Shown here: piece by piece, positions 1 through 64,000 of the stretch
Layout of the letters: each line of letters begins with the position of its first letter
How positions within the stretch are numbered: position 1 is the stretch's first letter
NCBI GenBank assembly: GCA_030583685.1
Contig: CP129470.1
Location: forward strand, 84,345-148,344
Source of the DNA: Candidatus Dojkabacteria bacterium
GTDB lineage: Bacteria; Patescibacteriota; Dojkabacteria; GCA-002793355
Reading direction: 5' to 3'
Length of the DNA stretch: 64,000 nucleotides
Position numbers and translations under genes: made by a program
The notes under the pieces: generated by a model
The model's database searches: none
Seen by the model: the letters and a program-made list of their open reading frames with translations, nothing else
Told to the model about the DNA's origin: nothing

Positions 1-1072
1 CTTCTCTTAGTAATTCGAGGTGCCTTATTGATAATCGTTCTCCTTTGAGTGCGAATGCCACTTTATCAAGCATTTTTCGCAGAAAATATATATTCATGCG
101 TTCCTCGAAATACTCAGGTATCTCACCTAATTCCGTTAGAAATCCGCGAATCATTGCATCCTTTTTTGGATATGCCGACTTCCACGTCGGAGCAATGCCA
201 AGTTCACTTACCGGATCAAACATGATTGCGTGCTCCCAATCAAAAATCGCAACAAGTTTATCCCCTTCATACCGCATATTTAAATCAGAAGGGTCATTAT
301 GAATCAAATGTGACGTCGCTGATAGGAGAATATGCGTAACTGTATCAGAGTAAAAATAGTTCTTAATTCGAGAAATTTCGTGTTCTGATAGGATCCCAAA
401 CAATGTGATGACCTCTAAATCGTGTTCAAGATAGGTAACAAGATGTTCATGTAAAGAGCTCTTGATTCCGTATAAATTTCCTTTTTCGTCCTTTTTTATG
501 CGCCCCCACCCTTGAGCTGGAACGCGAAAAAGCTTCGCAATGTATCGTCCTTGTTGCTCACATATGCTTTCATAATCCTCACGCGAGCCTTCCCAATCTG
601 CGCCAAGATCTCTCCCTGGTAAGACGTCCATAATCTGATAATCAAAGGGGTATACTTTTCGAGAGACATCCGCATAGTACACATTGACAACAGGAATCCC
701 AAGGCTTTTGAAGTGTGAGACAAAATACTTTTCAAATTCCATATATTCCTCAGGAAACTCCAAAAACATATTCGTTCTCAAGACAATGTGCTCACCATCT
801 TTCGTGTTTACGACAGTAATCACGTGTCCTGTTCCTGCACGAGTTAATACTTCGAAAGTTGCTACTTGTTTTTTAAAATTTCTTTCAATAATTGGTTGAA
901 CAACAGACTCGTCAAAAAGAGCATGTCGCTGCTGCAATTTCAAAATGAGCGATTTTGGCCTATGAACATTATAGTAATTTACTTCATCAGGATGGAATGA
1001 ATAACGAGCATCAAGTTCTCTGAGTTGCTTATCATACTGTCTATAATTCAGATTCTCTAAAGATACTTTCAT
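1..1072 (-). CDS. Phosphotransferase-family kinase (APH/choline-kinase-like), C-terminally truncated by the window edge
   Basis: Reverse-strand ORF starts at an ATG (complement of 1070-1072) preceded by an in-frame stop and stays open to position 1, so it is absent from the ORF track. My translation contains the Brenner catalytic loop 'LIHNDPSDLN' (HxDxxxxN) and 'IFDWEHA' (D-W-E metal-binding motif), both typical of aminoglycoside/choline kinase-like phosphotransferases. Confidence 0.6.
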   Translation of the reverse strand, partial: MKVSLENLNYRQYDKQLRELDARYSFHPDEVNYYNVHRPKSLILKLQQRHALFDESVVQPIIERNFKKQVATFEVLTRAGTGHVITVVNTKDGEHIVLRTNMFLEFPEEYMEFEKYFVSHFKSLGIPVVNVYYADVSRKVYPFDYQIMDVLPGRDLGADWEGSREDYESICEQQGRYIAKLFRVPAQGWGRIKKDEKGNLYGIKSSLHEHLVTYLEHDLEVITLFGILSEHEISRIKNYFYSDTVTHILLSATSHLIHNDPSDLNMRYEGDKLVAIFDWEHAIMFDPVSELGIAPTWKSAYPKKDAMIRGFLTELGEIPEYFEERMNIYFLRKMLDKVAFALKGERLSIRHLELLRE

Positions 1073-1124
1073 TCACTATTATAACTTATCTCGCCAAATC
1101 AGGAATTCAAGGTATAATTAACCA

Positions 1125-2174
1125 ATGTTCGATTCACTTTTTCAGTTATTCACATTTGACATAGGAATTGACCTTGGCACAGCAAATACCCGCGTTGGAA
1201 TTAAAGGCAAAGGTATTGTCCTGTTTGAACCCTCTGTCGTTGCAATTAATAAAAATACAAAGGAAGTCCTTGCTGTTGGAAAAGAAGCAAAGGAAATGCT
1301 CGGAAGAACACCCGCTTCTGTCATTGCAACCAGACCGTTAAAAGATGGCATCATCGTTGATTTTGATATTACCTTAGCAATGCTCAAGTACTTTATCACC
1401 AAAGTGCATCAGGAACACGCAACTTATTCAACGGTTCCAAGACCACGAGTAGTTATTGGAGCACCATCCTCCATCACTGAAGTTGAACGACAGGCAGTAA
1501 TCGATGCTGCCGAGGCTGCCGGTGCACGAGAAGCGTTCGTCATAGAAGAACCAATGGCTGCTGCAATCGGTGTTGGCATTCCCGTTAATGAACCTATAGG
1601 GAACCTGGTTGTTGACATTGGTGGAGGAACAACTGATATTGCGATCATCTCGCTTGGAGGAATAGTTGTTGATAGAACCATTCCCATTGCGGGAGACGAA
1701 ATGGATGAACAAATTGTTGACTTTCTTAAGGAACGATACGGAGTTCTCATTGGAAAACGAACTGCCGAGAAAATTAAAATGACCGTTGGTTCTGCCGTTC
1801 CGGTAAAAAAAGAAAAGTTTGTAGCGGTACAAGGACGTGATATTGTCAAAGGATTGCCGCGGTCAATTGATATTGGAAGTAATGATGTAATGGAGGCGGT
1901 AGCACCTTCCCTACAGGCGATGACAGAGGCCATAAAACAAGCAATTGAAGATGCCCCCCCTGAATTAGTCTCAGATGTCTACACGCAAGGAATGCTCCTC
2001 ACAGGTGGAGGAGGGAAACTCGAAGGCTTAGATAAATATTGGGAAAATGCCTTACAAATAAAAGTTAAACGTCCTGCCGACCCTTCCTATAGTGTTGTCT
2101 TAGGAACCCTTGAAGCACTCAACCATATTGATGTTCTCAGGCGACTTAAAGAGGCAGAAAAATCCCTGTTATAA
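1125..2174 (+). CDS. mreB: Rod shape-determining protein MreB (actin-like ATPase)
   Basis: 349 aa. N-terminal phosphate-1 motif 'IGIDLGTANT', 'DIGGGTTDIA', C-terminal 'GMLLTGGGG'. Directly followed by mreC. Confidence 0.9.
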   Translation: MFDSLFQLFTFDIGIDLGTANTRVGIKGKGIVLFEPSVVAINKNTKEVLAVGKEAKEMLGRTPASVIATRPLKDGIIVDFDITLAMLKYFITKVHQEHATYSTVPRPRVVIGAPSSITEVERQAVIDAAEAAGAREAFVIEEPMAAAIGVGIPVNEPIGNLVVDIGGGTTDIAIISLGGIVVDRTIPIAGDEMDEQIVDFLKERYGVLIGKRTAEKIKMTVGSAVPVKKEKFVAVQGRDIVKGLPRSIDIGSNDVMEAVAPSLQAMTEAIKQAIEDAPPELVSDVYTQGMLLTGGGGKLEGLDKYWENALQIKVKRPADPSYSVVLGTLEALNHIDVLRRLKEAEKSLL

Positions 2175-2975
2175 TTGTACATGTCTCCAACTGCTCAGCA
2201 AGACAAATTACTGCTTCCTTTCCTCACGTTAGCGACGTCACTCTTTCTCTTATTAGATCTGGTTGGAATGCTTCAATGGTTTAAGAATTTTCGTTCATAC
2301 CTCATGTTTCCTATACATACCTTATCATCGTCGATTGTTACCAATACCGGGCTACTGACGACATCTATCCTGCAGAACAATTCAATTAAAATGCAAAATT
2401 TACTTTTAAAGGAGCGAATTTTGGAACTAGAGTCAGAAAACTCAAAACTGCAGAAAGAGATTGCGGAATTTCCAAAATTCGCGGAATATCAAAAAACGCT
2501 TGGATTACATTCCTATCAACAAACCGTAACTGCGCAAATACTCGACATTCGAGTGAACACCATCGAGGGGACTTTGTTACTCAACAAAGGCAGCAATGAC
2601 GGTGCAAAAGTTGGAATGCCGGTTATATATAATAATTACTACGTCTGCTCACTCATTGAGGTCAGAAGTGCGGATTCTCTCTGTTTATCCTTCATTGTGC
2701 CAGGTCAGGAATTCATTGGCTATATTCCCAGCAAAAAAATTACCGGAATTGTGAAAATTGGGATTAATGGCATGGTATTAGGTGACTTGCTTGCAACAGA
2801 GAAGGTTTCCTTGAAAGACGCGGTAAGCATGAAAAAAGAAGATTTTCCTTATTTTTTCACCCTTGGAACTATTTCAGAAGTTCCTCCTGATGACGGGAGT
2901 GCAGAACGCAAAGCTGTTCTTGACTCTCCCTTACGGCTGTCCGAACTCTTATATGTGACTATTGTTGTCAAATGA
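2175..2975 (+). CDS. mreC: Rod shape-determining protein MreC
   Basis: 266 aa. N-terminal TM helix, coiled-coil 'LKERILELESENSKLQKEIAEF', then a beta-rich region 'LLLNKGSNDGAKVGMPVI'. Sits between mreB and mreD. Confidence 0.7.
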   Translation: MYMSPTAQQDKLLLPFLTLATSLFLLLDLVGMLQWFKNFRSYLMFPIHTLSSSIVTNTGLLTTSILQNNSIKMQNLLLKERILELESENSKLQKEIAEFPKFAEYQKTLGLHSYQQTVTAQILDIRVNTIEGTLLLNKGSNDGAKVGMPVIYNNYYVCSLIEVRSADSLCLSFIVPGQEFIGYIPSKKITGIVKIGINGMVLGDLLATEKVSLKDAVSMKKEDFPYFFTLGTISEVPPDDGSAERKAVLDSPLRLSELLYVTIVVK

Positions 2976-3436
2976 TACACACATCAGTAAAAACCTCAAC
3001 AATAACAACAATACTTGCTGTCGCGTTACTTCTTAACTCATTATTGATTCCTTCACTCAGTATATTTCTTCTGGTCCTTGGTCTTCTCCTCATTGTTTAC
3101 CAAGAGAAGCAGGTCACGGTTGTAAATACAGCTGTTATCGTTTCTGCAGTGTATTCCCTCCTTTTTGAATCCCCGATCGGATTACTTCCTTTCCTCACCG
3201 CGAGTTTGTTGTTCGGCTACTTATTAATGCAGCAACGGGCACTCGCTTTAGGAATCTCACTTTTTCTTCAAATAACCTTCTTCATCGTTCTCCATCTACT
3301 TCTTACCAGTACAATTTCATTCGTCCTGACAACGGGGCAATTTGTTTTCATGCCTGAAATACTTGCTACAGCATTTCGTACCTGTTTGGTACTGTTTGTC
3401 TTAACATTCCTGATTTCACTCAATAGAAAACTATGA
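2972..3436 (+). CDS. mreD: Rod shape-determining protein MreD (polytopic membrane protein)
   Basis: 154 aa, entirely hydrophobic helices. 4-nt overlaps with mreC (upstream) and PBP2 (downstream). Assignment rests on the conserved mreBCD-mrdA context. Confidence 0.5.
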   Translation: MIHTSVKTSTITTILAVALLLNSLLIPSLSIFLLVLGLLLIVYQEKQVTVVNTAVIVSAVYSLLFESPIGLLPFLTASLLFGYLLMQQRALALGISLFLQITFFIVLHLLLTSTISFVLTTGQFVFMPEILATAFRTCLVLFVLTFLISLNRKL

Positions 3437-5247
3437 ATCCTCGCAAAATCATTGAAATTACCCAGACAACAAGGCATGTCCCCGAATCAATCCCGGCCCA
3501 ATATATCGGAATTTCTTTAGTCTTTGTAGTATTTTTGCTCTCATTTGCCTACCTCTTTTATGCAGGATTTGATCTCAGTATTGTGCAAGGGAAATCATAT
3601 GCTGCATTAGCAAATTCTAATTCGGTTGGTAAAGAAGCTGTTTTTGGAGAAAGGGGAATGATTGTTGATCGAGAGGGAAAAGCTCTGGTACAGAATAAAA
3701 AATCGTACGATATTTTCATCGATCCTTTGCAAGCGGAGAAGCAGACAATAAAATCGTTATTCCCCCAGAAAGAAACAGAGATTGACAAAATTTTCGCAGA
3801 TACGCGAGGTCTTACCGTTATCCTGATTCATGATGCCCCAAAGGAACTCGTTGTATCTCTCAAAGAAAAGAATCTCCCGGGAATTCTCTTAAAACACAGT
3901 TACGTTCGTGATTATCTTAATCCCTTACCGTTCGCACATCTGCTTGGATACACTGGAGTAGCAAGTGAAGCAGACCTAAACAATAACTCTTCGTACCTCA
4001 GAAACCAAATTGTCGGGAAAGCAGGGCTCGAGTTCTCTTACGACTCAGAGCTACAAGGTGAACTTCGCTACGATACGTATGAAAAAGATGCATTTGGCAA
4101 CCAAGTTTCTGCAACATCCACTTCCGCGCCGGCTTCAGGACAGCAACTCACCCTCGCAATTAATAAAAAGATGCAAGAAAACTTGTATGCTTCAGTCAAA
4201 AAGGCCGTCGATTCCAACAAAGCAAAGGGAGGATCTGCCGTAATTCTTGATGTAACAAACGGAGATGTCATCGCTCTTGTGAGTTATCCTTCTTACGATA
4301 TCAACAAGTTTGTTGGTGGCATTTCCTATCGTGATTACGATAAACTCATTAAAGACCCTCAAACTCCACTTCTTAACAGACCAATAGCAGCACAAGAGCC
4401 TCCAGGTTCAACCTTTAAGACAATTGTTGGGGTAGCAGCACTTGAGACAGGCACGATAACCCCAGAAACAAAAATCCTTGCACCTGGAGTCATTCGACTG
4501 ACAGGAGGACTGCAATTCCAAGATTTTCGCAGACGATACAACGGAAATTTAAACATTAAAGAAGCACTTATGGTTTCAAGTAACATCTTCTTTTGTAGGT
4601 CAATTATTTCCATGGGTATTGAGAAGTTCCTCCCGTATGCTGAACGCTTCGGAATTGGCAAAACAACAGGTATCGATTTACCTGGAGAAATGAGAGGTCG
4701 TCTTCCTTCGCCTGAAAATAAAATTTGGCTCGCAAATAACGGGGCCACCTGGTTGGATCCCGTTTGGTATCCAGAAGGAGACTCGTGTAACTCAGCAATT
4801 GGTCAAGGAATTACCCTTGCAACGCCATTACAAATGGCTGTACTGACCGCTGCTATAGCAAATGGGGGAACTGTTTATAAACCTCGTGTTGTCCAAAAAA
4901 TTACTGATTCTTCAGGAAAAGTTAGAGAAAAAGCACCCGTTGTTGTTGCGCAGGATATTGCAAGCGATACGACATTAACACTTATTCGTGATGGCATGCG
5001 AATGAGTGTTGCAGAGGCGCGTGGTGTTGCAACTGCATTGCGATATGTTCCAATGAAAGTTGCGGCAAAAACAGGAACGGCAGAATTCGGAGTCAAAGAT
5101 AAGAACGGCTATTCAACCGCTCACGGGTGGGTGATTGGCTTTTATCCCTACGAAAAGCCGAAATATGCTTTCGTCATGATGGTTGAAGGCGCAGGAAGCA
5201 GCTCGGTCGTCACCTTTGCGATGAGAGATTTTTTGAATAAAAAGTAG
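3433..5247 (+). CDS. mrdA: Penicillin-binding protein 2 (peptidoglycan D,D-transpeptidase, elongasome)
   Basis: 604 aa with N-terminal TM anchor. Active-site 'GSTFK' (SxxK) and 'KTGTAEF' (KTG) motifs, plus a PBP dimerisation-like N-domain. Follows mreBCD. Confidence 0.85.
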   Translation: MNPRKIIEITQTTRHVPESIPAQYIGISLVFVVFLLSFAYLFYAGFDLSIVQGKSYAALANSNSVGKEAVFGERGMIVDREGKALVQNKKSYDIFIDPLQAEKQTIKSLFPQKETEIDKIFADTRGLTVILIHDAPKELVVSLKEKNLPGILLKHSYVRDYLNPLPFAHLLGYTGVASEADLNNNSSYLRNQIVGKAGLEFSYDSELQGELRYDTYEKDAFGNQVSATSTSAPASGQQLTLAINKKMQENLYASVKKAVDSNKAKGGSAVILDVTNGDVIALVSYPSYDINKFVGGISYRDYDKLIKDPQTPLLNRPIAAQEPPGSTFKTIVGVAALETGTITPETKILAPGVIRLTGGLQFQDFRRRYNGNLNIKEALMVSSNIFFCRSIISMGIEKFLPYAERFGIGKTTGIDLPGEMRGRLPSPENKIWLANNGATWLDPVWYPEGDSCNSAIGQGITLATPLQMAVLTAAIANGGTVYKPRVVQKITDSSGKVREKAPVVVAQDIASDTTLTLIRDGMRMSVAEARGVATALRYVPMKVAAKTGTAEFGVKDKNGYSTAHGWVIGFYPYEKPKYAFVMMVEGAGSSSVVTFAMRDFLNKK

Positions 5248-5279
5248 CCCTAAATACTCGACAACTGATATAATTCCTT

Positions 5280-5834
5280 GTGAGCGCAGACCTCAATACT
5301 ATTTTTGAGAACATAAGAACGCTGCAAAATGTTGATCCAGACCCAGGATTAGTATCCCCACTCCACGCAGAATTATTAAGATTTAGGATTCACACCGCAC
5401 ACCTTCTTCAAACTGAGATTACAACACCAGACGAACAAGTAAATGCCGCCGCACGTGTCGGTAATCTTATTTCCGTTGGACATATTGCACACATCATGAT
5501 CGGGTCACGATACAAACATTTTTCTCAACACATTGAATCATTACAATTCTACAGTGACAACCTGTACTTCTTTCGAGAAATCGCAAAAACCGAAGGGTTA
5601 TTCTACAATCCCCGAGGGACGAGGGGAAAGACGTTAGACCGATTCCTTTCTGATCTCGAACAGATTGTATTGAGAGAATTTTCTCGTATAGTTCCTCGCC
5701 AAGATGATGAGTCACCCGAAAGATATGTCGAACGAGTCTCCATAACACTCACCCGACAAGAACTCGATTACATAGTATCATCCCCCGACAACATAAATCA
5801 CTCTCTAAACCTACTTCCCCCTATTGCGAAATAA
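5280..5834 (+). CDS. Hypothetical protein
   Basis: 184-aa ORF between mrdA and rpmF with no motif I recognise. It occupies the position where a DUF177/YceD gene often precedes rpmF, but has no Cys residues. Confidence 0.4.
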   Translation: MSADLNTIFENIRTLQNVDPDPGLVSPLHAELLRFRIHTAHLLQTEITTPDEQVNAAARVGNLISVGHIAHIMIGSRYKHFSQHIESLQFYSDNLYFFREIAKTEGLFYNPRGTRGKTLDRFLSDLEQIVLREFSRIVPRQDDESPERYVERVSITLTRQELDYIVSSPDNINHSLNLLPPIAK

Positions 5835-5858
5835 CTCACAATATAGTATCATTCACTT

Positions 5859-6014
5859 ATGCCAGCAGTACCAAAGAAAAGAGCGTCTCATGCACGAACA
5901 GCACGACGTAACAAAGCAAACAGTAGAGTAGAACTTACCGGTGTGACCGTCTGTCAAAAGTGCGGTCATCTCAAGCGAAACCACGCAAAGTGCATTCACT
6001 GTAACGCAAAATAA
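5859..6014 (+). CDS. rpmF: 50S ribosomal protein L32
   Basis: 51-aa ORF missed by the track: '[51 protein letters not shown]'. Typical L32 N-terminus and CxxC...CxxC zinc ribbon. Confidence 0.8.
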
Positions 6015-6019
6015 CCATC

Positions 6020-6448
6020 ATGGATTTATACAATTCAGGTGATAAAAGACGAAACGCAAGAATTCTCATCATTCAATCTTTTTACGCAGAATCACAAAAG
6101 CAAAATTCTAATGTTGTATCGCTAGTAACAAAAAAATACCCACTTGATAAGGAAAAATTTGAGGCAATTAAGTCCGCAATTACTACTCATGCTGATAAAA
6201 TCAACGAGTACATTCTCAAATATGCGAAAGAACGCCCAATTGACGAGATTAATCCAGTTGACTATACCATCCTTCGCATCGTGATTGCAGAAAGTATTGT
6301 AACGAACTTAACTCCACCAAAAGTTGCTATCAATGAAGGTATTGAATTGGCAAAATTATTTGGCACAGAAGCAAGTGCAAAATTTGTTAATGGCGTGTTA
6401 GGCGCAATTTATGATGAATACAAAGCAGAACACCAGCAAAACGAGTAA
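6020..6448 (+). CDS. nusB: Transcription antitermination factor NusB
   Basis: 142 aa all-helical protein with NusB-like N-terminus '[13 protein letters not shown]'. Confidence 0.7.
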
Positions 6449-7160
6449 CTTGCAAGAGGTTGAAACACTCATTGGCTACACGTTTAAAAAGAAACAAACG
6501 TTAACTACCGCACTAACGCATCGGTCATACGCAAATGAACTGAAAAAGCAAGGTTTTCTGTACAATAATGAAAGACTCGAATTCCTTGGCGACGCAGTTC
6601 TTGAGCTCGTCGTTTCAGAGTATATGTTTGCAACATACCCTGATCTTCCCGAAGGAATCATGACACTCGTTCGTGCAGCAGTGGTCAGAACGTCTTCGCT
6701 TGCAGAAATTATGGGAACGTTACATATGGGTAAGTACCTCATTATGGGTCACGGAGAAGAAAAAACGGGTGGCAGAACCAAAGAATACTTACTTGCAAAC
6801 TTATATGAATCCCTCGTTGGTGCCATTTATCTCGATGGGAAAATGAAACACGCAAAAGCATTTATTGAAAAAACACTTTTTGCAAAGATTGACGAAGCAG
6901 TGAAGCAAAAGAACTATGTCGATTCAAAGACAAGATTGCAGGAATTAACGCAACAGCTCTACAAAATTACGCCAACTTATACTATAATTCAGGAAAGCGG
7001 TCCAGCTCATGAACGTACCTATGTCGCCGCAGTGCTACTGGGTGACAAAAAGCTTTCAGAAGGAACAGGGCTCTCTAAGCAAAAAGCAGAAGAAGCCGCA
7101 GCCTCGAAAGCACTTGAGCTTTTAGATAACTTAACAACCGAATCGCATGCTCAAGGTTAG
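6411..7160 (+). CDS. rnc: Ribonuclease III
   Basis: RNase III signature '[20 protein letters not shown]' and a C-terminal dsRBD ('[17 protein letters not shown]'). Overlaps the nusB end by about 38 nt. Confidence 0.9.
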
Positions 7161-7440
7161 ACTTGCTCGAACCGGAAAAAGAGGACAGCCATCGTACCGC
7201 ATTGTCGTCATGGAGGCGAGAACATCCAGACAGGGACGCGTCGCCGATACACTCGGATGGTACAACCCAAACGCAGCCACTGAGAAACTCTCCATTGATA
7301 TGGCAAAGTACGAAGATTGGGTCAAGAAAGGTGCACAACCAACTGACTCAGTGCTCAAACTCGTTCTTCCGAAAGAGGAAAAAGAAAAGCGATGGCCAAC
7401 AATCGCCAAGAAAGAAACAGCTCCTGCACAGGAAGCGTAA
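7147..7440 (+). CDS. rpsP: 30S ribosomal protein S16
   Basis: '[41 protein letters not shown]' is a canonical S16 N-terminus. Confidence 0.9.
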   Translation: MLKVRLARTGKRGQPSYRIVVMEARTSRQGRVADTLGWYNPNAATEKLSIDMAKYEDWVKKGAQPTDSVLKLVLPKEEKEKRWPTIAKKETAPAQEA

Positions 7441-7479
7441 GTTGGTATATAATCTTCAGATAACTTAATACAAGAAACA

Positions 7480-7845
7480 ATGAAAGACTTAGTAACATAC
7501 ATTGTTCAAGCAATTGTCGAGAAACCAGAGGAAGTCTCCATTGAAGAGACAGTACTCGCAGACGGAAAAATTATTTTAACCATTCATACCGCACCAACAG
7601 ATGTTGGGTTAGTTATTGGTAAGATGGGAAAAACGATTAATGCAATCCGCTCGTTGGTCAAAATTAAAGCAATCAAAGAAGGAAAGTTTGTTGATGTCAA
7701 AGTCCCTTCAGACCGTGATAATGGACCAACGACCTCAGCACCACAAGCTGACAACACATCAGCTGCACCTGCACCAGCGCCAACCGCAGACCCTGTTGCC
7801 GATTCAGCAGCAGTAACCGGCGAGTTTGACGTACCAAACTTCTAA
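7480..7845 (+). CDS. KH-domain RNA-binding protein (KhpA/YlqC-like) with a low-complexity Pro/Ala/Thr tail
   Basis: KH GXXG loop 'VIGKMGKTINAIRSL'. Placement after rpsP is conserved. C-terminal 'PTTSAPQADNTSAAPAPAPTADPVADSAAV'. Confidence 0.7.
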   Translation: MKDLVTYIVQAIVEKPEEVSIEETVLADGKIILTIHTAPTDVGLVIGKMGKTINAIRSLVKIKAIKEGKFVDVKVPSDRDNGPTTSAPQADNTSAAPAPAPTADPVADSAAVTGEFDVPNF

Positions 7846-7907
7846 TCAGAAGAAGTACCTTAGTTACCGGAGCAAGAAGCAATTCTTTTTCGGTAACTAA
7901 GAACCTT

Positions 7908-7980
7908 GCACTCGTAGCTCAACGGATAGAGCATCAGTTTGCGGAACTGAGGGTTGCAGGTTCGATTCCTGCCGAGTGCA
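7908..7980 (+). tRNA. tRNA-Arg (anticodon GCG)
   Basis: Manual cloverleaf: acceptor GCACTCG/CGAGTGC, D-stem GCTC/GAGC, anticodon stem TCAGT/ACTGA with loop TTGCGGA (GCG), T-stem GCAGG/CCTGC with TTCGATT loop, discriminator A. No encoded CCA. Confidence 0.8.
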
Positions 7981-8480
7981 TATGTGTTTGTGACCTCAAT
8001 GGAGGTTACAAATATATATGTAGTCAAGAAATCGATTGAACCTCCTTAGTGTAGAATATCAACGAGTGAAATTCGATTGCGCCAGCAATATGAACTCCTG
8101 TAATCGGAAAGATGAGGTGATTATTCCTGCCGAGTGCATATGTGCGTGACGGCTCACAGCGTCGTTAAGCAGATATGTAGCCAAAGGAACGAATCAAACT
8201 TCCATATAATGTCTAAAGTTTTGTTTGATTCGCTTGCGAAGCAATACGAAGCCCTTAATTTCATGATGTATCGAAGTATTCCTGCCGAGTGCATATGTGT
8301 TTGTAGTCTCAGAGGGATTACAGACACATATGTATCCAAAGAAGTGAATCAAAACAATAATAGTTTGATTAATTCATTAGTTTTGATTCGCTTACGAAGT
8401 AATACAAAGCCCTTTTAATATTCAACGTACCCGAAGTATTCCTGCCGAGTTGAGTGCCCTACTAACTCGATTTATTCCGA
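7960..8480. repeat. Tandem array of about 3.5 degenerate ~160-bp units, each starting with a copy of the tRNA-Arg 3' end
   Basis: 'TTCCTGCCGAGTGCATATGTG' occurs at about 7962 (real tRNA 3' end), 8126 and 8279, and as 'TTCCTGCCGAGTTGAGTGCCC' at 8443. Units share further blocks ('GATTCGCTTGCGAAGCAATACGAAGCCCTT' at ~8225 and ~8385). Short inverted repeats start each unit ('CATATGTGTTTGT...ACAAATATATATG'; 'GGAGGTT...AACCTCC'). No credible ORF. Confidence 0.6.
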
Positions 8481-8482
8481 AA

Positions 8483-8872
8483 TTAGTTGAATTTTACTGA
8501 AAAATTGTACATCCCCATACTACACATTCCCTGAAGTGTCCCAACGTCAGGACTTCCAAGATCAATAAGTTCCTCTCCCGTTTGTGGCAATACTTTTTGG
8601 TAACCAATTTCCCTAATGACTAATGCGAGTGAACAATCGTATGTTCCATTTGTTTTAACAACTAATTTCGTAGGAATATTGGCATCTGCAGTTGTAATTC
8701 GAGGAGTATATCCCCCCCGAGCATTTATTGTAATGTACTGAACACCATCTTTCATCGTGACATTTTGATCTGACTGAGTACCTGTTGATTCACGTGAATT
8801 TTTTAATACTCCCCACAAGACAATTCCTGCGACTAATAGTAGTGTAATAATTATTGATGCAGTTTTATTCAT
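8483..8872 (-). CDS. Small membrane-anchored or secreted hypothetical protein, last gene of the copper locus
   Basis: Track ORF 8483..8950, trimmed to the internal Met 'MNKTASIIITLLLVAGIVLWGV' (signal anchor) so that it does not overlap the upstream gene. Three Cys (DCS..., GMCSMGM). No family recognised. Confidence 0.45.
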   Translation of the reverse strand: MNKTASIIITLLLVAGIVLWGVLKNSRESTGTQSDQNVTMKDGVQYITINARGGYTPRITTADANIPTKLVVKTNGTYDCSLALVIREIGYQKVLPQTGEELIDLGSPDVGTLQGMCSMGMYNFSVKFN

Positions 8873-8882
8873 GTGTTTTCGA

Positions 8883-9890
8883 TTATATGTTAAGTAGAGG
8901 GGGAATAATTCCAAGGCTCGCCAGTCCAGAAAGAAGGGCAAAAAGTCCAAATCCGATGACTATTATTCCTGTAGATTTAAAAAATAGTGGTGCGTATTTG
9001 CTTGTAGCAAACGTTGCAGATCCAAACGAAAGTAATGCAAGAACAGGCAGTGTGCCTAGCGCAAATGAAAGCAGTATCAACGCACCAGAAAGAAAGTTTC
9101 CACTACCTAAAGCAGAAACCTGCATTGATTGTGTAAATCCACACGGGAGAAAGAACGTTGCAAAACCCAAGAGCAGCGGTGCAAAATTTTTATGCTCCAC
9201 ACGTCGTAGAGTAGTAAAAATCCCAGAAGGAAGGGTGATTTTATTTTTCTCAAACAATCCAACCAAATTCAGACCGAGAAGTAACATTATTACCGCAGCA
9301 ACGAGTCCCAATATCGTTGTAATGGTAAAGTTAATACCTATAACGTTCCCAAGTGCACCGAGTGCACCTCCAAGTACTGCGAAACTGAGTATTCTTCCTG
9401 CATGGAACAATACAAAGGTTTTCGTGTCACTGCGCGAATCCTGAGAAATCTTTGCAGACAACGATAAGACGAGCCCACCAACGACAGCTAGACAACTTGA
9501 GACAGAAGCAACGAGCCCCACGATAAAACTGGTTACTGGTGTTATGGTCCCACCAATTCCAAAATTGAGAATTCCCGATGATTGGAGGAGGTAAAACAGT
9601 ACAAGAACTCCAACTCCGATGGGAAGGGCTTTCCATAGTTCATCCTTGTTATATGTCACCTCCGCTTGTTTTGTGAGTGACAGAGCATATCCATGTGATT
9701 GAATGGTGCGAGTTAATCTTGTAACCACATCTTCCGGAAAGTGACTTCCTTCAGTTTTAATATGGACAAGTTTTCTTTCCAAATCAACATGTACCTCACT
9801 AATATATTCCTCCTTATTGAGTGTTTCTTCGATATAAATCTGACACGAAGCACAGTGTGTGCCAGATACATGTAGAGTCATATTTTTCAT
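8883..9890 (-). CDS. Heavy-metal-associated (HMA) domain fused to a polytopic membrane permease (DsbD/CcdA- or TauE-like fold), putative copper-handling protein
   Basis: N-terminal HMA fold with metal-binding 'GTHCASC'. Then about 8 predicted TM helices with intramembrane Cys ('SSCLAVVGG', 'FFLPCGF'). Immediately downstream of copA. Confidence 0.55.
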   Translation of the reverse strand: MKNMTLHVSGTHCASCQIYIEETLNKEEYISEVHVDLERKLVHIKTEGSHFPEDVVTRLTRTIQSHGYALSLTKQAEVTYNKDELWKALPIGVGVLVLFYLLQSSGILNFGIGGTITPVTSFIVGLVASVSSCLAVVGGLVLSLSAKISQDSRSDTKTFVLFHAGRILSFAVLGGALGALGNVIGINFTITTILGLVAAVIMLLLGLNLVGLFEKNKITLPSGIFTTLRRVEHKNFAPLLLGFATFFLPCGFTQSMQVSALGSGNFLSGALILLSFALGTLPVLALLSFGSATFATSKYAPLFFKSTGIIVIGFGLFALLSGLASLGIIPPLLNI

Positions 9891-9892
9891 CG

Positions 9893-12187
9893 TTAAAGCT
9901 TCTTTGATTTAATTCGTAACGAGTTTGCAACGACAGATACCGAGGACATTGCCATGGCAAATCCAGCAAAGACTGGGTTGAGTACCCACCCAAAAATTGG
10001 ATAGAATACGCCAGCAGCAAGTGGAATTCCCATCGTGTTATAAATAAATGCCCAAAACAAGTTCTGTTTAATGCCTCTCATTGTTATTTTCGAGAGTCTA
10101 ATCGCTTTTACTAGTTTTGAAATATCACCACGAAGGAGCGTAATACCTGCAGATTCAATCGCAACATCAGTCCCCGTTCCCATCGCAATTCCCACATCGG
10201 CTTGTGCAAGTGCAGGTGCATCGTTCACCCCATCTCCGGCCATCGCAACAATTTTACCTGCCTGTTGCAATGACTGAATCTCATTGAGTTTATCCTGTGG
10301 CAAGACATTGGCAACAACTTTCGAAATCCCAACAAGAGAAGCAATATGTTTTGCTGCTTTTTCTTCATCACCTGTCAACATGACAATATCAATTCCAAGC
10401 CTACCAAGGTCCGCAACCGCCTTCTCAGACTCTTCTTTTATTTCATCAGCAACCATTACAAAGCCGAGCACTTCTTCTTTCGTGGTAAGAAGTACCGGTG
10501 TCTTACCTTGTTGGGTAAATGACTCTATCTGTTTGAAGTCAAAAACGAGTTCTAACTCACTCACGATCCTCGCATTACCCACAAAATATTCGACTCCATT
10601 GACAGTACCTTGCACTCCTTTCCCCTGCAAACTTTTGAACTTTGTGACAGTAAATAATTTCAATCGTTTACTTTTTGCATAATCAACAATTGCACGTGCT
10701 ATTGGATGTTCCGACTTTGTTTCTAGTGATGCGATAATTGCAATAAACTCGTCCTTACTCATATGTGAAAAGTTTTGTACATCCGTCAACGTTGGTTTTC
10801 CTTTTGTAATTGTTCCGGTTTTATCAACAACAACAGTGTCAACTCTATGTAGCATTTCTAACGACGCAGCGTCCTTAATCAAAATTCCCTCTTTTGCACC
10901 TTTTCCAACACCTACAATAATTGAGGTTGGAGTCGCAAGTCCAAGAGCACACGGGCACGCGATAACAAGAATTCCAACAAACGAAACGAGACCAAAGGAA
11001 AGGGCCTGAGAAAAACCAAGATATTGCGACCCGACAGCAAGCCAAACTCCGAGTGTCAACACAGCAATTACAAGTACGACAGGAACAAAGACTGCAGAGA
11101 TTTTGTCTGCAAGGGCTTGAATCGGTGCTTTACTGCCTTGAGCATCCTCGACCATAGTGATAATCTGGGCAAGCACTGTTTCAGATCCTACTCTCGTTGC
11201 TTTAAATACAAATGAACCAGTGGTATTAATTGTGCCAGAAGTTACCGAATCGCCGCCAGATTTTTGTACGGGCATTGGCTCACCGGTAACCATAGACTCA
11301 TCGACAAAAGACTCCCCCTCTGTGATAATTCCATCCACAGGTATTTTTGAACCCGGTTTAACAATGATAAATTCACCAAGTTTTACTTCACTGACTGAGA
11401 GTTCAATTTCTTTCCCCTCTCTCAAAACAAGCGCGGTTTTCGCCTGTAAATTGAGTAGTTTCTCAATTGCATCACCAGTCTTTAATTTAGAACGAGTTTC
11501 AAGATATTTTCCAAGAGCAACAAACGTTATAACAACAATGGTCACATCGTAGTATTGATAGTCTACATTAATGAAGGAAGCCAGGACTTCCTCAAAAGCC
11601 CCTATGGTAAAGCTGTACATATATGCAGCGACAGTTCCAAGACCGATAAGAGTATCCATGTTTGCTTTTCCGTAACGTATAAATCTAATTAATCCAAGCA
11701 AATAGGGCTTCCCAACAACAAAAAGGATGTACGTCGCAATTACGGGAAGTAAATGATGCATAAATTGCGACAAAACAGTGTTCATCATAGGGACAAGCAT
11801 AAATTCGGCCATCATTTCCCACCCCATGAAAATAATTGCTATTGCGGCAAGGGGGAGAGCAGTCAGAACATTTTTTCTCATACTCTCTAACTCTAATAAT
11901 TTTTCTTGCTTCGACTGCGCTAATCCAAGATGATGTGCATGTTCGTCTTCTGTCATCCCCATTTCCTCTGCAGTACCTTTTGCATCTAATGAGTAGCCAA
12001 GGGCCTCTATGTGCGATGACATCATAGAAGGATTTGTTTTAGAAGGATCATATGAAACCTTTGTTTTCTCTGTACCGTAATTAACTTCTGCTGATTCAAC
12101 TCCGCTAACCTGATTGAGTGTTTTCTCGATAATTGATGCGCAAGAGGCACAGTGCATTCCCTTTACCTTCAACGTTTGCGTCTGCAT
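9893..12187 (-). CDS. copA: Copper-translocating P1B-type ATPase
   Basis: 764 aa. N-terminal HMA '[15 protein letters not shown]', transmembrane 'CPC' motif ('[12 protein letters not shown]'), phosphorylation site 'DKTGTIT', '[10 protein letters not shown]' hinge. Confidence 0.9.
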
Positions 12188-12188
12188 A

Positions 12189-12500
12189 TTACTTCCTTTT
12201 TAATTTATAAACTTTAATGATTTCTGCCTTAGCTTTTTCTGTTTGCCCCGACTTCACTTGTTCAAACACACAATGTCCGAGATGGTTCTCTAGAAGTACG
12301 TCCTCTACATTTGATAAACCTTGTTTCACTGCAGACGTTTGGGTAATGATGTCAATACAGTAGGTATCTGCCTCCACCATCCGCTGAAGTCCGCGAATTT
12401 GCCCCTCAATGAGTTTCAAACGCCTGATGATGTTTGCTTTATTGTTAGTATTCATATATTTCATACTAACGATAATACCCCCCAGGAGGTATTGTGTCAA
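12189..12500 (-). CDS. csoR: CsoR/RcnR-family metal-sensing transcriptional repressor
   Basis: About 100-aa four-helix-bundle repressor: '[31 protein letters not shown]...[10 protein letters not shown]' with C...H...C ligand pattern. One nt upstream of copA. The true start may be an internal Met. Confidence 0.7.
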
Positions 12501-12578
12501 GAGACGTTTAAGAAACTACCTACAATAGGCGCCACACACTGAGCAATCTGACAAGGGAAGCAACGACTTAGGTATAAA

Positions 12579-13166
12579 CTACTCCAATTCCGCTTCAAAA
12601 ACTCCCAGAACTTTATATACTCTCACAAAATAGTCAGGATGAGGTGGTATTTCCCGAATTCCTCCGTATTTATTTTTCATAAACTCTTGCACATTTTGTG
12701 CACCTCCTGTAATCAGAACATCCGATAGAAATTGAGAAGCGTCGAGAAATTCCCCAGAGAGATTCGAGTAATACGCAGACAACTTCAAGACAATAACCGG
12801 TTCATTCCCCGCAAGCTTGGGTTCAATTATACCCATGTCCGATACTTTTCCTGACAAGGAAATACGGACAGCGACGGCAACATCGCCAACTGCAAACTCA
12901 ATTTCTTTTTCAGCATTGTCGGTATAAGGTGCGTTGATAATGCCAACTCTCGTTCCAATTGGAATTTGTAGCAATTGTTGATATTCTTTATCACGAAGAC
13001 GTATCAGGTGAATACCCTCGGAAAAGGAAAATAAGTCATTGACAATCACTTGTAGTTTTGCGCGAATTTCTTCATTTGTCATCGTCACAAACATTGTACA
13101 CAAGAGCGAAAACAAATTCAAAACAATACTCGATGGAAAATTTCTAGTATACTGCTGTATGCGCAT
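12579..13166 (-). CDS. Hypothetical protein
   Basis: 195-aa ORF with no recognised motif. The likely start is an internal Met ('MTNEEIRAKL'), which would remove the overlap with the divergent methyltransferase gene. Confidence 0.35.
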   Translation of the reverse strand: MRIQQYTRNFPSSIVLNLFSLLCTMFVTMTNEEIRAKLQVIVNDLFSFSEGIHLIRLRDKEYQQLLQIPIGTRVGIINAPYTDNAEKEIEFAVGDVAVAVRISLSGKVSDMGIIEPKLAGNEPVIVLKLSAYYSNLSGEFLDASQFLSDVLITGGAQNVQEFMKNKYGGIREIPPHPDYFVRVYKVLGVFEAELE

Positions 13167-14034
13167 TCCCCAATTATCTGTATCTCAGAACTTTCTCAAA
13201 GAAGACGTTGTTGACAAAGTTCTTGGGAAATTTGTCAAATTAGAAAACCATACCCTACCAATAGTTGATATCGGTGCTGGCACAGGAAACATCACTTCTT
13301 GGCTATCAAAAAATTCAAAAACGACAGTGTATGCATTTGAACTTGATCAAGCGCTCATTCCCGCATTGCAAAAGCGACTGCAAAACGCAGGTAAAGTACG
13401 AATTATCGCCAAAGACTTTCTTCACTTTCCCTCGATCGGAGAACAGTATTGTGTTGTCGCCAACATACCATTTGCAAGTACGACATTGATACTTGAAAAG
13501 CTGACCACCGACAGTTACTTCAAAGAGGGATACCTCATTGTGCAAAAAGAAGCAGCTGAACGCTGGCTTGGAGAACAAGTAGGCGCAAAGTCTACGGTTA
13601 GAGCAGCATTACTGGGTAGTATTTTTGAAGCTTCCTGCCTTCATTCGTTTTCTGCAGCCGATTTTACTCCAAAACCAAATGTTGCAATCGTTCTCATATC
13701 ACTGAAAAGAAGAGAATCGCCGCTCATTACTGGAAACATTCGGGATTTTGAAAACTTTATTGCCTATCTTTTCAATAAATCACTTCCAGAAATTCGTAGA
13801 GCACCAATTCTTGGCAGATTTCTTGCTCGGAGAATTGACCTCGGAAGAATTTCCTTATTGAGAAATGCACCCTCTGAGTTGTCTATTGAAGATTTTCTGT
13901 ACTTGTACTCCCTTTGTGATTCTGAAATCCTCGAAAAAATTTCAGGAAGTCACGAAAAAATGGTAGAGCAGGGGAGAGGAGTACAAAAAAGTTTCCGCAC
14001 GCGTCGTGCAAGTAATTGGCGAAACATGGTATAG
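13159..14034 (+). CDS. rRNA adenine N6-methyltransferase family protein (KsgA/Dim1/Erm-like)
   Basis: Track ORF trimmed to 'MRIPQLSVSQNFL'. 'SQNFL' motif I, SAM-binding 'VDIGAGTGNIT', 'VVANIPFASTT' (NIPY-type motif IV), 'LIVQKEAAERWL'. About 290 aa with an extended C-terminus. I cannot tell KsgA from Erm by sequence alone. Confidence 0.65.
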   Translation: MRIPQLSVSQNFLKEDVVDKVLGKFVKLENHTLPIVDIGAGTGNITSWLSKNSKTTVYAFELDQALIPALQKRLQNAGKVRIIAKDFLHFPSIGEQYCVVANIPFASTTLILEKLTTDSYFKEGYLIVQKEAAERWLGEQVGAKSTVRAALLGSIFEASCLHSFSAADFTPKPNVAIVLISLKRRESPLITGNIRDFENFIAYLFNKSLPEIRRAPILGRFLARRIDLGRISLLRNAPSELSIEDFLYLYSLCDSEILEKISGSHEKMVEQGRGVQKSFRTRRASNWRNMV

Positions 14035-14040
14035 TTCTCC

Positions 14041-14691
14041 ATGGGTATCGATCTCATGACAATCATTTTTACCATTCCAGCGATGTTGATTTCGGCCGCA
14101 GTACATGAGTATGCACATGCGTATACTGCGTATAAACTGGGGGATGACACGGCAAAAGCTGAAGGTCGTATGACCCTTAATCCAATCTCACACTTCGATT
14201 TGGTTGGGTTTTTGAGTATGATTTTTTTACGCATTGGGTGGGCAAAACCTGTTCCTGTTAACAGCTACAATTTTGCAAATCCTGTTTCTGGTAATGCGAT
14301 TGTTTCGATAGCAGGACCACTAGCGAATCTTGGTCTCATTATTGTGTCGGGCATCGTCCTCAAAGTCATTTTACTGCTCCCACTTACGGGACTTTTTTTT
14401 CAATTGATGGTCACTTTCCTGACGGTTATGTTGTTTATAAATACCAGTTTAATGCTCTTTAATCTCTTGCCCGTCCCCCCATTGGATGGCAGTAACATTG
14501 TTGAGGCCTTTTTGCCACGTCATTGGCGAGCGGGGTGGTCGAATCTCGCGCAGTATTCTCCTTTTTTACTTATCCTTTTGGTACTACCGATTTCCCCTGC
14601 ATTCGAAATATTCCGCTCGTTTTGGTATAATCTGCTGTCGACAGTACTGTCAGGGGTCGCGCTCATTTTTGACCTACCCTTGTTTCTGTGA
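14041..14691 (+). CDS. Site-2-protease-like membrane metalloprotease (M50 family, minimal form)
   Basis: HExxH in a TM helix ('AAVHEYAHAYTAY'). Second ligand motif 'NLLPVPPLDGSNIV' (LDG). About 6 TM helices. No PDZ or CBS domain. Confidence 0.6.
   Translation: MGIDLMTIIFTIPAMLISAAVHEYAHAYTAYKLGDDTAKAEGRMTLNPISHFDLVGFLSMIFLRIGWAKPVPVNSYNFANPVSGNAIVSIAGPLANLGLIIVSGIVLKVILLLPLTGLFFQLMVTFLTVMLFINTSLMLFNLLPVPPLDGSNIVEAFLPRHWRAGWSNLAQYSPFLLILLVLPISPAFEIFRSFWYNLLSTVLSGVALIFDLPLFL
14623..14637 (+). promoter_or_regulatory. Putative extended -10 promoter (TGgTATAATCTGCTG) for tRNA-Thr(TGT), inside the 3' end of the M50 gene
   Basis: TGnTATAAT at 14623-14631, about 65 nt upstream of the tRNA 5' end. 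The same 12-mer 'TATAATCTGCTG' recurs upstream of the second tRNA-Thr at 15272. Confidence 0.35.
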
Positions 14692-14695
14692 CAAT

Positions 14696-14767
14696 GCCGG
14701 AGTAACTCAGTGGTAGAGTGGCAGTTTTGTAAACTGTATGTCGCGGGTTCGAATCCCGCCTTCGGCT
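14696..14767 (+). tRNA. tRNA-Thr (anticodon TGT)
   Basis: Acceptor GCCGGAG/CTTCGGC (one G-U), anticodon stem GCAGT/ACTGT with loop TTTGTAA, T-arm GCGGG-TTCGAAT-CCCGC, discriminator T. Followed by a T-run (TTTTTCTTC). Confidence 0.75.
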
Positions 14768-14795
14768 TTTTTCTTCTCTTGACCACTGCTCAATA

Positions 14796-15251
14796 ATGTT
14801 ACAATCCCTCATGTCGACTTTTCGAGAAGACCAAAACGTCAGACTTAACCATCAGCAAGCAAGAGGAATTGTTATCCACGAACGTAAACTTCTCGTCATG
14901 TTTCGTCGAAATAATGATGAAGAATACTATGTCCTGCCGGGCGGTCATCTGCGGATAGACGAATCTCCCGAACGAGCCTGTGTGAGGGAAATCAAAGAAG
15001 AAACAACCATCAACGTAAAAATCGAGAAGATTTTATACGAAATAATGGACAATACCAAAAACAAACCCCGCAAAGAATATTATTTCCTCTGTCAGTATGT
15101 TTCTGGAACTCCAACACTTTCTGGAGAAGAGTCGAGAAGGAATACAGAGTCGGACTATTATCAACCACAATGGATTACCCTTGAATCGCTTGAACTTGGA
15201 GTTTTTTATCCGTTATTTCTGAAAGAGTGGATTCGCGAGAATATCTATTAG
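14796..15251 (+). CDS. NUDIX hydrolase
   Basis: Nudix box 'GGHLRIDESPERACVREIKEETTI' (GX5EX7REUXEEXGU). Confidence 0.75.
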   Translation: MLQSLMSTFREDQNVRLNHQQARGIVIHERKLLVMFRRNNDEEYYVLPGGHLRIDESPERACVREIKEETTINVKIEKILYEIMDNTKNKPRKEYYFLCQYVSGTPTLSGEESRRNTESDYYQPQWITLESLELGVFYPLFLKEWIRENIY

Positions 15252-15268
15252 CAAAATACCCCGTCCTT

Positions 15269-15283
15269 TGCTATAATCTGCTG
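15269..15283 (+). promoter_or_regulatory. Putative extended -10 promoter (TGcTATAATCTGCTG) for tRNA-Thr(GGT)
   Basis: TGnTATAAT at 15269-15277. A possible -35 'TTAGCA' lies 18 nt upstream. The tRNA starts 33 nt downstream. Confidence 0.35.
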
Positions 15284-15309
15284 AAACGCGTGAAGACTGT
15301 GAAGTGAAC

Positions 15310-15383
15310 GCTGGAATAGCTCAGGTGGCTAGAGCACTCCCTTGGTAAGGGAGAGGTCACGGGTTCGAGTCCCGTTTCCAGCT
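15310..15383 (+). tRNA. tRNA-Thr (anticodon GGT)
   Basis: Acceptor GCTGGAA/TTCCAGC, D-arm GCTC-AGGTGGCT-AGAGC, anticodon stem CTCCC/GGGAG with loop TTGGTAA, T-arm ACGGG-TTCGAGT-CCCGT, discriminator T. Confidence 0.8.
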
Positions 15384-15569
15384 AATGGGATAGTGTTCGC
15401 CTGTAAGGTGAGCAGTATCCCATTTTGTTTACAGTCGGGACGAGAAGCCCCAAGGAGAATGTACCGACGTACATTCGACGACGTGGGAGGGCCCGAGTGC
15501 GAAACACCTCGATACGCGTAGCGCAATTAAACTGGTTTCGTGAGTGGGCGAGTCCCGTTTCCAGCTAAT
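15384..15569. repeat. GC-richer structured ~165-bp segment ending in a 19-nt direct copy of the tRNA-Thr(GGT) 3' end (GAGTCCCGTTTCCAGCT)
   Basis: The copy sits at about 15551-15569. The insert holds hairpins 'ATGGGATA...TATCCCAT' and 'GAATGTAC-CGAC-GTACATTC'. No credible ORF. Architecture is attL/attR-like. Confidence 0.4.
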
Positions 15570-16528
15570 TACAATTCAAGGACGCCTTCCTTCAAGAATC
15601 GATCCAAACTTGTTTGCTCTTCAAGCACAGCCCTGTCGTAATATTCAGAATATTTTTCAGGAAAGGTAACAATCAATCCCATACTAACAGGAACGCGTGT
15701 CAGCCAATAGAGAGCGCGCCTTTTTTTGTACCCGGGGAGAAAATTGCCACCATGGCGTTCATAAGAAGTAAAAAATTGCTTGTATGTATTCTCCTCTTCA
15801 GAGGAGAAATGAGCTAGTTCCAACCTCATCAGGTCATATTCATTACTTCCCCAGAGCACGTCACCAGGATCAATAAAGCCTGTAATATGGTTATTTTCAA
15901 CAAAAATATTGCCCCTATGCAAATCCATGTGCAAAAAACTTCCCGCAGTCGGCAAATCAACAATTGCTTTGTTCGCATCAAAATATTCTTTCATTTTCCT
16001 CCGAGACTCTTCGAAAACGGTTCCTTGTAGCACACGCAGTTGCTGTTCAAATTGAGAGTCCAACGCTGAACTCCATGTTGTAAACGACTCTCCCTTCCAG
16101 GAATCGCCAAAGACATTATTGTTAATTGCATGCATACGAGCAACATAGTTTCCTAATTCTTCATACAGTGACTGTTTTCTTGCCTTAGACAGCGAATCAA
16201 AATCCACCTGATTCATTTGCGTTCCTGATACTTTTGATGTCACTATGAAAGAGTAGGGAACCCGTGCTTCAGAGAAATCGACCATGAGCACCTCAGGGAC
16301 AGGAATATCAGCTTTCCTCAATAAGTCAAAAACATTAGCCTCTTTCTCGCAATTTTTCTGAAATTCATGACTGTTACCTACCTTCACAATGAGTTCTTTG
16401 CCGTCAGTAGAAAGGTGGAAAACGGTTGCATGGTATCCTGTGTTAATTTGCTGAATGGCAATATTTCCAACATTTTTGTCGTAACTACTAAGAATTGCTT
16501 GAGCCTCAGCTTGGGAAAGAGTTATCAT
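15569..16528 (-). CDS. Phosphotransferase-family kinase (APH-like), second copy in the window
   Basis: 'FLHMDLHRGNIFVENNHITGFIDPGDVLWGSNEYDL' gives the HxDxxxxN catalytic loop and DxGD metal-binding motif of aminoglycoside-phosphotransferase-like kinases. Confidence 0.65.
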   Translation of the reverse strand: MITLSQAEAQAILSSYDKNVGNIAIQQINTGYHATVFHLSTDGKELIVKVGNSHEFQKNCEKEANVFDLLRKADIPVPEVLMVDFSEARVPYSFIVTSKVSGTQMNQVDFDSLSKARKQSLYEELGNYVARMHAINNNVFGDSWKGESFTTWSSALDSQFEQQLRVLQGTVFEESRRKMKEYFDANKAIVDLPTAGSFLHMDLHRGNIFVENNHITGFIDPGDVLWGSNEYDLMRLELAHFSSEEENTYKQFFTSYERHGGNFLPGYKKRRALYWLTRVPVSMGLIVTFPEKYSEYYDRAVLEEQTSLDRFLKEGVLEL

Positions 16529-16598
16529 GTCATATTATGCCGAACAATTATGTGGTTCAGAAATGAACGAAATTAGCCCCAAAAAAACTTAAATATCT

Positions 16599-17054
16599 CT
16601 AGTATTTTGGACCAAAATGTCCACCTTGCTTCTTCTTTCTTTCTTGAATTTCATGAACTTGATCTAATTCATTTGGATCATCACCAGGTCCAATGTAATC
16701 AGTTGGTACATTCGACTTTCTCGTACCACTGCGATCCCCAAACAGTAACAGACTTGCACTATAATATAATGATCTCAAACCTGCACCGGCACTGACGCCC
16801 GCCATAGTCCCAATCACTTCGTTACCTGGACCAGATGCCATTGCTCCTACAACTCCACCAACAATCATTGCAGTAATCAGTTTTCCAGTTTCAATTGCAC
16901 ATCCTTTTATTGCCTTACTACCAATAGCAGCTTTCCGTCTCTTGCGCTCATCTGCTTGCCGTTGTAATTCCCTTTCCCGTTTTTCAATTCGACTGGTAAG
17001 ACCTTGAGTACTGAAGATAATTGTATGGTCTGGATCCTCTTTGTGATTATGACT
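16599..17054 (-). CDS. Hypothetical protein with a glycine-zipper membrane segment
   Basis: Start moved to 'MSHNHKE'. Basic coiled segment 'RIEKRERELQRQADERKRRK' followed by 'AMIVGGVVGAMASGPG...GTMAGVSAGAGL' (GxxxG-type glycine zipper). Confidence 0.4.
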   Translation of the reverse strand, partial: SHNHKEDPDHTIIFSTQGLTSRIEKRERELQRQADERKRRKAAIGSKAIKGCAIETGKLITAMIVGGVVGAMASGPGNEVIGTMAGVSAGAGLRSLYYSASLLLFGDRSGTRKSNVPTDYIGPGDDPNELDQVHEIQERKKKQGGHFGPKY

Positions 17055-17415
17055 CATTCTCCTCCTCACCCATCTTATCACCCTTCTCCTTAATCTCGTT
17101 AAGGATCGTCGCGAAAATTTTTATGTTCAAATTCGCTTGTTCATCCTCAGGTAAGGTATCCATCGTTGTCCTCAGCAGGGCAGAAACCTTCTCCTGATCT
17201 TCCGCTGTTTCTGTTAAATCGAGAATCGTTTCATACAAGGTTTCCTTAGAGATTGACGGGAGTAAGTACTTAACCAACTCATCAGACAAAGTGGCATATG
17301 CTTCAGTGAGAAGTTCTTTCCTCTGCTCGTCGGTAAACGAAGGGTATGTTTTTTCAATGATTTTTTGGAATAACTGTGGGGACAGTTCTATATTTTCGTC
17401 GTCCATTACGAACAT
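17047..17415 (-). CDS. Hypothetical acidic helical protein
   Basis: 122 aa, highly acidic ('EDQEK...EDEQ...GEEENES'). 8-nt overlap with the downstream glycine-zipper gene. Confidence 0.35.
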   Translation of the reverse strand: MFVMDDENIELSPQLFQKIIEKTYPSFTDEQRKELLTEAYATLSDELVKYLLPSISKETLYETILDLTETAEDQEKVSALLRTTMDTLPEDEQANLNIKIFATILNEIKEKGDKMGEEENES

Positions 17416-17438
17416 GTTAAGCTATTCAGTTGGAGATG

Positions 17439-18245
17439 TCAACGAAGGAGATTGGTAAGCAACCTCACCAAACTCCTGATATTTTTACGAATATTGCCGT
17501 CTCTCATGAACGCATGCGGAATTTCGTTTACAGAACGAAATTTACCCTTTTGCACATCGGGCACTTTATCATAAAATGCCCGAACCATTTGTTGATTAAG
17601 TCGGGAATAATACCCCTCTTGATCAATATGTCTTTTTTCGTGAGGAGCATACTGGTGATTGAGTGTATTTTTTAGCGAAAAACCAATAACATCCACTTTT
17701 TCAACGCTAGAATCAATTGACTTCATTGAATCACTAAAAACAGGGTTTTCAGGCAAATATTCGCTTTCTCCATCCCACGTCAGGCCTGTACTTCCGATAG
17801 GTGAAACGTAATAGTCGGCAGGATCAATAAGAATCACCTGACTAACTGGGACAATTGGTTCTGGTACTATATTTGCAACGACAGATGCACCAGCACTTGT
17901 TGCAATGAATACATATGATGTGTAATCTCTGTCAGCTCTAAAATGTTCAAGAAGTTCTTGAGCATCTATAATATAGTCGTTTATGCTTCGTTCTTTACCC
18001 TCACGGACTCCTCGATAATAAAAGGTAACATAATCATAATTCAGCCGTAACGATATCAATTGTTCAGGAATATTCTGGAAATCACCTCTTGCACCATCAC
18101 CATTGAAGAATATCACGACATGTGAGTTTTTAGCTCGATACAGTGTATATTCCAATAAATCCTGCGAGGTTTCAGATTTCAAAATTTGTGTTATTACCTC
18201 ATGTCCCACTTCCAGAGAATACACAGGAATTTTTCCCTTGTCCAA
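17439..18245 (-). CDS. Putative alpha/beta-hydrolase-fold protein
   Basis: 268 aa. A nucleophile-elbow-like 'FIATSAGASVV' follows a beta-strand. No other catalytic residues assigned. Confidence 0.35.
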   Translation of the reverse strand: MDKGKIPVYSLEVGHEVITQILKSETSQDLLEYTLYRAKNSHVVIFFNGDGARGDFQNIPEQLISLRLNYDYVTFYYRGVREGKERSINDYIIDAQELLEHFRADRDYTSYVFIATSAGASVVANIVPEPIVPVSQVILIDPADYYVSPIGSTGLTWDGESEYLPENPVFSDSMKSIDSSVEKVDVIGFSLKNTLNHQYAPHEKRHIDQEGYYSRLNQQMVRAFYDKVPDVQKGKFRSVNEIPHAFMRDGNIRKNIRSLVRLLTNLLR

Positions 18246-18295
18246 TCGATTCTTCCCCTTATGCTACAATCAAATACTAAGCTATTTCTCTCACC

Positions 18296-18796
18296 ATGAG
18301 CTATAAAAAGCTACTCGTTGCGATACTATTCGCAATTGTTCTTCTCGGAGGAGGTATGTTTTTAAACAATCAGAAACAACAGCCACCAAAGGAAGGTGAC
18401 AATACGTCAGACCAGCCATCGGAAACAGTCTCACCAACGGCTGAAGTCGAAAATACAAAACTTGAAGTGCGTATCACCAGCCCAACAGAAGAAACGTTCC
18501 AACCACGACAAGCACGCATGTGGAGTGCTGATATTCTTAATTTTAAGGGAATGATTACTCGGTTTGCGAGCTGCGAATGGCGCTTTTATCTCAATGAAAA
18601 CAACAGTGAAGCACTGTATCAAGAACAAGTCACTCGTGCAGTCCTCAGCGAAGGGAAAGAAAATACCTGTGGGTTCACCTCAACTTTTATAGAAAAGAGG
18701 GGAAAATTACGTGTTGAAGTAACCGTAATTGTCAAAGATTTACAGGAAAATGAACTAGAACGCTATACAGCGGAACGGAATTATATTGTTCAGTAG
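18296..18796 (+). CDS. Hypothetical secreted or membrane-anchored protein
   Basis: N-terminal signal anchor 'LLVAILFAIVLLGGGMFL', then a hydrophilic domain. Confidence 0.4.
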   Translation: MSYKKLLVAILFAIVLLGGGMFLNNQKQQPPKEGDNTSDQPSETVSPTAEVENTKLEVRITSPTEETFQPRQARMWSADILNFKGMITRFASCEWRFYLNENNSEALYQEQVTRAVLSEGKENTCGFTSTFIEKRGKLRVEVTVIVKDLQENELERYTAERNYIVQ

Positions 18797-18842
18797 CTGT
18801 ACCAGATATTTCTCGTTAATTCACGCTCTGATATACTCACAA

Positions 18843-19304
18843 ATGGTTGCCGTAAACAATAACTATTTCTCCTCAAGAGGCAGGATTGGAAGACGAACCC
18901 TTTTTTGGGCTTCGATTGCATCAACTTGTTTGATGTTTCTCTCCGCCATCTTCTTCTTTGTCATCCTTTTTAGTACAACTCATGATCCAAGTATTTCGAC
19001 CAAGCTATTTGCATTTATCCAGTTCCTCATTGCGATACCAATCTCACTATGGATTTTTCTCGCTGCACTCATAAAAAGATTACGTGACTTGCAACTTTCT
19101 CCTTGGCTCTCTCTAACCGTATTCATGCCCTTTGTTGGTAATTTTGCGCTGATTTTATTCCTTATTGCCCCCGGAAAATATGGAGAAGTTAAAATGGCTC
19201 AAAAAATTGATTCCTCTCCACATGCTGAACAACCAATTCAACCCGAAGTAAAATCTCAATTTACTGCGTCACCAGAGGTATATCGACCCGAACAAAACAA
19301 GTAA
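18843..19304 (+). CDS. DUF805-family inner-membrane protein
   Basis: Track ORF 18786..19304 trimmed to 'MVAVNNNYFSSRGRIGRRTLFW'. The 'RIGRR..FW' opening followed by TM helices is characteristic of DUF805. Confidence 0.5.
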   Translation: MVAVNNNYFSSRGRIGRRTLFWASIASTCLMFLSAIFFFVILFSTTHDPSISTKLFAFIQFLIAIPISLWIFLAALIKRLRDLQLSPWLSLTVFMPFVGNFALILFLIAPGKYGEVKMAQKIDSSPHAEQPIQPEVKSQFTASPEVYRPEQNK

Positions 19305-19344
19305 TAACATCTGGTTATCTCACCACTAATTTATTACAAACACC

Positions 19345-20310
19345 ATGACAACCATCATCACCAGAAAACAAACACGCGACTATGTATTTACCGAAGTCGT
19401 CGATGCAATAGAGGAGTCCTACAGATTACTCGGACAAGGTCAGTTAGTACTTCCTCCCCGATTTTTCACTGACACTGAAAATGGCGGAGATTACTTGTAC
19501 TCTGCTGCAACAAATCTAAAGAGAAAAACCTTTGTCGTACGAGGTTCCGCCTTTATGCCCTGGAATGCAGGAAAAGGAGTATCCACGGTAACGGGAGCCT
19601 ATATGTACTCATCCTTTCTCACAGGTGAAGTACTCGCAATGGTAGAAGGAACCGAAGTCGTCAAACTACGAACCGCTGCCAAAAGCGCTGTTGCAGCAAA
19701 CTATCTTGCAAAGAAAAACTCCTCAGTAATTGGATTTGTTGGACTTGGTCAACAAGCAAAAATGCATGCAGAGATTCTGACTCAATTATTCCCGATAACT
19801 TCACTACTCGGATATTCAAGGAATCCCCAAGGAAACCCTGAACCTCTGACCTACATCAAAGAGAGAACAGGTCTTGAGGTTACACTTCTGGAATCCCCCC
19901 AAGCTGTGGCAGCACAGGCAGACATACTGGTTGTTGCAACACATGCAACGGAGCCACTTGTATCCTACGCTGATTTACACCCAGGACAACTTGTGCTTGC
20001 TCTCGACCATGCTGAATCTGTTGCTAAAGATATCGTGCTACAAGCGAAAACGTATGTAGACTACACCCCTACAGCAGAAAACGAAAATGCACCGGTCAAG
20101 ATGTTGCTTCAAGAAGGAAAACTACGTATAGAGGATATCGCCGGAGAATTATCTGACCTTGTCTTGCAAAAAGTACCTGCCAGAACTTCAGATGAAGAAA
20201 TCATTCTCTTTCAATCACTCGGAGTCATGAATGAGGACCTTGCAACGGTCGAGTACTTGTATGAAAGAAACAAAGGGACGGCGGAAAGTGTTGATTTAAT
20301 TGGTGAATAA
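19345..20310 (+). CDS. Ornithine cyclodeaminase/mu-crystallin family protein
   Basis: 'RTAAKSAVAANYLAKKNSSVIGFVGLGQQAKMHAEIL' matches the conserved OCD/mu-crystallin block and Rossmann fold. Confidence 0.55.
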   Translation: MTTIITRKQTRDYVFTEVVDAIEESYRLLGQGQLVLPPRFFTDTENGGDYLYSAATNLKRKTFVVRGSAFMPWNAGKGVSTVTGAYMYSSFLTGEVLAMVEGTEVVKLRTAAKSAVAANYLAKKNSSVIGFVGLGQQAKMHAEILTQLFPITSLLGYSRNPQGNPEPLTYIKERTGLEVTLLESPQAVAAQADILVVATHATEPLVSYADLHPGQLVLALDHAESVAKDIVLQAKTYVDYTPTAENENAPVKMLLQEGKLRIEDIAGELSDLVLQKVPARTSDEEIILFQSLGVMNEDLATVEYLYERNKGTAESVDLIGE

Positions 20311-20428
20311 TGATTACACGATTCCTCTATTCATGGTTTAAGAAAAAATACCGACTTTTCATTGGAGGAACGATTATTGCGTTTTCCCTCTGGTTTCTTC
20401 TCGCGGCATAGCTCTGTTACAATACCCA

Positions 20429-21088
20429 ATGCAACATACATTCCGCTTAATGCAAGTGCTCGATAACCTTGCCAGAATTCCACGTTCCGGGGGCGTTTTG
20501 TTCGCCGGGCTGAATCCACAGAATGGTGATTCGCTCGCTGAGCATTGCTACAAAGTAACGTGGTTGTGTTTACTTTTTTCGGCTCGACTGAAAAAAGAGA
20601 CGATTCTCGTTGACGAAGGCAAATTGTTGAAATACGCTATCACTCATGATTGGGTAGAAGCTGTATTGCTTGATGTTCCCTCCGGTTCGCCAAGTTATAA
20701 ATCATATTTTGAGGACCTCGATATTCGAGAGGTAATTAAAAATGCAGAAAAAAACGTTATTAAAACAATTGATGACTACATTTCGACTGAAATCGCCTTA
20801 ACACTTTCCGACGTCGAGTTGTCGCCAACAGAAAAAGCAATTTTTTCTGCTGCTGATATCACTGCCACCTTGATTGAAATATTGGAGTGGCGGTATCAGG
20901 GTTTGAAATATGAGTGGTTCGATTATATGTGGGCAAACACCTTCAAAAGATTAGACACTCTCATTAATGCTGAGCTTCCGCAACTCAAAGACTTTCTGAA
21001 TGAACTACAGACTGCATACACAACAAACAGCAAGCAACCGAATCCGTTTTTAACAAAAGATCAATTCCAAACTCGATCAAAGAATTAG
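20429..21088 (+). CDS. HD-domain phosphohydrolase (YfbR-like 5'-deoxynucleotidase fold)
   Basis: Metal-ligand pattern H...HD...D: 'LAEHCYKV', 'YAITHDWVEAVLLDV'. Confidence 0.45.
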   Translation: MQHTFRLMQVLDNLARIPRSGGVLFAGLNPQNGDSLAEHCYKVTWLCLLFSARLKKETILVDEGKLLKYAITHDWVEAVLLDVPSGSPSYKSYFEDLDIREVIKNAEKNVIKTIDDYISTEIALTLSDVELSPTEKAIFSAADITATLIEILEWRYQGLKYEWFDYMWANTFKRLDTLINAELPQLKDFLNELQTAYTTNSKQPNPFLTKDQFQTRSKN

Positions 21089-21142
21089 TCTGTGCTTTTC
21101 TTGACAATTTGGTTAATCATTTTTCCTGCGATATAATGCAGT

Positions 21143-22132
21143 ATGAATAAAACCATATTTATTGAAGATATCACCGCAGGGGCAACAGGTGTTGAAGAAA
21201 TTTTTTCTGTCAAAGAAATTCAAAAGCACACAGCAAAGAATGGTGATCCGTACTTTCGTGTCGTGTTACAAGACAAAACAGGGACCATTCAAGGGAAAAT
21301 TTGGAAAGATGCCATTGCACTCACAAAAGCTGAGACACTCGCCGTTGGAGATGTTATTAAAATCGACTTCGAAGCATCAGAGTATAATGGAAATCTTCAA
21401 ATGACCATCCGAAGAGCAGAGAAAACCACCGAATACGATGCAGGTGACTTAATGAAAGTTTCAGAAAAAGATTTAGAGGCAATGTACGCAAAACTCCTCG
21501 AATTTTTGGAATCTCTCAAAGACGCCGATATTAAACGCGTCGTCCTGACCATGGCAAAAGACCCTGAACTCAGTAAACGTTTGAAAACAGCAATTGCAGG
21601 AGAATTGGTACACCATGATTATATTGGGGGACTGTTAGAGCATACCCTCGAAATGATGAGCATTGCTGAAACTATCTTACGATTGTATCCAAGAGCCAAC
21701 CGAAGTATCGTCATGGGCGGAATTTTCCTTCACGATTTAGGAAAAATCGAAGAGTTGGGCATGGATAATACAACTTTTTTCAGAACATTACCTGGTTACC
21801 TAATTGGGCATATTACACTCGGCATGCAACTTCTTCAAAGATTTATACCTCCTGCATTTCCTCAAGAAAAGAAGCTTGCACTTGAACACATCATTCTTTC
21901 TCATCATCGAGAGTTAGAGTTTGGGGCAGTCGTTAAACCTGCAACGCTCGAAGCGATTATTGTTTCGATGTGTGATCTTTCCTCGAGTGTCGTGAGACAA
22001 TTTCAAAAAGAACTTGATGAAGGCAAAAGCGACGAATCAGGTTTTGGTGGCTACCACAAGTATATGAAGAATAGAATTTACCACAAGGAAATTATCGAAC
22101 AGGAGACAGAGACCGAGCCAGTCGATAGTTAG
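21143..22132 (+). CDS. OB-fold plus HD-domain protein, YhaM-like 3'-5' exoribonuclease family
   Basis: N-terminal OB fold ('KTGTIQGKIWKDAI...GDVIKIDFEASEYNGNLQMTI'). HD domain ('LVHHDYIGGLLEHTLE', 'IFLHDLGK'). Confidence 0.6.
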   Translation: MNKTIFIEDITAGATGVEEIFSVKEIQKHTAKNGDPYFRVVLQDKTGTIQGKIWKDAIALTKAETLAVGDVIKIDFEASEYNGNLQMTIRRAEKTTEYDAGDLMKVSEKDLEAMYAKLLEFLESLKDADIKRVVLTMAKDPELSKRLKTAIAGELVHHDYIGGLLEHTLEMMSIAETILRLYPRANRSIVMGGIFLHDLGKIEELGMDNTTFFRTLPGYLIGHITLGMQLLQRFIPPAFPQEKKLALEHIILSHHRELEFGAVVKPATLEAIIVSMCDLSSSVVRQFQKELDEGKSDESGFGGYHKYMKNRIYHKEIIEQETETEPVDS

Positions 22133-22207
22133 AGAAAAAGCACGGTATTCCTGTGTTTTCTCATTGTAGGGACTAGAAATTTTTCTGCAAATAGTGTATA
22201 ATTCAGT

Positions 22208-22492
22208 ATGTTGTTTCGGTTTCTTGCACAGATTGGGTACACCCTGCTCATTGTCATCGAGACGCTTCTTTCTCTTCGATTTATTTTCAAATTCTTAAAT
22301 ATTTCTGGAAACAATAGACTCGTTGGTTGGCTCTATAACACAACAGATAAAGCAATTGCGCCGTTTCAAGGAATCGTCCCAGAATCAGTTTCAATCCTCG
22401 GCTTTACCCTTGAATTAACCACCATGCTCGCCCTTTTTGTATTGATGCTGATTGCCTATGCCTTATATGAAATTATCAAAGCGTACTCATAA
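22208..22492 (+). CDS. YggT-family membrane protein
   Basis: 94 aa with two TM helices and a YggT-like N-terminus 'IGYTLLIVIETLLSLRFIFKFL'. Confidence 0.55.
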   Translation: MLFRFLAQIGYTLLIVIETLLSLRFIFKFLNISGNNRLVGWLYNTTDKAIAPFQGIVPESVSILGFTLELTTMLALFVLMLIAYALYEIIKAYS

Positions 22493-22494
22493 TT

Positions 22495-23265
22495 ATGACT
22501 GATTACAAACTAACAAATCTCCCCATTCAATTTGCAGAAGACCATATTCATGTTGATGAATCCTTTTTGGCGATTACCAAATCAAACACTTTTCTTACCA
22601 AACACTTGAGAAAATATTATCTGAGCACCTCTTCGGTTTACCAGAAAATCGTGTACAAATCTTATTTCATTGAGGAGAAGTTCCCTGGCCCATTAACTCG
22701 AAAGAATCTCAAACTAAAGGTAACGACCTTATTTCCTGATGTCGTTGGAATTGAATTTGCGAAAACAAAAACGGTCTATTCAAAAGAACACCCGCGATTA
22801 ATGGAAATTCTCAAAGGTGCAGGACTACTGTTACTCCAAAAAGATACTGCATCGCTTCTTGATGATGCGGTAACGTATGTCTTTGATATTTCTGAAGGTA
22901 ATAAAGTCGTCATTCCACCGAACTGGCACTACACCTTGGTTAATACAGGTAAAGAAACACTCGCAACTGTTGAATTGTACGAAGGCTCACAGAGTTTACA
23001 TCACTGCCATTGCGACCAAAAGGGGACAGGCGTATACATCATTGAACGAAATGGAGTTCCGGAAATTGTTAAAAACTCGCAATACAAAAACCTCGTCAAA
23101 TATGCTACAGTTGACCCAGAAAACTATGCAACTCGTTTCAAAATTGTCCCAACTCAATCTCTTGCTGGTCAGGTCGATACTGTCTTCGATTACTGTACTA
23201 CTTGTTCTCTTGATAGTTGGGAGCAATACCTTAACGACGCAAATAAAGGATTTTTCCCATTCTAA
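22495..23265 (+). CDS. Hypothetical protein (possible beta-barrel or cupin-like fold)
   Basis: 256-aa ORF. Beta-rich C-terminal half ('VVIPPNWHYTLVNTGKETLATVELYEG'). No confident family. Its 3' end overlaps the start region of the next gene. Confidence 0.4.
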   Translation: MTDYKLTNLPIQFAEDHIHVDESFLAITKSNTFLTKHLRKYYLSTSSVYQKIVYKSYFIEEKFPGPLTRKNLKLKVTTLFPDVVGIEFAKTKTVYSKEHPRLMEILKGAGLLLLQKDTASLLDDAVTYVFDISEGNKVVIPPNWHYTLVNTGKETLATVELYEGSQSLHHCHCDQKGTGVYIIERNGVPEIVKNSQYKNLVKYATVDPENYATRFKIVPTQSLAGQVDTVFDYCTTCSLDSWEQYLNDANKGFFPF

Positions 23266-24763
23266 CTGGCAAGTTTCCGCACAATCCCCACAAACAAAAA
23301 AGAAAACGTTTGACGAGCAGGTGTCTCTGCAATTTTATGTAACTGCCGATTATTCGATAACTGTTGAAGGAGTCATTGAATTAACGAACACTTCAGGTAA
23401 AGATCTCTCCTTGACGCAGTACGACATGAATCTGCCGTACTTTACCCTCCGCAATACGAAAATTGGGTACATCTATCCGAAGGCCTTCTTAGTTGACATG
23501 TATAGTCAAAGCAATTCCATTCTTTTTACGTTTAAGTCCCTCTATACGCGTCCAGTCGTTGTTGGAAAAAATGGAAAGATCACGTTTACTTTTTCAGCTG
23601 ATGTTGAAAAGCCCTATCGAGACCTCGGAGGTTTACGGACACTTTCTTTTCCTTTCATGCTTGAAGAAGAAAATCGAAAAGTGAGTATTACCGTAACGGT
23701 TAACGACCAATTAACGCTTCTTTCTGCACCAAACGTTGCAACACAACTAAAAGAACGGTCAATCTTTCCTGTTACTGATGCAACAGGGAAACTCTTTCTT
23801 TTTGGAATTTCTCCCGAACCCCTTTCGCTTACGTTCTCACACAAAGCAGAAGTACCTTTACCTCCCTTTCTTGATTCTTCCTCCTGCATCGACTATCAAC
23901 CGACCTCCTGTATTGGGTGCGAAACAATTAAAAGTATTGCTCAGCCACAACGAACCTATGCAATTGGAAAAAAGGACTCGAACACTACAGCACTTACCTT
24001 TTCAAGAACAATCGATACACAATGTATGGAGGAGAAGTACAAAAAGAGTACGACTCACTCTGAAACAACAGCGGGAAGTAAAATTGCTGGTTTTCTTATC
24101 TCCCCGGTCACACAGCAACTCATCCCTGCTCACTGGCAAACACAAATACTTCCCGATGGTGCAAGTTTAACAAGCAACATAGCGACAGCAGGAGTTCCGA
24201 CAGCCTATACAGAATCGCTTGGACTTCTCACCATACCTCTTTATCCGTGCAATTCGGACGATGAATGCATCCAGTTCGTTAACCACTTGCGTACGGTGGA
24301 AACATCGCTCTCGACAACCCCTGAAATCACTTCAGCGCAACTTGTCACCACTACAGAGCAGGTGCTCGTTGGCGTTACCCAACAAGGAAGGAACTTCGAA
24401 GTTGTGTTGAATAATCCCAGTGAGCATTTTGTTTCACTCGCGTCGATAACATTACAAGACAATCCTTTTTTCACACTTCAGCCGCAACCTTCTTATATTC
24501 TCCCTCCAGGAAGTACAACAAAACTCCAATTAGAAACGAGAAAACGAGTTCAGACCTCTAACCAAGAAACACTTTTGACATTTCTGATTAATGAGGAAGC
24601 AAAACCCGTTACCTTTAAGCCAATCACGATTACCGTTCTTCTCCTCGTCGAACTCTTATCTTACTTGTTTCTTGTTGTGGTTGTTATTTTCTTCGTTTCT
24701 TCTCTTACGATATTCTTGTATAATAAACGTGATGCAAAGAGCCATGTACCGCCGAAACCGTAA
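23102..24763 (+). CDS. Large surface protein with N-terminal signal anchor and C-terminal TM anchor
   Basis: Track ORF 22877..24763. Its first ~75 codons lie inside the previous gene in another frame. Start placed at 'MLQLTQKTMQLVSKL' before the TM segment 'ILSSITVLLVLLIVGS'. The start is uncertain. C-terminal 'ITITVLLLVELLSYLFLVVVVIFFVSSLTIFLY' followed by 'NKRDAKSH'. Confidence 0.4.
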   Translation: MLQLTQKTMQLVSKLSQLNLLLVRSILSSITVLLVLLIVGSNTLTTQIKDFSHSNWQVSAQSPQTKKKTFDEQVSLQFYVTADYSITVEGVIELTNTSGKDLSLTQYDMNLPYFTLRNTKIGYIYPKAFLVDMYSQSNSILFTFKSLYTRPVVVGKNGKITFTFSADVEKPYRDLGGLRTLSFPFMLEEENRKVSITVTVNDQLTLLSAPNVATQLKERSIFPVTDATGKLFLFGISPEPLSLTFSHKAEVPLPPFLDSSSCIDYQPTSCIGCETIKSIAQPQRTYAIGKKDSNTTALTFSRTIDTQCMEEKYKKSTTHSETTAGSKIAGFLISPVTQQLIPAHWQTQILPDGASLTSNIATAGVPTAYTESLGLLTIPLYPCNSDDECIQFVNHLRTVETSLSTTPEITSAQLVTTTEQVLVGVTQQGRNFEVVLNNPSEHFVSLASITLQDNPFFTLQPQPSYILPPGSTTKLQLETRKRVQTSNQETLLTFLINEEAKPVTFKPITITVLLLVELLSYLFLVVVVIFFVSSLTIFLYNKRDAKSHVPPKP

Positions 24764-25430
24764 ATTTCATCTCATGCTCGCGTTAGTGTGCATTGGCTTG
24801 TATGGGTTTACACAAACCTATCCATCAGTTTTTGCACAATCTGATGTCCCCATTACTACACCAACACCAGTTGCAACAACTCCCGACCCAACAGAGACAC
24901 CAATCGTTACGACACTATCTCCAACACCAACGACACAACGGGAGGACCTTATTCGGGCTGTCATTTCTGTTAAAACACAATCACCTTGGAACAAAAAGAT
25001 TCCCATTACACTCTCCATTACACCGACCATTTCAGGAGAAAAGCTAGAAGTGCGGTGGCAACGAAGAGCTGGACTTGTTGCAGATCCAATACTTATTAGC
25101 GTTACGCAACCTCAAGCAGGAAAAACATACACAGCTTCCTTTGAATTGACTCCTTTTGCCGTTGGGTACCAGAGAGCAGTTGCTGACATTATCTTGACCA
25201 CAAGAACAACCAATTATGTCATTTCGAAGGATGTAACCCTTCAGTTTAACCAAGATAAAACCGTCATTCCCATAACTCCCATGTACATTTTCTATCAAGT
25301 AGTCATGTACGCCCTGATTATTGGATTCTTTTTTATCGCACTTCCGTTTGGAATCTTTAAAAGTGCGCTTTATCTAAAAAATACGGTCATACCAAAATGG
25401 CTCGAGTCAAAAGTACGCGCCCAAAAATAA
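24744..25430 (+). CDS. Secreted Thr/Pro-rich protein with C-terminal TM anchor
   Basis: Signal peptide 'MYRRNRKFHLMLALVCIGLYGFTQTYPSVFAQS'. Linker 'PITTPTPVATTPDPTETPIVTTLSPTPTTQ'. C-terminal 'IFYQVVMYALIIGFFFIALPFGIF'. Confidence 0.45.
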   Translation: MYRRNRKFHLMLALVCIGLYGFTQTYPSVFAQSDVPITTPTPVATTPDPTETPIVTTLSPTPTTQREDLIRAVISVKTQSPWNKKIPITLSITPTISGEKLEVRWQRRAGLVADPILISVTQPQAGKTYTASFELTPFAVGYQRAVADIILTTRTTNYVISKDVTLQFNQDKTVIPITPMYIFYQVVMYALIIGFFFIALPFGIFKSALYLKNTVIPKWLESKVRAQK

Positions 25431-26185
25431 GACGGAAACTTATTGGTATTCCTTTAATGCTTCTCAGTGTGTTTATTGTCGTGCTTGCTGTCTTTTCCTT
25501 TATAACACATCGTTCACAAGGTATCGGAATCTTCAAATCAGAACTCGATAAAATTACCGAGAGATTTGAAACAGTCGAAGCTCGCTATGCTGATGCATTT
25601 GCAACGATAACTGCGAATCGCGAACCGATTGCTCCCTACCTGCTTGATACACTCGAAGAAGATTATCAACAGCTTCTTAGTGATTATATTACTGTTGTTG
25701 CATCACTAGAAGAGGACACTTCACCAATAGCACCTTTGATTTCTCGACGCGTTACCCATGTTTCGGTTCTTCGCACGATGAATGAAGCAATTCGAGTAGA
25801 GGGAATGATTGGCCCTCGTCTTCTTGCCTATGACGAGTGTTTGAAAAGTATTTCTTACCGCCAAAAGGCCACCGACATTTACAAGAAATTGCAAGTTTGT
25901 GGAGTCGAACTCGCCGAAATGAGCACCTTTCTCTTATCATTTCCACCAGAGAGTATCAGTAATTGTGCAGAAAAAGAGACACCTGGGTACATATTACAGC
26001 AGAAGCGAGAAGTGCATTCTCTTTTTGAGAGATATTATGCGTTAACCTCACAGATGAAGGCAAAGGACGCAGCGGCAACAGACCTTGCGTATCAACGAGC
26101 AATTCGCGATTTCAATCAACTTCCTGAATGGAATAGTTGTATTACTCAGTACCTGCAAGAATCACTGCTCGTTCTGGCAGAATAA
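25397..26185 (+). CDS. Membrane-anchored hypothetical protein
   Basis: N-terminal TM 'LIGIPLMLLSVFIVVLAVFSFI' followed by a helical extracytoplasmic domain. Confidence 0.4.
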   Translation: MARVKSTRPKIRRKLIGIPLMLLSVFIVVLAVFSFITHRSQGIGIFKSELDKITERFETVEARYADAFATITANREPIAPYLLDTLEEDYQQLLSDYITVVASLEEDTSPIAPLISRRVTHVSVLRTMNEAIRVEGMIGPRLLAYDECLKSISYRQKATDIYKKLQVCGVELAEMSTFLLSFPPESISNCAEKETPGYILQQKREVHSLFERYYALTSQMKAKDAAATDLAYQRAIRDFNQLPEWNSCITQYLQESLLVLAE

Positions 26186-26195
26186 TGAAGAATCA

Positions 26196-27086
26196 CTATT
26201 TTCTCCTGAATAATCCCTGAAACATGTTTTTTATTTCATCCATAGGGCCTGGTAAGGTCTTTGTTTCAATCTCTGGAATAACCTGTGGAGGTTTTTCGCT
26301 TTGTCCTGCGTCCGTTCGATTTTGAGCCATTTGTGGAGATTCAGGAGGAATTGACATGCTCGTCTGCGAAGGGGAGGGAGTTGCAAAGGAGGGTTGATGA
26401 GATAACCCTGATTCCGGGACTGCGCGCATTTGCTGGATATACCTATTTTTCTCAACAAGGAGTTCTTGCATGGTGAGTAATTCCTGCCTCATTGATTGCA
26501 TCGAGGTATCAAGTTGTTTCACTTGCAAATCGAGGTCTGAGACGCTTTGTTTAAGTGACGTATGCTCATTTGCTTTCTCAACTAACTTTTTATGATCGGG
26601 CAAATTCAGAAGGCTTCTGATTAAACCTTCTTCCGTCAAGGTACTAAAACGATAATAACTAAAATCTCTGTCTGCGGGAGCACGACCAAGCACCAGTTCA
26701 AACACCGTAGTAATGACCTTCCTTCGTTCCTCTTCAGTCATTCTTGACAAGGAAACACCAGGGACAGAGGACTTTTGTGCTCTTGGTTTCATTTCAAAAT
26801 TCTCATCATCTAGGTCTAAATCGTCGTCAAAATCATCGGAAAAATCATCAAACGTCGGTACTGCAGAAGCGGGTGAAGTGGGGACAGATGGTTGCTGTTG
26901 ACGTTGCGGAGTTACCCCAGATGCCTCCGTAGCGACGATGGAATCGTCGGTTGCAGTGGCATTTACCTGCTGTTTCATCGGAGGAGTAGCCGTCATGGTC
27001 GATTGAATTCGTGAAGGTGAGGCAGCCTGTGTGACCTGTTGCGCAGGCTTTGTTGGAGCCTGACCACCAGTAGTTACTATTGGCAT
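26196..27086 (-). CDS. Pro/Gln/Ser-rich protein with a poly-acidic run and a DUF4214-like segment
   Basis: 'FDDFSDDFDDDLDLDDENFE'. 'VITTVFELVLGRAPADRDFSYYRFSTLTEEGLIRSLLN' resembles the DUF4214 'LLGRxPD..G..YW' motif. C-terminal coiled coil. Confidence 0.4.
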   Translation of the reverse strand: MPIVTTGGQAPTKPAQQVTQAASPSRIQSTMTATPPMKQQVNATATDDSIVATEASGVTPQRQQQPSVPTSPASAVPTFDDFSDDFDDDLDLDDENFEMKPRAQKSSVPGVSLSRMTEEERRKVITTVFELVLGRAPADRDFSYYRFSTLTEEGLIRSLLNLPDHKKLVEKANEHTSLKQSVSDLDLQVKQLDTSMQSMRQELLTMQELLVEKNRYIQQMRAVPESGLSHQPSFATPSPSQTSMSIPPESPQMAQNRTDAGQSEKPPQVIPEIETKTLPGPMDEIKNMFQGLFRRK

Positions 27087-27087
27087 A

Positions 27088-27117
27088 TTGAATTATACCA
27101 TTTTTTGATGATAGAAT
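27088..27117 (+). promoter_or_regulatory. Putative sigma70-type promoter for tRNA-Gly (TTGAAT-18-TAGAAT)
   Basis: -35 at 27088-27093 and -10 at 27112-27117. The tRNA 5' end lies about 8 nt downstream of the -10. Confidence 0.35.
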
Positions 27118-27125
27118 TAAGTATC

Positions 27126-27199
27126 GCGGACGTAGTTCAGTTGGCTAGAACATTTCCTTGCCAAGGAAGAGGTCGCGGGTTCGAATCCCGTCGTCCGCT
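27126..27199 (+). tRNA. tRNA-Gly (anticodon GCC)
   Basis: Acceptor GCGGACG/CGTCCGC, D-arm GTTC-AGTTGGCT-AGAAC, anticodon stem TTTCC/GGAAG with loop TTGCCAA, T-arm GCGGG-TTCGAAT-CCCGT, discriminator T. Confidence 0.85.
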
Positions 27200-27452
27200 T
27201 TTAGCTTTTGCTCTTCTTGAGCAAAAGGTGAAAGTTGGCACGGATGAGTAAGTAAACAGCATTTGTAAATAAATATGTGCACTTCGGTTGCAAAGCAACT
27301 AGCGTAGCGTCAATCCCGTCGTCCGCTTGTATACATCGTTTACGATGAACCCCATATCATAAAGATATCTCACTTTCATTCTGTTCAAGTTCACCTATTA
27401 AAGGTAAAATGAATAGTATGCGAAAGATAAAATTACTCCTTAGCATTGATTT

Positions 27453-28001
27453 GTGAAAAACAATAATAAAGTTCTCGTCCTCGCGTATCCAGGATCAGGA
27501 AAAACCTACCTCGCAGACAATTATAAGAATGTCAGTGACTTCGAGTTTCAGCATTATCGGTACGATTATGGAGCGTATAAACACTTACCCCTTGAACAGC
27601 TCAAAGGAAGAACCGACATAAGAACGCCGAATTCTGAATGGCCAAACAATTTTTTCAAAGCCTTAGAAGAAGAACTTCAGCAGGGAAGAGTTGTATTGGT
27701 CCCCTTCGCGACCTCGCTGTTGGAAGTAGTGGATTATCTTGAGAAGGCGAATGGGACTAGAATAATCTTTGCAATTCAGGCACAGGAAACACTTGACTCA
27801 GTTCTTCAAAATTTCAGAGACAGAGGCAACAGCGAAGAGTTTATAGAACGTAGGAGAAATGATTTTCAAAAATGTCATGAGATTATCGCCGCATCGCGAT
27901 TTGAGAAGGTATATATTGCAGAAAATGAACACCTCAGTGATGCACTCTCACGATTGGGAATACCGCTTGAGAAAGGAACGGGAGTAAAAAATTATAGGTA
28001 A
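27453..28001 (+). CDS. P-loop NTPase / nucleotide-kinase-like protein
   Basis: GTG start. Walker A 'YPGSGKTY' at the N-terminus. Small (182 aa) kinase-like fold. Confidence 0.4.
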   Translation: MKNNNKVLVLAYPGSGKTYLADNYKNVSDFEFQHYRYDYGAYKHLPLEQLKGRTDIRTPNSEWPNNFFKALEEELQQGRVVLVPFATSLLEVVDYLEKANGTRIIFAIQAQETLDSVLQNFRDRGNSEEFIERRRNDFQKCHEIIAASRFEKVYIAENEHLSDALSRLGIPLEKGTGVKNYR

Positions 28002-28037
28002 AGGAGTGCTTCTATTGACTTATTACGGCACCACTCA

Positions 28038-28619
28038 TTGTGCATCTCTCAATGTACTGTACAATATCATATGACCTACAAATTTCCCAAACTCCTGCTC
28101 AATCAATTGAAAGAGGTATCGCAAACTGAAGAAAAAGTACTCATTATCATCGATGGGCGAGGTGGAAGCGGCAAATCAACTATTGCTTTGCAATTATCGG
28201 AAATATTGAAAGACGCACTCGTGATTCCACTTGACGCCTTCACGGTAAACCAAATTGATCTCTTTCATCCAGACATTATCGCAAAAAACTTCGCCGTTGA
28301 TTTCTCTCAAACTCAGTATGACGAGGTACGTATTTCTCACGAAATTGCACGCACTGACAAAAAATATATCATTCTCGAAGGATGTTTTTCGTTCAAAAAT
28401 CTGACGACGATTCCGTATCACTACTCAATTTGGGTTGAAACTCCTCGAGAAGTTGCAGCAAATCGCTTAAATTCTCGGGAGCGAAACGACCCAGGAAGAA
28501 AACACTTACAAACTGAAATAATCGAACTTTCAACCAAAATGTGGCAAAAAAGTGAAGATGCATACATTACTGCCTTTAAACCACAGCTTACCGCAAATGT
28601 TGTTCTCCAAAATGACTAA
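28038..28619 (+). CDS. Uridine-kinase/phosphoribulokinase-family P-loop kinase
   Basis: 'VLIIIDGRGGSGKSTIALQL...VIPLDAF' (Walker A then the D of the UK family), and 'YIILEGCF'. Confidence 0.5.
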   Translation: MCISQCTVQYHMTYKFPKLLLNQLKEVSQTEEKVLIIIDGRGGSGKSTIALQLSEILKDALVIPLDAFTVNQIDLFHPDIIAKNFAVDFSQTQYDEVRISHEIARTDKKYIILEGCFSFKNLTTIPYHYSIWVETPREVAANRLNSRERNDPGRKHLQTEIIELSTKMWQKSEDAYITAFKPQLTANVVLQND

Positions 28620-29055
28620 CCGAGTACTCCTTTTTAACAAGTTTTTGTTCTCCAAATGGATTGCCTGTCGACTTGTTTCGGATCACATGAGTGTGCGTTA
28701 CGGACTACGTTTTAGTTACCCAATCTCTATACTCTTCGTTACCTTTGGGATTCTCACGCAAAGCCAATTTGTGCTCATATGTACCGCGATAATCGCTTTT
28801 CTCGGAATAAAACTTCCGTTGCATCCTTTTGATTATGTCTATAATTATGCAATAGCAACCGGTTTCGGAAAAGAGAAAATCCCAGGTCGTGGCTCAGAAT
28901 TACAAGTGAGCAGTACTATTTCCGTTTTATTTCACCTAATTGTCCTTGGATTACTCGTTGGGAATGTACCCATAAATTATCTGCTCTTGGCGAGTATCTA
29001 TTTGATGAGTAGTATCTTTTTTATTGTCGTGCTTTTGCGCAAAAAAAGTTTATAA
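28612..29055 (+). CDS. Small polytopic membrane protein
   Basis: Track ORF 28552..29055 trimmed to 'MTNRVLLF' (ATGA overlap with the upstream stop). Four predicted TM helices. Confidence 0.4.
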   Translation: MTNRVLLFNKFLFSKWIACRLVSDHMSVRYGLRFSYPISILFVTFGILTQSQFVLICTAIIAFLGIKLPLHPFDYVYNYAIATGFGKEKIPGRGSELQVSSTISVLFHLIVLGLLVGNVPINYLLLASIYLMSSIFFIVVLLRKKSL

Positions 29056-29075
29056 AAAATATACTATACTTCTTA

Positions 29076-29804
29076 ATGGAGCAAAAATTTTCACTTCCGA
29101 CCCCAGATTCTTATTACGTCCACGGAGTACAAAATTCTCAAAGCAACTACTCGGCAAAGTCAGTAATACTTTTTGTTCACGGACTTTCTGGTAATATCTA
29201 TGAATCTCACTATTTTAACGCAGTGCCTTTTTTTACCTCACGAGGATACGATACCATTCGATTCGGGTGGTATTCAGACGAAGAAAAGGGGAGAGGATTA
29301 CAGGATGTGACGCTACAAACGGTTGTTGATGATCTCACCCTGGTCATTGAGCATTATTCTCATCAATATGAACAAATCTTCCTTGTTGGTCATAGTTTTG
29401 GTTGCGCAGCACTCGCGAGAGCTCACCAAGAGAGAGTAGCAAAATTGGTCTATTGGGATCCTTCCGCAGGAATGACCTCACTTGAGGACAAAGCAGCGAC
29501 GTATGTCCCGTCTTTGGACAAATATTTACTGGACTGGGGACTAACGCTTTTGGTGAGTCCTCAACTCGTTCAAGATTGGCAAGAAATTTCAAATATTCCT
29601 GAGGAACTTAACAAAATTACTCTACCAACAAAATTCATCTTTGCCGAAAACTGTGAGATTTATGACAAATGGAAACCACATCTCGGTATGTTCCAGGATA
29701 AAATTCCCTTTGAAGTAACCAGTATCCCGCACGCTTCACACATTTTCGTTGAAGAAGGTGTTCAGGAAGTATTATTCACAGAAACTTTGCGCTGGATTAA
29801 TTAA
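29076..29804 (+). CDS. Alpha/beta hydrolase
   Basis: 'ILFVHGLSGN' (oxyanion region) and nucleophile elbow 'LVGHSFGCAAL' (GxSxG). Confidence 0.6.
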   Translation: MEQKFSLPTPDSYYVHGVQNSQSNYSAKSVILFVHGLSGNIYESHYFNAVPFFTSRGYDTIRFGWYSDEEKGRGLQDVTLQTVVDDLTLVIEHYSHQYEQIFLVGHSFGCAALARAHQERVAKLVYWDPSAGMTSLEDKAATYVPSLDKYLLDWGLTLLVSPQLVQDWQEISNIPEELNKITLPTKFIFAENCEIYDKWKPHLGMFQDKIPFEVTSIPHASHIFVEEGVQEVLFTETLRWIN

Positions 29805-29819
29805 AGAGTAGAATACCCT

Positions 29820-30251
29820 ATGAATCTTCCAGATCTTGTTTCCGTTCTTATTGTGCACCCGTTACAAAGAAAAATTCTCTGCATAAAAAGGTCAAAGACA
29901 GACGAAACATTTCCAGATATGTGGGGGTTACCCGGAGGTGGACGCAACAAGAATGAATCTGTTGAAGATGCACTCAAAAGAGAGCTCTTTGAAGAAACAG
30001 GCGCAAAATTAGATCAAGTTGATCAAACTCCCTTTATTGAATCGACTCTCACGCTAAAACAGCACGTATTTACCATTAATGTGTATATTGGCAAAATTAC
30101 TTTTCAAGAAGTATTTGAGCCACATGACTCTGACATACAAACTGCACAGTGGATTGCTCCTGAACTTCTGTTTGAATCAGTCAAGCAGTCTCATTATCCT
30201 CCTGATCAGGTTTTCATTTTGGAACAAAAACTAAAGGAGCTCTTCACATGA
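29820..30251 (+). CDS. NUDIX hydrolase
   Basis: Nudix box 'GLPGGGRNKNESVEDALKRELFEETGA'. Confidence 0.7.
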   Translation: MNLPDLVSVLIVHPLQRKILCIKRSKTDETFPDMWGLPGGGRNKNESVEDALKRELFEETGAKLDQVDQTPFIESTLTLKQHVFTINVYIGKITFQEVFEPHDSDIQTAQWIAPELLFESVKQSHYPPDQVFILEQKLKELFT

Positions 30252-30434
30252 ATAAATTCTCTTTAGTTTCACAGTATTTCGCCTCTCAACCACCTCAGAT
30301 TCACCAATCTTTGCAAAAACTTCGGGAAGGATAATCTGGCACAGAAGGAGTCAGAGAATTAAATCGACATTTAGTCATCTAAACACTCAAAAAAATAAAG
30401 ACTGGGTTTTTCTCACTTCGTGCTACAATCATCA

Positions 30435-31610
30435 ATGGTTGCGCCTGCAGTTATTTCTCAAGAATCACCATCGCCCGTATCACTTGTTCATGATTTCTTC
30501 GTTGCATGGGGTGGCGCAGAGGTTGTTGTCGATGCATTTTCACAGGCATTCCCTGACGCACCTCTCTACGCATCAGTTGATTTTCCCGAAACTCGGCACG
30601 CGCCGCTCGATTCAAAACAAATACATACTTCTTTTTTACAGAAGTTTCCGTTTCTGAAAACCTATCTTCTTGAAATTTATAAATTTCTTCTGCCGCTGGC
30701 ATTCAGCTCCTTTACTTTTTCGAAACATACCAAAGTTGTTCTCAGCGACACCTCTTCGTTTGCGAAACACATCATTCCACCTCCAGGAGCAATTCATCTT
30801 TCATATATCCATACACCGCCACGCTTTTTGTGGAACATGCCTCCAAGTAAAAAGGTACGAAGTAATCTCTTTCTCCGCTTTATGTGGAACCTTCTCTTTG
30901 GTTCATCCTTTAAGGTGGCAGATTATCTCCATGCACAACGAGTTCATGGGCTGATTGCAAATTCGGAAGAAGTGGCACAACGAATTCGAAAATTCTATCG
31001 CCGTGAACCGATAGCAATTCTTAATCCTCCGGTTTATGTCAAAAAACTTAACGCCATGCTTCCTACTCAGAAAATTGAAATTTCTGATTATTTCCTCGCG
31101 TTTGGGAGAATTGAGTTATATAAAAATTTTGATAAATTAGTCAAAATTTGGCCACCGGGTTTCACACTTAAAATCGCAGGAACTGGCTCACAAGAAAATG
31201 AAATTAAGGCGTTGATAAAAAACAATCCAAATATTACGTTCCTTAACGAATACGTCAGCGATGCAGAAAAAGGCCTCCTGTTTGCTCAAAGTAGAGGTTT
31301 CTTGTATCCAAATATTGAAGATTTTGGTATTATGATGGTCGAAGCAATCGCTGTGGGAACTCCGGTGATTACGTTTGCACAAGGAGGAGGAAAAGAAATT
31401 GTGACTCACCACAAAAACGGCTATCTTATTCCCTCGCTTGCTCAAGAACATCTGATTCCGGCATTGAAATGGTGTAATACGCTTGAGCGAACAGCCAAGC
31501 AGAGAAAGGAATTTTACGAAGCTATGGTAAAATATGACATAGATTCATTTATTGGAAAAATACAACAGGTGGTCGAACACCAACGAGCAACTCATGAAAA
31601 AATTCTTTAA
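30435..31610 (+). CDS. GT4-family glycosyltransferase
   Basis: Track start is a GTG at 30420. The first ATG (30435) gives 'MVAPAVISQ...LVHDFFVAWGGAEVV', typical of GT4 N-termini. C-terminal 'EDFGIMMVEAIAVGTPVI...GGGKEIVTHHKNGYL' (E-x7-E region). Confidence 0.7.
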   Translation: MVAPAVISQESPSPVSLVHDFFVAWGGAEVVVDAFSQAFPDAPLYASVDFPETRHAPLDSKQIHTSFLQKFPFLKTYLLEIYKFLLPLAFSSFTFSKHTKVVLSDTSSFAKHIIPPPGAIHLSYIHTPPRFLWNMPPSKKVRSNLFLRFMWNLLFGSSFKVADYLHAQRVHGLIANSEEVAQRIRKFYRREPIAILNPPVYVKKLNAMLPTQKIEISDYFLAFGRIELYKNFDKLVKIWPPGFTLKIAGTGSQENEIKALIKNNPNITFLNEYVSDAEKGLLFAQSRGFLYPNIEDFGIMMVEAIAVGTPVITFAQGGGKEIVTHHKNGYLIPSLAQEHLIPALKWCNTLERTAKQRKEFYEAMVKYDIDSFIGKIQQVVEHQRATHEKIL

Positions 31611-33066
31611 AAAAATTACCTCCTTTTTGATTCTTCTTGCAGCAGATGTACTCGTTATCATTCTCAGTTTCACTATCGCCATTTCCGTACGAGATTTTCT
31701 CGATAATTTTATAGCGCTGCCACTCCTTTCAACAGCAGACTGGACGGTGTATGTATTTGCTTTCTGGTGGATGATCCCGCTGTATGTAATCATCTTTATG
31801 GTTGACGGTTTATATACCAAACATCGACCGTTTTGGCAGGAGACAAAAGTCATGATCCGAAGTATCGCCCTCGCTTCTTTGTTTGTGTATGCAACCGTGT
31901 CGCTTGGTAAGATTGACTTGTATTTCTCCCGTGTTCTCTTCGTTCTACACCCCCTCGTCCTGCTCGTTGTACTTCCCGTTACGCGCAGAATCCTGAAAGA
32001 TTTTCTGTTTCGTCTTGGTTACTGGATTCACCCAATTGTTGAACTTCGCATTGATACTACGTATTCATTGTTTGAATCCTTTTTGAGAAATAGATTTATC
32101 GGCTATCACATTGTCCAATCGATACAAGTATCCCTTGAATCTGAAACGCAAGATGAAATCATTCAAAAAGCCACACAGGCTCTACAACAACAAGAAACAA
32201 AAACACTTCTTATTACGGTACGCGAGTTTGGAACACAAAAAGTTTCTGAGCTCGTTGAGCGACTCTACTTTATTGCCGATCACGTCATTATTGTGCCTGA
32301 ATCAATGGAACTTGATGTCCTCAACGCAGATGTCTATCATCTCATGTACGACAACAAATTTGTCTTCGATATCCAGAAAGGATTGAATAATCCATTCAAC
32401 CTCTTGGTAAAACGGACGTTTGATCTAGTCACCGCATCGCTTGCATTGATGTTCCTCACCCCAATTTTGCTTTTGATTGCACTGAAAGTATATCTGACCG
32501 ATGGCTTCCCAATATTTGTTGACTTCCACCAACGATTTGGAAGAAAAGGAAAACTGTTTATCTTTTACAAATTCAGGACCATGAGAAAACAGAAATATCC
32601 TGATGAGAACTACGATATTGTGAGAGAATTTGTCAAAAACGACCCGGTAAAACTTGAGATGTGGGAAAAATACCAAAAGATAGAAAATGAACCAAACGAT
32701 CCACGAATCCTCAAAGGGATGAATTTTCTTAGAAGGACTTCCCTTGATGAACTGGCACAATTTCTCAATGTTCTCAAAGGTGATATGAGTATCGTTGGTC
32801 CTCGTCCCTTTATGCCTCGAGAGAAGGACCTCATGGGTGATTACTTCACGCGTGTTCTTGCAGCAAAACCAGGAATTACAGACCTGTGGACTATTAATGG
32901 AAGAGATTCTTTAACCTTCGAACAACGGCTCAAAATGAGTACCTGGTATATTCAGAACTGGTCTTTATGGCTGGATATGGTTATACTCGCAAAAACAGTT
33001 CAGCAAGTAATTTTTTACTTTTTAAAATGGTCCAAAAAATCAAAGAAGATTTCCACAAACACGTAA
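31594..33066 (+). CDS. Polyprenyl-phosphate sugar phosphotransferase (bacterial sugar transferase, WbaP/CpsE-like initiating enzyme)
   Basis: Start at 'MKKFFKKITSFLILLAADVLVI'. C-terminal catalytic domain 'KRTFDLVTASLALMFLTPILLLIALKV...GRKGKLFIFYKFRTMRK...DELAQFLNVLKGDMSIVGPRP' (Bac_transf family). Confidence 0.8.
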   Translation: MKKFFKKITSFLILLAADVLVIILSFTIAISVRDFLDNFIALPLLSTADWTVYVFAFWWMIPLYVIIFMVDGLYTKHRPFWQETKVMIRSIALASLFVYATVSLGKIDLYFSRVLFVLHPLVLLVVLPVTRRILKDFLFRLGYWIHPIVELRIDTTYSLFESFLRNRFIGYHIVQSIQVSLESETQDEIIQKATQALQQQETKTLLITVREFGTQKVSELVERLYFIADHVIIVPESMELDVLNADVYHLMYDNKFVFDIQKGLNNPFNLLVKRTFDLVTASLALMFLTPILLLIALKVYLTDGFPIFVDFHQRFGRKGKLFIFYKFRTMRKQKYPDENYDIVREFVKNDPVKLEMWEKYQKIENEPNDPRILKGMNFLRRTSLDELAQFLNVLKGDMSIVGPRPFMPREKDLMGDYFTRVLAAKPGITDLWTINGRDSLTFEQRLKMSTWYIQNWSLWLDMVILAKTVQQVIFYFLKWSKKSKKISTNT

Positions 33067-33413
33067 AAAGTCATTCCCATGCATGGAACGGTTTGTACCT
33101 GATTTTTGTTTCTCAGCTTAATTTTCGCATCGAACTCCTTGTTATGCTTCTTGTGTTTGCAGCAGGAGTCTATTTTCAACTATCACTCATCGAATGGTAC
33201 GGCATTATTTTTAGCGTCACGATTGTTCTGCTTACCGAGGCAATGAATTCTGCCATAGAAAAGGCCTGTGATGCAATTACTACCCGTCACCATGGTGCAA
33301 TTAAATACGCAAAAGATGTCGCTGCAGGAGCAGTGTTAGTTGCAAGCGCAGCAGCAATTGTAGTTGGAGTTTTTGTCTTTGGACCTCATATCGTACCACT
33401 GCTACCACGATGA
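33027..33413 (+). CDS. dgkA: Diacylglycerol/undecaprenol kinase (DgkA family)
   Basis: Start at 'MVQKIKEDFHKHVKSHSHAWNGL', which aligns to the E. coli DgkA N-terminus as I remember it. 'LTEAMNSAIEKACD...AKDVAAGAVLVASAAAIVVG'. Overlaps the upstream gene by 40 nt. Confidence 0.65.
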   Translation: MVQKIKEDFHKHVKSHSHAWNGLYLIFVSQLNFRIELLVMLLVFAAGVYFQLSLIEWYGIIFSVTIVLLTEAMNSAIEKACDAITTRHHGAIKYAKDVAAGAVLVASAAAIVVGVFVFGPHIVPLLPR

Positions 33414-34129
33414 TACACTTTGACGTTATTACGGTCTTTCCCGAGATTATTTCGCAATATGCGGCGCTTAGTATCATTGGCCGAGCGCAAAAACAAGGAG
33501 CAGTTACCATTACTGCCCACGATTTACGACAGTGGGCAACAGATAAGCACCGAACCGTTGATGACAGAGTATACGGAGGTGCAGCAGGAATGCTCATGAA
33601 AGTAGAACCAATATACCGAGCAATATCTGAATTGCAAGCGAAAGCAAAACAGCGTGCTCAGGTTATCGCAACAGATGCGTCAGGGATACTGTTTTCTCAA
33701 AAACTTGCGCACACCTTTGCCTCACGCACACAGGACTCGGCACACTATATCCTTTTATGTGGCCACTACGAGGGATTCGACGCGAGAGTGTACGAATTTG
33801 TTGATTACAAACTTGCTGTCGGTCCATACATAGTAACAGGTGGAGAACTTCCCGCACTCATTATTATCGACGCGGTAACGCGACTTCTTCCTGGAGTCCT
33901 TGGCAACAACGCTAGCGCAGTGGAAGAAACCGAGTTTACTTTTGAAAACGAAAAGCTCCTGGTGACCAACGAGCACCCACAATATACAACGCCAGCAAGT
34001 TTCACCTTTACCGATTCCTCTGGGACACTCCAAACAAGAGAAGTACCACCTATTCTTCGTTCCGGTCACCATAAAAAAATCGCTGATGTTAATAAATCAC
34101 AAAGAGTAAAAAAAACTCTCACGTTGTAG
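33410..34129 (+). CDS. trmD: tRNA (guanine37-N1)-methyltransferase
   Basis: 'MIHFDVITVFPEI...' N-terminus and 'YGGAAGMLMKVEPI', 'LLCGHYEGFDARV', 'VGPYIVTGGELPALIIIDAV' motifs of the SPOUT knot. Confidence 0.9.
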   Translation: MIHFDVITVFPEIISQYAALSIIGRAQKQGAVTITAHDLRQWATDKHRTVDDRVYGGAAGMLMKVEPIYRAISELQAKAKQRAQVIATDASGILFSQKLAHTFASRTQDSAHYILLCGHYEGFDARVYEFVDYKLAVGPYIVTGGELPALIIIDAVTRLLPGVLGNNASAVEETEFTFENEKLLVTNEHPQYTTPASFTFTDSSGTLQTREVPPILRSGHHKKIADVNKSQRVKKTLTL

Positions 34130-34176
34130 GCCTGCCCTTTCAGAGGGGAATCATAGAAGAGCGAATAGAGTAGTGC

Positions 34177-37100
34177 ATGTGGATTTTACTTGGCGTTATC
34201 CTGTTTCTTACATTTTTATACGCAGAAACGCCTGTTACCGCAGTATATTCCACCACACTCACGCTAACTGAAGATACCTACCTCGAAGAGAAATTTCCCG
34301 ATGTATCACCGTGGAATAATAGAAATTTATACCTCGGTACAGACTCCTGGTATGGCAAAGGAAAAACAAGAATTCTCTTGAAGCCAAACTTCTCACTATT
34401 AGCGATGCAACAAATTCTTCCAAACGATATTGAAAAAGTTGAGTTGCTGCTCACCAGTTACGCCTATCAAGGGACAAAAGCTGAAATTGTTATCGATAGT
34501 TACACCACAACCTCCCCATGGTCAATGTTTAGTGCGACCTGGAGTTCTCAACCCACAATAACGAGCAGTAAAAAGGACACCACGATCGTTTCAACGAACA
34601 ATTCTCGCAAAAGTATAACCGTGACAAACGCCTTTCTTGATGCCTACAGAAACTATCCCACTACTGAACGAGGAATTCAATTAAAAGTGAATGCTGAAAC
34701 AGAGAAGGCAATTATTTTTTGGGCACAAAATTGTGATGCGGCGCCAGAGCCTCCTCACTGCTCTGGCGCCGCGGACCATCCACTCTTCAAACTCACCATA
34801 AAACCTAATTCTCCCCCTTCTGTTTGTTCCTTCAAAACACCCGCTCCAAATGTTATCTCGAACAACTCAACGATTGCGTTTGAAGTCCAACCGAGCATCG
34901 ACCCAGACAATGATTCGCTCACCTATCATCTAAAAGTATGTCGAGATACCGCCTGCAACGAAGTCGTATTTGAACAGCAGGTTTCCACCAATTCTAAAAC
35001 TTATTATGACTTCCCAGATGATACGTATTATGTTTCCTGTCTCGCCTTTGATGGGCATGACAGCAATAACAGGTGGAGTAGTCCCCACTATATGACAGTT
35101 GATTCTATACCTCCTATTTCCCCAATTATCGTGCCAGAACCATCGTTTACAGGACAATTACGAAATGTGATTTCTTGGTCAAATTCGGACATTGATGCCA
35201 CATCTTTTCAAGTAGTAGCGAGTGAACGGCAAGATTTCAAATCCTACAATACTTATTCGCCTTGGATTCAAGATGTTTTTTACACTTTCGAGCATACAAA
35301 AGAAAAAACCTATTACTATAAAGTGAGAAGCCGAGACAAAGCGGGAAACGAATCGGAGTGGTCTCACCAGACCTCAACAACAATCGATGCGACCTTTCCT
35401 ACTATACGGTACTTTAGAACAAACAAAACCCTCCTCTCACCAAAAAAGGAGTCAAACGGATCACTTTCTGGGACAGCGTATCTTCAAGGAGGCATTGATG
35501 ATGCAAATATTGGCACCATTTCACTCTTCATCCGAGATCATACGATGAAAAAAGTCTACGAAACGACGGTAGACCAGAAGTCATATTTGTGGCTTCATTG
35601 GCCGGAAACAACATTGTATCCTGACGGAACGTATCTTGCTCAACTTACTGCTCATGACCTTCTTGGTAACGAAATACAAAGCGATATCATCTTTCTCGAG
35701 ATTGATACGACACCTCCTACAAAACCTCGCTATCTTGGCATTAGCAATACTCAAACGATAAAAAGCAATCGCATTTCATTTGAAGTGCGTTGCCAAAGCA
35801 ACGCACTCGCAACGGTGTACGTGAGTGGAAAAATTATCGCTCAACAGCAATCAAGACACCTCGTTTCACTTGAAAAAAAAGATGGATCATACACAACTAA
35901 GGCAACGTGTACCGATGTTGCAGGAAACAAAAGCGAAACATCACTCTCCTTTTCTATAGACACAACACCGCCAAGCACGCCAAGCATTACGTTTCTTCAT
36001 GATGAGAAAAAGAAACAGCTAACATTGCAGGTGTATTGCAGAGAAGACGGGGCTACTCAGTTTTACAAAAACGGTTTTGCTTTCCATGAAGTGTCCTGTC
36101 TCAAAGGAAAATATGCAACGACCCTAGAAAAAGAAGTTGCAGTTCCGTATACCGCTTCGTTTACCGCTCGTGTTCGTGACAAAGTAGGGAACTGGAGTGA
36201 TTTAGGAGAAAAAACGGTACTGCTGCGTGCGCCCAGTCTCCCTGCAGCCATAAAACCAACCATTGCCTGTAGTATCGTTTACCACAAAACGCAGCAAAAA
36301 TACTTACAAGAAGCATGTGCATTATCAGGAAGCTCTCTACTTTCGTATCAAAACACAATTCCCGTTGGAAAACACTATGTTTCAACAATAGAAGTGAATC
36401 ACCCAACGAAAGTGAGCGTCACTATTTCAATAGTGCATTGTCTTCCCAAGAGTTTTTGGGATCCACGAACTTGGTTTTCCTGTGTTGAAGAACCTTATGA
36501 GACAATTACTCAACGAGCGACAGCCACGCCTGTACTACACGCAGCAGAAGCAAACTCACTTTCATTAACCTCGGTTAGCCAGAAGGAAATTACTGCGACT
36601 CATGAAAAAACTGACTTGCTCCGCATTGCAACAAGATTTCTCGTCTCCTATTCCTTTGTCACGGGAAACACCTATTCCACACGATCAACACTCACGCAAA
36701 AACAAGTTGTAACACTTTCTCCACGATACACCCAACTGAGTTCGAAACAGTATTTCTCTTGGTTATTTTCTGGTCCTCGACAGGTAAGCCAATGGTACGG
36801 GAATACCGCATATCAAAAACCTCATGCGGGAATTGACTTTTCAGTTGCTCAAGAGAAAATACTCGCACCTGCGGAGGGAACAATTGTCAGTGCAACCTAC
36901 CATAAAGCATCATCGTGTTTTGCAGGAGGATACTATCTTGCAATAAAACATCCAAATGGCCTATACACCTATTATTTTCATCTCAAAAATATTCTGAAGC
37001 AAGATGGAAAAACAGCCTATAAACCTGGTAATACCATCAAGCGAGGGGCATTCCTAGCAACAAGCGGAAACTCAGGAATGTACAACTGCGAACCATTAGC

Positions 37101-37257
37101 AGCTCACCTGCATTTTGAGTTGCGCTCATCTCAAAAGACTACTTCCCACCTTAACCCAGTACCGTATTTCTCAGTTAACTGGAACACCATTGTTACTGCA
37201 AAAGCAAAGCAATATCCAGGACGCCTCACAGGGGAGAACCCTCATCCTCAATTTTAA
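34177..37257 (+). CDS. 1026-aa secreted multidomain protein with C-terminal M23 (lysostaphin-like) metallopeptidase domain
   Basis: Signal peptide 'MWILLGVILFLTFLYAETPVTA'. Long beta-rich N-terminal region (Ig/FN3-like segments; 'CDAAPEPPHCSGAADHP'). C-terminal M23 motifs 'HAGIDFSV' (HxxxD) and 'AAHLHFEL' (HxH). Confidence 0.7.
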   Translation: MWILLGVILFLTFLYAETPVTAVYSTTLTLTEDTYLEEKFPDVSPWNNRNLYLGTDSWYGKGKTRILLKPNFSLLAMQQILPNDIEKVELLLTSYAYQGTKAEIVIDSYTTTSPWSMFSATWSSQPTITSSKKDTTIVSTNNSRKSITVTNAFLDAYRNYPTTERGIQLKVNAETEKAIIFWAQNCDAAPEPPHCSGAADHPLFKLTIKPNSPPSVCSFKTPAPNVISNNSTIAFEVQPSIDPDNDSLTYHLKVCRDTACNEVVFEQQVSTNSKTYYDFPDDTYYVSCLAFDGHDSNNRWSSPHYMTVDSIPPISPIIVPEPSFTGQLRNVISWSNSDIDATSFQVVASERQDFKSYNTYSPWIQDVFYTFEHTKEKTYYYKVRSRDKAGNESEWSHQTSTTIDATFPTIRYFRTNKTLLSPKKESNGSLSGTAYLQGGIDDANIGTISLFIRDHTMKKVYETTVDQKSYLWLHWPETTLYPDGTYLAQLTAHDLLGNEIQSDIIFLEIDTTPPTKPRYLGISNTQTIKSNRISFEVRCQSNALATVYVSGKIIAQQQSRHLVSLEKKDGSYTTKATCTDVAGNKSETSLSFSIDTTPPSTPSITFLHDEKKKQLTLQVYCREDGATQFYKNGFAFHEVSCLKGKYATTLEKEVAVPYTASFTARVRDKVGNWSDLGEKTVLLRAPSLPAAIKPTIACSIVYHKTQQKYLQEACALSGSSLLSYQNTIPVGKHYVSTIEVNHPTKVSVTISIVHCLPKSFWDPRTWFSCVEEPYETITQRATATPVLHAAEANSLSLTSVSQKEITATHEKTDLLRIATRFLVSYSFVTGNTYSTRSTLTQKQVVTLSPRYTQLSSKQYFSWLFSGPRQVSQWYGNTAYQKPHAGIDFSVAQEKILAPAEGTIVSATYHKASSCFAGGYYLAIKHPNGLYTYYFHLKNILKQDGKTAYKPGNTIKRGAFLATSGNSGMYNCEPLAAHLHFELRSSQKTTSHLNPVPYFSVNWNTIVTAKAKQYPGRLTGENPHPQF

Positions 37258-37266
37258 ACTTATCTG

Positions 37267-38331
37267 ATGAATTCAATGACTAAATACGCTAAAAAAATTC
37301 TTCCTCCCGTTCTCCTTCTCGCACTCTATTTTTTGATTTATTTTGCGAGCTCCTTCCCTCAAGAAGATGTCACACAAAAGGACCTAGAAGCGGATATGCC
37401 GCTTATTTTCACAAGTTCCTGTGAGTACTCACATATTCCACTCCTTCTTACCGATACAGGTACAACAATCTGTGAATCATCAACAACCATATACCTCTAC
37501 ATACAAGGTGAGAAAGTCACGCTACTCAAAAAAGATACCAACACGCCAAGTTTTGTACCGAGTTCCCAACAATTACTCGTCGGTTTTAGAGAGAACGTCC
37601 TGCTTCTTTTTTCAGTCTCGACAACTAACACACTCACTGAGATATTCTCATTTGCCATGCCTCCAGAACAAACGCCTATCTCCCTATTCTTTACTCGTCA
37701 TCCCAAAACGGAAGAGAGAATAGTATACCTTTCAGCACAACAACTTGCGCAATCGCCAAGTGAGGTAAAATCGGTACAATATGAATTTACAATTTCCACA
37801 AAACACGAAATTGCGGTCAGGCAATTACGCTCAGTTGAGATGTTAAAAGTGGTCGCTGCATTTCCAGAATACCAAACCATCGTCATGACAGAATTATTTC
37901 CATTTCTTGCACAAAAAGTGTCACTTGTACAGTGGGGAGAAACCCCGCGCCTAACGCCACATCCCTGCACATCCACGGCTCGTCCTCTCCCTGCGGATGC
38001 TCCTTTATTCACGAGTGACGGCTGCCGCCTGCTCCCACATCAAAATTATCTCGAAATTTCGGCCTCTTCAGGACAACAAACAACGAGGCCCTTTAATGCT
38101 AACTTACTAATTTCGACCCACGATGGGGTCATTCAACGAAGCGAACAAGAGCAGCAACTCCTTTGGAAACCAAGTGATTCACCCCAGGAAACCGTCATTT
38201 TTCATAGAATTCCCGATAATCTGGTTCTATTCGGTCAATCCAGTACAAGAATTGGCAAAAGAGTGTATAATTGCTTTGACTTCACTGAGTCACCTGAGAT
38301 AACTTTGCGTATGTGTATACCGATACTATGA
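37267..38331 (+). CDS. Hypothetical secreted protein
   Basis: N-terminal signal peptide or anchor 'KKILPPVLLLALYFLIYFASSF'. No family recognised. 10 nt downstream of the M23 protein gene. Confidence 0.4.
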   Translation: MNSMTKYAKKILPPVLLLALYFLIYFASSFPQEDVTQKDLEADMPLIFTSSCEYSHIPLLLTDTGTTICESSTTIYLYIQGEKVTLLKKDTNTPSFVPSSQQLLVGFRENVLLLFSVSTTNTLTEIFSFAMPPEQTPISLFFTRHPKTEERIVYLSAQQLAQSPSEVKSVQYEFTISTKHEIAVRQLRSVEMLKVVAAFPEYQTIVMTELFPFLAQKVSLVQWGETPRLTPHPCTSTARPLPADAPLFTSDGCRLLPHQNYLEISASSGQQTTRPFNANLLISTHDGVIQRSEQEQQLLWKPSDSPQETVIFHRIPDNLVLFGQSSTRIGKRVYNCFDFTESPEITLRMCIPIL

Positions 38332-41285
38332 AACGTTTTTTTTCGAAATTATTTTCCCCTAATGAAAGGGAAGTTGCGAAAGCATGGAAGTTAGTTGAAA
38401 AAATTACTGCGCTTGAATCTTCAGTAGAGAAACTCTCAGACGCCGAATTGAAAGAGTCAACCAACTATTTTCGTAAGGAGTTAGGAATTGATATAGAGGA
38501 ACGTCGATCATCGGAAATTTACTACGACGTCAACTACCCGTTACTTGACAAAAAGCAACTTGAAACAGAAAGGGCAAAGCTCCTCTCCTTATTGCCAGAA
38601 ATTTATGCTCGCGTTCGAGAAGCTGCAAAAAGAGTCGCAAAACATAGGCATTTCGATGTACAGTTGATTACCGGTATTCTCTTGGCACAAGGGAAAATTA
38701 CAGAGGTTTTTACGGGAGAAGGAAAAACAAACTCCTCAATTCTACCAGTATATTTGTATTCACTTCTCGGGCATGGAGTTCATGTTGCAACCGTCAACGA
38801 TTATCTTGCAAAACGTGATGCTGAATGGGGAGGACAGGTGCTTATGGCACTTGGAGTAGAGTCAGCAGTTATTACTGGCGAAGGAAGCTACGAAATCATT
38901 TCCGACGAAGAAGTTGTGAAAACATACGGAGAGGATGCCAAAACGTCACTTGCAAAAAAAGACATGGCAAATATGTCTACCATGACGGGAACAAACCTTC
39001 GAAAGATTACTAAAAAAGATGCATATCTGAAAGATGTTGTGTATGGACAGGCGAGTGAATTTGGGTTTGACTATCTCCGAGACAACAGCGCGAAAGCATT
39101 AGAAGATCGCGTTCAGCGTCGGTTTGTCTTCGCAGTCGTTGACGAAGCCGACTCTATCCTGATCGACGAAGCTCGAACTCCATTAATCATTTCAGAACCT
39201 GATTCACAACCAAGCGACGTTTATGCTCGTTTTGCCACAATTGCAGCAGAGCTAATACCAGAAGAAGACTACACCGTTGATGAAAAACGACATGCTGTTG
39301 TACTGACTGACATGGGTATCAAAAAAGTTGAAGGAATGTTTGGAGAAGAAGACATCTGGAGTAATAGCATCTTCATACGACATATGGACAATGCGCTCAA
39401 AGCAAAGGCACTTTATCGATTAGATAAAGAATATATTGTTCACAATAACGAAGTACTCATTGTCGACCAATTTACTGGCCGAGTACAACCCGGAAGACGA
39501 TACAGTGAGGGACTTCATCAAGCAATTGAAGCCAAAGAGCGAGTTCCCATTAAACAGGAGAGCAAAACATTGGCTACAATCTCATACCAGAACTATTTCC
39601 GTATGTATTCCTACTTGTCGGGTATGACAGGAACTGCAATGACAGAAGCTGAAGAGTTCCAGAAAATTTATAAACTTGATGTTGTTCGTGTCCCAACCTA
39701 CAAAACAGTCATCAGGGATGATATGGCTGATCTTATCTACAAAAATGAAAAGTCAAAATTCGCTGCTGTTGTTGAAGAAATAAAAAAAATGCATGAAGTA
39801 GGGCGCCCTGTACTTGCTGGCACAACATCAATTGAAAAATCCGAATATCTCTCAAGCCTCCTGAAGAAGGAAGGAATTCCACACCAAGTGCTCAACGCGA
39901 AACTACACGAAAAAGAAGCGAAAGTCGTTGCACAGGCAGGACAAGAAAGAATGGTCACCATTGCCACCAACATGGCAGGTCGAGGGACTGATATTAAACT
40001 TCCAGAAAAGGTAAAGGAGCTTGGTGGACTACACATTATTGGGACAGAGCGCCATGAAGCTCGACGAATCGACAACCAACTTCGAGGACGTTCAGGTCGT
40101 TTGGGTGATCCAGGTTCTTCCAAGTTCTATCTTTCGCTCGAAGACCATTTGATGAGGGTGTTCGGTGGTGACATGATGAAAGCAATAATCGGAAATTCAC
40201 TTCCAGAAGGTGTTCCGCTTGAATCAAGAATGCTCACCAATATATTGGAAAAGGCGCAACAAAAAGTTGAATCCCTCAACTTCGATACACGAAGAAGATT
40301 AGTCGACTATGATGATGTTCTGAACCAGCAAAGAGAAATTGTCTATAAATTGCGAAAACTCATTCTCATTCAATTACACGTCGAAGAATACCCAGAATTA
40401 GTCCGTATCTCTATTCCTTCAGAGAAAACCCTCTCGTTTTTGAAAGCTTTGAGACAATTTACCTTGAAAAAACCAACCGATGCGAAACTTCGTGCATTTG
40501 TTTCAGGAAGCTTCATGGATTATTCCCTTAGATTGTGGGCTTTAAAACAAATTATTGTTCAGATTGAATCGACACTAGGGGAAATTACGACACTAGGAGT
40601 AAAAATGACACCGAAGCAGGCTGGATTACTGTTTGACTATCTCGACACCTGTATTCCAGACGAGATGCAAGAAGCAGCTGCAAAGCAATTTGGGTTTACC
40701 TCCTACGATTCTTTCAAAGAGACTTTGATTACCGTGAAAAAGAAATCTGCAGTGCTCCACGCAGATACACTCGTTAACTTACTCACAGAATCACTCTTTC
40801 TCGAGCTCGAGTCTCTACAAACAAATCTCCCAAATAAAGAATTTGAACGATACCTCATTATGTCTTCACTCGATTATTTGTGGATGGATCATATCGATGC
40901 AATGTCTGATCTACGAGAAGGTATTGGATTACGGGGCTACGCTCAGAGGGACCCATTAGTAGAGTACAAGAGAGAAGGGGTTATTCTTTTTGAAGAATTC
41001 TTTGCTGCACTTGGAGATATGGTTTCACGGAAAATGTACAGACTTCGCGTCAACGATAATAAAGACTCACTACCAGAAAATGCAGCAATGCGTCTTCCTA
41101 TTCCGAAACAAGGAAGAGCAGCAGTTAAAGATGCCGTTAATGCGGTGCTCAGTAACAGAATTGCACGACAGCAAGATATTGAATCTGCAAAGTCAAAGCT
41201 CCGAGTCGGCAGAAACGATCCATGTCCTTGCGGTAGTGGGAAAAAATACAAAAAATGCCATATGCAGGCCGATTTATCCCAATAA
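38328..41285 (+). CDS. secA: Preprotein translocase ATPase SecA
   Basis: Start at 'MKRFFSKLFSP' (ATGA overlap). DEAD-motor motifs ('TGEGKT', 'VVDEADSILIDEARTPLIIS', 'TNMAGRGTDI'). C-terminal zinc finger 'CPCGSGKKYKKCH'. Confidence 0.9.
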   Translation: MKRFFSKLFSPNEREVAKAWKLVEKITALESSVEKLSDAELKESTNYFRKELGIDIEERRSSEIYYDVNYPLLDKKQLETERAKLLSLLPEIYARVREAAKRVAKHRHFDVQLITGILLAQGKITEVFTGEGKTNSSILPVYLYSLLGHGVHVATVNDYLAKRDAEWGGQVLMALGVESAVITGEGSYEIISDEEVVKTYGEDAKTSLAKKDMANMSTMTGTNLRKITKKDAYLKDVVYGQASEFGFDYLRDNSAKALEDRVQRRFVFAVVDEADSILIDEARTPLIISEPDSQPSDVYARFATIAAELIPEEDYTVDEKRHAVVLTDMGIKKVEGMFGEEDIWSNSIFIRHMDNALKAKALYRLDKEYIVHNNEVLIVDQFTGRVQPGRRYSEGLHQAIEAKERVPIKQESKTLATISYQNYFRMYSYLSGMTGTAMTEAEEFQKIYKLDVVRVPTYKTVIRDDMADLIYKNEKSKFAAVVEEIKKMHEVGRPVLAGTTSIEKSEYLSSLLKKEGIPHQVLNAKLHEKEAKVVAQAGQERMVTIATNMAGRGTDIKLPEKVKELGGLHIIGTERHEARRIDNQLRGRSGRLGDPGSSKFYLSLEDHLMRVFGGDMMKAIIGNSLPEGVPLESRMLTNILEKAQQKVESLNFDTRRRLVDYDDVLNQQREIVYKLRKLILIQLHVEEYPELVRISIPSEKTLSFLKALRQFTLKKPTDAKLRAFVSGSFMDYSLRLWALKQIIVQIESTLGEITTLGVKMTPKQAGLLFDYLDTCIPDEMQEAAAKQFGFTSYDSFKETLITVKKKSAVLHADTLVNLLTESLFLELESLQTNLPNKEFERYLIMSSLDYLWMDHIDAMSDLREGIGLRGYAQRDPLVEYKREGVILFEEFFAALGDMVSRKMYRLRVNDNKDSLPENAAMRLPIPKQGRAAVKDAVNAVLSNRIARQQDIESAKSKLRVGRNDPCPCGSGKKYKKCHMQADLSQ

Positions 41286-41338
41286 GCATAACTCGCTGTT
41301 GAAATTCAGAAAAATATCGGCTTACTTGTATTATTGCA

Positions 41339-41367
41339 TTGACACACGAGACCCGATATGTTAAAAC
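41339..41367 (+). promoter_or_regulatory. Possible promoter (TTGACA-17-TAAAAC) upstream of the first surface-cassette gene
   Basis: Perfect -35 at 41339-41344. Weak -10 (final C). The gene start is 28 nt downstream. Confidence 0.25.
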
Positions 41368-41395
41368 TTTCCAGTAACTTTTTACTGCCAAATAT

Positions 41396-42418
41396 ATGAG
41401 TATGTTGACAAAATTATCTCCCGCCAAGTTTTCTCTCCTTGGGTTTTACTTGCTTGCCGTTCTCGTCTTTTTCTCGGCTTTACGGAGCGTCGAAGCAGCA
41501 GGAGTAGGAGTTACCATCTCTCCAGCAGCTCTAACCTCAGCAACAGATACTGATGTCACCTTTAGTTATGTTGCTTCAGCACAATATGCAAGCGGTAATA
41601 CGGTATCAATCACTGCTCCTGCGGGAGTAACCATTCTAAACTGTTCATCAGGCACAACAGATGCAGATGGAGATTCAACTCCCGATGGTTCCGGATCGGT
41701 GGGAGGCCAAACCTATACCTATACCTTCACTGCTTCAACGACGACAGCAACAACGACCGGTGTAGATTTTTGTATAAATCTCGAAGCAACAACAGGAAAC
41801 TACGGAATTACTTTTGTTGACAGTAAAACAGTATCCTCAAACAACGATTATGGTGCCGCGCTCATCTATGTTGGAAGTGCAAACGTCGTTACTGTTTCTG
41901 CAAACGTACAACCTGCCCTTGCCTTTGTCATTCGAAATTCTGATGATGATGGCAATACAAATACCTGCGCATTGGGCACATTAACACTGGTTGCCGTCAA
42001 CACCTGTTCCTATAGACTGAAAGTTACCACGAACTCAGGTTCAGGATTCACCATTCAAGTCGATACTGATGGTGATTTGAGACGTTCCGGATCGGGTGAT
42101 GTTGCAGACATCAATGATATTGACCTAGTGACAAACAACACACTTGTTACTGCAGGAACAGAAGGGTATGGAATTTCATTAAACGGTGGCTCAATCACTG
42201 GTGGTTCGGTTACAGAGTCCGGCGACTTCGCAACCGACGATACTCCATTACCAATTAGTACCCCAACAAACCTTCTCACCACAAACGGAACAAACAACCC
42301 AGGTACAACTGACACAACAAACACAGCCCTCGTGACTCACCGTGCAGCAATGGACGGTGACACTGCCACTGGTAACTACACGCAATTAGTTACCTACACT
42401 GTCTCCGCATCATTTTAA
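41396..42418 (+). CDS. Secreted Thr/Gly/Asp-rich beta protein, cassette copy A1
   Basis: Signal peptide 'LLGFYLLAVLVFFSALRSVEA'. Conserved blocks shared with A2 ('LRRSGSGDVAD', 'GNTNTCALGTLT', C-terminal 'TGNYTQLVTYTVSASF'). Confidence 0.5.
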   Translation: MSMLTKLSPAKFSLLGFYLLAVLVFFSALRSVEAAGVGVTISPAALTSATDTDVTFSYVASAQYASGNTVSITAPAGVTILNCSSGTTDADGDSTPDGSGSVGGQTYTYTFTASTTTATTTGVDFCINLEATTGNYGITFVDSKTVSSNNDYGAALIYVGSANVVTVSANVQPALAFVIRNSDDDGNTNTCALGTLTLVAVNTCSYRLKVTTNSGSGFTIQVDTDGDLRRSGSGDVADINDIDLVTNNTLVTAGTEGYGISLNGGSITGGSVTESGDFATDDTPLPISTPTNLLTTNGTNNPGTTDTTNTALVTHRAAMDGDTATGNYTQLVTYTVSASF

Positions 42419-42427
42419 AAAACAAGT

Positions 42428-43357
42428 ATGGCACGAGATTACGGTTACATTATCAGTCCCTCGCTTACACGGTATACATTTGAACCTGGTACTACCGTTC
42501 GCGGAAAGTTCACACTCACTAATTCTTTCGTCACCGATGCGCCAGAAGCTCAGACGTTTATCATTTCATATCGCTTTATCTTTCAAGAGCAAGGGAAAAA
42601 GAATATTTACGAAACAACCCCAAGCGGAAAAGGACAATACGATTTAACGCCATGGATTTCTTTGGGAAGAACAGAGGTTACACTTGGACAAAACGAAAGT
42701 GTCGATATTCCATACACAATTACAGTTCCCTCGAATCCCTTACCAGGTGGTAAATATGCCGCAATACTGATTCAAAAAAAATCCTCCGGTGGTACCCTAA
42801 CTTCGTCAGGTGCATCACTTGATGATCGCGTCGCGTATCAAATAATTGGGAAAGTTGCAGGAACAGAGAAGCGAGAAAGCGAGATTGTTTCATTCGGCAG
42901 CGACAAGTCAGTTTATTTTATGTGGCCAAATGAAGTAGTTACCTTTACTATCTCTGCTAAAAACAATGGGAATGTTGAATTCCTTCCGAGCGGAGATATT
43001 TTTGTACACCAAGGAGCAATCACTGGCGCAATTTGGAATGAAAACTTCAACCCTGAGCAATTGGTCATCCTTCCTGAAAATGCGAGAAGTTACTCCGTTT
43101 CTTGGGAGGCAAAAAAGGGTTTTTTTAGAACCGATAAAGAAGGGTTAACCATTAATCTTGACTATTTTAGAATCGGTAAATATCACGCAACCGCGAAAAT
43201 TGGTTATGACCAAAATAATAATCGAGTTGTTGCTGATAGAGTAGTTGATTTTTGGATTATCCCAATACCTTTACTTGTTGCGGTGCTCAGTTTAGTTGCT
43301 GCAGGAATTTTATTATCACTGGTCAAAAAATTGCTTACCAAAAAAAAGAAGAAATAA
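42428..43357 (+). CDS. Beta-rich protein with C-terminal TM anchor and poly-Lys tail, cassette copy B1
   Basis: No N-terminal signal peptide. 'IPYTITVPSNPLPGGKYAAILI' block. C-terminal 'FWIIPIPLLVAVLSLVAAGILLSLVKKLLTKKKKK'. Paralog of B2. Confidence 0.5.
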   Translation: MARDYGYIISPSLTRYTFEPGTTVRGKFTLTNSFVTDAPEAQTFIISYRFIFQEQGKKNIYETTPSGKGQYDLTPWISLGRTEVTLGQNESVDIPYTITVPSNPLPGGKYAAILIQKKSSGGTLTSSGASLDDRVAYQIIGKVAGTEKRESEIVSFGSDKSVYFMWPNEVVTFTISAKNNGNVEFLPSGDIFVHQGAITGAIWNENFNPEQLVILPENARSYSVSWEAKKGFFRTDKEGLTINLDYFRIGKYHATAKIGYDQNNNRVVADRVVDFWIIPIPLLVAVLSLVAAGILLSLVKKLLTKKKKK

Positions 43358-43362
43358 TTGCT

Positions 43363-44400
43363 ATGAAACTGCCTAAAAATCATACTTTTGCTAAACGATT
43401 GCTATTTAGTAGTATTGTTGCAGGATTTCTGTACTATACAATCTCACTCGTTTCTGCTGCAGGCACAGCGGTTACCCTTACTCCCGCTGCTTTAGCTGCA
43501 AACACTGGTACCGACGTACTCTTTACCTATATCAGTTCGGATGAATATCAGATGGGCGACTCTATAGAAATTGTTGCACCCGCAGGGGTTACCGTTACCA
43601 ATTGCGCTGCACCGACAACCGATGCAGATGGTGATACAACAACAGACGGAAGTTCACTTGTTGTTTCCCAAACCTACACCTATCTGTTTTCAGATGACAC
43701 AACCGATGCGACAACAACTGGGGTCAGCTTTTGTGTTAACTACGAAGCACCCACGGGAAATTACGCACTAACCTTTATTGATACAAAAGCAAATTCTGCA
43801 AACAACGACTTTGGTGGTGCATTACTCTACGTCGGTGATGCTAATGTCGTTGTTGTCTCCGCACAGGTACAGCCTATCCTGTCATTTACCATCAGAAATG
43901 CTGCTGATGACGGAAATACTAATAGCTGCCCCCTCGGTGTGTTGACACCTGCAGCAGTGAGCGAATGTTCGTACAGACTAAAAATTGGAACCAACTCTAG
44001 TTCTGGATATGTTGTCAGTATTAGCAGTGATGGAGATTTACGGCGTTCTGGATCTGGCGATGTTGCAGATTCAGAAGATATTGACCGTGTCACCGACGAA
44101 TCTGGCACAATCTCAGCGGGTACCGAGGCCTATGGACTTGCTCTCCTCGGAAATTCTACCAGTACCAGTACTCCCGTAACAGAAGGAACCGAAACCGGTT
44201 TTAACTTCAGCACTGACGATTCACCCATTCCAATAGAGGGAACTAATGGAACCAAGGTACTTTACACATCAACAACCATGAATGATCCGACCACGCTTTC
44301 ACATTCTGCACTGGTTACTCATAGAGCAACCGTTGATACAGGAACATTAACAGGAAATTATCAACACCTCGTCACCTACACCGTCATTGCAAACTTCTAA
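43363..44400 (+). CDS. Secreted Thr/Gly/Asp-rich beta protein, cassette copy A2
   Basis: Start placed at 'MKLPKNHTFAKRLLFSSIVAGFLYYTISLVSA' just after the B1 stop. Colinear with A1 over its whole length, ending 'TGNYQHLVTYTVIANF'. Confidence 0.5.
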   Translation: MKLPKNHTFAKRLLFSSIVAGFLYYTISLVSAAGTAVTLTPAALAANTGTDVLFTYISSDEYQMGDSIEIVAPAGVTVTNCAAPTTDADGDTTTDGSSLVVSQTYTYLFSDDTTDATTTGVSFCVNYEAPTGNYALTFIDTKANSANNDFGGALLYVGDANVVVVSAQVQPILSFTIRNAADDGNTNSCPLGVLTPAAVSECSYRLKIGTNSSSGYVVSISSDGDLRRSGSGDVADSEDIDRVTDESGTISAGTEAYGLALLGNSTSTSTPVTEGTETGFNFSTDDSPIPIEGTNGTKVLYTSTTMNDPTTLSHSALVTHRATVDTGTLTGNYQHLVTYTVIANF

Positions 44401-44401
44401 T

Positions 44402-45337
44402 ATGGCAGAATTGAGAGAGTACGGACATATAATCAATCCGATACTTACCAGACAAACTTTATCCCCAGGTTCAGTTATTTCAGGAAGTTTTAGTTACTCA
44501 AACTCGTTTGCCGATTCTGAAGTAACTGAGCTTACCATGAAAGTTGTGCCGCAATTTGTGTTCCAACAAGACGGCACCCCAACACTCTTTGAGACGACAC
44601 CAGGTGAGTTACTCAAATACGATATGAGCGACTGGATAACGGTGGCGCAAGATCGGGTTACGATAAAAAAGGGCGAAAGTATTACCATTTCCTACACCAT
44701 CACCGTGCCGCAGGATGCAAATCCAGGAGGTAAGTATGCAACCATCTTACTTGTACCTGACCAAATTCAGGAAGAGAGCACGCGGAACGAAGCAAAATTA
44801 AATGCTCAGGTAGGGTTCACGATACTTGGTTCAGTACCGGGTGAGGTATCGAGTAATAGTCAGATTCTCGATTTTACTGTTGATAAGCACATTTATTGGC
44901 TGTGGCCACAGGAGCGAATTTCCTTTACAACAACAGTTGCAAACACAGGAAATGTTGATTATTTGCCGAAAGGAAACATCTTTTTGCATTCAGGGGACAT
45001 TACCACTCCAATCGCTTCCCTGAGTATTAACAGTGAAAACCTTGTTGTTTTGCCAGAAAATGGTCGCACCTTTAAGAATTATTGGGAAAAAGATCCCGCT
45101 TTGTTCAAACTCACTGAGAACGGAGTATTCCTTAACACTGACTATTTCCGAATAGGGAAAATTACGGCAACCGCAAAAATTGGGTATGACGTCGAAGGAC
45201 AACGACTTATCGGTGAACGAGAGGTCTCTTTCTGGATATTGCCATTGCCTGTTATCGTTGCTATACTGATTCTGATTCTAGTAAGTTCTGTAGGAGCAAA
45301 AATATGGAAAAAGCGCAAAAACCAATTGCGAAAGTAG
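44402..45337 (+). CDS. Beta-rich protein with C-terminal TM anchor, cassette copy B2
   Basis: Start at 'MAELREYGHIINP' just after the A2 stop. 'ISYTITVPQDANPGGKYATILL'. C-terminal 'FWILPLPVIVAILILILVSSVGAKIWKKRKNQLRK'. Confidence 0.5.
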   Translation: MAELREYGHIINPILTRQTLSPGSVISGSFSYSNSFADSEVTELTMKVVPQFVFQQDGTPTLFETTPGELLKYDMSDWITVAQDRVTIKKGESITISYTITVPQDANPGGKYATILLVPDQIQEESTRNEAKLNAQVGFTILGSVPGEVSSNSQILDFTVDKHIYWLWPQERISFTTTVANTGNVDYLPKGNIFLHSGDITTPIASLSINSENLVVLPENGRTFKNYWEKDPALFKLTENGVFLNTDYFRIGKITATAKIGYDVEGQRLIGEREVSFWILPLPVIVAILILILVSSVGAKIWKKRKNQLRK

Positions 45338-45630
45338 GTGGTCAAAAAGAATACAGTGTTGTTAAAATGACTTGTGAGAACTGTGGTGAGGACGTCTATT
45401 ACGTCTTTGCCTGCACACATTGTGGTGAGTATCTTTCGTTTTCTGAAGCGACACCCATGACAAAAGAAGATTTGAAAAAATTACTCGAAGAAGATGGTAA
45501 AGAAGTCAAAGGTGACATTAAACCAATACTTGCGACAGGTGATGAATTTGATGATGTCGACGGAGATGTTGGATCATTAGAGGTTGAGGAAGTTGACGAT
45601 TTGTACTCAGGCCCATTCAATCCGCTATAA
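45304..45630 (+). CDS. Small zinc-ribbon protein with acidic C-terminal tail
   Basis: 'CENCGEDVYYVFACTHCGEYL' (CxxC-x10-CxxC), then 'DEFDDVDGDVGSLEVEEVDD'. The start may be the internal Met at 45367. Confidence 0.4.
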   Translation: MEKAQKPIAKVGGQKEYSVVKMTCENCGEDVYYVFACTHCGEYLSFSEATPMTKEDLKKLLEEDGKEVKGDIKPILATGDEFDDVDGDVGSLEVEEVDDLYSGPFNPL

Positions 45631-45719
45631 GTGCGGAGAATATTCATTCGCATACAGGACGTTTTCTTTCTGACGGCCTCTCACTTTTTTGAGATAATGA
45701 TTCTTCAGTGTAAATGCGT

Positions 45720-45725
45720 TATAAT
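45720..45725 (+). promoter_or_regulatory. Candidate -10 hexamer (TATAAT) 8 nt upstream of tRNA-Val
   Basis: Perfect TATAAT, but no well-spaced -35 (TTGAGA lies 25 nt upstream). Confidence 0.25.
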
Positions 45726-45733
45726 TCAGGTAC

Positions 45734-45810
45734 GGGAACATAGCTCAGCTGGTTAGAGCATTCCGTTCACATCGGAAAGGTCACAAGTTCGAATCTTGTT
45801 GTTCCCACCA
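45734..45810 (+). tRNA. tRNA-Val (anticodon CAC), CCA encoded
   Basis: Acceptor GGGAACA/TGTTCCC, D-arm GCTC-AGCTGGTT-AGAGC, anticodon stem TTCCG/CGGAA with loop TTCACAT, T-arm ACAAG-TTCGAAT-CTTGT, discriminator A, then CCA. Confidence 0.8.
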
Positions 45811-45824
45811 AATCATAACAAACT

Positions 45825-46823
45825 ATGCAAAACCCTCAATACAAAATTACAGAAGAACAACAACGAGCAGAGCTCACTTCACGAATTCCCCCAATTGTAA
45901 ACGTAAATATTTTAGTACAAAAAGAAGGAAAGCTTTTGCTTGGAAAAAAATATGAAAAGGATATTCCTTATTGGCTAACTCCCGGAGGGAGAATGAAATG
46001 GACCGAAACGCCAGAAGAAACAGCTATGAGAATACTCAAAACCGAAACGCCAGGGCTTACGGCAAGTGTCAAAAAATTAATTTCTGTTGTTTCGGATAAA
46101 GGGTGGGATTATAGAGCACATGGTGTCACTATCTACTATCTGTGTGATTATATTTCTGGAGAACCAAGACCTAACGAACAGCTCCAAGAATTTACGTGGA
46201 TGAGTCGAGAGGAGTTTATATCAAATCAAAATATTTACAATCTAGATCAATACCTCGCAAAAGAGATAGACGTTGCCATACGAGGCATGAATATCTCTGA
46301 AGATGAAATACTGGTAGAAGTTGACAAAAATGACATTGCTCTGGGAAGTTTAACAAAAAAAGAAGCACACCGGTCTCCTGAACGTTTTCATAGAAGTGCA
46401 CATCTTATGGTATTTACGAGCAAAGGAGATGTTGTATTACAACAAAGAAATCATAACAAAATGACCGCTCCTGGGAAGTGGGATATGGCTGGAGGACATC
46501 AAGTCCTCGGGCAAAGTATTGAGCAGTGTGCTGCATCAGAATTAGCTGAGGAACTTGGTATAACTATTCCCCTTCAATTCATCCGTAAAGGTCTCTACCA
46601 AGATGAATTTCAATCAGAATTCTATTATTTGTATGCAGGCATTTCAGATGGACCATTTGGTTTCGATAAGAATGAAGTTGCACAAGTGAAAGTTTTTAAT
46701 TGTAAGCAGTTGCTGAACAAAGGATGTCCAGAAGCAACAGAAGTGCTCCCCCATGTGTATGCGTACCTTGATGAGCTCCGCTCATTTTGGGAACCCCTCA
46801 CGCTTAGTGATACAATACCCTAA
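45825..46823 (+). CDS. Tandem NUDIX-fold protein; the C-terminal half is isopentenyl-diphosphate isomerase (type 1)-like
   Basis: N-terminal Nudix-like 'GGRMKWTETPEETAMRILKTETPG'. C-terminal 'HRSAHLMVFTSKGDVVLQQRNHNKMTAPGKWDMAGGHQVLGQSIEQCAASELAEELGI' resembles the IDI/Nudix core. Confidence 0.55.
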   Translation: MQNPQYKITEEQQRAELTSRIPPIVNVNILVQKEGKLLLGKKYEKDIPYWLTPGGRMKWTETPEETAMRILKTETPGLTASVKKLISVVSDKGWDYRAHGVTIYYLCDYISGEPRPNEQLQEFTWMSREEFISNQNIYNLDQYLAKEIDVAIRGMNISEDEILVEVDKNDIALGSLTKKEAHRSPERFHRSAHLMVFTSKGDVVLQQRNHNKMTAPGKWDMAGGHQVLGQSIEQCAASELAEELGITIPLQFIRKGLYQDEFQSEFYYLYAGISDGPFGFDKNEVAQVKVFNCKQLLNKGCPEATEVLPHVYAYLDELRSFWEPLTLSDTIP

Positions 46824-46824
46824 T

Positions 46825-47901
46825 ATGCTACGCGCGATCTTTCGTTTTCTCTACAAGACTTTATTAAAACCCATCCTCTTTTTATTCGATCCCGAGACAG
46901 ATCACGATTTGTTCACAAAAATTGGAGAGTTTTTTGGAAAGTATTCACTTTCTCGAAAGGTAGTTCGCGCAATTTATGGATACCACGGACCTGATATCAG
47001 CAAAACCGTCGATGGTATTCATTATAGAACGCCGATTTTGCTCTCTGCAGGCTTCGACTACAACGGGAGACTTCCTGCAATACTTCCAAGTCTCGGATTT
47101 GGAGGAGCTGAAATTGGTTCGGTCACATTACGCCCTTGTGAAGGAAATGAGAAACCTCGACTTGGTCGAGCTCTCAAATCAAAAAGTTTAATTGTCTGGA
47201 AAGGGTTAAGAAATGACGGAGTCGACACAATTATTTCTCGGATTAACAGTAAAAAACAGCAAATTCCAGAGGATTTTGTCCTTGGAATAAGCATCGCACG
47301 AACAAACGACCAACAAACAGCAACGCTTGATGAGGGAATTGCAGACTATTGTGGCTCATATCAAAAACTTGTTACGGCAAATGTTGGCGACTATTATACG
47401 ATTAATATTTCCTGTCCAAATGCGTTTGGCGGAGAAACTTTTGCAGAAAAAAGCCGACTTGATGCGTTATTGTCGAAACTATCCGTCATTCGTGACAGTA
47501 AGCCACTCTACATTAAATTTCCTATAAATCCTCCCTGGGAAGAAATAAAGGAATTACTTGATGTCTGTATCAGACATCAAGTTCAAGGAGTAATCATTGG
47601 CAATTTGAACAAAAATTACGATGACTTGGATTATAGAGAAGAGGCCCCTGCCGAGTTTCGAGGAGGTCTCAGCGGAAAACCTTGTCGCGTACTATCAACC
47701 GAATTAATTCGAAAGACTCGGGAATATGTTGGAAAAAGTTTAACCATCATTGGAGTTGGCGGTATTCTGACACCCCAAGACGCACATGAAAAAATTGATG
47801 CAGGTGCAGATCTGGTGATGTTGATTACCGGAATGATTATGGAAGGCCCTCATCTGATTAGCGACATTGCAGATTCTCTTGCTTTGAGAAACAAGGTATA
47901 A
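46825..47901 (+). CDS. pyrD: Dihydroorotate dehydrogenase (class 2-like, membrane-associated)
   Basis: Start at 'MLRAIFRFLYKTLL'. 'PILLSAGFDYNGRL', 'IGSVTLRPCEGN', C-terminal 'GVGGILTPQDAHEKIDAGADLVMLITGMIMEGPHLI'. Confidence 0.7.
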   Translation: MLRAIFRFLYKTLLKPILFLFDPETDHDLFTKIGEFFGKYSLSRKVVRAIYGYHGPDISKTVDGIHYRTPILLSAGFDYNGRLPAILPSLGFGGAEIGSVTLRPCEGNEKPRLGRALKSKSLIVWKGLRNDGVDTIISRINSKKQQIPEDFVLGISIARTNDQQTATLDEGIADYCGSYQKLVTANVGDYYTINISCPNAFGGETFAEKSRLDALLSKLSVIRDSKPLYIKFPINPPWEEIKELLDVCIRHQVQGVIIGNLNKNYDDLDYREEAPAEFRGGLSGKPCRVLSTELIRKTREYVGKSLTIIGVGGILTPQDAHEKIDAGADLVMLITGMIMEGPHLISDIADSLALRNKV

Positions 47902-47907
47902 TGGCAC

Positions 47908-49431
47908 ATGTACTTGGTTCACGCAGATGATATTCAACTTACCGCAGGCACAAAAATTCTTTTGAGTCACGTATCGTTCTCGTTACAACCCAAAGAAAAA
48001 ATTGGACTTGTCGGAAAGAATGGAACTGGTAAATCGACCTTGCTCAAAACAATTTCACAACAAAAAAGGCCAAGAAAAGGTGAAATTGATGTCCAAACGA
48101 ACCCTTATTATGTTCCCCAAGAAATTGAACTCTCACCACGTGATAAAGAGAAGTTAGTCATCTCATACCTTCTCGAACAACATGAAGAGGGCTGGAATGT
48201 GTTTTATCTTATAGAAAAACTGTTTGATTACCATGCAATTACTGCAGAAAAACAGCTAGGTCACCTGAGCGGCGGAGAGTTGAAGATGCTGTTCCTTGCT
48301 CTTGCCTTACTGATAGAACCAGAACTCTTACTTCTTGACGAACCAACAAACCACTTAGACACCGTGGCAACAACAGCACTCATAAAAGCAATCAAAGAAT
48401 ATCGTCATGCAGTTGTGGTTATTTCACACGATTCGTACTTTCTCGATGAAACTGTACAAAGAATCTTTGAAATTCGAGACCAAAAACTTCATAAATTTAC
48501 CGGCAACTACTCCTCATTTGTTTTACAGAAACGTCATGAACGAGAGGTACTCATAAGAAAGGCACGTGTTCATGAGAAAGAAATTGCCTCCTCAAAAGCA
48601 AGAAAGCAACAGGTTTCTGAACGAATTATGCGTAGAGAAGCAGATGAAAAAAAATATGCCTCCAAAGGCGTTCCGAAAATAATGCGCGGCTTCTTTATTG
48701 ATAAGGCAGGACGTTCAACGACCAACGACATGGCAAAAGCAAAACAAGCAGAGCAGGCACAGAAAGCAGAGTTACAGGAGATTCGTGAACAATTAAAGAA
48801 GACACAAACCCTGAATATTGAACTGGGTACCGCAGATACACAGGTCTATTCACTCGTCGATATCGAGCAGGCAACAGTTGTCGCGGATACTGTTAAGATC
48901 GTTGAGAACATAACGTTACGGGTTACAAACGAAGACACCATCCTCTTGAAGGGTAGGAATGGATCAGGAAAATCTTCTCTCTTAAAAGCAATTCATCAAT
49001 CTTCCCAATATCAACTCCAGTCACTTCACAAACCAATTCTTCCGAAACGGTCCCTTTATATTGATCAACACTACTCGTTAATTGATCCAGATAAAACAGT
49101 CATGACACATATTGCCCAAGAGGCGCCAACGCACGACTATGAAGAACTCCGAAAGGTACTCGGAAATTTTCTCTTTACCACCGACTTACAGGTAAATGCA
49201 CTTGCACAAACGTTAAGTGGAGGAGAGAAAGCAAGGCTCGCTATTGCTATGGCGTCGGTATCACCAAGGACACTTCTTTTATTGGATGAGCCAACAAACA
49301 ATCTCGATACTGAAAGCGTTGATGAACTAATCCTCGCGTTACAGACATATGTCGGGGGAGTAATAATCGTTTCGCACGACCTTGGGTTCATCAAAAGTAT
49401 TGCGTGGACACAACAAATTGAACTCCCATAG
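47908..49431 (+). CDS. ABC-F family ATPase (tandem ABC domains, no TMD)
   Basis: Two Walker A motifs ('GLVGKNGTGKSTLLK', 'LLKGRNGSGKSSLLK'). Signature 'LSGGE' twice. Charged inter-domain linker. Confidence 0.8.
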   Translation: MYLVHADDIQLTAGTKILLSHVSFSLQPKEKIGLVGKNGTGKSTLLKTISQQKRPRKGEIDVQTNPYYVPQEIELSPRDKEKLVISYLLEQHEEGWNVFYLIEKLFDYHAITAEKQLGHLSGGELKMLFLALALLIEPELLLLDEPTNHLDTVATTALIKAIKEYRHAVVVISHDSYFLDETVQRIFEIRDQKLHKFTGNYSSFVLQKRHEREVLIRKARVHEKEIASSKARKQQVSERIMRREADEKKYASKGVPKIMRGFFIDKAGRSTTNDMAKAKQAEQAQKAELQEIREQLKKTQTLNIELGTADTQVYSLVDIEQATVVADTVKIVENITLRVTNEDTILLKGRNGSGKSSLLKAIHQSSQYQLQSLHKPILPKRSLYIDQHYSLIDPDKTVMTHIAQEAPTHDYEELRKVLGNFLFTTDLQVNALAQTLSGGEKARLAIAMASVSPRTLLLLDEPTNNLDTESVDELILALQTYVGGVIIVSHDLGFIKSIAWTQQIELP

Positions 49432-49444
49432 GGTATAATCAAGT

Positions 49445-49861
49445 ATGACACTCGAACAGATTGGAGAGCTTGTCCTCACGTATGCAAAAAACAACTCACC
49501 CGCTATTTTTACACTTTCTGGAGAGTTAGGTGCTGGTAAAACATTCTTCGTTAACCATGTAGCTCAAAAAATGGGTTACCAAAAGAAACTACCGAGCCCC
49601 ACTTTCACCTTCCTTCAGGAATATTCACTCGACTGGAATGACAAAACGGTGTTGGTTCACTGCGATTTCTATCGGATCGAAGAAGGAAAGGAGGACTCAG
49701 TCCTTGAGCAAATTGGGTTTTGGGATTATCTCTTACCCAAAAACATCATCTTTATTGAGTGGCCAGAACGAGCACAGAAATTGCTGCAGAACCTCCCCTT
49801 ACAAGCAATACATATAACTTTGGACCTCCAGACAAATGAACGAAACTACGAAATCGCATAG
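49445..49861 (+). CDS. tsaE: tRNA threonylcarbamoyladenosine biosynthesis ATPase TsaE
   Basis: 'IFTLSGELGAGKTFFVNHVAQ', 'PSPTFTFLQEY', 'VHCDFYRI' are hallmarks of the YjeE family. Confidence 0.8.
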   Translation: MTLEQIGELVLTYAKNNSPAIFTLSGELGAGKTFFVNHVAQKMGYQKKLPSPTFTFLQEYSLDWNDKTVLVHCDFYRIEEGKEDSVLEQIGFWDYLLPKNIIFIEWPERAQKLLQNLPLQAIHITLDLQTNERNYEIA

Positions 49862-50447
49862 CTTTATTTTCATCCAAACAGTTCTACGCCCGATGTATGT
49901 TTGTAGTCTTTTTCAAACCGATTTTTCGGGGAACAAGGTTGACGATTTCCAAGGAGTCTTTCATGCGCTCTCAAAATTGCATCTCGACAGTGAAACTCTT
50001 GTTGTTGTCACCAGAGGTCCAGGTTCTTACGCTGGAATTAGAACAGCAATTGCGTACGCATACGGATTGCTCCACGGGAGTGCGCTCGCACAAAATCAAT
50101 TAAAAAGTGTTACCTCTTTTGACATACTCAGAGCAGGAACCAACCACCTTGGCCCTATATACGAGAAAGCATGGCCTCGACTCCAAAATGGTGCAGCCAA
50201 AGGCTCAAAAGGATATTTTCAGCCAACACAACACGCGGATATATCGTACACAACCTGGGAAACAGTTCAAAAGAAAGAAGAGCTTCTCTTGGTTTCTGCT
50301 GAAAAGATTTCTGATTATTCTGGAGAACAAAGTCAGTATGAAGATATTTTATGTGATGCTGCGACCTATCGGTCACTTGCAGCAAATCACAGCTCGTTTA
50401 GCACGTCGCTTGAGCCGTTATATATAAATCCGGTTCACATTTCGTGA
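49836..50447 (+). CDS. tsaB: TsaB (YeaZ), inactive Kae1 paralog of the t6A pathway
   Basis: 'VVTRGPGSYAGIRTAIAYAYGL' is the YeaZ core. The N-terminus is unusual, and the true start may be the Met at 49893. Confidence 0.6.
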   Translation: MNETTKSHSFIFIQTVLRPMYVCSLFQTDFSGNKVDDFQGVFHALSKLHLDSETLVVVTRGPGSYAGIRTAIAYAYGLLHGSALAQNQLKSVTSFDILRAGTNHLGPIYEKAWPRLQNGAAKGSKGYFQPTQHADISYTTWETVQKKEELLLVSAEKISDYSGEQSQYEDILCDAATYRSLAANHSSFSTSLEPLYINPVHIS

Positions 50448-51643
50448 TGCAACGGGTCGCAATTGTTTATGATTATCTTCCATCATTAGGGGGCGGAGGA
50501 GAGCGGTTACTCGAAGAACTCGTGAATCATTTTTCTGGAAACGTAGACCTCTATTTCGGGTTTACGGTAGAAAGCGCGTATTCTCGCGGATATTTAGAAA
50601 GAATAAGGAATAAAATTGGAAAAAATCACCTCCATCTTGGTCCCTCAGTTCGCTTCTTCAAGTCGATTTCGTTTAGACTATGTAATTATTTACTCCCTCA
50701 GCTTCTACAGAGCCTCAACCTACAACACTATGACCTTGTGATTAGCCTTACCGCATTTTTGGGACATAGTATTAAACCTCCGGTTCATGGAAAACATATT
50801 ATCTACTTCAATACACCAGCTCGATTTCTTTGGAATCTTACCCATACACAGACCTTTCTCAAAAAGATTACCGGAAAGTTTCTTGTTACAGATGTTATGA
50901 AGTATCGGTCACAATTGTATGATTTGTCTGGGGTTCATCGAACTCGTCACCTGTTGTCGATTTCTCGTGCAGTGCAAAATCGAGTTTCTAGTTTCTACAA
51001 CCTCCCTTCAAGAATTCTTTACCCAGCTTCTGTTCCGGCTGCACTGCTTTCTCAAGAGCTTATGTCTCCAGCTCTCAGAGAGCAATTAGGAAATTATTAC
51101 ACTCACATTTCCCGCATTGAAAGCTATAAAAACATCGACCTTGCGCTTGACACATGGAAGCATTTTGGTATCCAAACACCGCTCGTCATCATGGGAGATG
51201 GTCCCTACATGAAAACGATGTCGAAAAAACTCAGAAAAATGTACGGAAAACCAACCCCTCTGACACTTCAAGGTGTATCTCATGAATGTAACTCCTATGG
51301 CCCAATTATTTTGACAGGTCTGATACCAGAAGAGAAGAAATTTGTTCTTCTGGCAACGGCCTCGGCAAAACTATCACTTAACGATGAAGATTTTGGTATC
51401 ACGAAAGTAGAAGCACTTGCCACAGGAACACCAGTCATAGCACTTGCCGCTGGTGCAGCTCCAGAACTTATATCGCATGAACAGAATGGCATTCTCTTCT
51501 CTGAGGCGACTCCAGAACATCTCTACAACGCGCTCATCTTGCATGAAAGTACTCACTATAAAAGAACTGCCATCAAGCAAAGCGCAAAAGCCTTTACGGT
51601 TGAGGCATTTCACCTCAATTTAGAAAGGTTACTGCATGCGTGA
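50444..51643 (+). CDS. GT4-family glycosyltransferase
   Basis: 'MMQRVAIVYDYLPSLGGGGERLLEEL' N-terminus. C-terminal 'EDFGITKVEALATGTPVIALAAGAAPELISHEQNGILF'. Confidence 0.7.
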   Translation: MMQRVAIVYDYLPSLGGGGERLLEELVNHFSGNVDLYFGFTVESAYSRGYLERIRNKIGKNHLHLGPSVRFFKSISFRLCNYLLPQLLQSLNLQHYDLVISLTAFLGHSIKPPVHGKHIIYFNTPARFLWNLTHTQTFLKKITGKFLVTDVMKYRSQLYDLSGVHRTRHLLSISRAVQNRVSSFYNLPSRILYPASVPAALLSQELMSPALREQLGNYYTHISRIESYKNIDLALDTWKHFGIQTPLVIMGDGPYMKTMSKKLRKMYGKPTPLTLQGVSHECNSYGPIILTGLIPEEKKFVLLATASAKLSLNDEDFGITKVEALATGTPVIALAAGAAPELISHEQNGILFSEATPEHLYNALILHESTHYKRTAIKQSAKAFTVEAFHLNLERLLHA

Positions 51644-52310
51644 ATATGTCAGCGGATTGTTTCTCATTGTTGACTCGCGAAAATATACCGATGATATTGC
51701 GTTTATCGGTATTTCTCCGTTTGAAGGTCAGCAAACCATTATTAGTAAAGGCGGAAACAGAGAAAATAGCAGGAGAGGAAAAGCACTCGATATTGGAAAC
51801 GCTTTAAAAGCAAAACTATACAAAAGACACCACTACTATCTGACTGAGGCCGACATTGTTGAGTCATTTTCCTTTCTGAAAAGTGATTTGACAACAATCG
51901 TTTTATTTCAAATACTTCTTGCCGTTCTACGCCATACCTATTATCTTCCTGAGCGAAAGTTTTTCTTTTCCGTCTTTCAATCCTTACTTGAATTAGATCA
52001 ATCACGAGATTTAGAACGTGCCGAGCTCGGAGTATTTCTGATCATTATGAAAATTTTGAATTATTATGACATTCTTGAGTTTCCCCTGACATGCCAAGTT
52101 TGTCATAAGAATATTTATCACGGAAGCTTTGATTATTTAGGTTTCTCTTGCGACGAACATGCAACAAATAACACAGGCACTTCGTTTTCTCTTTTTACCA
52201 ATGAGCAACGAGTTGCGTTCCTTGAAACAATCCTACGAGATTTACTCGGAATAACCATTACGTTTAATCCTGAACTTCCTTTTTCTTCAACAAAAAAACA
52301 CGCGCATTAA
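51636..52310 (+). CDS. recO: RecO-like DNA repair protein (putative)
   Basis: OB-like N-terminus ('GLFLIVDSRKYTDDIAFIGISPFEGQQTIISKGG'). Helical middle. C-terminal Cys4 finger 'CQVCHK...FSCDEH'. Assignment is tentative. Confidence 0.45.
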   Translation: MREYVSGLFLIVDSRKYTDDIAFIGISPFEGQQTIISKGGNRENSRRGKALDIGNALKAKLYKRHHYYLTEADIVESFSFLKSDLTTIVLFQILLAVLRHTYYLPERKFFFSVFQSLLELDQSRDLERAELGVFLIIMKILNYYDILEFPLTCQVCHKNIYHGSFDYLGFSCDEHATNNTGTSFSLFTNEQRVAFLETILRDLLGITITFNPELPFSSTKKHAH

Positions 52311-53439
52311 AGCCAAGCGCAAAAAGAAGGAACCCTCCCAGAACTGCTGCAACAGAAGAGACAGGAAAGACATCTGCAGAAACGCCAACAAGATATATGA
52401 TTGCTGCGTACGGTAAACTTTTGAGCATTGCAAACGTTGATAATGCCGTCGCACGATATTTTGAGTCAATAAATTGATTAATAATTGCAGAGGTTTCGTT
52501 TTCAATAACAGGGGTCACAATATTTCTCAGCAAAATGGTCACTCCTCCCAAAACGAGACCAACAAATGGCGATACGAGTAAACTCACGAGGAGTATTCCT
52601 GCTGCTCCAAAGTATAAAAAATACTCGGGCACTTTTTTGTGCATTTTTTCCGCAATCACAGAGGAGGCTGCACCAACTAGTGACACAATCGACGCGAGTA
52701 TACCTAATTGTACCTCCGTAAATCCAAAACCTACTGCCAACATGTCGTTTAACCCTTCATACGTAATCAAGGTAACCAAAACGACAGAAAGCAGTGCCAC
52801 TGTCTTTGCTGAGATTCCTGCTGATGCAAACAATTGTTTCGCTCCGTAGAAATTTTGCTTCAGATAGTTCTTCAGGGTGAATTTTTCAGTATCGATTTTT
52901 GGCTCAGCCAAAAAGGGAATAAAGAATAATCCAGAAAGATTTACTAACCCGACCAGTAAGTAAGGAAAAGAGTTGTTTTCTGCATAGAGAAAGCCTCCGA
53001 TAACGCCTACAACAGAAAGTGTTAGTAATCGAATCGCTGTTAATCGTGAGACAACTTTTCTGTACAGAGTTTCTTTTCCATTCTCCTTTAACGTGTCGTA
53101 GGCAAGGGCCTCAAACGTACCAGACCGCAATGCTCCCCCAAAATTGAGGAGGATCAACGCCCCAATCAAATGAAAAATACTCGTTGCAAATCCTGTCCAA
53201 AGGTGAGCGATCCCAGCAAACAGATATGCCAAAAACAACGTTTTCTTCTTTCCAAGCAAATCTCCAATTGCCCCAGTTGGTAACTCAAAAAGAAGTACTG
53301 ACACAATCATCACCGTTTCGAGTAAACCAACAGCGGCGAATCCCCCAAATTTCATATAATATAACACCCAGATTCCTAGCCAGAACCACGCGTAATAACA
53401 AATTTCAAGGACATAAAGTAGTTTAATAGTCCGTGGCAT
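52264..53439 (-). CDS. MFS transporter
   Basis: 12 predicted TM helices. MFS motif A 'GAIGDLLGKKKT' in loop 2-3. Confidence 0.65.
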   Translation of the reverse strand: MPRTIKLLYVLEICYYAWFWLGIWVLYYMKFGGFAAVGLLETVMIVSVLLFELPTGAIGDLLGKKKTLFLAYLFAGIAHLWTGFATSIFHLIGALILLNFGGALRSGTFEALAYDTLKENGKETLYRKVVSRLTAIRLLTLSVVGVIGGFLYAENNSFPYLLVGLVNLSGLFFIPFLAEPKIDTEKFTLKNYLKQNFYGAKQLFASAGISAKTVALLSVVLVTLITYEGLNDMLAVGFGFTEVQLGILASIVSLVGAASSVIAEKMHKKVPEYFLYFGAAGILLVSLLVSPFVGLVLGGVTILLRNIVTPVIENETSAIINQFIDSKYRATALSTFAMLKSLPYAAIIYLVGVSADVFPVSSVAAVLGGFLLFALGFNARVFLLKKKEVQD

Positions 53440-53441
53440 GA

Positions 53442-54413
53442 TTATTCGACCAAATTACTTGCATACCCAGCAATGACACTCGCATTATCAGTGCAATACT
53501 TTCTATTTGGAATAAACAATTCGCAGGTAATTTCTTTTTCGGCAAAATAAGAAAACAGAACATCAGCCAATCGCTGGCTTGCAGCAACACCTCCGCCAAC
53601 AACCAATTGCGTATAGCCCGTTTGTTTCAAGGCTTTCTCAACTTTTTGGGCAAGATGAAGAAACGCCACTCGCTGGAACGATGCTGCAACATCCGCAATA
53701 AAATATTTTTTATAGGTTTCATGCTGCTGTGCAAGTTCCTTCTCGACATGTGTTCGGACAGCTGTTTTCAACCCCGCAAAACTGAATTGCAATGAATCTT
53801 CTTTTTCAAGCGGAATAGGGAAAGGGACCGCAAGACTGTCACCAGTTTCTGCGATTCGTTCGATTTCTGGACCGCCAGGATAGGGGAGTCCGAGCAAAGA
53901 CGCAACCTTGTCAAAAGCTTCGCCGATTGCATCATCAAGAGTTTCACCAATAATTTCATATGAGGTAGGGGAATCAAACGTAACCAGCTGAGTATGACCT
54001 CCCGAAACAATAAGACCCAGAAACGGAAAGGTCGGCTTAGTTTCAAATTCTTTATCAATCCAGACACCCCAGATATGGGCAACTACATGATTGATTGGTA
54101 ATAATGGAACCGTGAGTGCCTTTGCCAATCCTGCTGCATAGGCTTCACCAACTTGGACTGCAGGTGGTAAGCCTACTTTTGAAGCAACTGCGACAGCATC
54201 AATGTCATACCCCTTAATCGCTGTCATAAAATTTGTTCCAAGTTTCTCAATATTTTTAACGTGCTCTCGTGCCCCTAACTCAGGAACAACACCACCATAC
54301 GGTGCATGTTTTGCTACTTGAGACATGGTCACTTCTGCCAACACAGTTGTTCCATTCTCCACAAGGGCAAAGGAAGTTTCGTCACAGGTCGTTTCGATTC
54401 CTAAAATCCGCAT
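53442..54413 (-). CDS. tsaD: tRNA N6-adenosine threonylcarbamoyltransferase TsaD (Kae1/YgjD)
   Basis: 'MRILGIETTCDETSFALV' start. Metal-binding His pair ('HVVAHIWGV') and 'LIVSGGHTQLV'. Confidence 0.9.
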   Translation of the reverse strand: MRILGIETTCDETSFALVENGTTVLAEVTMSQVAKHAPYGGVVPELGAREHVKNIEKLGTNFMTAIKGYDIDAVAVASKVGLPPAVQVGEAYAAGLAKALTVPLLPINHVVAHIWGVWIDKEFETKPTFPFLGLIVSGGHTQLVTFDSPTSYEIIGETLDDAIGEAFDKVASLLGLPYPGGPEIERIAETGDSLAVPFPIPLEKEDSLQFSFAGLKTAVRTHVEKELAQQHETYKKYFIADVAASFQRVAFLHLAQKVEKALKQTGYTQLVVGGGVAASQRLADVLFSYFAEKEITCELFIPNRKYCTDNASVIAGYASNLVE

Positions 54414-54464
54414 TCACCATTTTACCATGATTCCGATTCAGAATCGAGGAAAGAACCTTGGTTA

Positions 54465-57400
54465 ATGGCCGAATTTATGGTATTGTATGAAAATAGTATG
54501 AACGAGAAATCTGCAGAAAACGTACACGGATCTATCAAAAAATTTACCAGAATTATGGTATTTATTGCACTCGGGTTTGTAGGACTCTACATTTTTATCT
54601 TTATGCAACTCAAACAAACTGAGTCTCAATTGACAAGTTATGGAAATATTAGTGATTCTGCAATTGGAAACTTTCTTGAAAAACTTCCAGAAAGTAATTC
54701 AATTAAAATAGAACGAACTGTTGATGGAATCACCTTCGTTGTCAAAGGCGGAGAAGGAAGTTCACTCAACGCGGATATGCTTGATAGTAAAGATTCCGGG
54801 TATTTTTTGAACTTGAGCAATATGGTCTCAGGGACACTCAGCAACGATTATTATGATGCATGGGGAAATCTTGAAAGCAAGGGATATATTGAGAATGGCA
54901 AAATCAAACCTGCATACCTTCCGTTAGTAAACTCCTCCGGAGAAATTACTTCAATTTCTTGGAATGATATTACCAACAAACCAACAATCCCTACCCCGAT
55001 AAGTGAATCACAAGTACGTGATTTCGTGTCGCAATCCGCAATCAATCTTTCCAGTGGCAGCACCGTAAATAGCCAAACTATTGCCTCGCAAAGTTGGGTA
55101 AGTTCGCAAGGATATTTATCATCGATTGATTTTTCCCAACTGACTAATGGAGTAGGCATCTATCTTGACTATCGCCCAAACAATACTGCCTGTTCTCATG
55201 ACCAAGTCCTTAAATATGATGCTGGTTTAAATAGATGGATTTGTGCAAATGATGCCGGCGCCGGTGCAGTTTCTTGGGGAGCAATTGGTGGAACACTTGC
55301 AGACCAGACTGATTTACAAAACGCACTGAATAGCAAATTAAATGCCAATACAACATTTGGGGGAGATGTTACAGGGACCTACGATAACATTGCTGTTTCA
55401 AATGACTCGCACAGTCATACTGGTGCGACCATTTCTGGACTTGCACCCAGCAATTTTTCCTCGCCAAACATTTCTCAATGGGCAAACGATGCAGGGTATC
55501 TTACATCCGTCACGAAAAGTAGTATCACAAACTCAGGAACACTCGGTTTTACCTGGAATGCAACAGAGCTTTCTTCATCCGTCATGGTTGAAGGTGAAAA
55601 TATCTCGCTCTTAACCAACGATTCGGGATATCTCACTTCAGTGACCAAAAGCACCATTTCGAATTCGGGAACTCTTGGCTTTACATGGGGAACTGCGGAA
55701 TTGGCAAGCACTGTTATGGTAGAAGGTGAAAATATCTCGCTACTAAACAATGATGCGGGATTTCTCACCGGTGTCACCTTTGCCACAGTCACGAATGCTG
55801 TAGGCGTCTATCTTGATTACCGACCAAACAATTCTGCCTGTGCTCAAGATCAGGTCTTGAAGTACGACGCAGGCTTAAATAGATGGATTTGTGGTACAGA
55901 TATCGGAATTGGTTCAGTGACCTGGGGAGCAATTGGTGGAACACTTGCAGACCAGAATGATTTACAAAACGCACTGAATAGCAAACTAAATGCCAACGCA
56001 ACTTTCGGCGGCGATGTTACAGGAACCTACGATAGCATTGCTGTTTCAAATGACTCACACAGTCATACTGGTGCGACCATTTCTGGACTTGCACCCAGCA
56101 ATTTTTCCTCGCCAAACATTTCCCAATGGACCAACGATGCAGGGTATATTTCTGGAGTCAATTTTTCACAGATTGCTAATGGTTCTGGCGTTTATCTTGA
56201 CTATCGACCCAACAATACCGCCTGTGACCACAATCAAGTATTGAAATATGATGCAGCATTGACTCGGTGGATTTGCTCCAACGACCAAGGTGCAGGAACC
56301 ATCTCCTGGGGAGACATAACGGGAGACCTTTCAGATCAATCTGATATTACAACTGCACTCTCAAGCAAGTTAAATACAACCGCAGATTTCGCGGGTGATA
56401 TTAGTGGAACGTACGATAATATCACCGTTTCAAATGATTCTCACAGTCATACAGGGGCGACTATTTCCGGGTTAACCACCAGCAATTTCACGTCACAAGA
56501 CATCTCGCAATGGACAAATAATGCGGGGTATATCTCTGGAGTAAATTTCTCACAAATTACGAATGGCTCTGGCGTTTACCTTGACTATCGCCCGAACAAT
56601 ACCGCTTGTTTAGATGGACAGATTCTTATTTACAGTAGCGCGAACAACCGCTGGCTCTGTGGTGAGAATGCAGGTGGGGGAGGCGGCGGTGGAGAGGTCA
56701 CCATAGGTTCAATGACCGGAACTTCTTTGTTTACAGATTCTTCAGCTGATGATGATTGGCTGGGACTAGGTGCAAGCGCAGGAAGAATTCAATTTGACGA
56801 CCAAGCAACAGACTCAATCCTTCTACTCGATGCAAACGTTGGGATCGGAACAACAACGCCAACGCATACGCTCACTATTGCTGGGAATCTTGGAATTGAA
56901 GAGAATGGCTATCTAAATTTTGGAGATACAAATGGGTCTGGAGGATATGGATTGCGAGACGCAAGTGGTGTTATTGAATTAAAAAACCTCACCGGTTCTT
57001 GGGATCCCATAATTACCGAAGCACCAGCTGATGGAAAATATTATGCACGAAAGGATGAAGCATGGGTAGAAATTCCTGTCGCCGACAATACTTGGTCAAC
57101 GTCGAATATTGAATGGTTTGTCGGGGGGACAAAGGTAACCTTATCAAGTAACAGCACCCAGCGGTATAAGGTAAATAATGGTGTTGTTACCATAGTTGGT
57201 AACTTGATTGCTCAAACAGGCGTTAATCTTACCGGTGTTTTTGAATTACGGAATTTCCCTGTACCGTTTGTAAATGAGGTCGATTTACAAATTACTGGCC
57301 ATGGAGAATGGACGAACCAAGGAACAAACTTTGTCACCACCCGACTCTACGTCTCAGATACAACCAACGATTACATGCGCATGAGTATATTCAATACCTT

Positions 57401-57962
57401 TACCAACCTCTCCGATACTGTTAATGGAACACAGAATGATGGAATTCAATTTATTTTGACTTATGAAACGACTGCAGGAAACCCAGGATTTGCTGCATAT
57501 ACGCCACCAAGTATCATGTTACAACAGCAACTTGCAAACGGCACAGATGGAGGTGCTGCAGTTGCAAATACGTGGTCTACGCTTGCGATTAATACTGAAG
57601 TCTATGATTCACACAATAAAGCCACACTTTCTTCGAATCAATTCACGTTACAAGCGGGAACTTACGACATAGACGCAGAGTCAACCTTTTATAACACTCG
57701 CGCAACGGCACTTCGCCTGAGGAATATTTCTGATAGCACAACAACGCTGATTAGTACGATGAGCTACCTCTCGACAAACGGAGGGGGTATTGTCAGGCTT
57801 ACAGGAAGATTTACCATTGAATCGGCAAAAACATTTGAACTCCAATATATTGCAGAACAAGCTCAGACCACCTATGGACTTGGAACTGCAATGGGGACAC
57901 GAGCAAGTAACTATACAGGTGTAGAAATATTTAGAACCATACGATTAATAAAGATTCAATAA
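54465..57962 (+). CDS. 1165-aa N-terminally membrane-anchored repeat protein (tail-fibre-like surface adhesin candidate)
   Basis: TM 'IMVFIALGFVGLYIFIFMQL'. Four copies of 'YLDYRPNN[TS]AC-x14-W[IL]C' (at about 55150, 55800, 56190, 56575), near-identical at DNA level. Three copies of 'VSNDSHSHTGATISGL'. A G7 run (about 56670-56695). Beta-rich C-terminal about 400 aa. Confidence 0.55.
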   Translation: MAEFMVLYENSMNEKSAENVHGSIKKFTRIMVFIALGFVGLYIFIFMQLKQTESQLTSYGNISDSAIGNFLEKLPESNSIKIERTVDGITFVVKGGEGSSLNADMLDSKDSGYFLNLSNMVSGTLSNDYYDAWGNLESKGYIENGKIKPAYLPLVNSSGEITSISWNDITNKPTIPTPISESQVRDFVSQSAINLSSGSTVNSQTIASQSWVSSQGYLSSIDFSQLTNGVGIYLDYRPNNTACSHDQVLKYDAGLNRWICANDAGAGAVSWGAIGGTLADQTDLQNALNSKLNANTTFGGDVTGTYDNIAVSNDSHSHTGATISGLAPSNFSSPNISQWANDAGYLTSVTKSSITNSGTLGFTWNATELSSSVMVEGENISLLTNDSGYLTSVTKSTISNSGTLGFTWGTAELASTVMVEGENISLLNNDAGFLTGVTFATVTNAVGVYLDYRPNNSACAQDQVLKYDAGLNRWICGTDIGIGSVTWGAIGGTLADQNDLQNALNSKLNANATFGGDVTGTYDSIAVSNDSHSHTGATISGLAPSNFSSPNISQWTNDAGYISGVNFSQIANGSGVYLDYRPNNTACDHNQVLKYDAALTRWICSNDQGAGTISWGDITGDLSDQSDITTALSSKLNTTADFAGDISGTYDNITVSNDSHSHTGATISGLTTSNFTSQDISQWTNNAGYISGVNFSQITNGSGVYLDYRPNNTACLDGQILIYSSANNRWLCGENAGGGGGGGEVTIGSMTGTSLFTDSSADDDWLGLGASAGRIQFDDQATDSILLLDANVGIGTTTPTHTLTIAGNLGIEENGYLNFGDTNGSGGYGLRDASGVIELKNLTGSWDPIITEAPADGKYYARKDEAWVEIPVADNTWSTSNIEWFVGGTKVTLSSNSTQRYKVNNGVVTIVGNLIAQTGVNLTGVFELRNFPVPFVNEVDLQITGHGEWTNQGTNFVTTRLYVSDTTNDYMRMSIFNTFTNLSDTVNGTQNDGIQFILTYETTAGNPGFAAYTPPSIMLQQQLANGTDGGAAVANTWSTLAINTEVYDSHNKATLSSNQFTLQAGTYDIDAESTFYNTRATALRLRNISDSTTTLISTMSYLSTNGGGIVRLTGRFTIESAKTFELQYIAEQAQTTYGLGTAMGTRASNYTGVEIFRTIRLIKIQ

Positions 57963-58006
57963 ACTTTTAATGGAAACTCTGATATAATTCTCACTACTCA
58001 AGAACC

Positions 58007-59701
58007 ATGAAAGAACTTTTTACAGAAAAATTACAACAACAGATACTCACCCTCTATCAGCTTACGTGCGAACCACTGGTAACCTTCCCCTCCTCGACCG
58101 ACTTCGGCGATTATACAACCAATGTTGCAATGGCTATCGCAAAGCAAGTGAAAAAGAGTCCTGCAGAAATTGCACAGAATATTGTCTCGGGGCTCAAACA
58201 AGACCCGGAATTCGCTACAAAATGTGACTCAATTACCGCACAAGGTGGCTATATCAATATTACGCTGGGTACAGGCCCCTTGTGGAACAGTGTGGAACAA
58301 TCAACAGTCTCGCTGTTTTCAGTTTCACAACCTAAAAGAATTCTCGTAGAGTACGGCCAACCGAATACTCATAAACTTCCCCATATTGGACATCTTTTTT
58401 CTTATATCGTCGGGGACTCACTCGCAAGGATACTTGATGCTGTTGGAAACACCGTTGTTAAAGCAAACTATCAAGGCGACATCGGACCTCACGTTGCAAA
58501 ATCTCTCTATGGCTATATTCAACTTGGACAACCAAAACCTCAGACATTACAAGAGAAGGTAATGCTTCTTCAAAAATGCTACCAAGAAGGAAATCTTGCA
58601 TACGACTCAGATCCCGTGGCAAAAGAAACCATCGACGACATTAACAAAAAAATTTACCAAAAAGATCCAGAGATTACTCAAATCTGGCAGGAGACAAAGA
58701 AATGGAGCCTTGACTTCTACTTAGAACTCGAAACCCGATTGGGAATCCGACAAACATTTCACTACCTTGAAAGTGATATGTATGAGTATGGTATGAAAGC
58801 TGTACAAGAAAACGTGGGAAAAGTCTTTCAAGAAAGCGACGGAGCAATTGTCTTTCCAGGAGAACCCTACGGATTACATACTCGTGTCTTCATAACAAAA
58901 AAGGGGACGCCAACTTACGAAGCAAAGGACATGGGATTAAATGTACAGAAATATGAAGATTGGCCCTACGATCTCAATATTATTACAACAGCAAGTGAAC
59001 AAAATGCATACTTTCAGGTCATCATTAAAGCTCTGGAATTAGCCAACCCACACCTTAAGGGAAAGATTCAACATATTGGATTTGGAATGGTCTCTTTGTC
59101 AACAGGCAAAATGAGCTCAAGAACAGGCCAAATCGTCAATGCGGTTGAGTTACTTGACGCAACGAAAGCACGCGTTCAAGAGATACTGGCTGAGAGAGAA
59201 GGATTGTCAGAAACACAGAAAAACGAAATCTCAGAGACCGTAACGTTAGCTGCCGTTAAATTTGCCTTTCTCAGACAAAATATCCTCCAAAATATGAAGT
59301 TTGACCTTGAAGAATCAGTCAGCTTTGAGGGAAAATCTGGTCCGTATATTCTGTATTCATACGCAAGAATAATGAGTATTCTCCGCAGCGTCGAGATCCC
59401 AGATGCAACAACAAAAGATGTCGCAGAGTTGACCGATCCAAGCGAAACACAACTCCTGAGATGGCTTTATCGATATCCAGAAGTTATTCACCAAGCTGCA
59501 GCAACCATGGCTCCGCATACAATTGCTGAGTATGTTTACACAACTGCTCAGTTATTTAATACCTTTTATTCGCAACAACAAATTAAAAACGAACCGAATC
59601 AACAAAAGCAGCGGGTGAGAAAATCACTGGTTCAGTATACAGCACAGATACTCAAACAAGGCTTGCATTTACTCGGGATTGAGACCGTTGATACAATGTA
59701 G
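58007..59701 (+). CDS. argS: Arginine--tRNA ligase
   Basis: 'PNTHKLPHIGHLFSYIVGDSLARI' (HIGH), 'KMSSRTG' (KMSKS-type), C-terminal DALR anticodon-binding domain. Confidence 0.9.
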   Translation: MKELFTEKLQQQILTLYQLTCEPLVTFPSSTDFGDYTTNVAMAIAKQVKKSPAEIAQNIVSGLKQDPEFATKCDSITAQGGYINITLGTGPLWNSVEQSTVSLFSVSQPKRILVEYGQPNTHKLPHIGHLFSYIVGDSLARILDAVGNTVVKANYQGDIGPHVAKSLYGYIQLGQPKPQTLQEKVMLLQKCYQEGNLAYDSDPVAKETIDDINKKIYQKDPEITQIWQETKKWSLDFYLELETRLGIRQTFHYLESDMYEYGMKAVQENVGKVFQESDGAIVFPGEPYGLHTRVFITKKGTPTYEAKDMGLNVQKYEDWPYDLNIITTASEQNAYFQVIIKALELANPHLKGKIQHIGFGMVSLSTGKMSSRTGQIVNAVELLDATKARVQEILAEREGLSETQKNEISETVTLAAVKFAFLRQNILQNMKFDLEESVSFEGKSGPYILYSYARIMSILRSVEIPDATTKDVAELTDPSETQLLRWLYRYPEVIHQAAATMAPHTIAEYVYTTAQLFNTFYSQQQIKNEPNQQKQRVRKSLVQYTAQILKQGLHLLGIETVDTM

Positions 59702-59738
59702 TCTAGGCAAAAATACTCAAAAAATGGTATAATAGAGT

Positions 59739-60272
59739 ATGGTACTCCCATTACGGTTTGCTGGTGATCCAATACTCTATAAAAAAACTAAGGATATTCC
59801 CCCAAAGGAAATTAAATCGGCAAAAATTCAGGCTTTTCTTCGCGACCTTGGCGAGACGATTTCTCATTACCGACATGCTGCTGGACTAGCAGCACCACAA
59901 GTAGGAAAAAATCTTCGCATTTTTGCACTCAAGCTTGACAAAAAATCGATGAGTTTTATCGATTCTGTACCCAATCAATTTGCTATTCCCGCAAACGAGC
60001 CCTTCTTTTTTATAAACCCAAAACTCACATTCCCTGACCCAACTACAGAAAGCATGGGCGAGGGCTGTCTCAGTATTCCGTATTACCATGTTTTTGTTGA
60101 GCGCTATGTCAAAGCACACGTTTCTGCCTATACTCAAGCTGGAACACCTTTTTCATTTACGGCAACAGGAATCTTTGCTCGATACATTCAACACGAAGTT
60201 GATCACCTAAACGGCATCCTCACCTTCCATCGGGTAAAGTCCCCAGAGGACATTATTTTCGATGCAAGCTAA
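59739..60272 (+). CDS. def: Peptide deformylase
   Basis: The three PDF motifs: 'GLAAPQVG', 'EGCLSIP', 'HEVDHLNG'. Confidence 0.9.
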   Translation: MVLPLRFAGDPILYKKTKDIPPKEIKSAKIQAFLRDLGETISHYRHAAGLAAPQVGKNLRIFALKLDKKSMSFIDSVPNQFAIPANEPFFFINPKLTFPDPTTESMGEGCLSIPYYHVFVERYVKAHVSAYTQAGTPFSFTATGIFARYIQHEVDHLNGILTFHRVKSPEDIIFDAS

Positions 60273-60314
60273 CAGCCATTTCGTTCGGCTATGGTTTGAC
60301 ACGGTACGCGTCCC

Positions 60315-61577
60315 TTGCTACTCTACAGTATGAAAAATCGTATTTTCTTGGCAATCCCACTCTTTCTCATTGCATTATTACTCACCACTGCGTCTTCCAG
60401 AAGCGTCTCTGCACAAACAACGCCTACACCAACTATGAATTCTGCACTCGCTGACGCTGAGCTTGAACGAGAAAAGCAGATCACGCAAGAACTGTCACTT
60501 AATATGCCCGATCAAACAGATGATCCTAACTATCCAATCACGTTTGTTGATCCCAGCAAGCAAGGAGTCGATATTACCATTGACGATAAAACAACGACAA
60601 AGGCGCCAAGTCCGTTTCTCTTACCAAACCTCTCTATTGGCCAGCATAAAATAATTTTCAAATTTAAAACAAAAGATGGAGTCGTCAGAGTCCTTTCGAA
60701 AACCCTCCTGGTAATCCCAAAATCACCCCAATTCGATCAGACAGTAAAAACTCAGGTTGTGAGGCCAGCCCAGGTCACCATAACGGGTACGGCACTTCCA
60801 CAATCGACAGTAATGTTAGTCATCAATAGTACAACGGTACATAAAATTTCTTCAAATTCCGAAGGGAAATGGGAATTTATCGTTCCTGAGCCCAAAGAAG
60901 GAGAAAATCACCTTGTTGCTTTTACCATCAGAAACGGAATCGTCAGTGCCGCCTCGAACTCATTTACCGTTTCCTATTCTCGCAACGCTACCCAGCAGAC
61001 TGACGAGAACGAAACCAATGCACCAAGTATCGAATCTCAATTACTTGCCCAAGTACAAAGCATACTCTCTAATATTGATAGGAACAGAATAGAAAATCCG
61101 AAACTCTTTTACGGTGTCATTGGCGGAGCACTTATTGTCATATTGCTCATGATTGATTTACGGCTCCGAAAACGCGCTGCAAAATCAAAGGAAGAAAAAA
61201 CAATTGCCTCACTTCTCGGAAACCTTCAAGAAGGAGCAGGAACTATCGTTGAAGCAATTCAATCCACCAACAAACCTGTTCTTGCACCAAAAAATACTAA
61301 AACCGAACTCGTTTCAGCGAAGAAAAACCCTCAGAAAAAAGCAGAAACAACAAAAACAGAAGAAAGCAAAAATACTGAAAAGGAACCTGTACCTACGAAA
61401 GAAAATTCCCGCACAAAGCCAAAGAAACCAATAATTCGCATAAAAAAGCGGGTCATCAAATCAAAGCCACTTACCGCGGAAGTCCCTGAAGAATTAACAC
61501 CAGATGAACCAGAAAAGAAAGTACTCACCAAAGATGAGTTCCTCAAGCAGTTTCAGCAGGATGACGAGCAAGCCTAA
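60315..61577 (+). CDS. Hypothetical secreted/bitopic protein with Lys-rich cytoplasmic tail
   Basis: Signal peptide 'IFLAIPLFLIALLLTTASSRSVSAQ'. Beta-rich ectodomain. TM 'LFYGVIGGALIVILLMIDL'. Then 'KKNPQKKAETTKTEESKNTEKEPVPTKENSRTKPKKP...'. Confidence 0.4.
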   Translation: MLLYSMKNRIFLAIPLFLIALLLTTASSRSVSAQTTPTPTMNSALADAELEREKQITQELSLNMPDQTDDPNYPITFVDPSKQGVDITIDDKTTTKAPSPFLLPNLSIGQHKIIFKFKTKDGVVRVLSKTLLVIPKSPQFDQTVKTQVVRPAQVTITGTALPQSTVMLVINSTTVHKISSNSEGKWEFIVPEPKEGENHLVAFTIRNGIVSAASNSFTVSYSRNATQQTDENETNAPSIESQLLAQVQSILSNIDRNRIENPKLFYGVIGGALIVILLMIDLRLRKRAAKSKEEKTIASLLGNLQEGAGTIVEAIQSTNKPVLAPKNTKTELVSAKKNPQKKAETTKTEESKNTEKEPVPTKENSRTKPKKPIIRIKKRVIKSKPLTAEVPEELTPDEPEKKVLTKDEFLKQFQQDDEQA

Positions 61578-62733
61578 GCGCAATTCCCGTCACAAACACT
61601 AAGGCGAGAAGAGAAGAACCTCCATAACTGATGTACGGCAATGTCGTTCCTTTCACAGGTATCATAGCAACATTTGATCCAAGATGCATAACCGCTTGCG
61701 TAATAAACCATATGGCAATTCCCCACATCAATAATCGTTGATAGGTTGTTTGTTGTTTCTCTGCAATTTTCACAAAAAGTGAAAAAAGATACAGATAGAC
61801 GCCAACAAATGCAGCCCCGAGAACAAACCCTAATTCTTCTAAGATGACCGCTGAAATCGAATCGGTAAACGCAGTAACTTCGACAAAATAACCATGCTTC
61901 AACTGAGATCCACCGATTCCCTTACCCCATAAGCCTCCGGAACCAACCCCAATGAGAATATTTCGTAACTGTAACCCTTTCCCAAATTCATCTTCGACAA
62001 CACCGGTTTGTAAAAAATTAAAGTGTGTGACAATTCTATCAAATCGATATGGTTCAAGAAGTACTGCACCCGCAATAAAAAGAATACCCACAACAGCAAT
62101 GGAGAAAAATGCTTTGGTCTTAAATTTGTTCTCGCTCAATAAGTACATTGCCACAAAACTAACGGCAATAATCAACGCATTTCCGAGGTCAGGCTGCAAC
62201 AGGACTAAAGCGAGAATACACAACATCGGTAATGAGACCACGAATAACTGCGAAAGATGATGCGAAACACTTTTAGCTGAATTCCAGTTAGCACGAGAGA
62301 TGAGAAGAGCACCAACCAAAACTGTTGCAATTTTTGCAAATTCCGAAGGTTGAATGGTAAATCCAAAGGCAACAGGAATCCAACGATGAGCTCCATTCTC
62401 TGAAGGGAAAAAGTATACTGCAATCAACATCCCAATTATGAGCAGATAGCCAATCCAACTCAGAGTTTTCCAGGTAGACGTAGAAATTTTCGGAAGGACG
62501 TACAACATGCCTATTGAAAACACGACAAAAGACAGATGGAGCAATCCAAAATAGTACATATTTCCAGTAAGTTGCACTGCTTGATAGCGGCTCGCAGAAA
62601 AAACCTCAAGCGAACCAAAGAGAAGAAGCCCAACGACAACAATGAATACTTTACGCGCGAGATGAGAATCGCCCTTCTTCGTTTCCTGCTGTAAACGTGC
62701 CGCTCTATTTATGTCTAATGTCGTTGTTGTCAT
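61543..62733 (-). CDS. FtsW/RodA/SpoVE-family (SEDS) peptidoglycan glycosyltransferase
   Basis: 10 TM helices. Conserved SEDS blocks 'PSEFAKIATVLVGALL' and 'LPMLCILALVLLQPDLGNALII'. C-terminal 'GGSSLLALVFVTGIAL'. Which SEDS paralog (FtsW or RodA) cannot be decided. Confidence 0.8.
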   Translation of the reverse strand: MTTTTLDINRAARLQQETKKGDSHLARKVFIVVVGLLLFGSLEVFSASRYQAVQLTGNMYYFGLLHLSFVVFSIGMLYVLPKISTSTWKTLSWIGYLLIIGMLIAVYFFPSENGAHRWIPVAFGFTIQPSEFAKIATVLVGALLISRANWNSAKSVSHHLSQLFVVSLPMLCILALVLLQPDLGNALIIAVSFVAMYLLSENKFKTKAFFSIAVVGILFIAGAVLLEPYRFDRIVTHFNFLQTGVVEDEFGKGLQLRNILIGVGSGGLWGKGIGGSQLKHGYFVEVTAFTDSISAVILEELGFVLGAAFVGVYLYLFSLFVKIAEKQQTTYQRLLMWGIAIWFITQAVMHLGSNVAMIPVKGTTLPYISYGGSSLLALVFVTGIALRLARHPAETA

Positions 62734-62750
62734 ACCTTTTTTAGTGTATC

Positions 62751-63527
62751 ATGTTTCTAATGAGTAACACAGTACCGGTTATTTTACTCGATGGACTGCT
62801 TGCTTCGGGAAGCTCAATTATTTCTGAATATGTTGGTAAATCCTATTCGTTTTTTGTGGTGAATGGAAATCAATACATGCGAGAATTAGGGAGATCAACA
62901 GGAAGGGTTACTGCACCAAAGGGAACCGTCTTACATGAACTTGAAATCCTTGATTTTTATGAATTGCTTGCAGAGGAACAGGCCAAAGTTCACAACCAAT
63001 TATATTCCTTTCTTACCAGCAAAATTAGCATTGCCGAAAAACCAACGTTAGTTCATTGCACTGGCTTTGCTGCCTATGCATTTGCAAAGCATCTCCCGGT
63101 TCGTCACATTTTCTGGCTACATGCAACCATTGACGATAGAGTAGACCGATTACTGGCAAAACATACTATCCTTGCCAATGATTCAGAAAAAAGTCAGCTC
63201 AAAGAAAAGCTGAAAAAACTCGACAATATTTGGGAAGAAAGCTTGAAAAATCACTTAGGAATCAACCTGAGAGAATTAGAATCGCAAGAAGATACTGTAA
63301 TAGATACCGCAAACTTATCAACGGAACAGGCATTCCAAAAACTAGCTACCATCGATAGTTTTATTGACACGTACAATTCGATGGCTGCACTCATGCCAGA
63401 TTATCAACAAGAATGGAGAAGATGGCAGTGTCTCGTCTGTCAGCTCGTTGTAGAAACTAACAAAGTCATTGTGCAATGTCCACGTTGTCATAATGCTGAT
63501 CCAGATAAGTTCAAAGACCTTGACTAA
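62751..63527 (+). CDS. Hypothetical protein with C-terminal Cys4 zinc ribbon
   Basis: 'CLVCQLVV-x10-CPRCHNADPDKF'. N-terminal region of unknown fold. Confidence 0.35.
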   Translation: MFLMSNTVPVILLDGLLASGSSIISEYVGKSYSFFVVNGNQYMRELGRSTGRVTAPKGTVLHELEILDFYELLAEEQAKVHNQLYSFLTSKISIAEKPTLVHCTGFAAYAFAKHLPVRHIFWLHATIDDRVDRLLAKHTILANDSEKSQLKEKLKKLDNIWEESLKNHLGINLRELESQEDTVIDTANLSTEQAFQKLATIDSFIDTYNSMAALMPDYQQEWRRWQCLVCQLVVETNKVIVQCPRCHNADPDKFKDLD

Positions 63528-64000
63528 AGCAAGGTCAATTGCTCTCGATTTCTTTTCTTACCTTTCCATGCAGCAACGAAATCTCCAACGCTTGTTGCTT
63601 GATACATATCTGAAAGTCGTGGCCAAAGCCAGAAGAAAACATCCTTCGTGAACTGCGAATCAGGAAGAGCTCGATGTTTCTTTATTTCTGGATCAAGCCC
63701 CGCATACGACATTGCCGTTTTTAACTTTCTATCAGGAGCATTAGGCATAACTTTTCCAAACAAGTGCATCGTATCAAGGTATGCTCGTTGCGAGAATTCT
63801 TCATACCATGGAGTAAGCGTGTGACCTCTGCGTGTTAAGTTTTCTTCAATAACTCGCAAATCAAATTGAGTATTGTGGCCAATCAAAATGGTCGCCTCTG
63901 TTTTTTTTGCAAGTACTCCCAGATAATCATGTAATTCTGGAGCACCTGCAATCATATCGTTAGAAATTTCAATTAGTTTTTCTGTGTAACTGTTTATTGG
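63524..64000 (-). CDS. DnaQ-like 3'-5' exonuclease (DEDDh), N-terminus beyond the window end
   Basis: The track gives 63524..63955, but the frame stays open upstream to position 64000 ('...EKLIEISNDMIAGAPELHDY'). 'LIGHNTQFDLRVI' (Exo II) and 'HRALPDS' (Exo III, H-x4-D). The Exo I motif must lie outside the window. Confidence 0.55.
   Translation of the reverse strand, partial: PINSYTEKLIEISNDMIAGAPELHDYLGVLAKKTEATILIGHNTQFDLRVIEENLTRRGHTLTPWYEEFSQRAYLDTMHLFGKVMPNAPDRKLKTAMSYAGLDPEIKKHRALPDSQFTKDVFFWLWPRLSDMYQATSVGDFVAAWKGKKRNREQLTLL

Follow-up and report, generated by a model that had tools for sequence, protein, structure and literature searches.

What do the repeated copies of a tRNA 3′ end that follow a tRNA-Arg gene of this Dojkabacteria genome represent? 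In the window (the whole stretch of 64,000 nucleotides analysed here), a preliminary description had noticed a tRNA-Arg followed by a tandem array of ~160-bp units, each beginning with such a copy, and had offered two readings: stacked att cores left behind by serial site-specific integration and excision, or a tandem family of small structured RNAs. To our knowledge, CPR bacteria have tiny genomes with few recognised mobile elements, and the non-coding RNAs of the CPR phylum are almost unknown.

The source is an uncultured CPR bacterium, Candidatus Dojkabacteria (WS6), and the array lies in the gene order rpsP, KH gene, tRNA-Arg, variable stretch, rsmA. ARAGORN calls tRNA-Arg(GCG) at 7907-7981 and the Rfam tRNA model matches 7908-7980 with 71.3 bits, which bears out the tRNA gene seen before, and neither program reports an additional tRNA in the array. 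An exact 22-mer, ATTCCTGCCGAGTGCATATGTG, consisting of the last 16 nt of tRNA-Arg plus TATGTG, occurs at 7965, 8123 and 8278 (0 expected from 100 shuffles), and a partial fourth copy of 13 nt at 8438-8450 reads ATTCCTGCCGAGT, followed by TGAGTGCC. The preliminary description had placed the repeated copies at 8126, 8279 and 8443, which is correct to 2-4 nt, and its statement that they consist of the tRNA end plus TATGTG is exact for the copies at 8123 and 8278, whereas the one at 8438 is partial and lacks TATGTG. The start-to-start spacing of the core copies is 158, 155 and 160 bp, which gives three units of the size first reported (Table 1). These units are mutually 65-75% alike and have conserved blocks in common; their divergence is too great for Tandem Repeats Finder, which gave no report on the array. 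Independent assemblies, made from several sequencing runs, contain the same array, and an assembly artefact, a possibility that had been left standing, is therefore excluded.

Two other features had been noted around the array. The 43-nt hairpin between the KH gene and the tRNA, described as imperfect, is real and has perfect arms; at this place a hairpin occurs in every relative, differing in sequence and in some cases followed by a T-run, and the one in the window is probably an ordinary operon terminator or processing hairpin that lies outside the array. The KH protein beside tRNA-Arg is itself 74-83% identical to its homologues in Dojkabacteria and Patescibacteria, and NCBI assigns an identical protein to Dojkabacteria. 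The 94-aa ORF (8134-8418) is spurious, as had been suspected: it has no Pfam match, spans two repeat units and would be interrupted in L003, a relative whose array lacks unit 2.

Table 1. Features of the tRNA-linked units in the window (positions are those of the window).
Feature	Coordinates	Strand	Details and basis
Hairpin, between KH-gene stop and tRNA-Arg 5′ end	7859..7901	+	Perfect 11-bp arms
tRNA-Arg(GCG), CCA not encoded; the last 16 nt, 7965-7980, are core copy 1	7908..7980	+	ARAGORN, Rfam
P1 hairpin of unit 1, 20 bp; first bases are the GCA of the tRNA 3′ end	7978..8021	+	Covariation, G·U pairs
Unit 1 body: P1, P2 ~8031-8079, P3 8077-8088 (TTGC/GCAA), tail	7981..8122	+	
Core copy 2, ATTCCTGCCGAGTGCA, the tRNA 3′ end from T-loop position 58, exact	8123..8138	+	
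Unit 2 body: P1 8136-8178, P2 8190-8199 with 8223-8232, P3 8234-8244	8139..8277	+	
Core copy 3, exact	8278..8293	+	
Unit 3 body: P1 8291-8333, P2 8342-8355 with 8380-8393, P3 8392-8402	8294..8437	+	
Core copy 4, decayed, most tRNA-distal: ATTCCTGCCGAGT then TGA; no P1 after it	8438..8453	+	
Family B module behind tRNA-Thr(GGT) (15310-15383)	15384..15569	+	P1 15384-15424, T-run, conserved core, copy
Core of the Thr module, AGGAGAA-hairpin-TTCGACGA; tRNA-Thr end copy	15549-15569 (copy)		
Module behind tRNA-Gly(GCC) (27126-27199)	27197..27328	+	P1 27197-27235, P3 box TTCGGTTGCAAAGCAAC

The copies of the tRNA end have a constant left border. They always start in the T-loop, at position 56-58 (tRNA offset 57-59 for the Arg, Thr and Gly tRNAs of the window), and this boundary is fixed directly after GGTTC(G) at every tRNA. 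On the other side, identity ends 0-6 nt beyond the tRNA. The typical length of a copy is 16-22 nt; the exceptions are a 55-nt repeat in L013 and distal copies shortened to 9-14 nt. In most Arg arrays, including those of L012, L036, L037, L034 and L293, the distal copy is decayed or truncated. The upstream edge is sharp, as the 70 nt before each copy align locally with the tRNA body no better than shuffles do, and decayed tandem tRNA genes (pseudo-tRNAs) were rejected as the source of the copies because no residual similarity to a tRNA body precedes them. For the terminal tRNA-end copy, pairing with the body of the unit does not exceed that of shuffles (z not below −1.2), so that a role for it as a minihelix or closing stem was rejected as well. 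With neither pairing to the body nor a tRNA-like minihelix, the tRNA-end copy has no obvious RNA role.

The interior of the units points to RNA. The units are 110-190 nt long, uniform in size and architecture across species, and are laid out from 5′ to 3′ as the tRNA-end copy (16-22 nt), P1, P2, P3 with AUACG, and a tail of ~35 nt. P1 is a hairpin of 17-21 bp that abuts the tRNA end after each full copy. The short inverted repeat previously said to open each unit is present, and is actually a 20-bp hairpin that in Arg-type units takes in the last three bases of the tRNA. Across 13 Arg-type hairpins, 92.6% of the cells are paired, versus 34-46% when the partner is slid, and 16 of 20 pairs show double-sided changes, a result matched by none of 500 shuffles. 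Over 20 P1 hairpins, the 364 stem positions comprise 302 Watson-Crick pairs, 44 G·T pairs, 18 other mismatches and not a single A·C. Since the opposite strand would turn G·T into A·C, the excess of 44 over 0 argues for selection of the fold on the tRNA-sense strand, as would be the case with an RNA. Furthermore, folding is better for the + strand than for the − strand in 10 of 12 units. P2 (7-13 bp, with a loop of 16-24 nt) keeps its position while differing in sequence in 7 of 9 units, and P3 is a short UUGC/GCAA stem followed by AUACG, with compensatory variants UUAC/GUAA in unit 3 of the window, where the DNA reads TTAC/GTAA in place of TTGC/GCAA, and UUGGC/GCCAA in L036. The sequences thus combine compensatory helices with a strand-specific G·U bias, which suggests a structured RNA, with weaker support from P2 and P3 than from P1. 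The alternative of a tandem RNA family raised at the outset is thus partly supported, with strong evidence on the side of structure.

No promoter-like site was found within the Arg array, and read-through from the tRNA is therefore assumed; no terminator-like site was found there either. The P1 of Thr-type units is followed by TTTTGTTT or TTTTTA, and tRNAs that carry no unit have a T-run directly after them. Rfam 15, searched at permissive E-values with all three unit regions, returned only the tRNAs, all other matches lying far below threshold. Conservation is lacking for a 20-codon ORF of the Thr unit, whose L036 counterpart consists of ATG followed at once by TAG.

The unit is not a one-off; it is a general feature of these Dojkabacteria genomes. 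Among ten of them, a copy of the tRNA's own end lies 75-300 nt downstream at 12 of 24 tRNA loci, and it is always the end of the local tRNA. Within the window, the last 18 nt of tRNA-Thr(GGT) and three more recur 165 nt past that tRNA, and the last 16 nt of tRNA-Gly(GCC) recur 112 nt past it, at 27312-27328. L015 has a differing tRNA-Arg acceptor stem, and both of its copies match the sequence of that stem. Units of the window are found directly 3′ of tRNAs only and in the same orientation, and profile searches of the 64 kb revealed none away from a tRNA. Empty sites also exist: in L013 the tRNA-Arg adjoins rsmA directly, and in L290 the Arg, Thr(TGT) and Thr(GGT) tRNAs are without units. In a control outside Dojkabacteria, tRNA-end copies were seen at 0 of 10 tRNAs, a set of usable loci (n = 10) too small to give a base rate. 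Homologous units in many species and at other tRNAs rule out the random local duplication that had been considered before. Chance duplication or faulty assembly, whose sole point in favour is that these are metagenome assemblies, is refuted by such units and by the independent assemblies that contain the array, and we give it practically no credence.

The units fall into two sequence families. Family A comprises the three Arg units of the window and the Arg units of L001, L011, L012, L036, L037 and L292; the Gly unit is placed with them by its P3 box, which is family-A-like. Family B has the core AGGAGAA-hairpin-TTCGACGA and comprises the Thr(GGT) unit of the window and that of L036, the Arg units of L034 and L291, and units behind Thr(TGT) in L034 and L015, with weak family B matches in the L013 Thr(TGT) unit and the second L015 Arg unit. 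In both families a hairpin followed by AUACG occupies the same relative place, which suggests that A and B belong to one superfamily. L034 has two family-B copies behind different tRNAs that have a lineage-specific insertion in common, and in L036 both Thr tRNAs are followed by nearly identical P1 hairpins, so that, within a genome, units appear to have spread from one tRNA locus to another or to have traded sequence. Such apparent spread could also be produced by gene conversion between loci.

The array varies among strains that are ~98% identical to the window. The absence of unit 2 from L003 would fit a core-to-core event. In L293, which belongs to another lineage, 106 bp are missing, with both endpoints falling in AGTT(T)CCATTA segments that are homologous between two adjacent units, leaving a chimeric unit; as these endpoints lie inside units, the event was an unequal homologous recombination and not a core-to-core exchange. 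This change in copy number, the sole resolved case, is homologous recombination between units, and mobility is unnecessary to account for it. In six assemblies, a 57%-different allele takes the place of the initial 86 nt of unit 1, which comprise P1 and part of P2; most neighbouring segments differ by 0-1%, and the most divergent genes, orf184 and copA, by 7-8.5%. Neither an excised form or circle junction nor, among the close strains, a clean pair of filled and empty sites was seen.

Searches for an enzyme or a parent element covered the window, related loci and collections of mobile DNA. None of the 20 window ORFs tested against Pfam has an integrase, transposase or reverse transcriptase domain, in agreement with the earlier remark that the window holds no integrase, and the same enzyme classes are missing from the precomputed Pfam annotation of called genes at ~20 related loci. 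TnpB, IscB, Cas12 or another partner was not seen at any locus checked. An autonomous relative of the units was not found in the loci checked, in viral contigs or in phage and plasmid collections, and BLASTN of the array against the phage and plasmid collections gave no match. Among viral contigs, the 16-mer core has 9 matches, about the number expected by chance; three viral contigs share 22 nt with the tRNA-Arg end and have no integrase nearby. Two loose unit motifs hit unrelated DNA among the viral-contig matches listed, and the sole match of a tight family-B motif there is a phage coding gene. The stretch between tRNA-Arg and rsmA is a variable hotspot for cargo, occupied in the window by a copper-resistance operon and in relatives by SDR, HD, MFS or small ORFs, and no terminal repeat of these cargo islands was found.

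How does this compare with known systems? At tRNA genes, the att cores of integrases usually show as direct repeats that span the tRNA from its T-loop to its 3′ end (10.1101/2020.11.02.365908), serial integration displaces older elements outward and leaves partial tRNAs (10.1101/2020.12.28.424599), and CIMEs (cis-mobilizable elements) are integrase-less, att-flanked elements for which tandem accretion is known (PMC5704250). The units resemble islands and prophages at tRNA genes (P4-like tyrosine integrases of the T-loop/3′-end sublocation) in their tRNA-3′ repeats beginning in the T-loop, in a tRNA rebuilt by the incoming copy, in stacking with older elements farther out, and in the existence of att-flanked, integrase-less CIMEs (PMC5704250; 10.1101/2020.11.02.365908). 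Because T-loop repeats, tRNA rebuilding, outward stacking and integrase-less att elements are all known, the att-stacking idea of the preliminary description was soundly based. Unlike integrase islands, however, the units measure 110-190 bp, against ~3.5 kb for the smallest integrase-bearing island in a Klebsiella survey, have conserved structured RNA content, occur as one family at several tRNAs with matching cores, and are without an integrase in any gene checked. Of the marks of an integrase element, flanking repeats of the tRNA 3′ end are present, and an adjacent recombinase gene is missing among the genes checked; of those of a CIME, flanking cores are present with no genes inside, and a larger parent element was not found. 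Tycheposons of Prochlorococcus are likewise tRNA-anchored variable islands of a streamlined genome, with repeated integration, older elements outward and scattered partial tRNAs (10.1101/2020.12.28.424599). They carry recombinases and kilobases of cargo, whereas here a gene-less module of ~150 bp is repeated and terminal repeats are missing from the cargo islands at tRNA-Arg.

Functional RNAs are also made from tRNA 3′ trailers, such as the 3′ETS-leuZ sponge of E. coli and small RNAs released by RNase Z or RNase P. The units are like them in placing a structured RNA directly after a tRNA, presumably freed by tRNA 3′ processing; those that we know of are single, have no flanking tRNA-end copies, form no tandem arrays and are not found behind many tRNAs. 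The omega-RNAs of TnpB and IscB and the guides of Cas12 combine a scaffold of ~120-150 nt with a 16-20 nt 3′ segment that matches DNA beside a short motif. Compared by architecture alone, the units look alike; unlike them, they have no partner gene nearby and no IS200/IS605 ends, and their match is to their own host tRNA. With CRISPR arrays and with casposon/Cas1-type insertion at tRNA 3′ ends, the array has in common that one side (the tRNA) is leader-like, that the repeats have a fixed sequence and the last of them is degenerate, and that a target is duplicated. A CRISPR array was nevertheless rejected, since the 135-145 nt ‘spacers’ are mutually homologous, the repeats span 13-55 nt and no cas gene is among the called genes. 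A MITE was rejected because no inverted repeat joins the unit ends and the duplication is 13-55 nt long, and integron attC sites, ToxI-type repeats and TIGR arrays were set aside by architecture. We did not find a description of such modules in the literature.

The reading that we favour, at a probability of roughly 45%, is that the units are miniature non-autonomous modules that insert at the T-loop, restore the 3′ end of the tRNA, are co-transcribed with it and are moved by an enzyme encoded elsewhere; we infer their mobility, entry point, enzyme, transcription and RNA function from the patterns described above. A module would enter the tRNA gene at the T-loop, where its own copy of the 3′ end would restore the tRNA and P1 would serve as a new structured trailer in 3′ processing or termination. 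The former tRNA 3′ end would be displaced downstream and decay there, and repeated entry at the rebuilt tRNA, together with unequal homologous recombination, would make and reshape the tandem array. The module would be read through from the tRNA promoter and be present as a structured RNA. The enzyme would be encoded at another place in the genome and act in trans; as the most cautious guess, it would be a tyrosine integrase of the T-loop/3′-end class. For a classical integrase, one family at several tRNAs with perfectly matching cores is awkward, and a circle of 140-190 bp is very small for integrase chemistry. A bolder version, which we consider unlikely, sees the units as gene-less, RNA-coding mobile modules of CPR bacteria that home to any tRNA T-loop and ride on tRNA transcription, the tRNA end being taken from the target by an RNA-guided process or a long target duplication and not by a fixed-attP integrase. 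That the unit operates by a mechanism so far undescribed is, in our estimate, doubtful too. As a class, the feature is best filed as a tRNA-targeted insertion element with a new structured RNA.

Much of the structural evidence could be read in another way. A small RNA retained by the host, derived from the 3′ trailer, released by tRNA processing and multiplied by local tandem duplication, would show the same RNA-type covariation, with its 44:0 ratio of G·T to A·C, would keep P2 and P3 across species whose KH proteins are 74-83% identical, and would sit solely directly 3′ of tRNAs in one orientation; homologous recombination is able to explain the changes in the array. P1 would then be a protective 5′ hairpin or an RNase III site, and the tRNA-end copy a by-product or a signal for processing or recognition. 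We nevertheless hold a host RNA to be a minority possibility, because tandem duplication cannot put one family behind different tRNAs with matching ends, the terminal copy neither pairs with the body nor forms a minihelix, and a feature that is absent in L013 and L290 and highly variable is unlike a core RNA gene; there is also no match to an Rfam family. The stacking of att sites, in which full-size integrase elements would have inserted serially at tRNA-Arg and been deleted down to short attL- and attR-proximal remnants, draws on other parts of the evidence. The 16-22 bp repeats from T-loop to 3′ end (55 bp in L013) match att cores (10.1101/2020.11.02.365908), the tRNA-distal copies are decayed, and the interval from tRNA-Arg to rsmA is a cargo hotspot, with the Cu-resistance operon here and other genes in relatives; to this extent the original proposal is partly supported. 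What does not fit is that the units are discrete conserved modules, one family of which occurs at different tRNAs with their own ends: random deletion would not yield units alike in length and architecture across many species and several tRNAs, nor an interior of covarying helices selected for RNA-type structure. Furthermore, none of the genes checked contains an integrase or a fragment of one, the cargo islands are not bounded by a terminal repeat, and the L293 change was homologous recombination between units, so that we judge this explanation rather improbable.

The units might also resemble guide RNAs in function, P1-P3 forming a scaffold of ~120-140 nt and the 16-22 nt at the 3′ end a guide, with an RNA-guided enzyme encoded elsewhere directing insertion or homing to tRNAs. 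The target would be the T-loop GGTTCG followed by the guide-identical segment, with a TTC-type adjacent motif, and the guide would be set automatically by the flank. The architecture and sizes, the RNA-type structure and the left boundary fixed after GGTTC(G) at every tRNA would all agree with this, and it would easily account for the right end that one family has at each tRNA. On the other hand, no TnpB, IscB, Cas12 or other partner was seen at any locus checked, the target of internal units would be the tRNA that they themselves had rebuilt, P1 sequences vary freely between units, and the length of identity ranges from 13 to 55 nt. The resemblance is one of architecture, and we regard a guide function as quite improbable.

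About half of the sampled tRNA genes carry modules. Should the modules be mobile, no smaller insertion element that targets tRNA genes would have been described, and they would offer a simple model of cost-free residence in an essential gene, by way of a rebuilt tRNA end and a trailer hairpin; their positions may also indicate where cargo islands, for instance the copper-resistance operon of the window, are exchanged. As host RNAs, the modules would constitute an unannotated RNA superfamily linked to tRNA processing. Either way, partial-tRNA repeats of this kind break metagenome assemblies, and island finders that use tRNA fragments as borders can be misled by them.

Two minor observations may be added. 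A pattern scan of metagenomes gave matches solely from the species of L011. Just 5′ of the copies, a T-arm-like partner is weakly enriched (3.11 versus 2.58, p = 0.0025), mostly in family B, and we have left this enrichment out of the evidence.

The interval between tRNA-Arg (7908-7980) and the downstream gene rsmA is an island hotspot. In the window it carries a copper-resistance cluster encoding a cupredoxin-like protein, DsbD_2/HMA, a CopA ATPase, a CsoR-like protein and a 195-aa ORF, and in relatives it is either empty or filled with other cargo. Neither an integrase nor a terminal repeat was found in this island. The anticodon of tRNA-Arg is GCG in all Dojkabacteria loci seen, and a hairpin lies a few bases upstream of its 5′ end in every relative, differing in sequence among them. 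Hairpins seem to appear on both sides of tRNAs in these genomes. Only one of the five window tRNAs, tRNA-Val (45734-45810), has an encoded CCA end.

Coordinates of the features at tRNA genes (window numbering unless a strain is named)
Feature	Position	Strand	Remarks
Hairpin before tRNA-Arg	7859-7901		equivalent spot occupied in L011-L037, L290-L292 (relatives)
Copper-resistance cluster	8483-13166	-	occupies the tRNA-Arg/rsmA interval
Insert after tRNA-Thr(TGT)	L001 17288-18777		matching window place 14767-14795
Family-B structured module, ~186 nt	15384-15569		3′ of tRNA-Thr(GGT)
Module, ~129 nt	27197-27328		3′ of tRNA-Gly(GCC)

Structured modules bounded by copies of a tRNA 3′ end also lie behind other tRNAs. 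The tRNA-Thr(GGT) module terminates in a copy of the last 18 nt of that tRNA plus 3, and is kept in four relatives (L036, L034, L015 and L291) downstream of various tRNAs. The tRNA-Gly(GCC) module ends with a copy of the last 16 nt of its tRNA and has the P3 box (a short conserved stem) of family A, with a shorter tail. Directly 3′ of tRNA-Thr(TGT), strains L001, L004, L006 and L007 carry ~1.5 kb absent from the window, encoding a 53-aa ORF and a 374-aa glycosyltransferase, with a T-arm-like fragment, GGGATTCGAGTCTC, close to its start.

Three related viral contigs, L022 (883-898), L026 and L027, share 22 nt of the tRNA-Arg end, AATTCCTGCCGAGTGCATTTCG, with no integrase gene nearby; the match may mark the attP of a phage that infects a different host, or be coincidental.

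Compared with strains L001/L003, window 1-14767 shows mosaic divergence, which suggests frequent recombination imports, since most genes differ by 0-1% but orf184 (5280-5834) and copA (9893-12187) by 7-8.5%.

Short-read contigs frequently break at tRNA/module loci (L005 end, L278 start, L001-L003 ends), namely in P1, the hairpin abutting tRNA-Arg in its nearest module, and inside tRNA-Gly and tRNA-Thr(GGT), which fits population heterogeneity or repeats there.

Follow-up and report, generated by a model that had tools for sequence, protein, structure and literature searches.

Four consecutive genes annotated as 'hypothetical' in a Candidatus Dojkabacteria MAG probably encode a minimal donor-strand pilus module in duplicate. 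The module has no usher and would be of the Pam type found in CPR/Patescibacteria, homologous to Pam pili. The genes were analysed within a 64-kb stretch of this MAG, which we call the window. They form two pairs, A1-B1 and A2-B2, in which the A proteins are candidate pilins and the B proteins candidate membrane-anchored chaperones. A preliminary description of the sequence had taken the cluster for an undescribed envelope system. This no longer holds, because the CTD of the A proteins matches the Pam pilin model NF058581 and the Pam pilus of CPR bacteria has been described by cryo-EM (bioRxiv 10.64898/2026.03.03.709456). The earlier picture of a monoderm surface system with a secreted and a C-terminally anchored partner is retained, and among the forms considered at that time (adhesin, fibre or S-layer-like lattice) a fibre is the most likely.

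Two gene pairs at a conserved locus

The four genes lie exactly where they had been placed before, according to ORF calls (Table 1). Pairwise alignment gives 58% identity between A1 and A2 (319 aa, E 4e-105) and 42% identity between B1 and B2 (306 aa, E 7e-92), and all motif blocks quoted earlier as shared are seen in these alignments. The paralogy of both pairs is far beyond chance. The spacers A1-B1, B1-A2, and A2-B2 measure 9, 5, and 1 nt, within the previously given range of 1-10 nt.

The pairing extends beyond this genome. Of the related loci that were fetched, all but three B-only or end-of-contig fragments have an A gene beside a B gene. A2 orthologues were found in three related loci (L001, L010, and L011). 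All related loci with a named organism belong to Patescibacteria/CPR, and two further records say only 'bacterium'.

The cluster is flanked by secA, which ends at position 41285 upstream of A1, and by genes for a Zn-ribbon protein (Zn108), tRNA-Val, Nudix, and DHODH. Its position had been regarded as island-like. However, five related genomes keep the order M23 peptidase - orf354 - SecA - A-B(-A-B) - Zn108, and the GC content of the locus is that of its flanks; a genomic island is therefore rejected.

Table 1 Features of the A/B cluster and its surroundings, in window positions
Feature	Position	Strand	Basis
Candidate sigma-70-like promoter, weak	41305..41334	+	110-nt secA-A1 spacer; 9/12 consensus matches
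A1, putative Pam-type pilin paralogue 1, 340 aa, WKZ24120.1	41396..42418	+	ORF; AF2 model; NF058581 match; identity to A2
A1 Sec signal peptide, aa 1-34	41396..41497	+	Hydrophobic 19-mers at aa 7-21; AF2 helix aa 9-28
A1 NTD, predicted nine-strand beta-sandwich	41498..41872	+	DSSP on AF2 model: nine strands, aa 39-159
A1 linker, aa 160-174, GSANVVTVSANVQPA, putative donor strand	41873..41917	+	Unpaired in monomer model; conservation
A1 CTD, Pam-pilin C-like putative acceptor domain	41918..42415	+	NF058581 match; invariant columns
B1, leaderless C-terminally anchored WxLIP/PapD-like two-domain protein, 309 aa, WKZ24121.1	42428..43357	+	ORF; AF2; Foldseek; profile
B1 disordered loop and next strand, aa 118-143, …SSGGTLTSSGASLDDRVAYQIIGKVA	42779..42856	+	AF2; EfmWxLIP1 alignment
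B1 TM helix, aa ~276-299	43253..43324	+	Hydropathy; AF2 helix aa 280-308
A2, putative Pam-type pilin paralogue 2, 345 aa, WKZ24122.1	43363..44400	+	ORF; NF058581 match; orthologues
B2, second leaderless anchored WxLIP/PapD-like protein, 311 aa, WKZ24123.1	44402..45337	+	B1 identity; PF06030; hydropathy
B2 TM, aa ~278-299	45233-45298		Hydropathy
Zn108, Cys4 zinc-ribbon protein with acidic C-terminus, 108 aa	45304..45630	+	ORF; weak Zn-ribbon Pfam matches only
tRNA-Val(CAC)	45734-45810		

A proteins as candidate pilins

The A proteins are secreted, Thr/Gly/Asp-rich, and Trp-free, as already recognized, with 15-18% Thr, 8-10% Gly, 7.5% Asp, four Cys, and a hydrophobic leader. Such leaders occur at the N-terminus of A1 and A2 and throughout the A family, and the family alignment shows a conserved 'AAG' directly behind them. 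The A1 leader is probably cleaved after VEA. The AF2 model of A1 (pLDDT 92) consists of the leader helix, a nine-strand NTD, an unpaired linker, and a beta CTD at aa 175-340, and the chain stops exactly at the final strand (…VTYTVSASF). Two Cys pairs are conserved, Cys83/Cys126 in the NTD (each Cys at least 90% conserved) and Cys191/Cys204 in the CTD (invariant).

The linker has a pLDDT of 94-97 although it is unpaired in the monomer model. Across 99 A sequences, the region of aa 151-174, comprising the last NTD strand and the linker, is the most conserved part of the protein, with a mean column conservation of 0.59 (NTD 0.36, CTD 0.49). Conservation within the linker follows a hydrophobic i/i+2 pattern (N163, V165, V167, A169, and V171; 99 sequences). 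Since the most conserved segment is a linker with a donor-strand-like pattern, we favor a filament over a monomer, and the A proteins may polymerize.

Comparison with the NCBIfam model NF058581, 'Pam pilus system pilin subunit' (CPR_Pam_pilin_C; 148 positions, curated cut-off 55 bits), links the A CTD to known pilins. The A1 CTD scores 25.3 bits (E 1.3e-5, model positions 2-148), A2 scores 34.5 bits over aa 186-345 (E 1.9e-8), and the A2 CTD alone scores 37.4 bits (E 2.6e-9) with an additional weak PamT match. All three scores are below the cut-off, and A1 and A2 cover model positions 2/3-148 of 148. In the A family, 29 of 35 close members and 76 of 99 in the wider set match this model (best E-value 7.5e-14) and essentially no other. 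Judged by sequence, the A CTD is significantly similar, at scores below the naming threshold, to the Pam pilin C-domain model and appears to be homologous to it. The A CTD profile found no match at E<=10 among PDB sequences.

In Candidatus Mycosynbacter amalyticus, the Pam pilus includes the pilins PamA and PamB (PDB 25PZ/25QA) and the proposed chaperones PamC (WP_260763277.1) and PamD (WP_260763284.1), represented in NCBIfam by NF058581 and NF058579. PamA and PamB have a nine-strand NTD, a linker, an Ig-like CTD, and two to three Cys pairs, and the donated linker and the CTD groove are the most conserved pilin parts (bioRxiv 10.64898/2026.03.03.709456). Compared by description, the A proteins resemble them in having a Sec leader, a predicted nine-strand NTD and Ig-like CTD, a highly conserved linker, and paired Cys, two conserved pairs in A versus two to three in PamA/PamB.

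B proteins as candidate chaperones and anchors

Hydropathy agrees with the earlier view of the B proteins: a signal peptide is missing, and the single TM segment near the C-terminus is followed by a basic tail, which is Lys/Arg-rich (KKLLTKKKKK in B1). The AF2 model of B1 (pLDDT 86.6) contains two Ig-like beta-sandwich domains, a disordered loop, and the TM helix. In Foldseek, its top match is 9i25_C, a WxLIP in complex with WxL; RbmA ranks next, ahead of the chaperone-usher chaperones CfaA, CsuC, and EcpB. The B family profile matches E. faecium WxLIP1 (EfmWxLIP1; 9i25_C and 9i1y_A) in the PDB with E 2.4e-9, and PF06030 (DUF916/PGBD) is matched by 9 of 19 B-family members (best E 1.5e-8), with scores of 21.5 bits for B2 (E 2.6e-4) and 15.3 bits for B1 against a gathering cut-off of 27.3. 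B is a distant relative of the DUF916/WxLIP (CscA-type) proteins. None of the NCBIfam Pam models matches the B family.

The disordered loop of B1 has a pLDDT below 50 at aa 120-133 and precedes a strand at aa 136-143; the segment aligns with the region of the hairpin loop in EfmWxLIP1. In WxLIP, this hairpin loop is predicted to enter the WxL partner and complete its beta-sandwich as an inserted strand (Hassan et al. 2023, PMC10599100). The loop and strand of B1 at aa 118-143 are thus a candidate for a donated strand, and B1 is a putative cognate chaperone and anchor of A1.

PamC and PamD have a PapD/FimC-like fold and a TM helix at the C-terminus, and their chaperone role is a proposal based on AlphaFold; a signal peptide is reported for all Pam components (bioRxiv 10.64898/2026.03.03.709456). 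By description, B shares with PamC and PamD the PapD/FimC-like two-domain fold (predicted for B), the C-terminal TM helix, and a gene in the pilin operon. Unlike PamC and PamD, B1 and B2 lack a signal peptide. No hydrophobic leader was found in B1, B2, or about 30 orthologous clusters, whose B proteins start with MA[RK]DYGYIISPS… or MAE[LI]RDYGHI.NP…. Upstream in-frame stops rule out longer B ORFs, and NCBI calls identical starts. Distant B homologues do have signal peptides. A signal peptide is reported for PamC, PamD, and all WxLIPs, and its absence from B1 and B2 speaks against the Pam-type reading, in which the B ectodomain would have to reach the pilins.

Proposed filament assembly and alternative readings

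In the Pam-type reading, A1 and A2 would be pilins that are exported by Sec and then lose their leaders. B1 and B2 would be their cognate two-domain Ig-like chaperones, anchored by a C-terminal helix in the cytoplasmic membrane. The strand of the flexible B loop (aa ~118-143) may transiently complete the pilin CTD, until donor-strand exchange replaces it with the linker of the following pilin. The product would be a linear bead-like filament whose base is tethered to the membrane via B. The two pairs may supply two kinds of pilin, which would build separate filaments or follow one another along a single one, and a likely use of the filament would be to reach a host cell or attach to it.

The cluster shares with Pam a CPR host, two pilin types per operon, and the lack of an usher or other envelope-spanning machine. 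It differs in its minimal layout of two pilin-chaperone pairs, with no PamT-like tip, PamE, or PamR-like terminator of the A/B family within the 64-kb window, and in its context of secA and housekeeping genes rather than the ATP synthase, CorB, or MFS genes of Pam. The class Dojkabacteria is not named, and the WxLIP link of B is not mentioned, in bioRxiv 10.64898/2026.03.03.709456.

Several of these features would also fit a static WxL-cluster-like surface complex, in which B holds and stabilizes monomeric A by strand complementation, as proposed for Firmicutes Csc/WxL, and no polymerization takes place. EfmWxLIP1, including its WxL-bound entry, is the nearest solved relative of B in both sequence and fold, A and B genes are paired one to one, and tip and terminator genes are absent from the window. 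Other CPR genomes encode large proteins of 850-2500 aa with the A module at the C-terminus, besides small ones of ~340 aa, a size split also seen among WxL proteins. B resembles the WxLIPs of Csc clusters in Lactobacillales/Bacillales (DUF916-DUF3324-TM) in its two Ig domains, C-terminal TM, DUF916-domain sequence homology, best structural match, and equivalent disordered loop, and is paired genetically with secreted partners whose final strand reads G-x-Y…T-[YW]-x-[LV]. The host, however, is a CPR bacterium and not a member of the Firmicutes, and the A partner has no recognizable WxL domain or Trp-x-Leu motifs: Pfam WxL gives no match at E<=10 in any of 35 A members, A1 and A2 lack Trp, the A CTD profile has no PDB sequence match, and the similarity of the A CTD is to the Pam pilin model instead. 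B, in addition to lacking the signal peptide, shows no match to PF11797/DUF3324 in B1, B2, or the 19-member B family, and the motif NQIDKxxxYFDLK is replaced by an N-terminal strand, YGYIISPSLTRYTFEPG. A canonical WxL cluster is therefore rejected, and of the WxL/DUF916-DUF3324 likeness proposed earlier, the part concerning B and the WxLIPs is upheld, while the DUF3324 part and a sequence likeness of A to WxL proteins are not. The conserved donor-strand-like linker between the A domains, which a monomer would not need, suggests polymerization. We consider a static complex unlikely.

Another reading keeps the A filament and gives B a different task. B would be a PamR-like membrane anchor or terminator built of RbmA-like tandem FnIII domains and would close off the last pilin with its conserved N-terminal strand, and A would self-assemble without a chaperone. 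PamR is reported to resemble RbmA and to have both a C-terminal TM helix and an additional strand at the N-terminus (bioRxiv 10.64898/2026.03.03.709456). RbmA (4kkp, E 6e-9) is among the top Foldseek matches of B, and the N-terminus of B (MARDYGYIISPSL) is extremely conserved. These points are outweighed by the Foldseek TMt values, which are higher for WxLIP and chaperone-usher chaperones (0.42-0.57) than for RbmA (0.33-0.34), by the profile homology of B to WxLIP, and by the B-type genes being the sole partner at every locus. In donor-strand systems, incomplete Ig-like subunits normally need a chaperone, as is established for chaperone-usher pili. We consider this reading of B very unlikely.

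That A and B are unrelated Ig-like surface proteins (S-layer, TasA-like fibre, or sortase-type adhesin) with a superficial likeness to pilins is scarcely credible, as there is no LPXTG motif, in line with the preliminary description, and no sortase, A matches no camelysin/TasA or S-layer family of Pfam, and the specific and repeated NF058581 matches together with the obligatory B partner point to the Pam type. The likeness to TasA suggested previously is likewise given up for A: no sequence relationship was detected with TasA, archaeal bundling pili, or TasA-like (TLP) fibres, which have another domain architecture and no dedicated anchored chaperone.

As a Pam-type pilus, the A/B system would share donor-strand complementation and exchange with chaperone-usher pili (Pap, Fim, and Csu pilins). 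With its predicted PapD-like two-domain fold, B resembles their chaperones (PapD/FimC, CfaA, CsuC, and EcpB), of which CfaA, CsuC, and EcpB are Foldseek matches, and the pilins of both end exactly at the last strand. No sequence similarity between the two was detected. The A/B system differs in lacking an outer membrane and an usher (no large beta-barrel ORF is present in the cluster), in anchoring the chaperone in the membrane, in the additional pilin NTD, and in the putative donor strand, which is an internal linker and not an N-terminal extension.

A consensus scan placed the candidate promoter upstream of A1; the total of sigma-70-like sites in the region is not above shuffled expectation. 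Downstream, the Zn108 ORF is co-oriented with B2 and overlaps it by 34 nt. Zn108 is possibly associated with the A/B genes, as it is 80-87% identical in the five relatives and always lies directly 3' of the last B gene.

Gene order and genomic setting

The cluster consists of two gene pairs, A1-B1 and A2-B2, in which the A genes encode secreted proteins and the B genes encode C-terminally anchored proteins that we refer to as helpers. The four co-oriented ORFs lie exactly where the preliminary description had placed them, and the paralogy it proposed was borne out by pairwise alignment (58% identity, E 4e-105, for A1 and A2; 42% identity, E 7e-92, for B1 and B2). The spacers within A1-B1-A2-B2 are 9, 5 and 1 nt, and A1 begins 110 nt after the end of secA. 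The cluster genes are deposited in GenBank as WKZ24120.1 to WKZ24124.1, each annotated as 'hypothetical protein'. Profile HMMs of A and B, run against all ORFs of the window, detected no further family members. We note that WKZ24120.1 starts A1 at the second Met (MSM…, 338 aa), and the first ATG (41396) gives 340 aa; the choice is functionally irrelevant, as both Met positions fall within the leader.

Features of the A/B cluster and its downstream flank (positions in the window)
Feature	Position	Orientation	Remark
A1	41396-42418	co-oriented with B1, A2, B2	ORF
B1	42428-43357	co-oriented with A1, A2, B2	ORF
A2	43363-44400	co-oriented with A1, B1, B2	ORF
B2	44402-45337	co-oriented with A1, B1, A2	ORF
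Zn108	45304-45630		Cys4 zinc-ribbon/acidic protein, 108 aa; 34-nt overlap with B2
tRNA-Val(CAC)	45734-45810		

The neighbours are housekeeping genes (TrmD, SecA, Nudix, DHODH, ABC-F, ArgRS) and a 1026-aa M23 peptidase with Big_13/CBM96 domains. In five related genomes, whose SecA is 76-83% identical to that of the window, the order M23 - orf354 - SecA - A1-B1 - (A2-B2) - Zn108 is kept in all five, where orf354 is a 354-aa membrane protein. Three of these genomes carry the A2-B2 pair and two lack it, and one of the five has two extra A copies. GC content is flat across A1-B2. The gene order and pair distribution in the relatives, together with the uniform GC content, indicate that the duplication is old and that the locus is core-chromosomal, and the island-like position previously suggested is rejected.

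The secreted M23 peptidase, whose further domains are Big_13 and CBM96-like, and orf354 occupy 34177-38331, before secA, and accompany the A/B genes in conserved order in each of the five close relatives. No family match was found for orf354, which overlaps the GTG start of secA by 19 nt. Zn108 is 80-87% identical across the five relatives, a conservation at least equal to that of SecA, and always lies directly 3' of the final B gene; it was not found beside the A-B modules of more distant loci.

The A proteins and Pam pilins

Troman et al. (bioRxiv 10.64898/2026.03.03.709456) reported cryo-EM structures of PamA and PamB, the pilins of the Pam pilus system of CPR bacteria, from Ca. Mycosynbacter amalyticus. 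In both pilins, a signal peptide precedes a nine-strand beta-sandwich N-terminal domain (NTD), which one linker strand joins to an open Ig-like C-terminal domain (CTD); the CTD accepts the linker of a neighbour by donor-strand exchange. Their cysteines are paired, and conservation peaks in the linker and the groove.

A1 and A2 have a hydrophobic leader and four Cys, lack Trp and are rich in Thr, Gly and Asp. B1 and B2 have no N-terminal hydrophobic segment and end in one transmembrane (TM) helix and, beyond it, a tail rich in Lys and Arg. Both agree with the composition and topology read earlier. The AF2 model of A1 (pLDDT 92) contains a leader helix, exactly nine strands within residues 39-159, an unpaired yet confident segment at residues 160-174, and a beta CTD. 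In a 99-sequence A alignment, conservation is highest at residues 151-174 (0.59, against 0.49 for the CTD and 0.36 for the NTD), and every second position is conserved from N163 through V165, V167, A169 and V171 to L175, F177 and I179. The family has two conserved Cys pairs, and all its proteins terminate exactly at the last strand.

The sole specific match of A in NCBIfam (June 2026 release) is NF058581, 'CPR_Pam_pilin_C, Pam pilus system pilin subunit', for which the curated cut-off is 55 bits. A2 matches this model with E 1.9e-8, and the CTDs of A2 and A1 alone match with E 2.6e-9 and 1.3e-5, respectively, covering it from end to end, both below the cut-off. The model is matched by 29 of 35 close and 76 of 99 wider A-family members (best E 7.5e-14), all under 55 bits. 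No PDB sequence matched the A profile or the linker-plus-CTD profile, and structure searches with the full-length A1 model gave generic Ig-like matches only. In our interpretation, A1 and A2 belong to a divergent branch of the Pam-type pilin family. The cluster had been put forward as an undescribed envelope system, which does not hold, as the A CTD matches NF058581 and Pam pili have been described.

For CPR/Patescibacteria, which rely on direct physical contact with a host, most surface appendages lack annotation. A word-indexed search returned 44 relatives of A, and a full HMMER profile search returned at least 855 representatives, defined as clusters at 50% identity, at E<=1e-3, with 242 at E<=1e-30. 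Since this family falls slightly short of the new NCBIfam threshold, a considerable fraction of Pam-type pilus loci is probably missed. Many of the profile matches are long proteins (850-2500 aa) in which the whole A module lies C-terminally; they parallel the 'large WxL proteins' and suggest adhesin-bearing pilus subunits. About 40 of the best 150 representatives are 470-2500 aa long, mostly >=850 aa (including P0070, P0077 and P0094), and end in the complete NTD-linker-CTD module. The window contains no such long protein.

The helpers and a putative assembly mechanism

B is demonstrably a relative of the WxL-interacting protein (WxLIP), which has the architecture DUF916-DUF3324-TM (Hassan et al. 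2023, PMC10599100). The B-family profile matches E. faecium WxLIP1 (PDB 9i25_C, 9i1y_A) with E 2.4e-9, and PF06030 (DUF916/WxLIP_PGBD) matches 9 of 19 B-family members, with B1 and B2 themselves sub-threshold. The AF2 model of B1 (pLDDT 86.6) comprises a pair of beta-sandwich domains, a loop that is disordered over residues 120-133 and leads into a strand, and a helix at the C-terminus. Its top Foldseek hit is 'WxLIP bound to long WxL', below which come RbmA and then the chaperone-usher chaperones CfaA, CsuC and EcpB. The likeness to WxL complexes in the preliminary description therefore stands for B and is not borne out at sequence level for A, as the A family has no Pfam match, WxL domain included.

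A adjoins B in nearly all related loci examined, the exceptions being three B-only or end-of-contig fragments, and this adjacency holds even at loci with merely marginal A similarity. At one of these (L006, GCA_964637855.1, 5791-12498), a marginal A-like protein (E 1.8e-10) adjoins a B-like protein that matches PF06030 and carries two C-terminal TM segments; beyond this pair lie dockerin- and cohesin-domain proteins and one protein of >6500 aa. On the contig of a true WxLIP (P0256), the neighbouring gene does not encode a WxL protein.

Troman et al. liken PamC and PamD to PapD/FimC and PamR to RbmA, and describe a TM helix in all three, C-terminal in PamC and PamD. B fits the chaperone slot of such a system. 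We consider it likely that A and B are the pilins and chaperones of an usher-less donor-strand pilus. From the homology and architecture established here, we infer the following steps for this locus. A would be exported by Sec, and membrane-anchored B would cap the incomplete A CTD with the strand that follows its flexible loop. The linker of an incoming A would then displace the B strand, stringing the two-domain subunits like beads into a linear filament whose base B would tether. The two pilin/chaperone pairs may account for two kinds of filament or for two zones within one, as reported for PamA/PamB by Troman et al., who also showed polymerisation of the homologues. The unstructured hairpin loop of WxLIP is predicted to turn into a strand and thereby complete the beta-sandwich of WxL (Hassan et al. 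2023), which is in effect donor-strand complementation.

A static WxL-like surface complex would also accommodate the WxLIP kinship of B; with a Pam-type CTD in A, and with no WxL domain, DUF3324 or NQIDK motif to make this a canonical WxL cluster, we regard it as unlikely. That B serves as a PamR-like anchor only, a reading that its RbmA hit would favour, is less probable still. The idea that A and B are unrelated Ig-like surface proteins is highly improbable beside the NF058581 matches and the constant B partner. A chaperone-usher system was rejected, as there is neither an usher nor an outer membrane.

For the donor-strand pilus that we favour, the Pam pilus is the closest known system, with several differences. 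A scores under the family-model cut-off, and the cluster is a minimal pilin-chaperone unit present twice, PamT, PamE and PamR of this family not being found in the 64-kb window. Its genomic neighbourhood differs, its helpers are leaderless, and its host class, Dojkabacteria, is not named in the Pam preprint, which mentions neither WxL nor DUF916. With its Pam-type pilin and WxLIP-type helper side by side, the cluster connects this newly solved CPR filament to the enigmatic WxL clusters of lactobacilli, enterococci and Listeria, and offers both a common mechanistic frame, in which an anchored chaperone supplies the complementing strand.

Leaderless helpers

B1, B2 and about 30 orthologous clusters at 90% identity start with MA[RK]DYGYIISPS… or MAE[LI]RDYGHI.NP…, and the leader is absent; NCBI calls the same starts for B1 and B2. 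More distant homologues have a leader of 25-45 residues ahead of the same strand. Longer B ORFs are excluded by in-frame stops upstream, as stop-to-stop ORFs extend only 3 codons (B1) or 17 non-hydrophobic codons (B2). At 42416-42430, A1 and B1 share a reading frame, with the A1 TAA and three sense codons (9 nt in total) preceding the B1 ATG. This layout recurs in four of the five relatives (L001, L011, L012 and L013), that is, in five of six genomes counting the window, and the A2/B2 frames vary. A hidden leader or recoding was rejected on the upstream stops, the inconsistent A/B frame relation and the stop being TAA, and the in-frame layout is probably inherited operon compaction, not readthrough.

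The TM helix and poly-Lys tail of B predict an N-out topology, like that of the leader-bearing homologues. From Sec/YidC biology, we know of no bacterial route that exports an N-terminal domain of ~275 residues without a leader. Leaders were reported on all proteins in the Pam and WxLIP studies (bioRxiv 10.64898/2026.03.03.709456; PMC10599100). Leaderless B is at odds with these proteins and poses a testable question of export and membrane topology.

That the A/B module unites a Pam-type pilin domain and an anchored protein of WxLIP type would imply a broader reading, which we offer tentatively as a possibility. CPR Pam pili and Firmicutes WxL/Csc clusters may form one ancient superfamily of usher-less donor-strand systems with membrane-anchored chaperones in monoderm cells. 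The Dojkabacteria-related helper may have lost its signal peptide and kept an N-out-type anchor (TM helix and poly-Lys tail). In that case, either its N-terminal ectodomain would be exported along a route, as yet undescribed, that needs no leader (for instance a reverse signal-anchor), or the helper would have moved to the cytoplasmic face with a new action.

Leader-bearing and leaderless B occur together in some operons. A more distant operon, at L002 (7225-12922) and L016, encodes a 559-aa secreted protein, two A, a leader-bearing B and a leaderless B; therefore, both kinds of helper coexist in one locus. The 559-aa protein ends in …ITFSAIGSF, an A-like last strand, and is possibly a tip or adhesin subunit.

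What the first reader, a model, noticed from the sequence alone, without database searches (positions are those of the whole stretch)
54465..57962. Giant membrane-anchored protein built from near-identical intragenic repeats with Cys pairs and recurring H-S-H motifs (tail-fibre-like)
This 1165-aa ORF has a single N-terminal TM helix and then modular repeats.
- 'YLDYRPNNTAC(S/A/D)HDQVLKYDAGLNRWIC' occurs four times.
- 'GDVTGTYDNIAVSNDSHSHTGATISGLAPSNFSSPNISQW(A/T)NDAGY' occurs three times.
- A duplicated 'SVTKS(S/T)I(T/S)NSGTLGFTW...VMVEGENISLL' module is also present.
- Copies are about 90% identical at nucleotide level, so they arose by recent intragenic duplication and are prone to length variation.
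- A G7 run follows the last repeat, then a roughly 400-aa beta-rich C-terminal domain.
- Short repeats with one conserved HxH each and Cys pairs are what trimeric phage fibre or needle domains use to coordinate metal ions. T4 gp37-type HxH iron sites are the best-known case.
- A cell-anchored, fibre-like trimer would fit a host- or partner-attachment adhesin of an episymbiotic bacterium. It could also be a domesticated phage fibre.
Basis: partly seen in the sequence, partly recalled or inferred. Interest (0 to 1): 0.7.

Follow-up and report, generated by a model that had tools for sequence, protein, structure and literature searches.

The report
Membrane-anchored phage-fibre-like adhesin of Dojkabacteria
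A tiny, probably symbiotic bacterium (Candidatus Dojkabacteria) encodes a long, membrane-anchored surface fibre assembled from the same building blocks as phage tail fibres, ending in a head of the three-part TNF/C1q type, and it most likely uses this fibre to grip another cell.

Summary
The 1165-aa ORF at 54465-57962 (+) is real. The TM helix, motif counts, four Cys pairs, three H-S-H motifs, G7 linker and all-beta C-terminus are confirmed. The claim of about 90% nucleotide identity from recent duplication is not: copies are 55-84% identical, and unit 3 is closer to the equivalent unit of other species than to its own siblings.

The protein is 100% identical to a hypothetical protein of Candidatus Dojkabacteria. 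It lies between tsaD and argS in a housekeeping locus that is syntenic in a relative, so it is not in a prophage.

Its parts are phage-fibre parts:
- The last 150 aa match phage tail-fibre C-termini (E 8e-11).
- A T4-foldon-like hairpin sits at aa 850-870.
- The neck module best matches the Bd2133 MAT beta-helix, weakly.
- Relatives keep the stalk and swap heads.

Best reading: a homotrimeric, membrane-anchored mosaic adhesin that works like Bdellovibrio MAT fibres. Trimerisation, metal binding by the invariant HxH and the ligand remain inferred. I rate it a new variant of a known kind, of moderate interest.

The parts
54465..57962 (+). Whole gene: 1165-aa membrane-anchored mosaic fibre protein (NCBI calls the start at Met12, giving 1154 aa)
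54549..54608 (+). N-terminal TM signal anchor, aa 29-48, preceded by KKFTR (positive-inside, so N-in/C-out)
   Evidence: the same anchor is present in homologues P0003, P0006, P0004 and P0007
54627..55124 (+). Membrane-proximal stalk, aa 55-220. It carries short fibre motifs (LNADMLDSKDSGYF, ISWNDITNKPT) that are shared with P0003/P0006 and repeated in P0016/P0024/P0014.
55125..55505 (+). Stalk unit 1, aa 221-347: Cys-stapled hairpin, PTR-like helix, HxH strand, NISQW module
55506..55772 (+). Two 44-aa 'SVTKS...VMVEGENISLLxND(A/S)G(Y/F)LT' modules, aa 348-436, inserted between units 1 and 2. The same module occurs up to 8 times in P0011.
55773..56156 (+). Stalk unit 2, aa 437-564
56157..56540 (+). 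Stalk unit 3, aa 565-692. It is orthologous to the last full unit of P0006, P0007, P0004 and P0002.
56541..56672 (+). Terminal Cys-hairpin module only (partial unit 4), aa 693-736
55410..55418 (+). H-S-H codons of unit 1. The other two copies are at 56058-56066 and 56442-56450. They are candidate metal ligands. H96, H98 and T99 of the unit are invariant in 19 of 19 copies.
56673..56693 (+). Gly7 linker, aa 737-743, encoded by mixed GGN codons
56694..57008 (+). 'Neck' module, aa 744-848, with a VGIGTTTPTHTL loop motif. In relatives it is repeated before most of the head domains (not all: P0004 and P0007 each have a head that follows the poly-Gly linker directly). Its best solved match is the beta-helix of Bdellovibrio MAT fibre Bd2133.
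57009..57077 (+). Foldon-like beta-hairpin, aa 849-871 (ITEAPADGKYYARKDEAWVEI; 12 of 21 residues identical to the foldon variant in PDB 8udn)
   Evidence: P0022 passes the Pfam Fibritin_C cut-off at the matching stretch
57078..57509 (+). Middle beta domain, aa 872-1015. The fold is unknown. Among the 23 other proteins it matched only the syntenic orthologue P0003.
   Evidence: pLDDT about 45-55
57510..57959 (+). C-terminal tip, aa 1016-1165: C1q/TNF-like jelly roll, homologous to the C-termini of phage tail fibres

Best explanation
The gene encodes a chromosomal surface fibre that is not part of a virion. One N-terminal TM helix per chain anchors it in the membrane of a monoderm Dojkabacteria cell. 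The roughly 1100 extracellular residues are proposed to form a homotrimeric fibre. Scaling from the Bdellovibrio MAT fibre Bd3182 gives a length of roughly 50-70 nm, which is an inference.

The stalk is a string of short fibre mini-modules. Each 128-aa unit holds four of them:
- a beta-hairpin stapled by a C-x16-C disulfide;
- a PTR-type (phage tail repeat) short helix;
- a strand carrying an invariant H-x-H-T, which in a trimer would put six His around the axis and could hold a metal ion;
- an 'NISQWTNDxGY' connector.

A Gly7 hinge follows, then in order:
- a MAT/S74-stalk-like beta-helical neck;
- a foldon-like hairpin that clamps and registers the three chains;
- a middle domain of unknown fold;
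- a C1q/TNF-like trimeric head that serves as the ligand-binding tip, most likely for a glycan or surface protein of a partner or host cell.

Across relatives the anchor and stalk are kept while the heads are swapped or multiplied. This is the logic of a specificity-determining adhesin.

Shown: the sequence anatomy, the homologies, the fold of the tip and the genomic context. Inferred: trimerisation, disulfides, metal binding, ligand and biological role.
For: Identity and context:
- The protein is 100% identical to a Candidatus Dojkabacteria hypothetical protein on an 888,748-bp contig.
- Its neighbours are tsaD, an MFS transporter, a glycosyltransferase, argS, def and ftsW.
- The orthologue P0003 sits in the same tsaE-GT-MFS-tsaD-[fibre]-argS-def locus.
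- Other relatives also have housekeeping neighbours and no phage genes.
- GC content is as in the rest of the window.

Phage-fibre kinship:
- phrog_24210 'tail fiber' matches aa 1021-1155 at 3e-15, and phrog_25379 'tail protein' matches the PTR-like stretch at 1e-11.
- tblastn hits Sulfitobacter phage pCB2047 and Synechococcus phage S-RIP1, annotated as tail fibre in most of these records (31%, E 8e-11).
- tblastn also hits the cyanophage S-B68 giant tail fibre (25% over 79% of the stalk region, E 2e-7). That fibre carries a Cys-less version of the hairpin and the NISELTND module.

Tip:
- It has 298 homologues, and the domain is C-terminal in 120 of 123 proteins examined, some of which have collagen repeats.
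- AF2 pLDDT is above 94.
- BFVD hits are viral collagen/C1q fibre heads.

Trimer clamps and stalk:
- The foldon match is E 0.31 alone. A family profile hits T4 fibritin at E 1.2e-10.
- The neck profile's best PDB hit is the Bd2133 trimeric beta-helix (E 0.018).
- Both Cys, W38, H96, H98 and T99 are invariant in 19 unit copies.
- All 8 Cys of the protein lie in the four pairs.
- AF2 places a hairpin between the paired Cys.

Mosaicism:
- Relatives share the anchor and stalk but carry different heads in different numbers, including Laminin_G_3/ConA-like heads.

Functional precedent:
- Bdellovibrio MAT fibres with TNF-like tips bind prey glycans (PMC10769870).
Against: - No oligomer could be modelled. 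Trimerisation rests on the oligomeric state of structural relatives (from my own knowledge and the entry titles, not computed here) and on short motifs.
- The foldon match of the query alone is weak (Pfam 14.6 bits against a cut-off of 21). The profile test is partly circular because the segments were picked with a foldon-like regex.
- The neck-to-Bd2133 match is borderline (E 0.018).
- The stalk unit has no solved relative (0 PDB hits at E<=10). Its monomer model is uninformative and was built from only 13 sequences.
- HxH occurs once per 128 aa, unlike the dense arrays of T4 gp37, and no metal evidence exists.
- Nothing links the protein to a host cell. Dojkabacteria are uncultured and their lifestyle is itself inferred.
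- The middle domain is unexplained.
Confidence: 0.62

Rival explanations
1. The protein is the same trimeric surface fibre, but its job is not attachment to a host cell. It could bind abiotic or polymeric substrates, mediate self-aggregation or biofilm formation, or act as a decoy or shield that soaks up phages.
For: - C1q/TNF-like and ConA-like heads are generic lectin-type binders.
- No experimental link to a host exists.
- Several paralogues with different heads can sit side by side, which would also fit a role in scavenging diverse glycans.
Against: - The architecture of a long stalk, a hinge and swappable tips is the one used by phages and by Bdellovibrio to recognise cell surfaces (PMC10769870).
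- The tip's sequence relatives include phage tail fibres, although most of the 298 homologues are unannotated.
- From the literature, cultivated candidate-phyla-radiation bacteria are obligate episymbionts (abstract of 10.1101/2024.11.25.624915).
Confidence: 0.2
2. The protein is a monomeric beads-on-a-string repeat adhesin or S-layer-like protein. On this view the repeats are small autonomous domains and the resemblance to phage fibres is only at motif level.
For: - The unit has no solved relative.
- The Cys-stapled hairpin could fold on its own.
- Proteins rich in Cys hairpins (P0163, P0173) have no PHROG match at E<=1e-5.
Against: - The monomer model has no confident fold (pLDDT 46.7, pTM 0.23).
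- The C-terminal head has a fold found in trimeric proteins.
- There is a foldon-like hairpin.
- The neck matches an intertwined trimeric beta-helix.
- The PTR and NISxxTND modules are shared with a bona fide phage fibre.
Confidence: 0.1
3. The protein is a true phage or tailocin tail fibre encoded by a prophage remnant, meaning a recently acquired, virion-associated protein.
For: Sequence and fold homology to phage tail fibres.
Against: - It has an N-terminal TM anchor instead of a baseplate-attachment domain.
- Housekeeping genes flank it on both sides, and this arrangement is conserved in a second genome.
- No phage genes occur near any homologue examined.
- Base composition is native.
- The repeats are old.
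Confidence: 0.04

Closest known systems
Bdellovibrio bacteriovorus MAT (mosaic adhesive trimer) fibres, NS74 subgroup (Bd2133, Bd2439, Bd2734; PMC10769870)
   Same: - Both are chromosomal, cell-surface, phage-related fibres of about 1000 aa in a bacterium that lives on other bacteria.
- The stalk is conserved and the C-terminal tips are swappable.
- The neck has the VGIGTxxPxxxL loop motif and gives its best PDB profile hit to the Bd2133 beta-helix.
- There is no S74 chaperone.
   Different: - The phylum differs (Patescibacteria, a monoderm lineage).
- Anchoring is by an N-terminal TM helix, whereas MAT fibres have a conserved soluble N-terminal domain.
- The stalk is built of Cys-hairpin, PTR, HxH and NISQW units that are not described for MATs.
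- A foldon-like clamp is present.
- Sequence similarity is marginal (E 0.018).
Phage tail fibres with the same C-terminal tip (Sulfitobacter phages pCB2047-A/C, Synechococcus phage S-RIP1) and the solved cyanophage A-1(L) short tail fibre CBD (8KE9) and A4 tail fibre (9K09)
   Same: - The 150-aa tip is homologous (31% identity, E 8e-11).
- The domain is C-terminal in 120 of 123 proteins examined.
   Different: - The gene is not in a virion gene cluster.
- The protein is membrane-anchored.
- It is much longer and has a different stalk.
BclA / F-BclA C-terminal domain of the Bacillus exosporium and ENA fibres (1WCK, 3TWI, 9H38)
   Same: - It is likewise the distal head of a bacterial surface filament.
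   Different: - Sequence identity is only 9-14%.
- BclA has a collagen-like GXY stalk, which is absent here.
- The anchoring differs.
T4 fibritin foldon (Pfam Fibritin_C, 1RFO)
   Same: - 12 of 21 residues are identical to the foldon variant in PDB 8udn, including residues that align with E5, P7, D9, G10, Y13, R15, D17 and W20 of the foldon.
- A family profile hits the foldon at E 1.2e-10.
- AF2 predicts a hairpin there.
   Different: - The motif is internal rather than C-terminal.
- It is below the Pfam cut-off in the query.
- No fibritin coiled coil is present.
HxH metal sites of T4 gp37 (Fe) and related phage fibres and spikes
   Same: The HxH is strictly conserved with a variable middle residue in a fibre protein. 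The literature links such motifs to octahedral Fe coordination by three chains (PMC11705849).
   Different: - No sequence homology to the gp37 or gp12 chains in the PDB was found.
- There is one site per 128-aa unit rather than a dense array.
- Metal binding is untested.

Membership tests
Bdellovibrio MAT superfamily | Intertwined trimeric beta-helix/prism stalk with the capping-loop motif V-G-G/N-pi-x-x-P-x-x-x-L | tested here: inconclusive
   The query has VGIGTTTPTHTL at aa 792-803. This is the form seen in Bd2133 (V-G-I-G/N-T-x-x-P-x-x-x-L), one residue longer than the consensus as printed in the paper. The neck profile A5 gives Bd2133 (8OND) as its best PDB hit, but only at E 0.018. The motif is as described in PMC10769870.
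Bdellovibrio MAT superfamily | Variable, independently folding C-terminal adhesive tip (TNF-like in Bd2439 and Bd2734) | tested here: met
   [not shown]
Bdellovibrio MAT superfamily | Conserved MAT N-terminal (cell-proximal) domain | not tested
The query has a TM helix at its N-terminus, which differs from the paper's description.
Bdellovibrio MAT superfamily | Homotrimer along the whole length; surface-exposed | not testable with these tools
   Only monomer predictions are offered. The monomer stalk model is unstructured.
Phage tail fibre / receptor-binding protein | Sequence homology to annotated tail fibre proteins | tested here: met
   phrog_24210 at 3e-15 and phrog_25379 at 1e-11; tblastn at E 8e-11 and 2e-7.
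Phage tail fibre / receptor-binding protein | Encoded within a virion or tail structural gene cluster | tested here: not met
   The flanks are tsaD and argS/def/ftsW. The locus is syntenic in L001. No phage genes occur near P0002, P0005 or P0009.
C1q/TNF-like trimeric head (BclA-CTD type) | Compact jelly-roll beta-sandwich of the C1q/TNF topology | tested here: met
   [not shown]
C1q/TNF-like trimeric head (BclA-CTD type) | Collagen-like GXY stalk preceding the head (BclA, C1q) | tested here: not met
   The query sequence has no GXY repeats. Some tip homologues (P0099, P0100) do have them.
Pfam Fibritin_C (foldon) | Score above the Pfam gathering threshold | tested here: not met
   The query scores 14.6 bits against a cut-off of 21. 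Relative P0022 scores 24.7 bits at the stretch that aligns to the query motif.
Pfam Fibritin_C (foldon) | Foldon hairpin signature (E-A-P-x-D-G-x-x-Y-x-R-K-D/N-G-x-W-V) | tested here: met
   12 of 21 residues are identical. The profile of 15 family segments hits the T4 foldon at E 1.2e-10. The segments were selected with a regex, so this test is partly circular.
T4 gp37/gp12-type HxH metal site | Conserved H-x-H in a fibre repeat | tested here: met
   H96 and H98 are invariant in 19 of 19 unit copies, with x being S, E, D, N, R, L or A.
T4 gp37/gp12-type HxH metal site | Homology to the gp37 needle or gp12 domain | tested here: not met
   No PDB sequence hit for the protein or for the unit profile at E<=10.
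T4 gp37/gp12-type HxH metal site | Six His from three chains in octahedral geometry around a metal | not testable with these tools
   This needs a trimer model with ions, or an experiment.
Pfam PTR (PF12789, phage tail repeat like) | Score above the gathering threshold | tested here: not met
   The query has no PTR hit at E<=1. Unit positions 46-83 match P0014 and P0022. Both proteins pass PTR at 4.6e-33 and 8.7e-31.
Peptidase_S74 intramolecular chaperone fibres | C-terminal S74 domain | tested here: not met
   No S74 hit in Pfam. The C-terminus is the TNF-like head.

The most novel reading that the evidence does not exclude
Dojkabacteria, and more widely Patescibacteria, may determine which cell they attach to with membrane-anchored trimeric fibres built from phage receptor-binding-protein parts. 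On this reading the heads are exchanged with phage tail fibres and between paralogues, so the symbiont's host range evolves by the same tip-swapping as a phage's. The stalk would be a previously undescribed fibre repeat in which each 128-aa unit is fixed by three hairpin disulfides and one His6-metal site on the axis.
Probability: 0.3. Interest if true: 0.75.

Novelty: new variant of a known kind. Interest (0 to 1): 0.55.

Why it matters
How ultrasmall candidate-phyla-radiation bacteria find and hold their hosts is largely unknown. In the papers found here, type IV pili are the mechanism that has been tested. A conserved, syntenic, phage-fibre-like adhesin with swappable heads would be a concrete, testable candidate for the specificity determinant in an uncultured lineage. 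It would also extend the Bdellovibrio MAT principle, in which bacteria that live on bacteria reuse phage receptor-binding architecture, to a second and very distant phylum. The tip domain (298 homologues, no Pfam model) and the stalk unit (1973 representative proteins carry at least one of its mini-modules) are uncatalogued building blocks. Describing them would improve annotation of many giant 'hypothetical' surface proteins.

Tried and rejected
- Pfam scan of the whole protein: nothing above cut-off.
- PDB sequence search: the protein gave only marginal hits, and the stalk-unit profile gave none.
- tblastn of the protein against the window: no paralogue in these 64 kb.
- AF2 of two stalk units as a monomer: low confidence. 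I ran no further search on it because matches would be meaningless.
- The search for homologous proteins with the unit profile returned only 6 proteins and missed obvious relatives, so the word index is a poor tool for this repeat. The exhaustive search was used instead.
- Pfam and PHROG scans of ten proteins rich in single mini-modules: Pfam gave nothing above its cut-offs. PHROGs gave phage hits for 6 of the 10, mostly to families of unknown function. The two PTR-rich proteins hit phrog_25379 'tail protein', two of the four HxH-rich proteins hit tail-fibre-related PHROGs, and the two Cys-hairpin-rich proteins had no hit.
- Promoter and terminator scan: background level.
- The afdb50 fold library was unavailable.
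- Slippage at the G7 run was rejected because the codons are mixed.
- Prophage origin was rejected on context and synteny.


Full report
**Observation.** The ORF at 54465-57962 (+) exists and encodes 1165 aa. NCBI annotates the same gene from Met12 (1154 aa, 100% identical) as a hypothetical protein of a Candidatus Dojkabacteria bacterium on an 888,748-bp contig.

- All quoted motifs are present. YLDYRPNN[ST]AC occurs four times. There are eight Cys in total, all in four C-x16-C pairs. HSH occurs three times and is the only HxH in the protein. The SVTKS...VMVEGENISLL module is duplicated. G7 lies at aa 737-743.
- A single hydrophobic helix (aa 29-48) follows KKFTR, giving an N-in/C-out signal anchor.
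- The statement about the age of the repeats is wrong. In-register nucleotide identity is 84% for units 1 and 2, 68% for either against unit 3, 55-62% for the partial fourth copy and 69% for the two 44-aa modules. Third-codon-position identity falls to 32-47% except for U1/U2, where it is 74%.
- Unit 3 is more similar to the last full unit of four other proteins (69-74%) than to its own siblings (66-68%). The array is therefore old and maintained by selection, and only U1/U2 look recently duplicated or converted.
- The longest exact repeat is 65 nt, and the G7 run uses mixed GGN codons.

**Anatomy.** The protein reads, in order:
- TM anchor (aa 29-48).
- A membrane-proximal stalk (aa 55-220).
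- Three 128-aa units (aa 221-347, 437-564 and 565-692), with two 44-aa modules inserted after the first.
- A lone Cys-hairpin module (aa 693-736).
- The Gly7 linker.
- A 105-aa 'neck' (aa 744-848).
- A foldon-like hairpin (aa 850-870).
- A middle beta domain (aa 872-1015).
- A 150-aa tip (aa 1016-1165).

*Stalk unit.* In an alignment of 19 unit copies from eight proteins, both Cys, the Trp before the second Cys, both His and the following Thr are invariant. The residue between the His is S, E, D, N, R, L or A. An exhaustive profile search of 1.84 billion representative proteins finds 1973 proteins at E<=1e-3, 358 at E<=1e-10 and 44 at E<=1e-30. In these the four sub-modules (Cys hairpin, PTR-like helix, HxH strand, NISQW connector) mostly occur separately, often many times in giant proteins. 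The '128-aa repeat' is therefore a fixed composite of independently shuffling mini-modules. The composite itself is confined to a small group of Dojkabacteria-like proteins.

**Kinship with phage fibres.**
- PHROGs match a 'tail fiber protein' family at aa 1021-1155 (3e-15) and a 'tail protein' family at the PTR-like stretch (1e-11).
- tblastn against 50,697 phage records hits Sulfitobacter phages pCB2047-A/C and NYA-2014a and Synechococcus phage S-RIP1 with the tip (31% identity, E 8e-11). Most of these records annotate the protein as a tail fibre.
- The stalk region hits the giant tail fibre of cyanophage S-B68 (25% over 79% of the region, E 2e-7). That phage fibre has the NISELTNDxGY connector and a Cys-less version of the hairpin (ATGEVLRYNGSAWVDA) but no HxH.
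- Distant relatives P0014 and P0022 pass Pfam PTR ('phage tail repeat like'), and the unit profile matches both proteins (P0014 over unit positions 46-83). The query itself does not reach that model.

**The tip.**
- A search with aa 846-1165 returned 298 homologues, none with a Pfam domain over this region. Many are proteins of about 200 aa from marine metagenomes, and some follow collagen repeats.
- The domain is C-terminal in 120 of 123 proteins examined.
- With a 76-sequence alignment, AF2 models aa 1015-1162 at pLDDT above 94. The middle domain is poorly modelled.
- Foldseek against viral models returns collagen/C1q-type fibre heads and the S-RIP1 tail fibre.
- The listed TNF-ligand, C1q and BclA heads are trimers as far as I know. 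This is my own knowledge and was not computed here. It is the strongest argument that the whole protein is a trimer.

**Other trimer indicators.**
- aa 850-870 (ITEAPADGKYYARKDEAWVEI) shares 12 of 21 residues with a T4 fibritin foldon variant (PDB 8udn; E 0.31 against the PDB; Pfam Fibritin_C 14.6 bits, below the cut-off of 21).
- The orthologue P0003 has EAPTDGKYYVRKDGAWV.
- P0022 passes the Fibritin_C cut-off at the aligned stretch.
- Twenty-three such segments occur among the 292 fetched proteins. A profile of 15 of them hits the T4 foldon at E 1.2e-10. The selecting regex fixed six of the positions, so this test is partly circular.
- The neck profile's best PDB hit is the intertwined trimeric beta-helix of MAT fibre Bd2133 (E 0.018), aligned across the VGIGTxAPxxKL loops. 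These loops correspond to the capping-loop motif described for MAT and S74 proteins (PMC10769870).
- A monomer AF2 model of two stalk units has no confident fold (pLDDT 46.7, pTM 0.23). It shows only a hairpin between the paired Cys and a short helix in the PTR-like stretch. The shallow alignment (13 sequences) is an alternative cause of the low confidence.

**Context.**
- The neighbours are tsaD (divergent, upstream), argS, def, an uncharacterised membrane protein and ftsW. GC content is 0.42-0.43 against a window range of 0.40-0.44.
- P0003 lies in the same tsaE-glycosyltransferase-MFS-tsaD-[fibre]-argS-def locus in another assembly. It carries extra cassettes and a different terminal domain.
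- P0002, P0005 and P0009 are also among housekeeping genes. P0009 and P0010 are near-tandem paralogues.
- No phage genes, tail-fibre chaperone or S74 domain were seen.

**Mosaicism.**
- Relatives keep the TM anchor and the stalk units (two to four or more units).
- They then carry one to four head domains behind poly-Gly linkers, most of them preceded by a neck module. The heads include the TNF-like tip (twice in P0005, once in P0007), a Laminin_G_3/ConA-like domain (P0004), a recurring domain ending in DWFRR, and others.

**Interpretation.**
- I conclude that this is a chromosomal, membrane-anchored, very probably homotrimeric fibre adhesin. It follows the design principle of Bdellovibrio MAT fibres, which are surface-exposed, phage-related, about 1000 aa long, have swappable tips including TNF-like ones, and in the case of Bd2439 bind GlcNAc and prey O-antigens.
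- It differs in phylum, in anchoring (a TM helix) and in stalk composition. The MAT paper's main text does not mention Patescibacteria, and my literature searches found no description of such fibres in candidate-phyla-radiation bacteria. The papers retrieved on this point tested type IV pili in Saccharibacteria.
- The HxH-metal idea is reasonable. The motif is invariant with a variable middle residue, and there is a literature precedent for Fe coordination by HxH in T4 gp37 and predicted sites in marine phage fibres (PMC11705849). It remains untested, and no homology to the solved gp37 or gp12 chains was detected.
- The exclusive pairing of all eight Cys, their invariance and the predicted hairpin make one disulfide staple per hairpin likely. 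The phage version lacks it.
- Ligand and biological role are inferred.

**Verdict.** The fibre and trimer interpretation is supported, while metal binding and host attachment remain open. The finding is a new variant of a known kind, of moderate interest.

Noticed in passing
window 34177-37257 (+): A 1026-aa protein carries a bacterial Ig-like Big_13 domain and a C-terminal Peptidase_M23 domain. It could be an extracellular peptidoglycan hydrolase, possibly relevant to feeding on or remodelling a host cell wall.
   Followed up: partly
window 60315-61577 (+): A 420-aa protein has an N-terminal signal-like sequence, a second hydrophobic stretch near aa 265-285 and a Lys/Glu-rich C-terminal tail. 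It has no Pfam match. A protein of similar size (476 aa) occupies the same position after def in L001.
   Followed up: no
L003 10001-15179: Fibre paralogues P0009 (871 aa) and P0010 (682 aa) lie almost in tandem, separated by a 150-aa ORF, in a housekeeping region. Their last two stalk units are nearly identical, but their C-terminal domains differ.
   Followed up: partly
L004 8620-8985: A 121-aa thioredoxin-family gene lies directly downstream of the 2029-aa fibre homologue P0005. This could relate to disulfide formation in the Cys-hairpin modules.
   Followed up: no
L001 7212-7847: The syntenic locus has an extra 211-aa gene without Pfam hits between tsaD and the fibre gene. That gene is absent from the window, where the gap is only 51 bp (54414-54464).
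   Followed up: no
proteins P0025-P0031: Some tip-domain homologues consist of nothing but two tandem copies of the TNF-like domain (about 300 aa). One homologue (P0057) starts with a PilX_N pilin-like segment. The head is therefore also mounted on other kinds of filament.
   Followed up: no
window 22877-24763 (+): A 628-aa ORF has no Pfam match and overlaps a 256-aa ORF (22495-23265) in another frame.
   Followed up: no
The word-indexed homology search with the unit profile returned only 6 proteins and missed P0002-P0010. The exhaustive search found 1973 proteins. The indexed tool therefore has low sensitivity for short mosaic repeats.
   Followed up: yes
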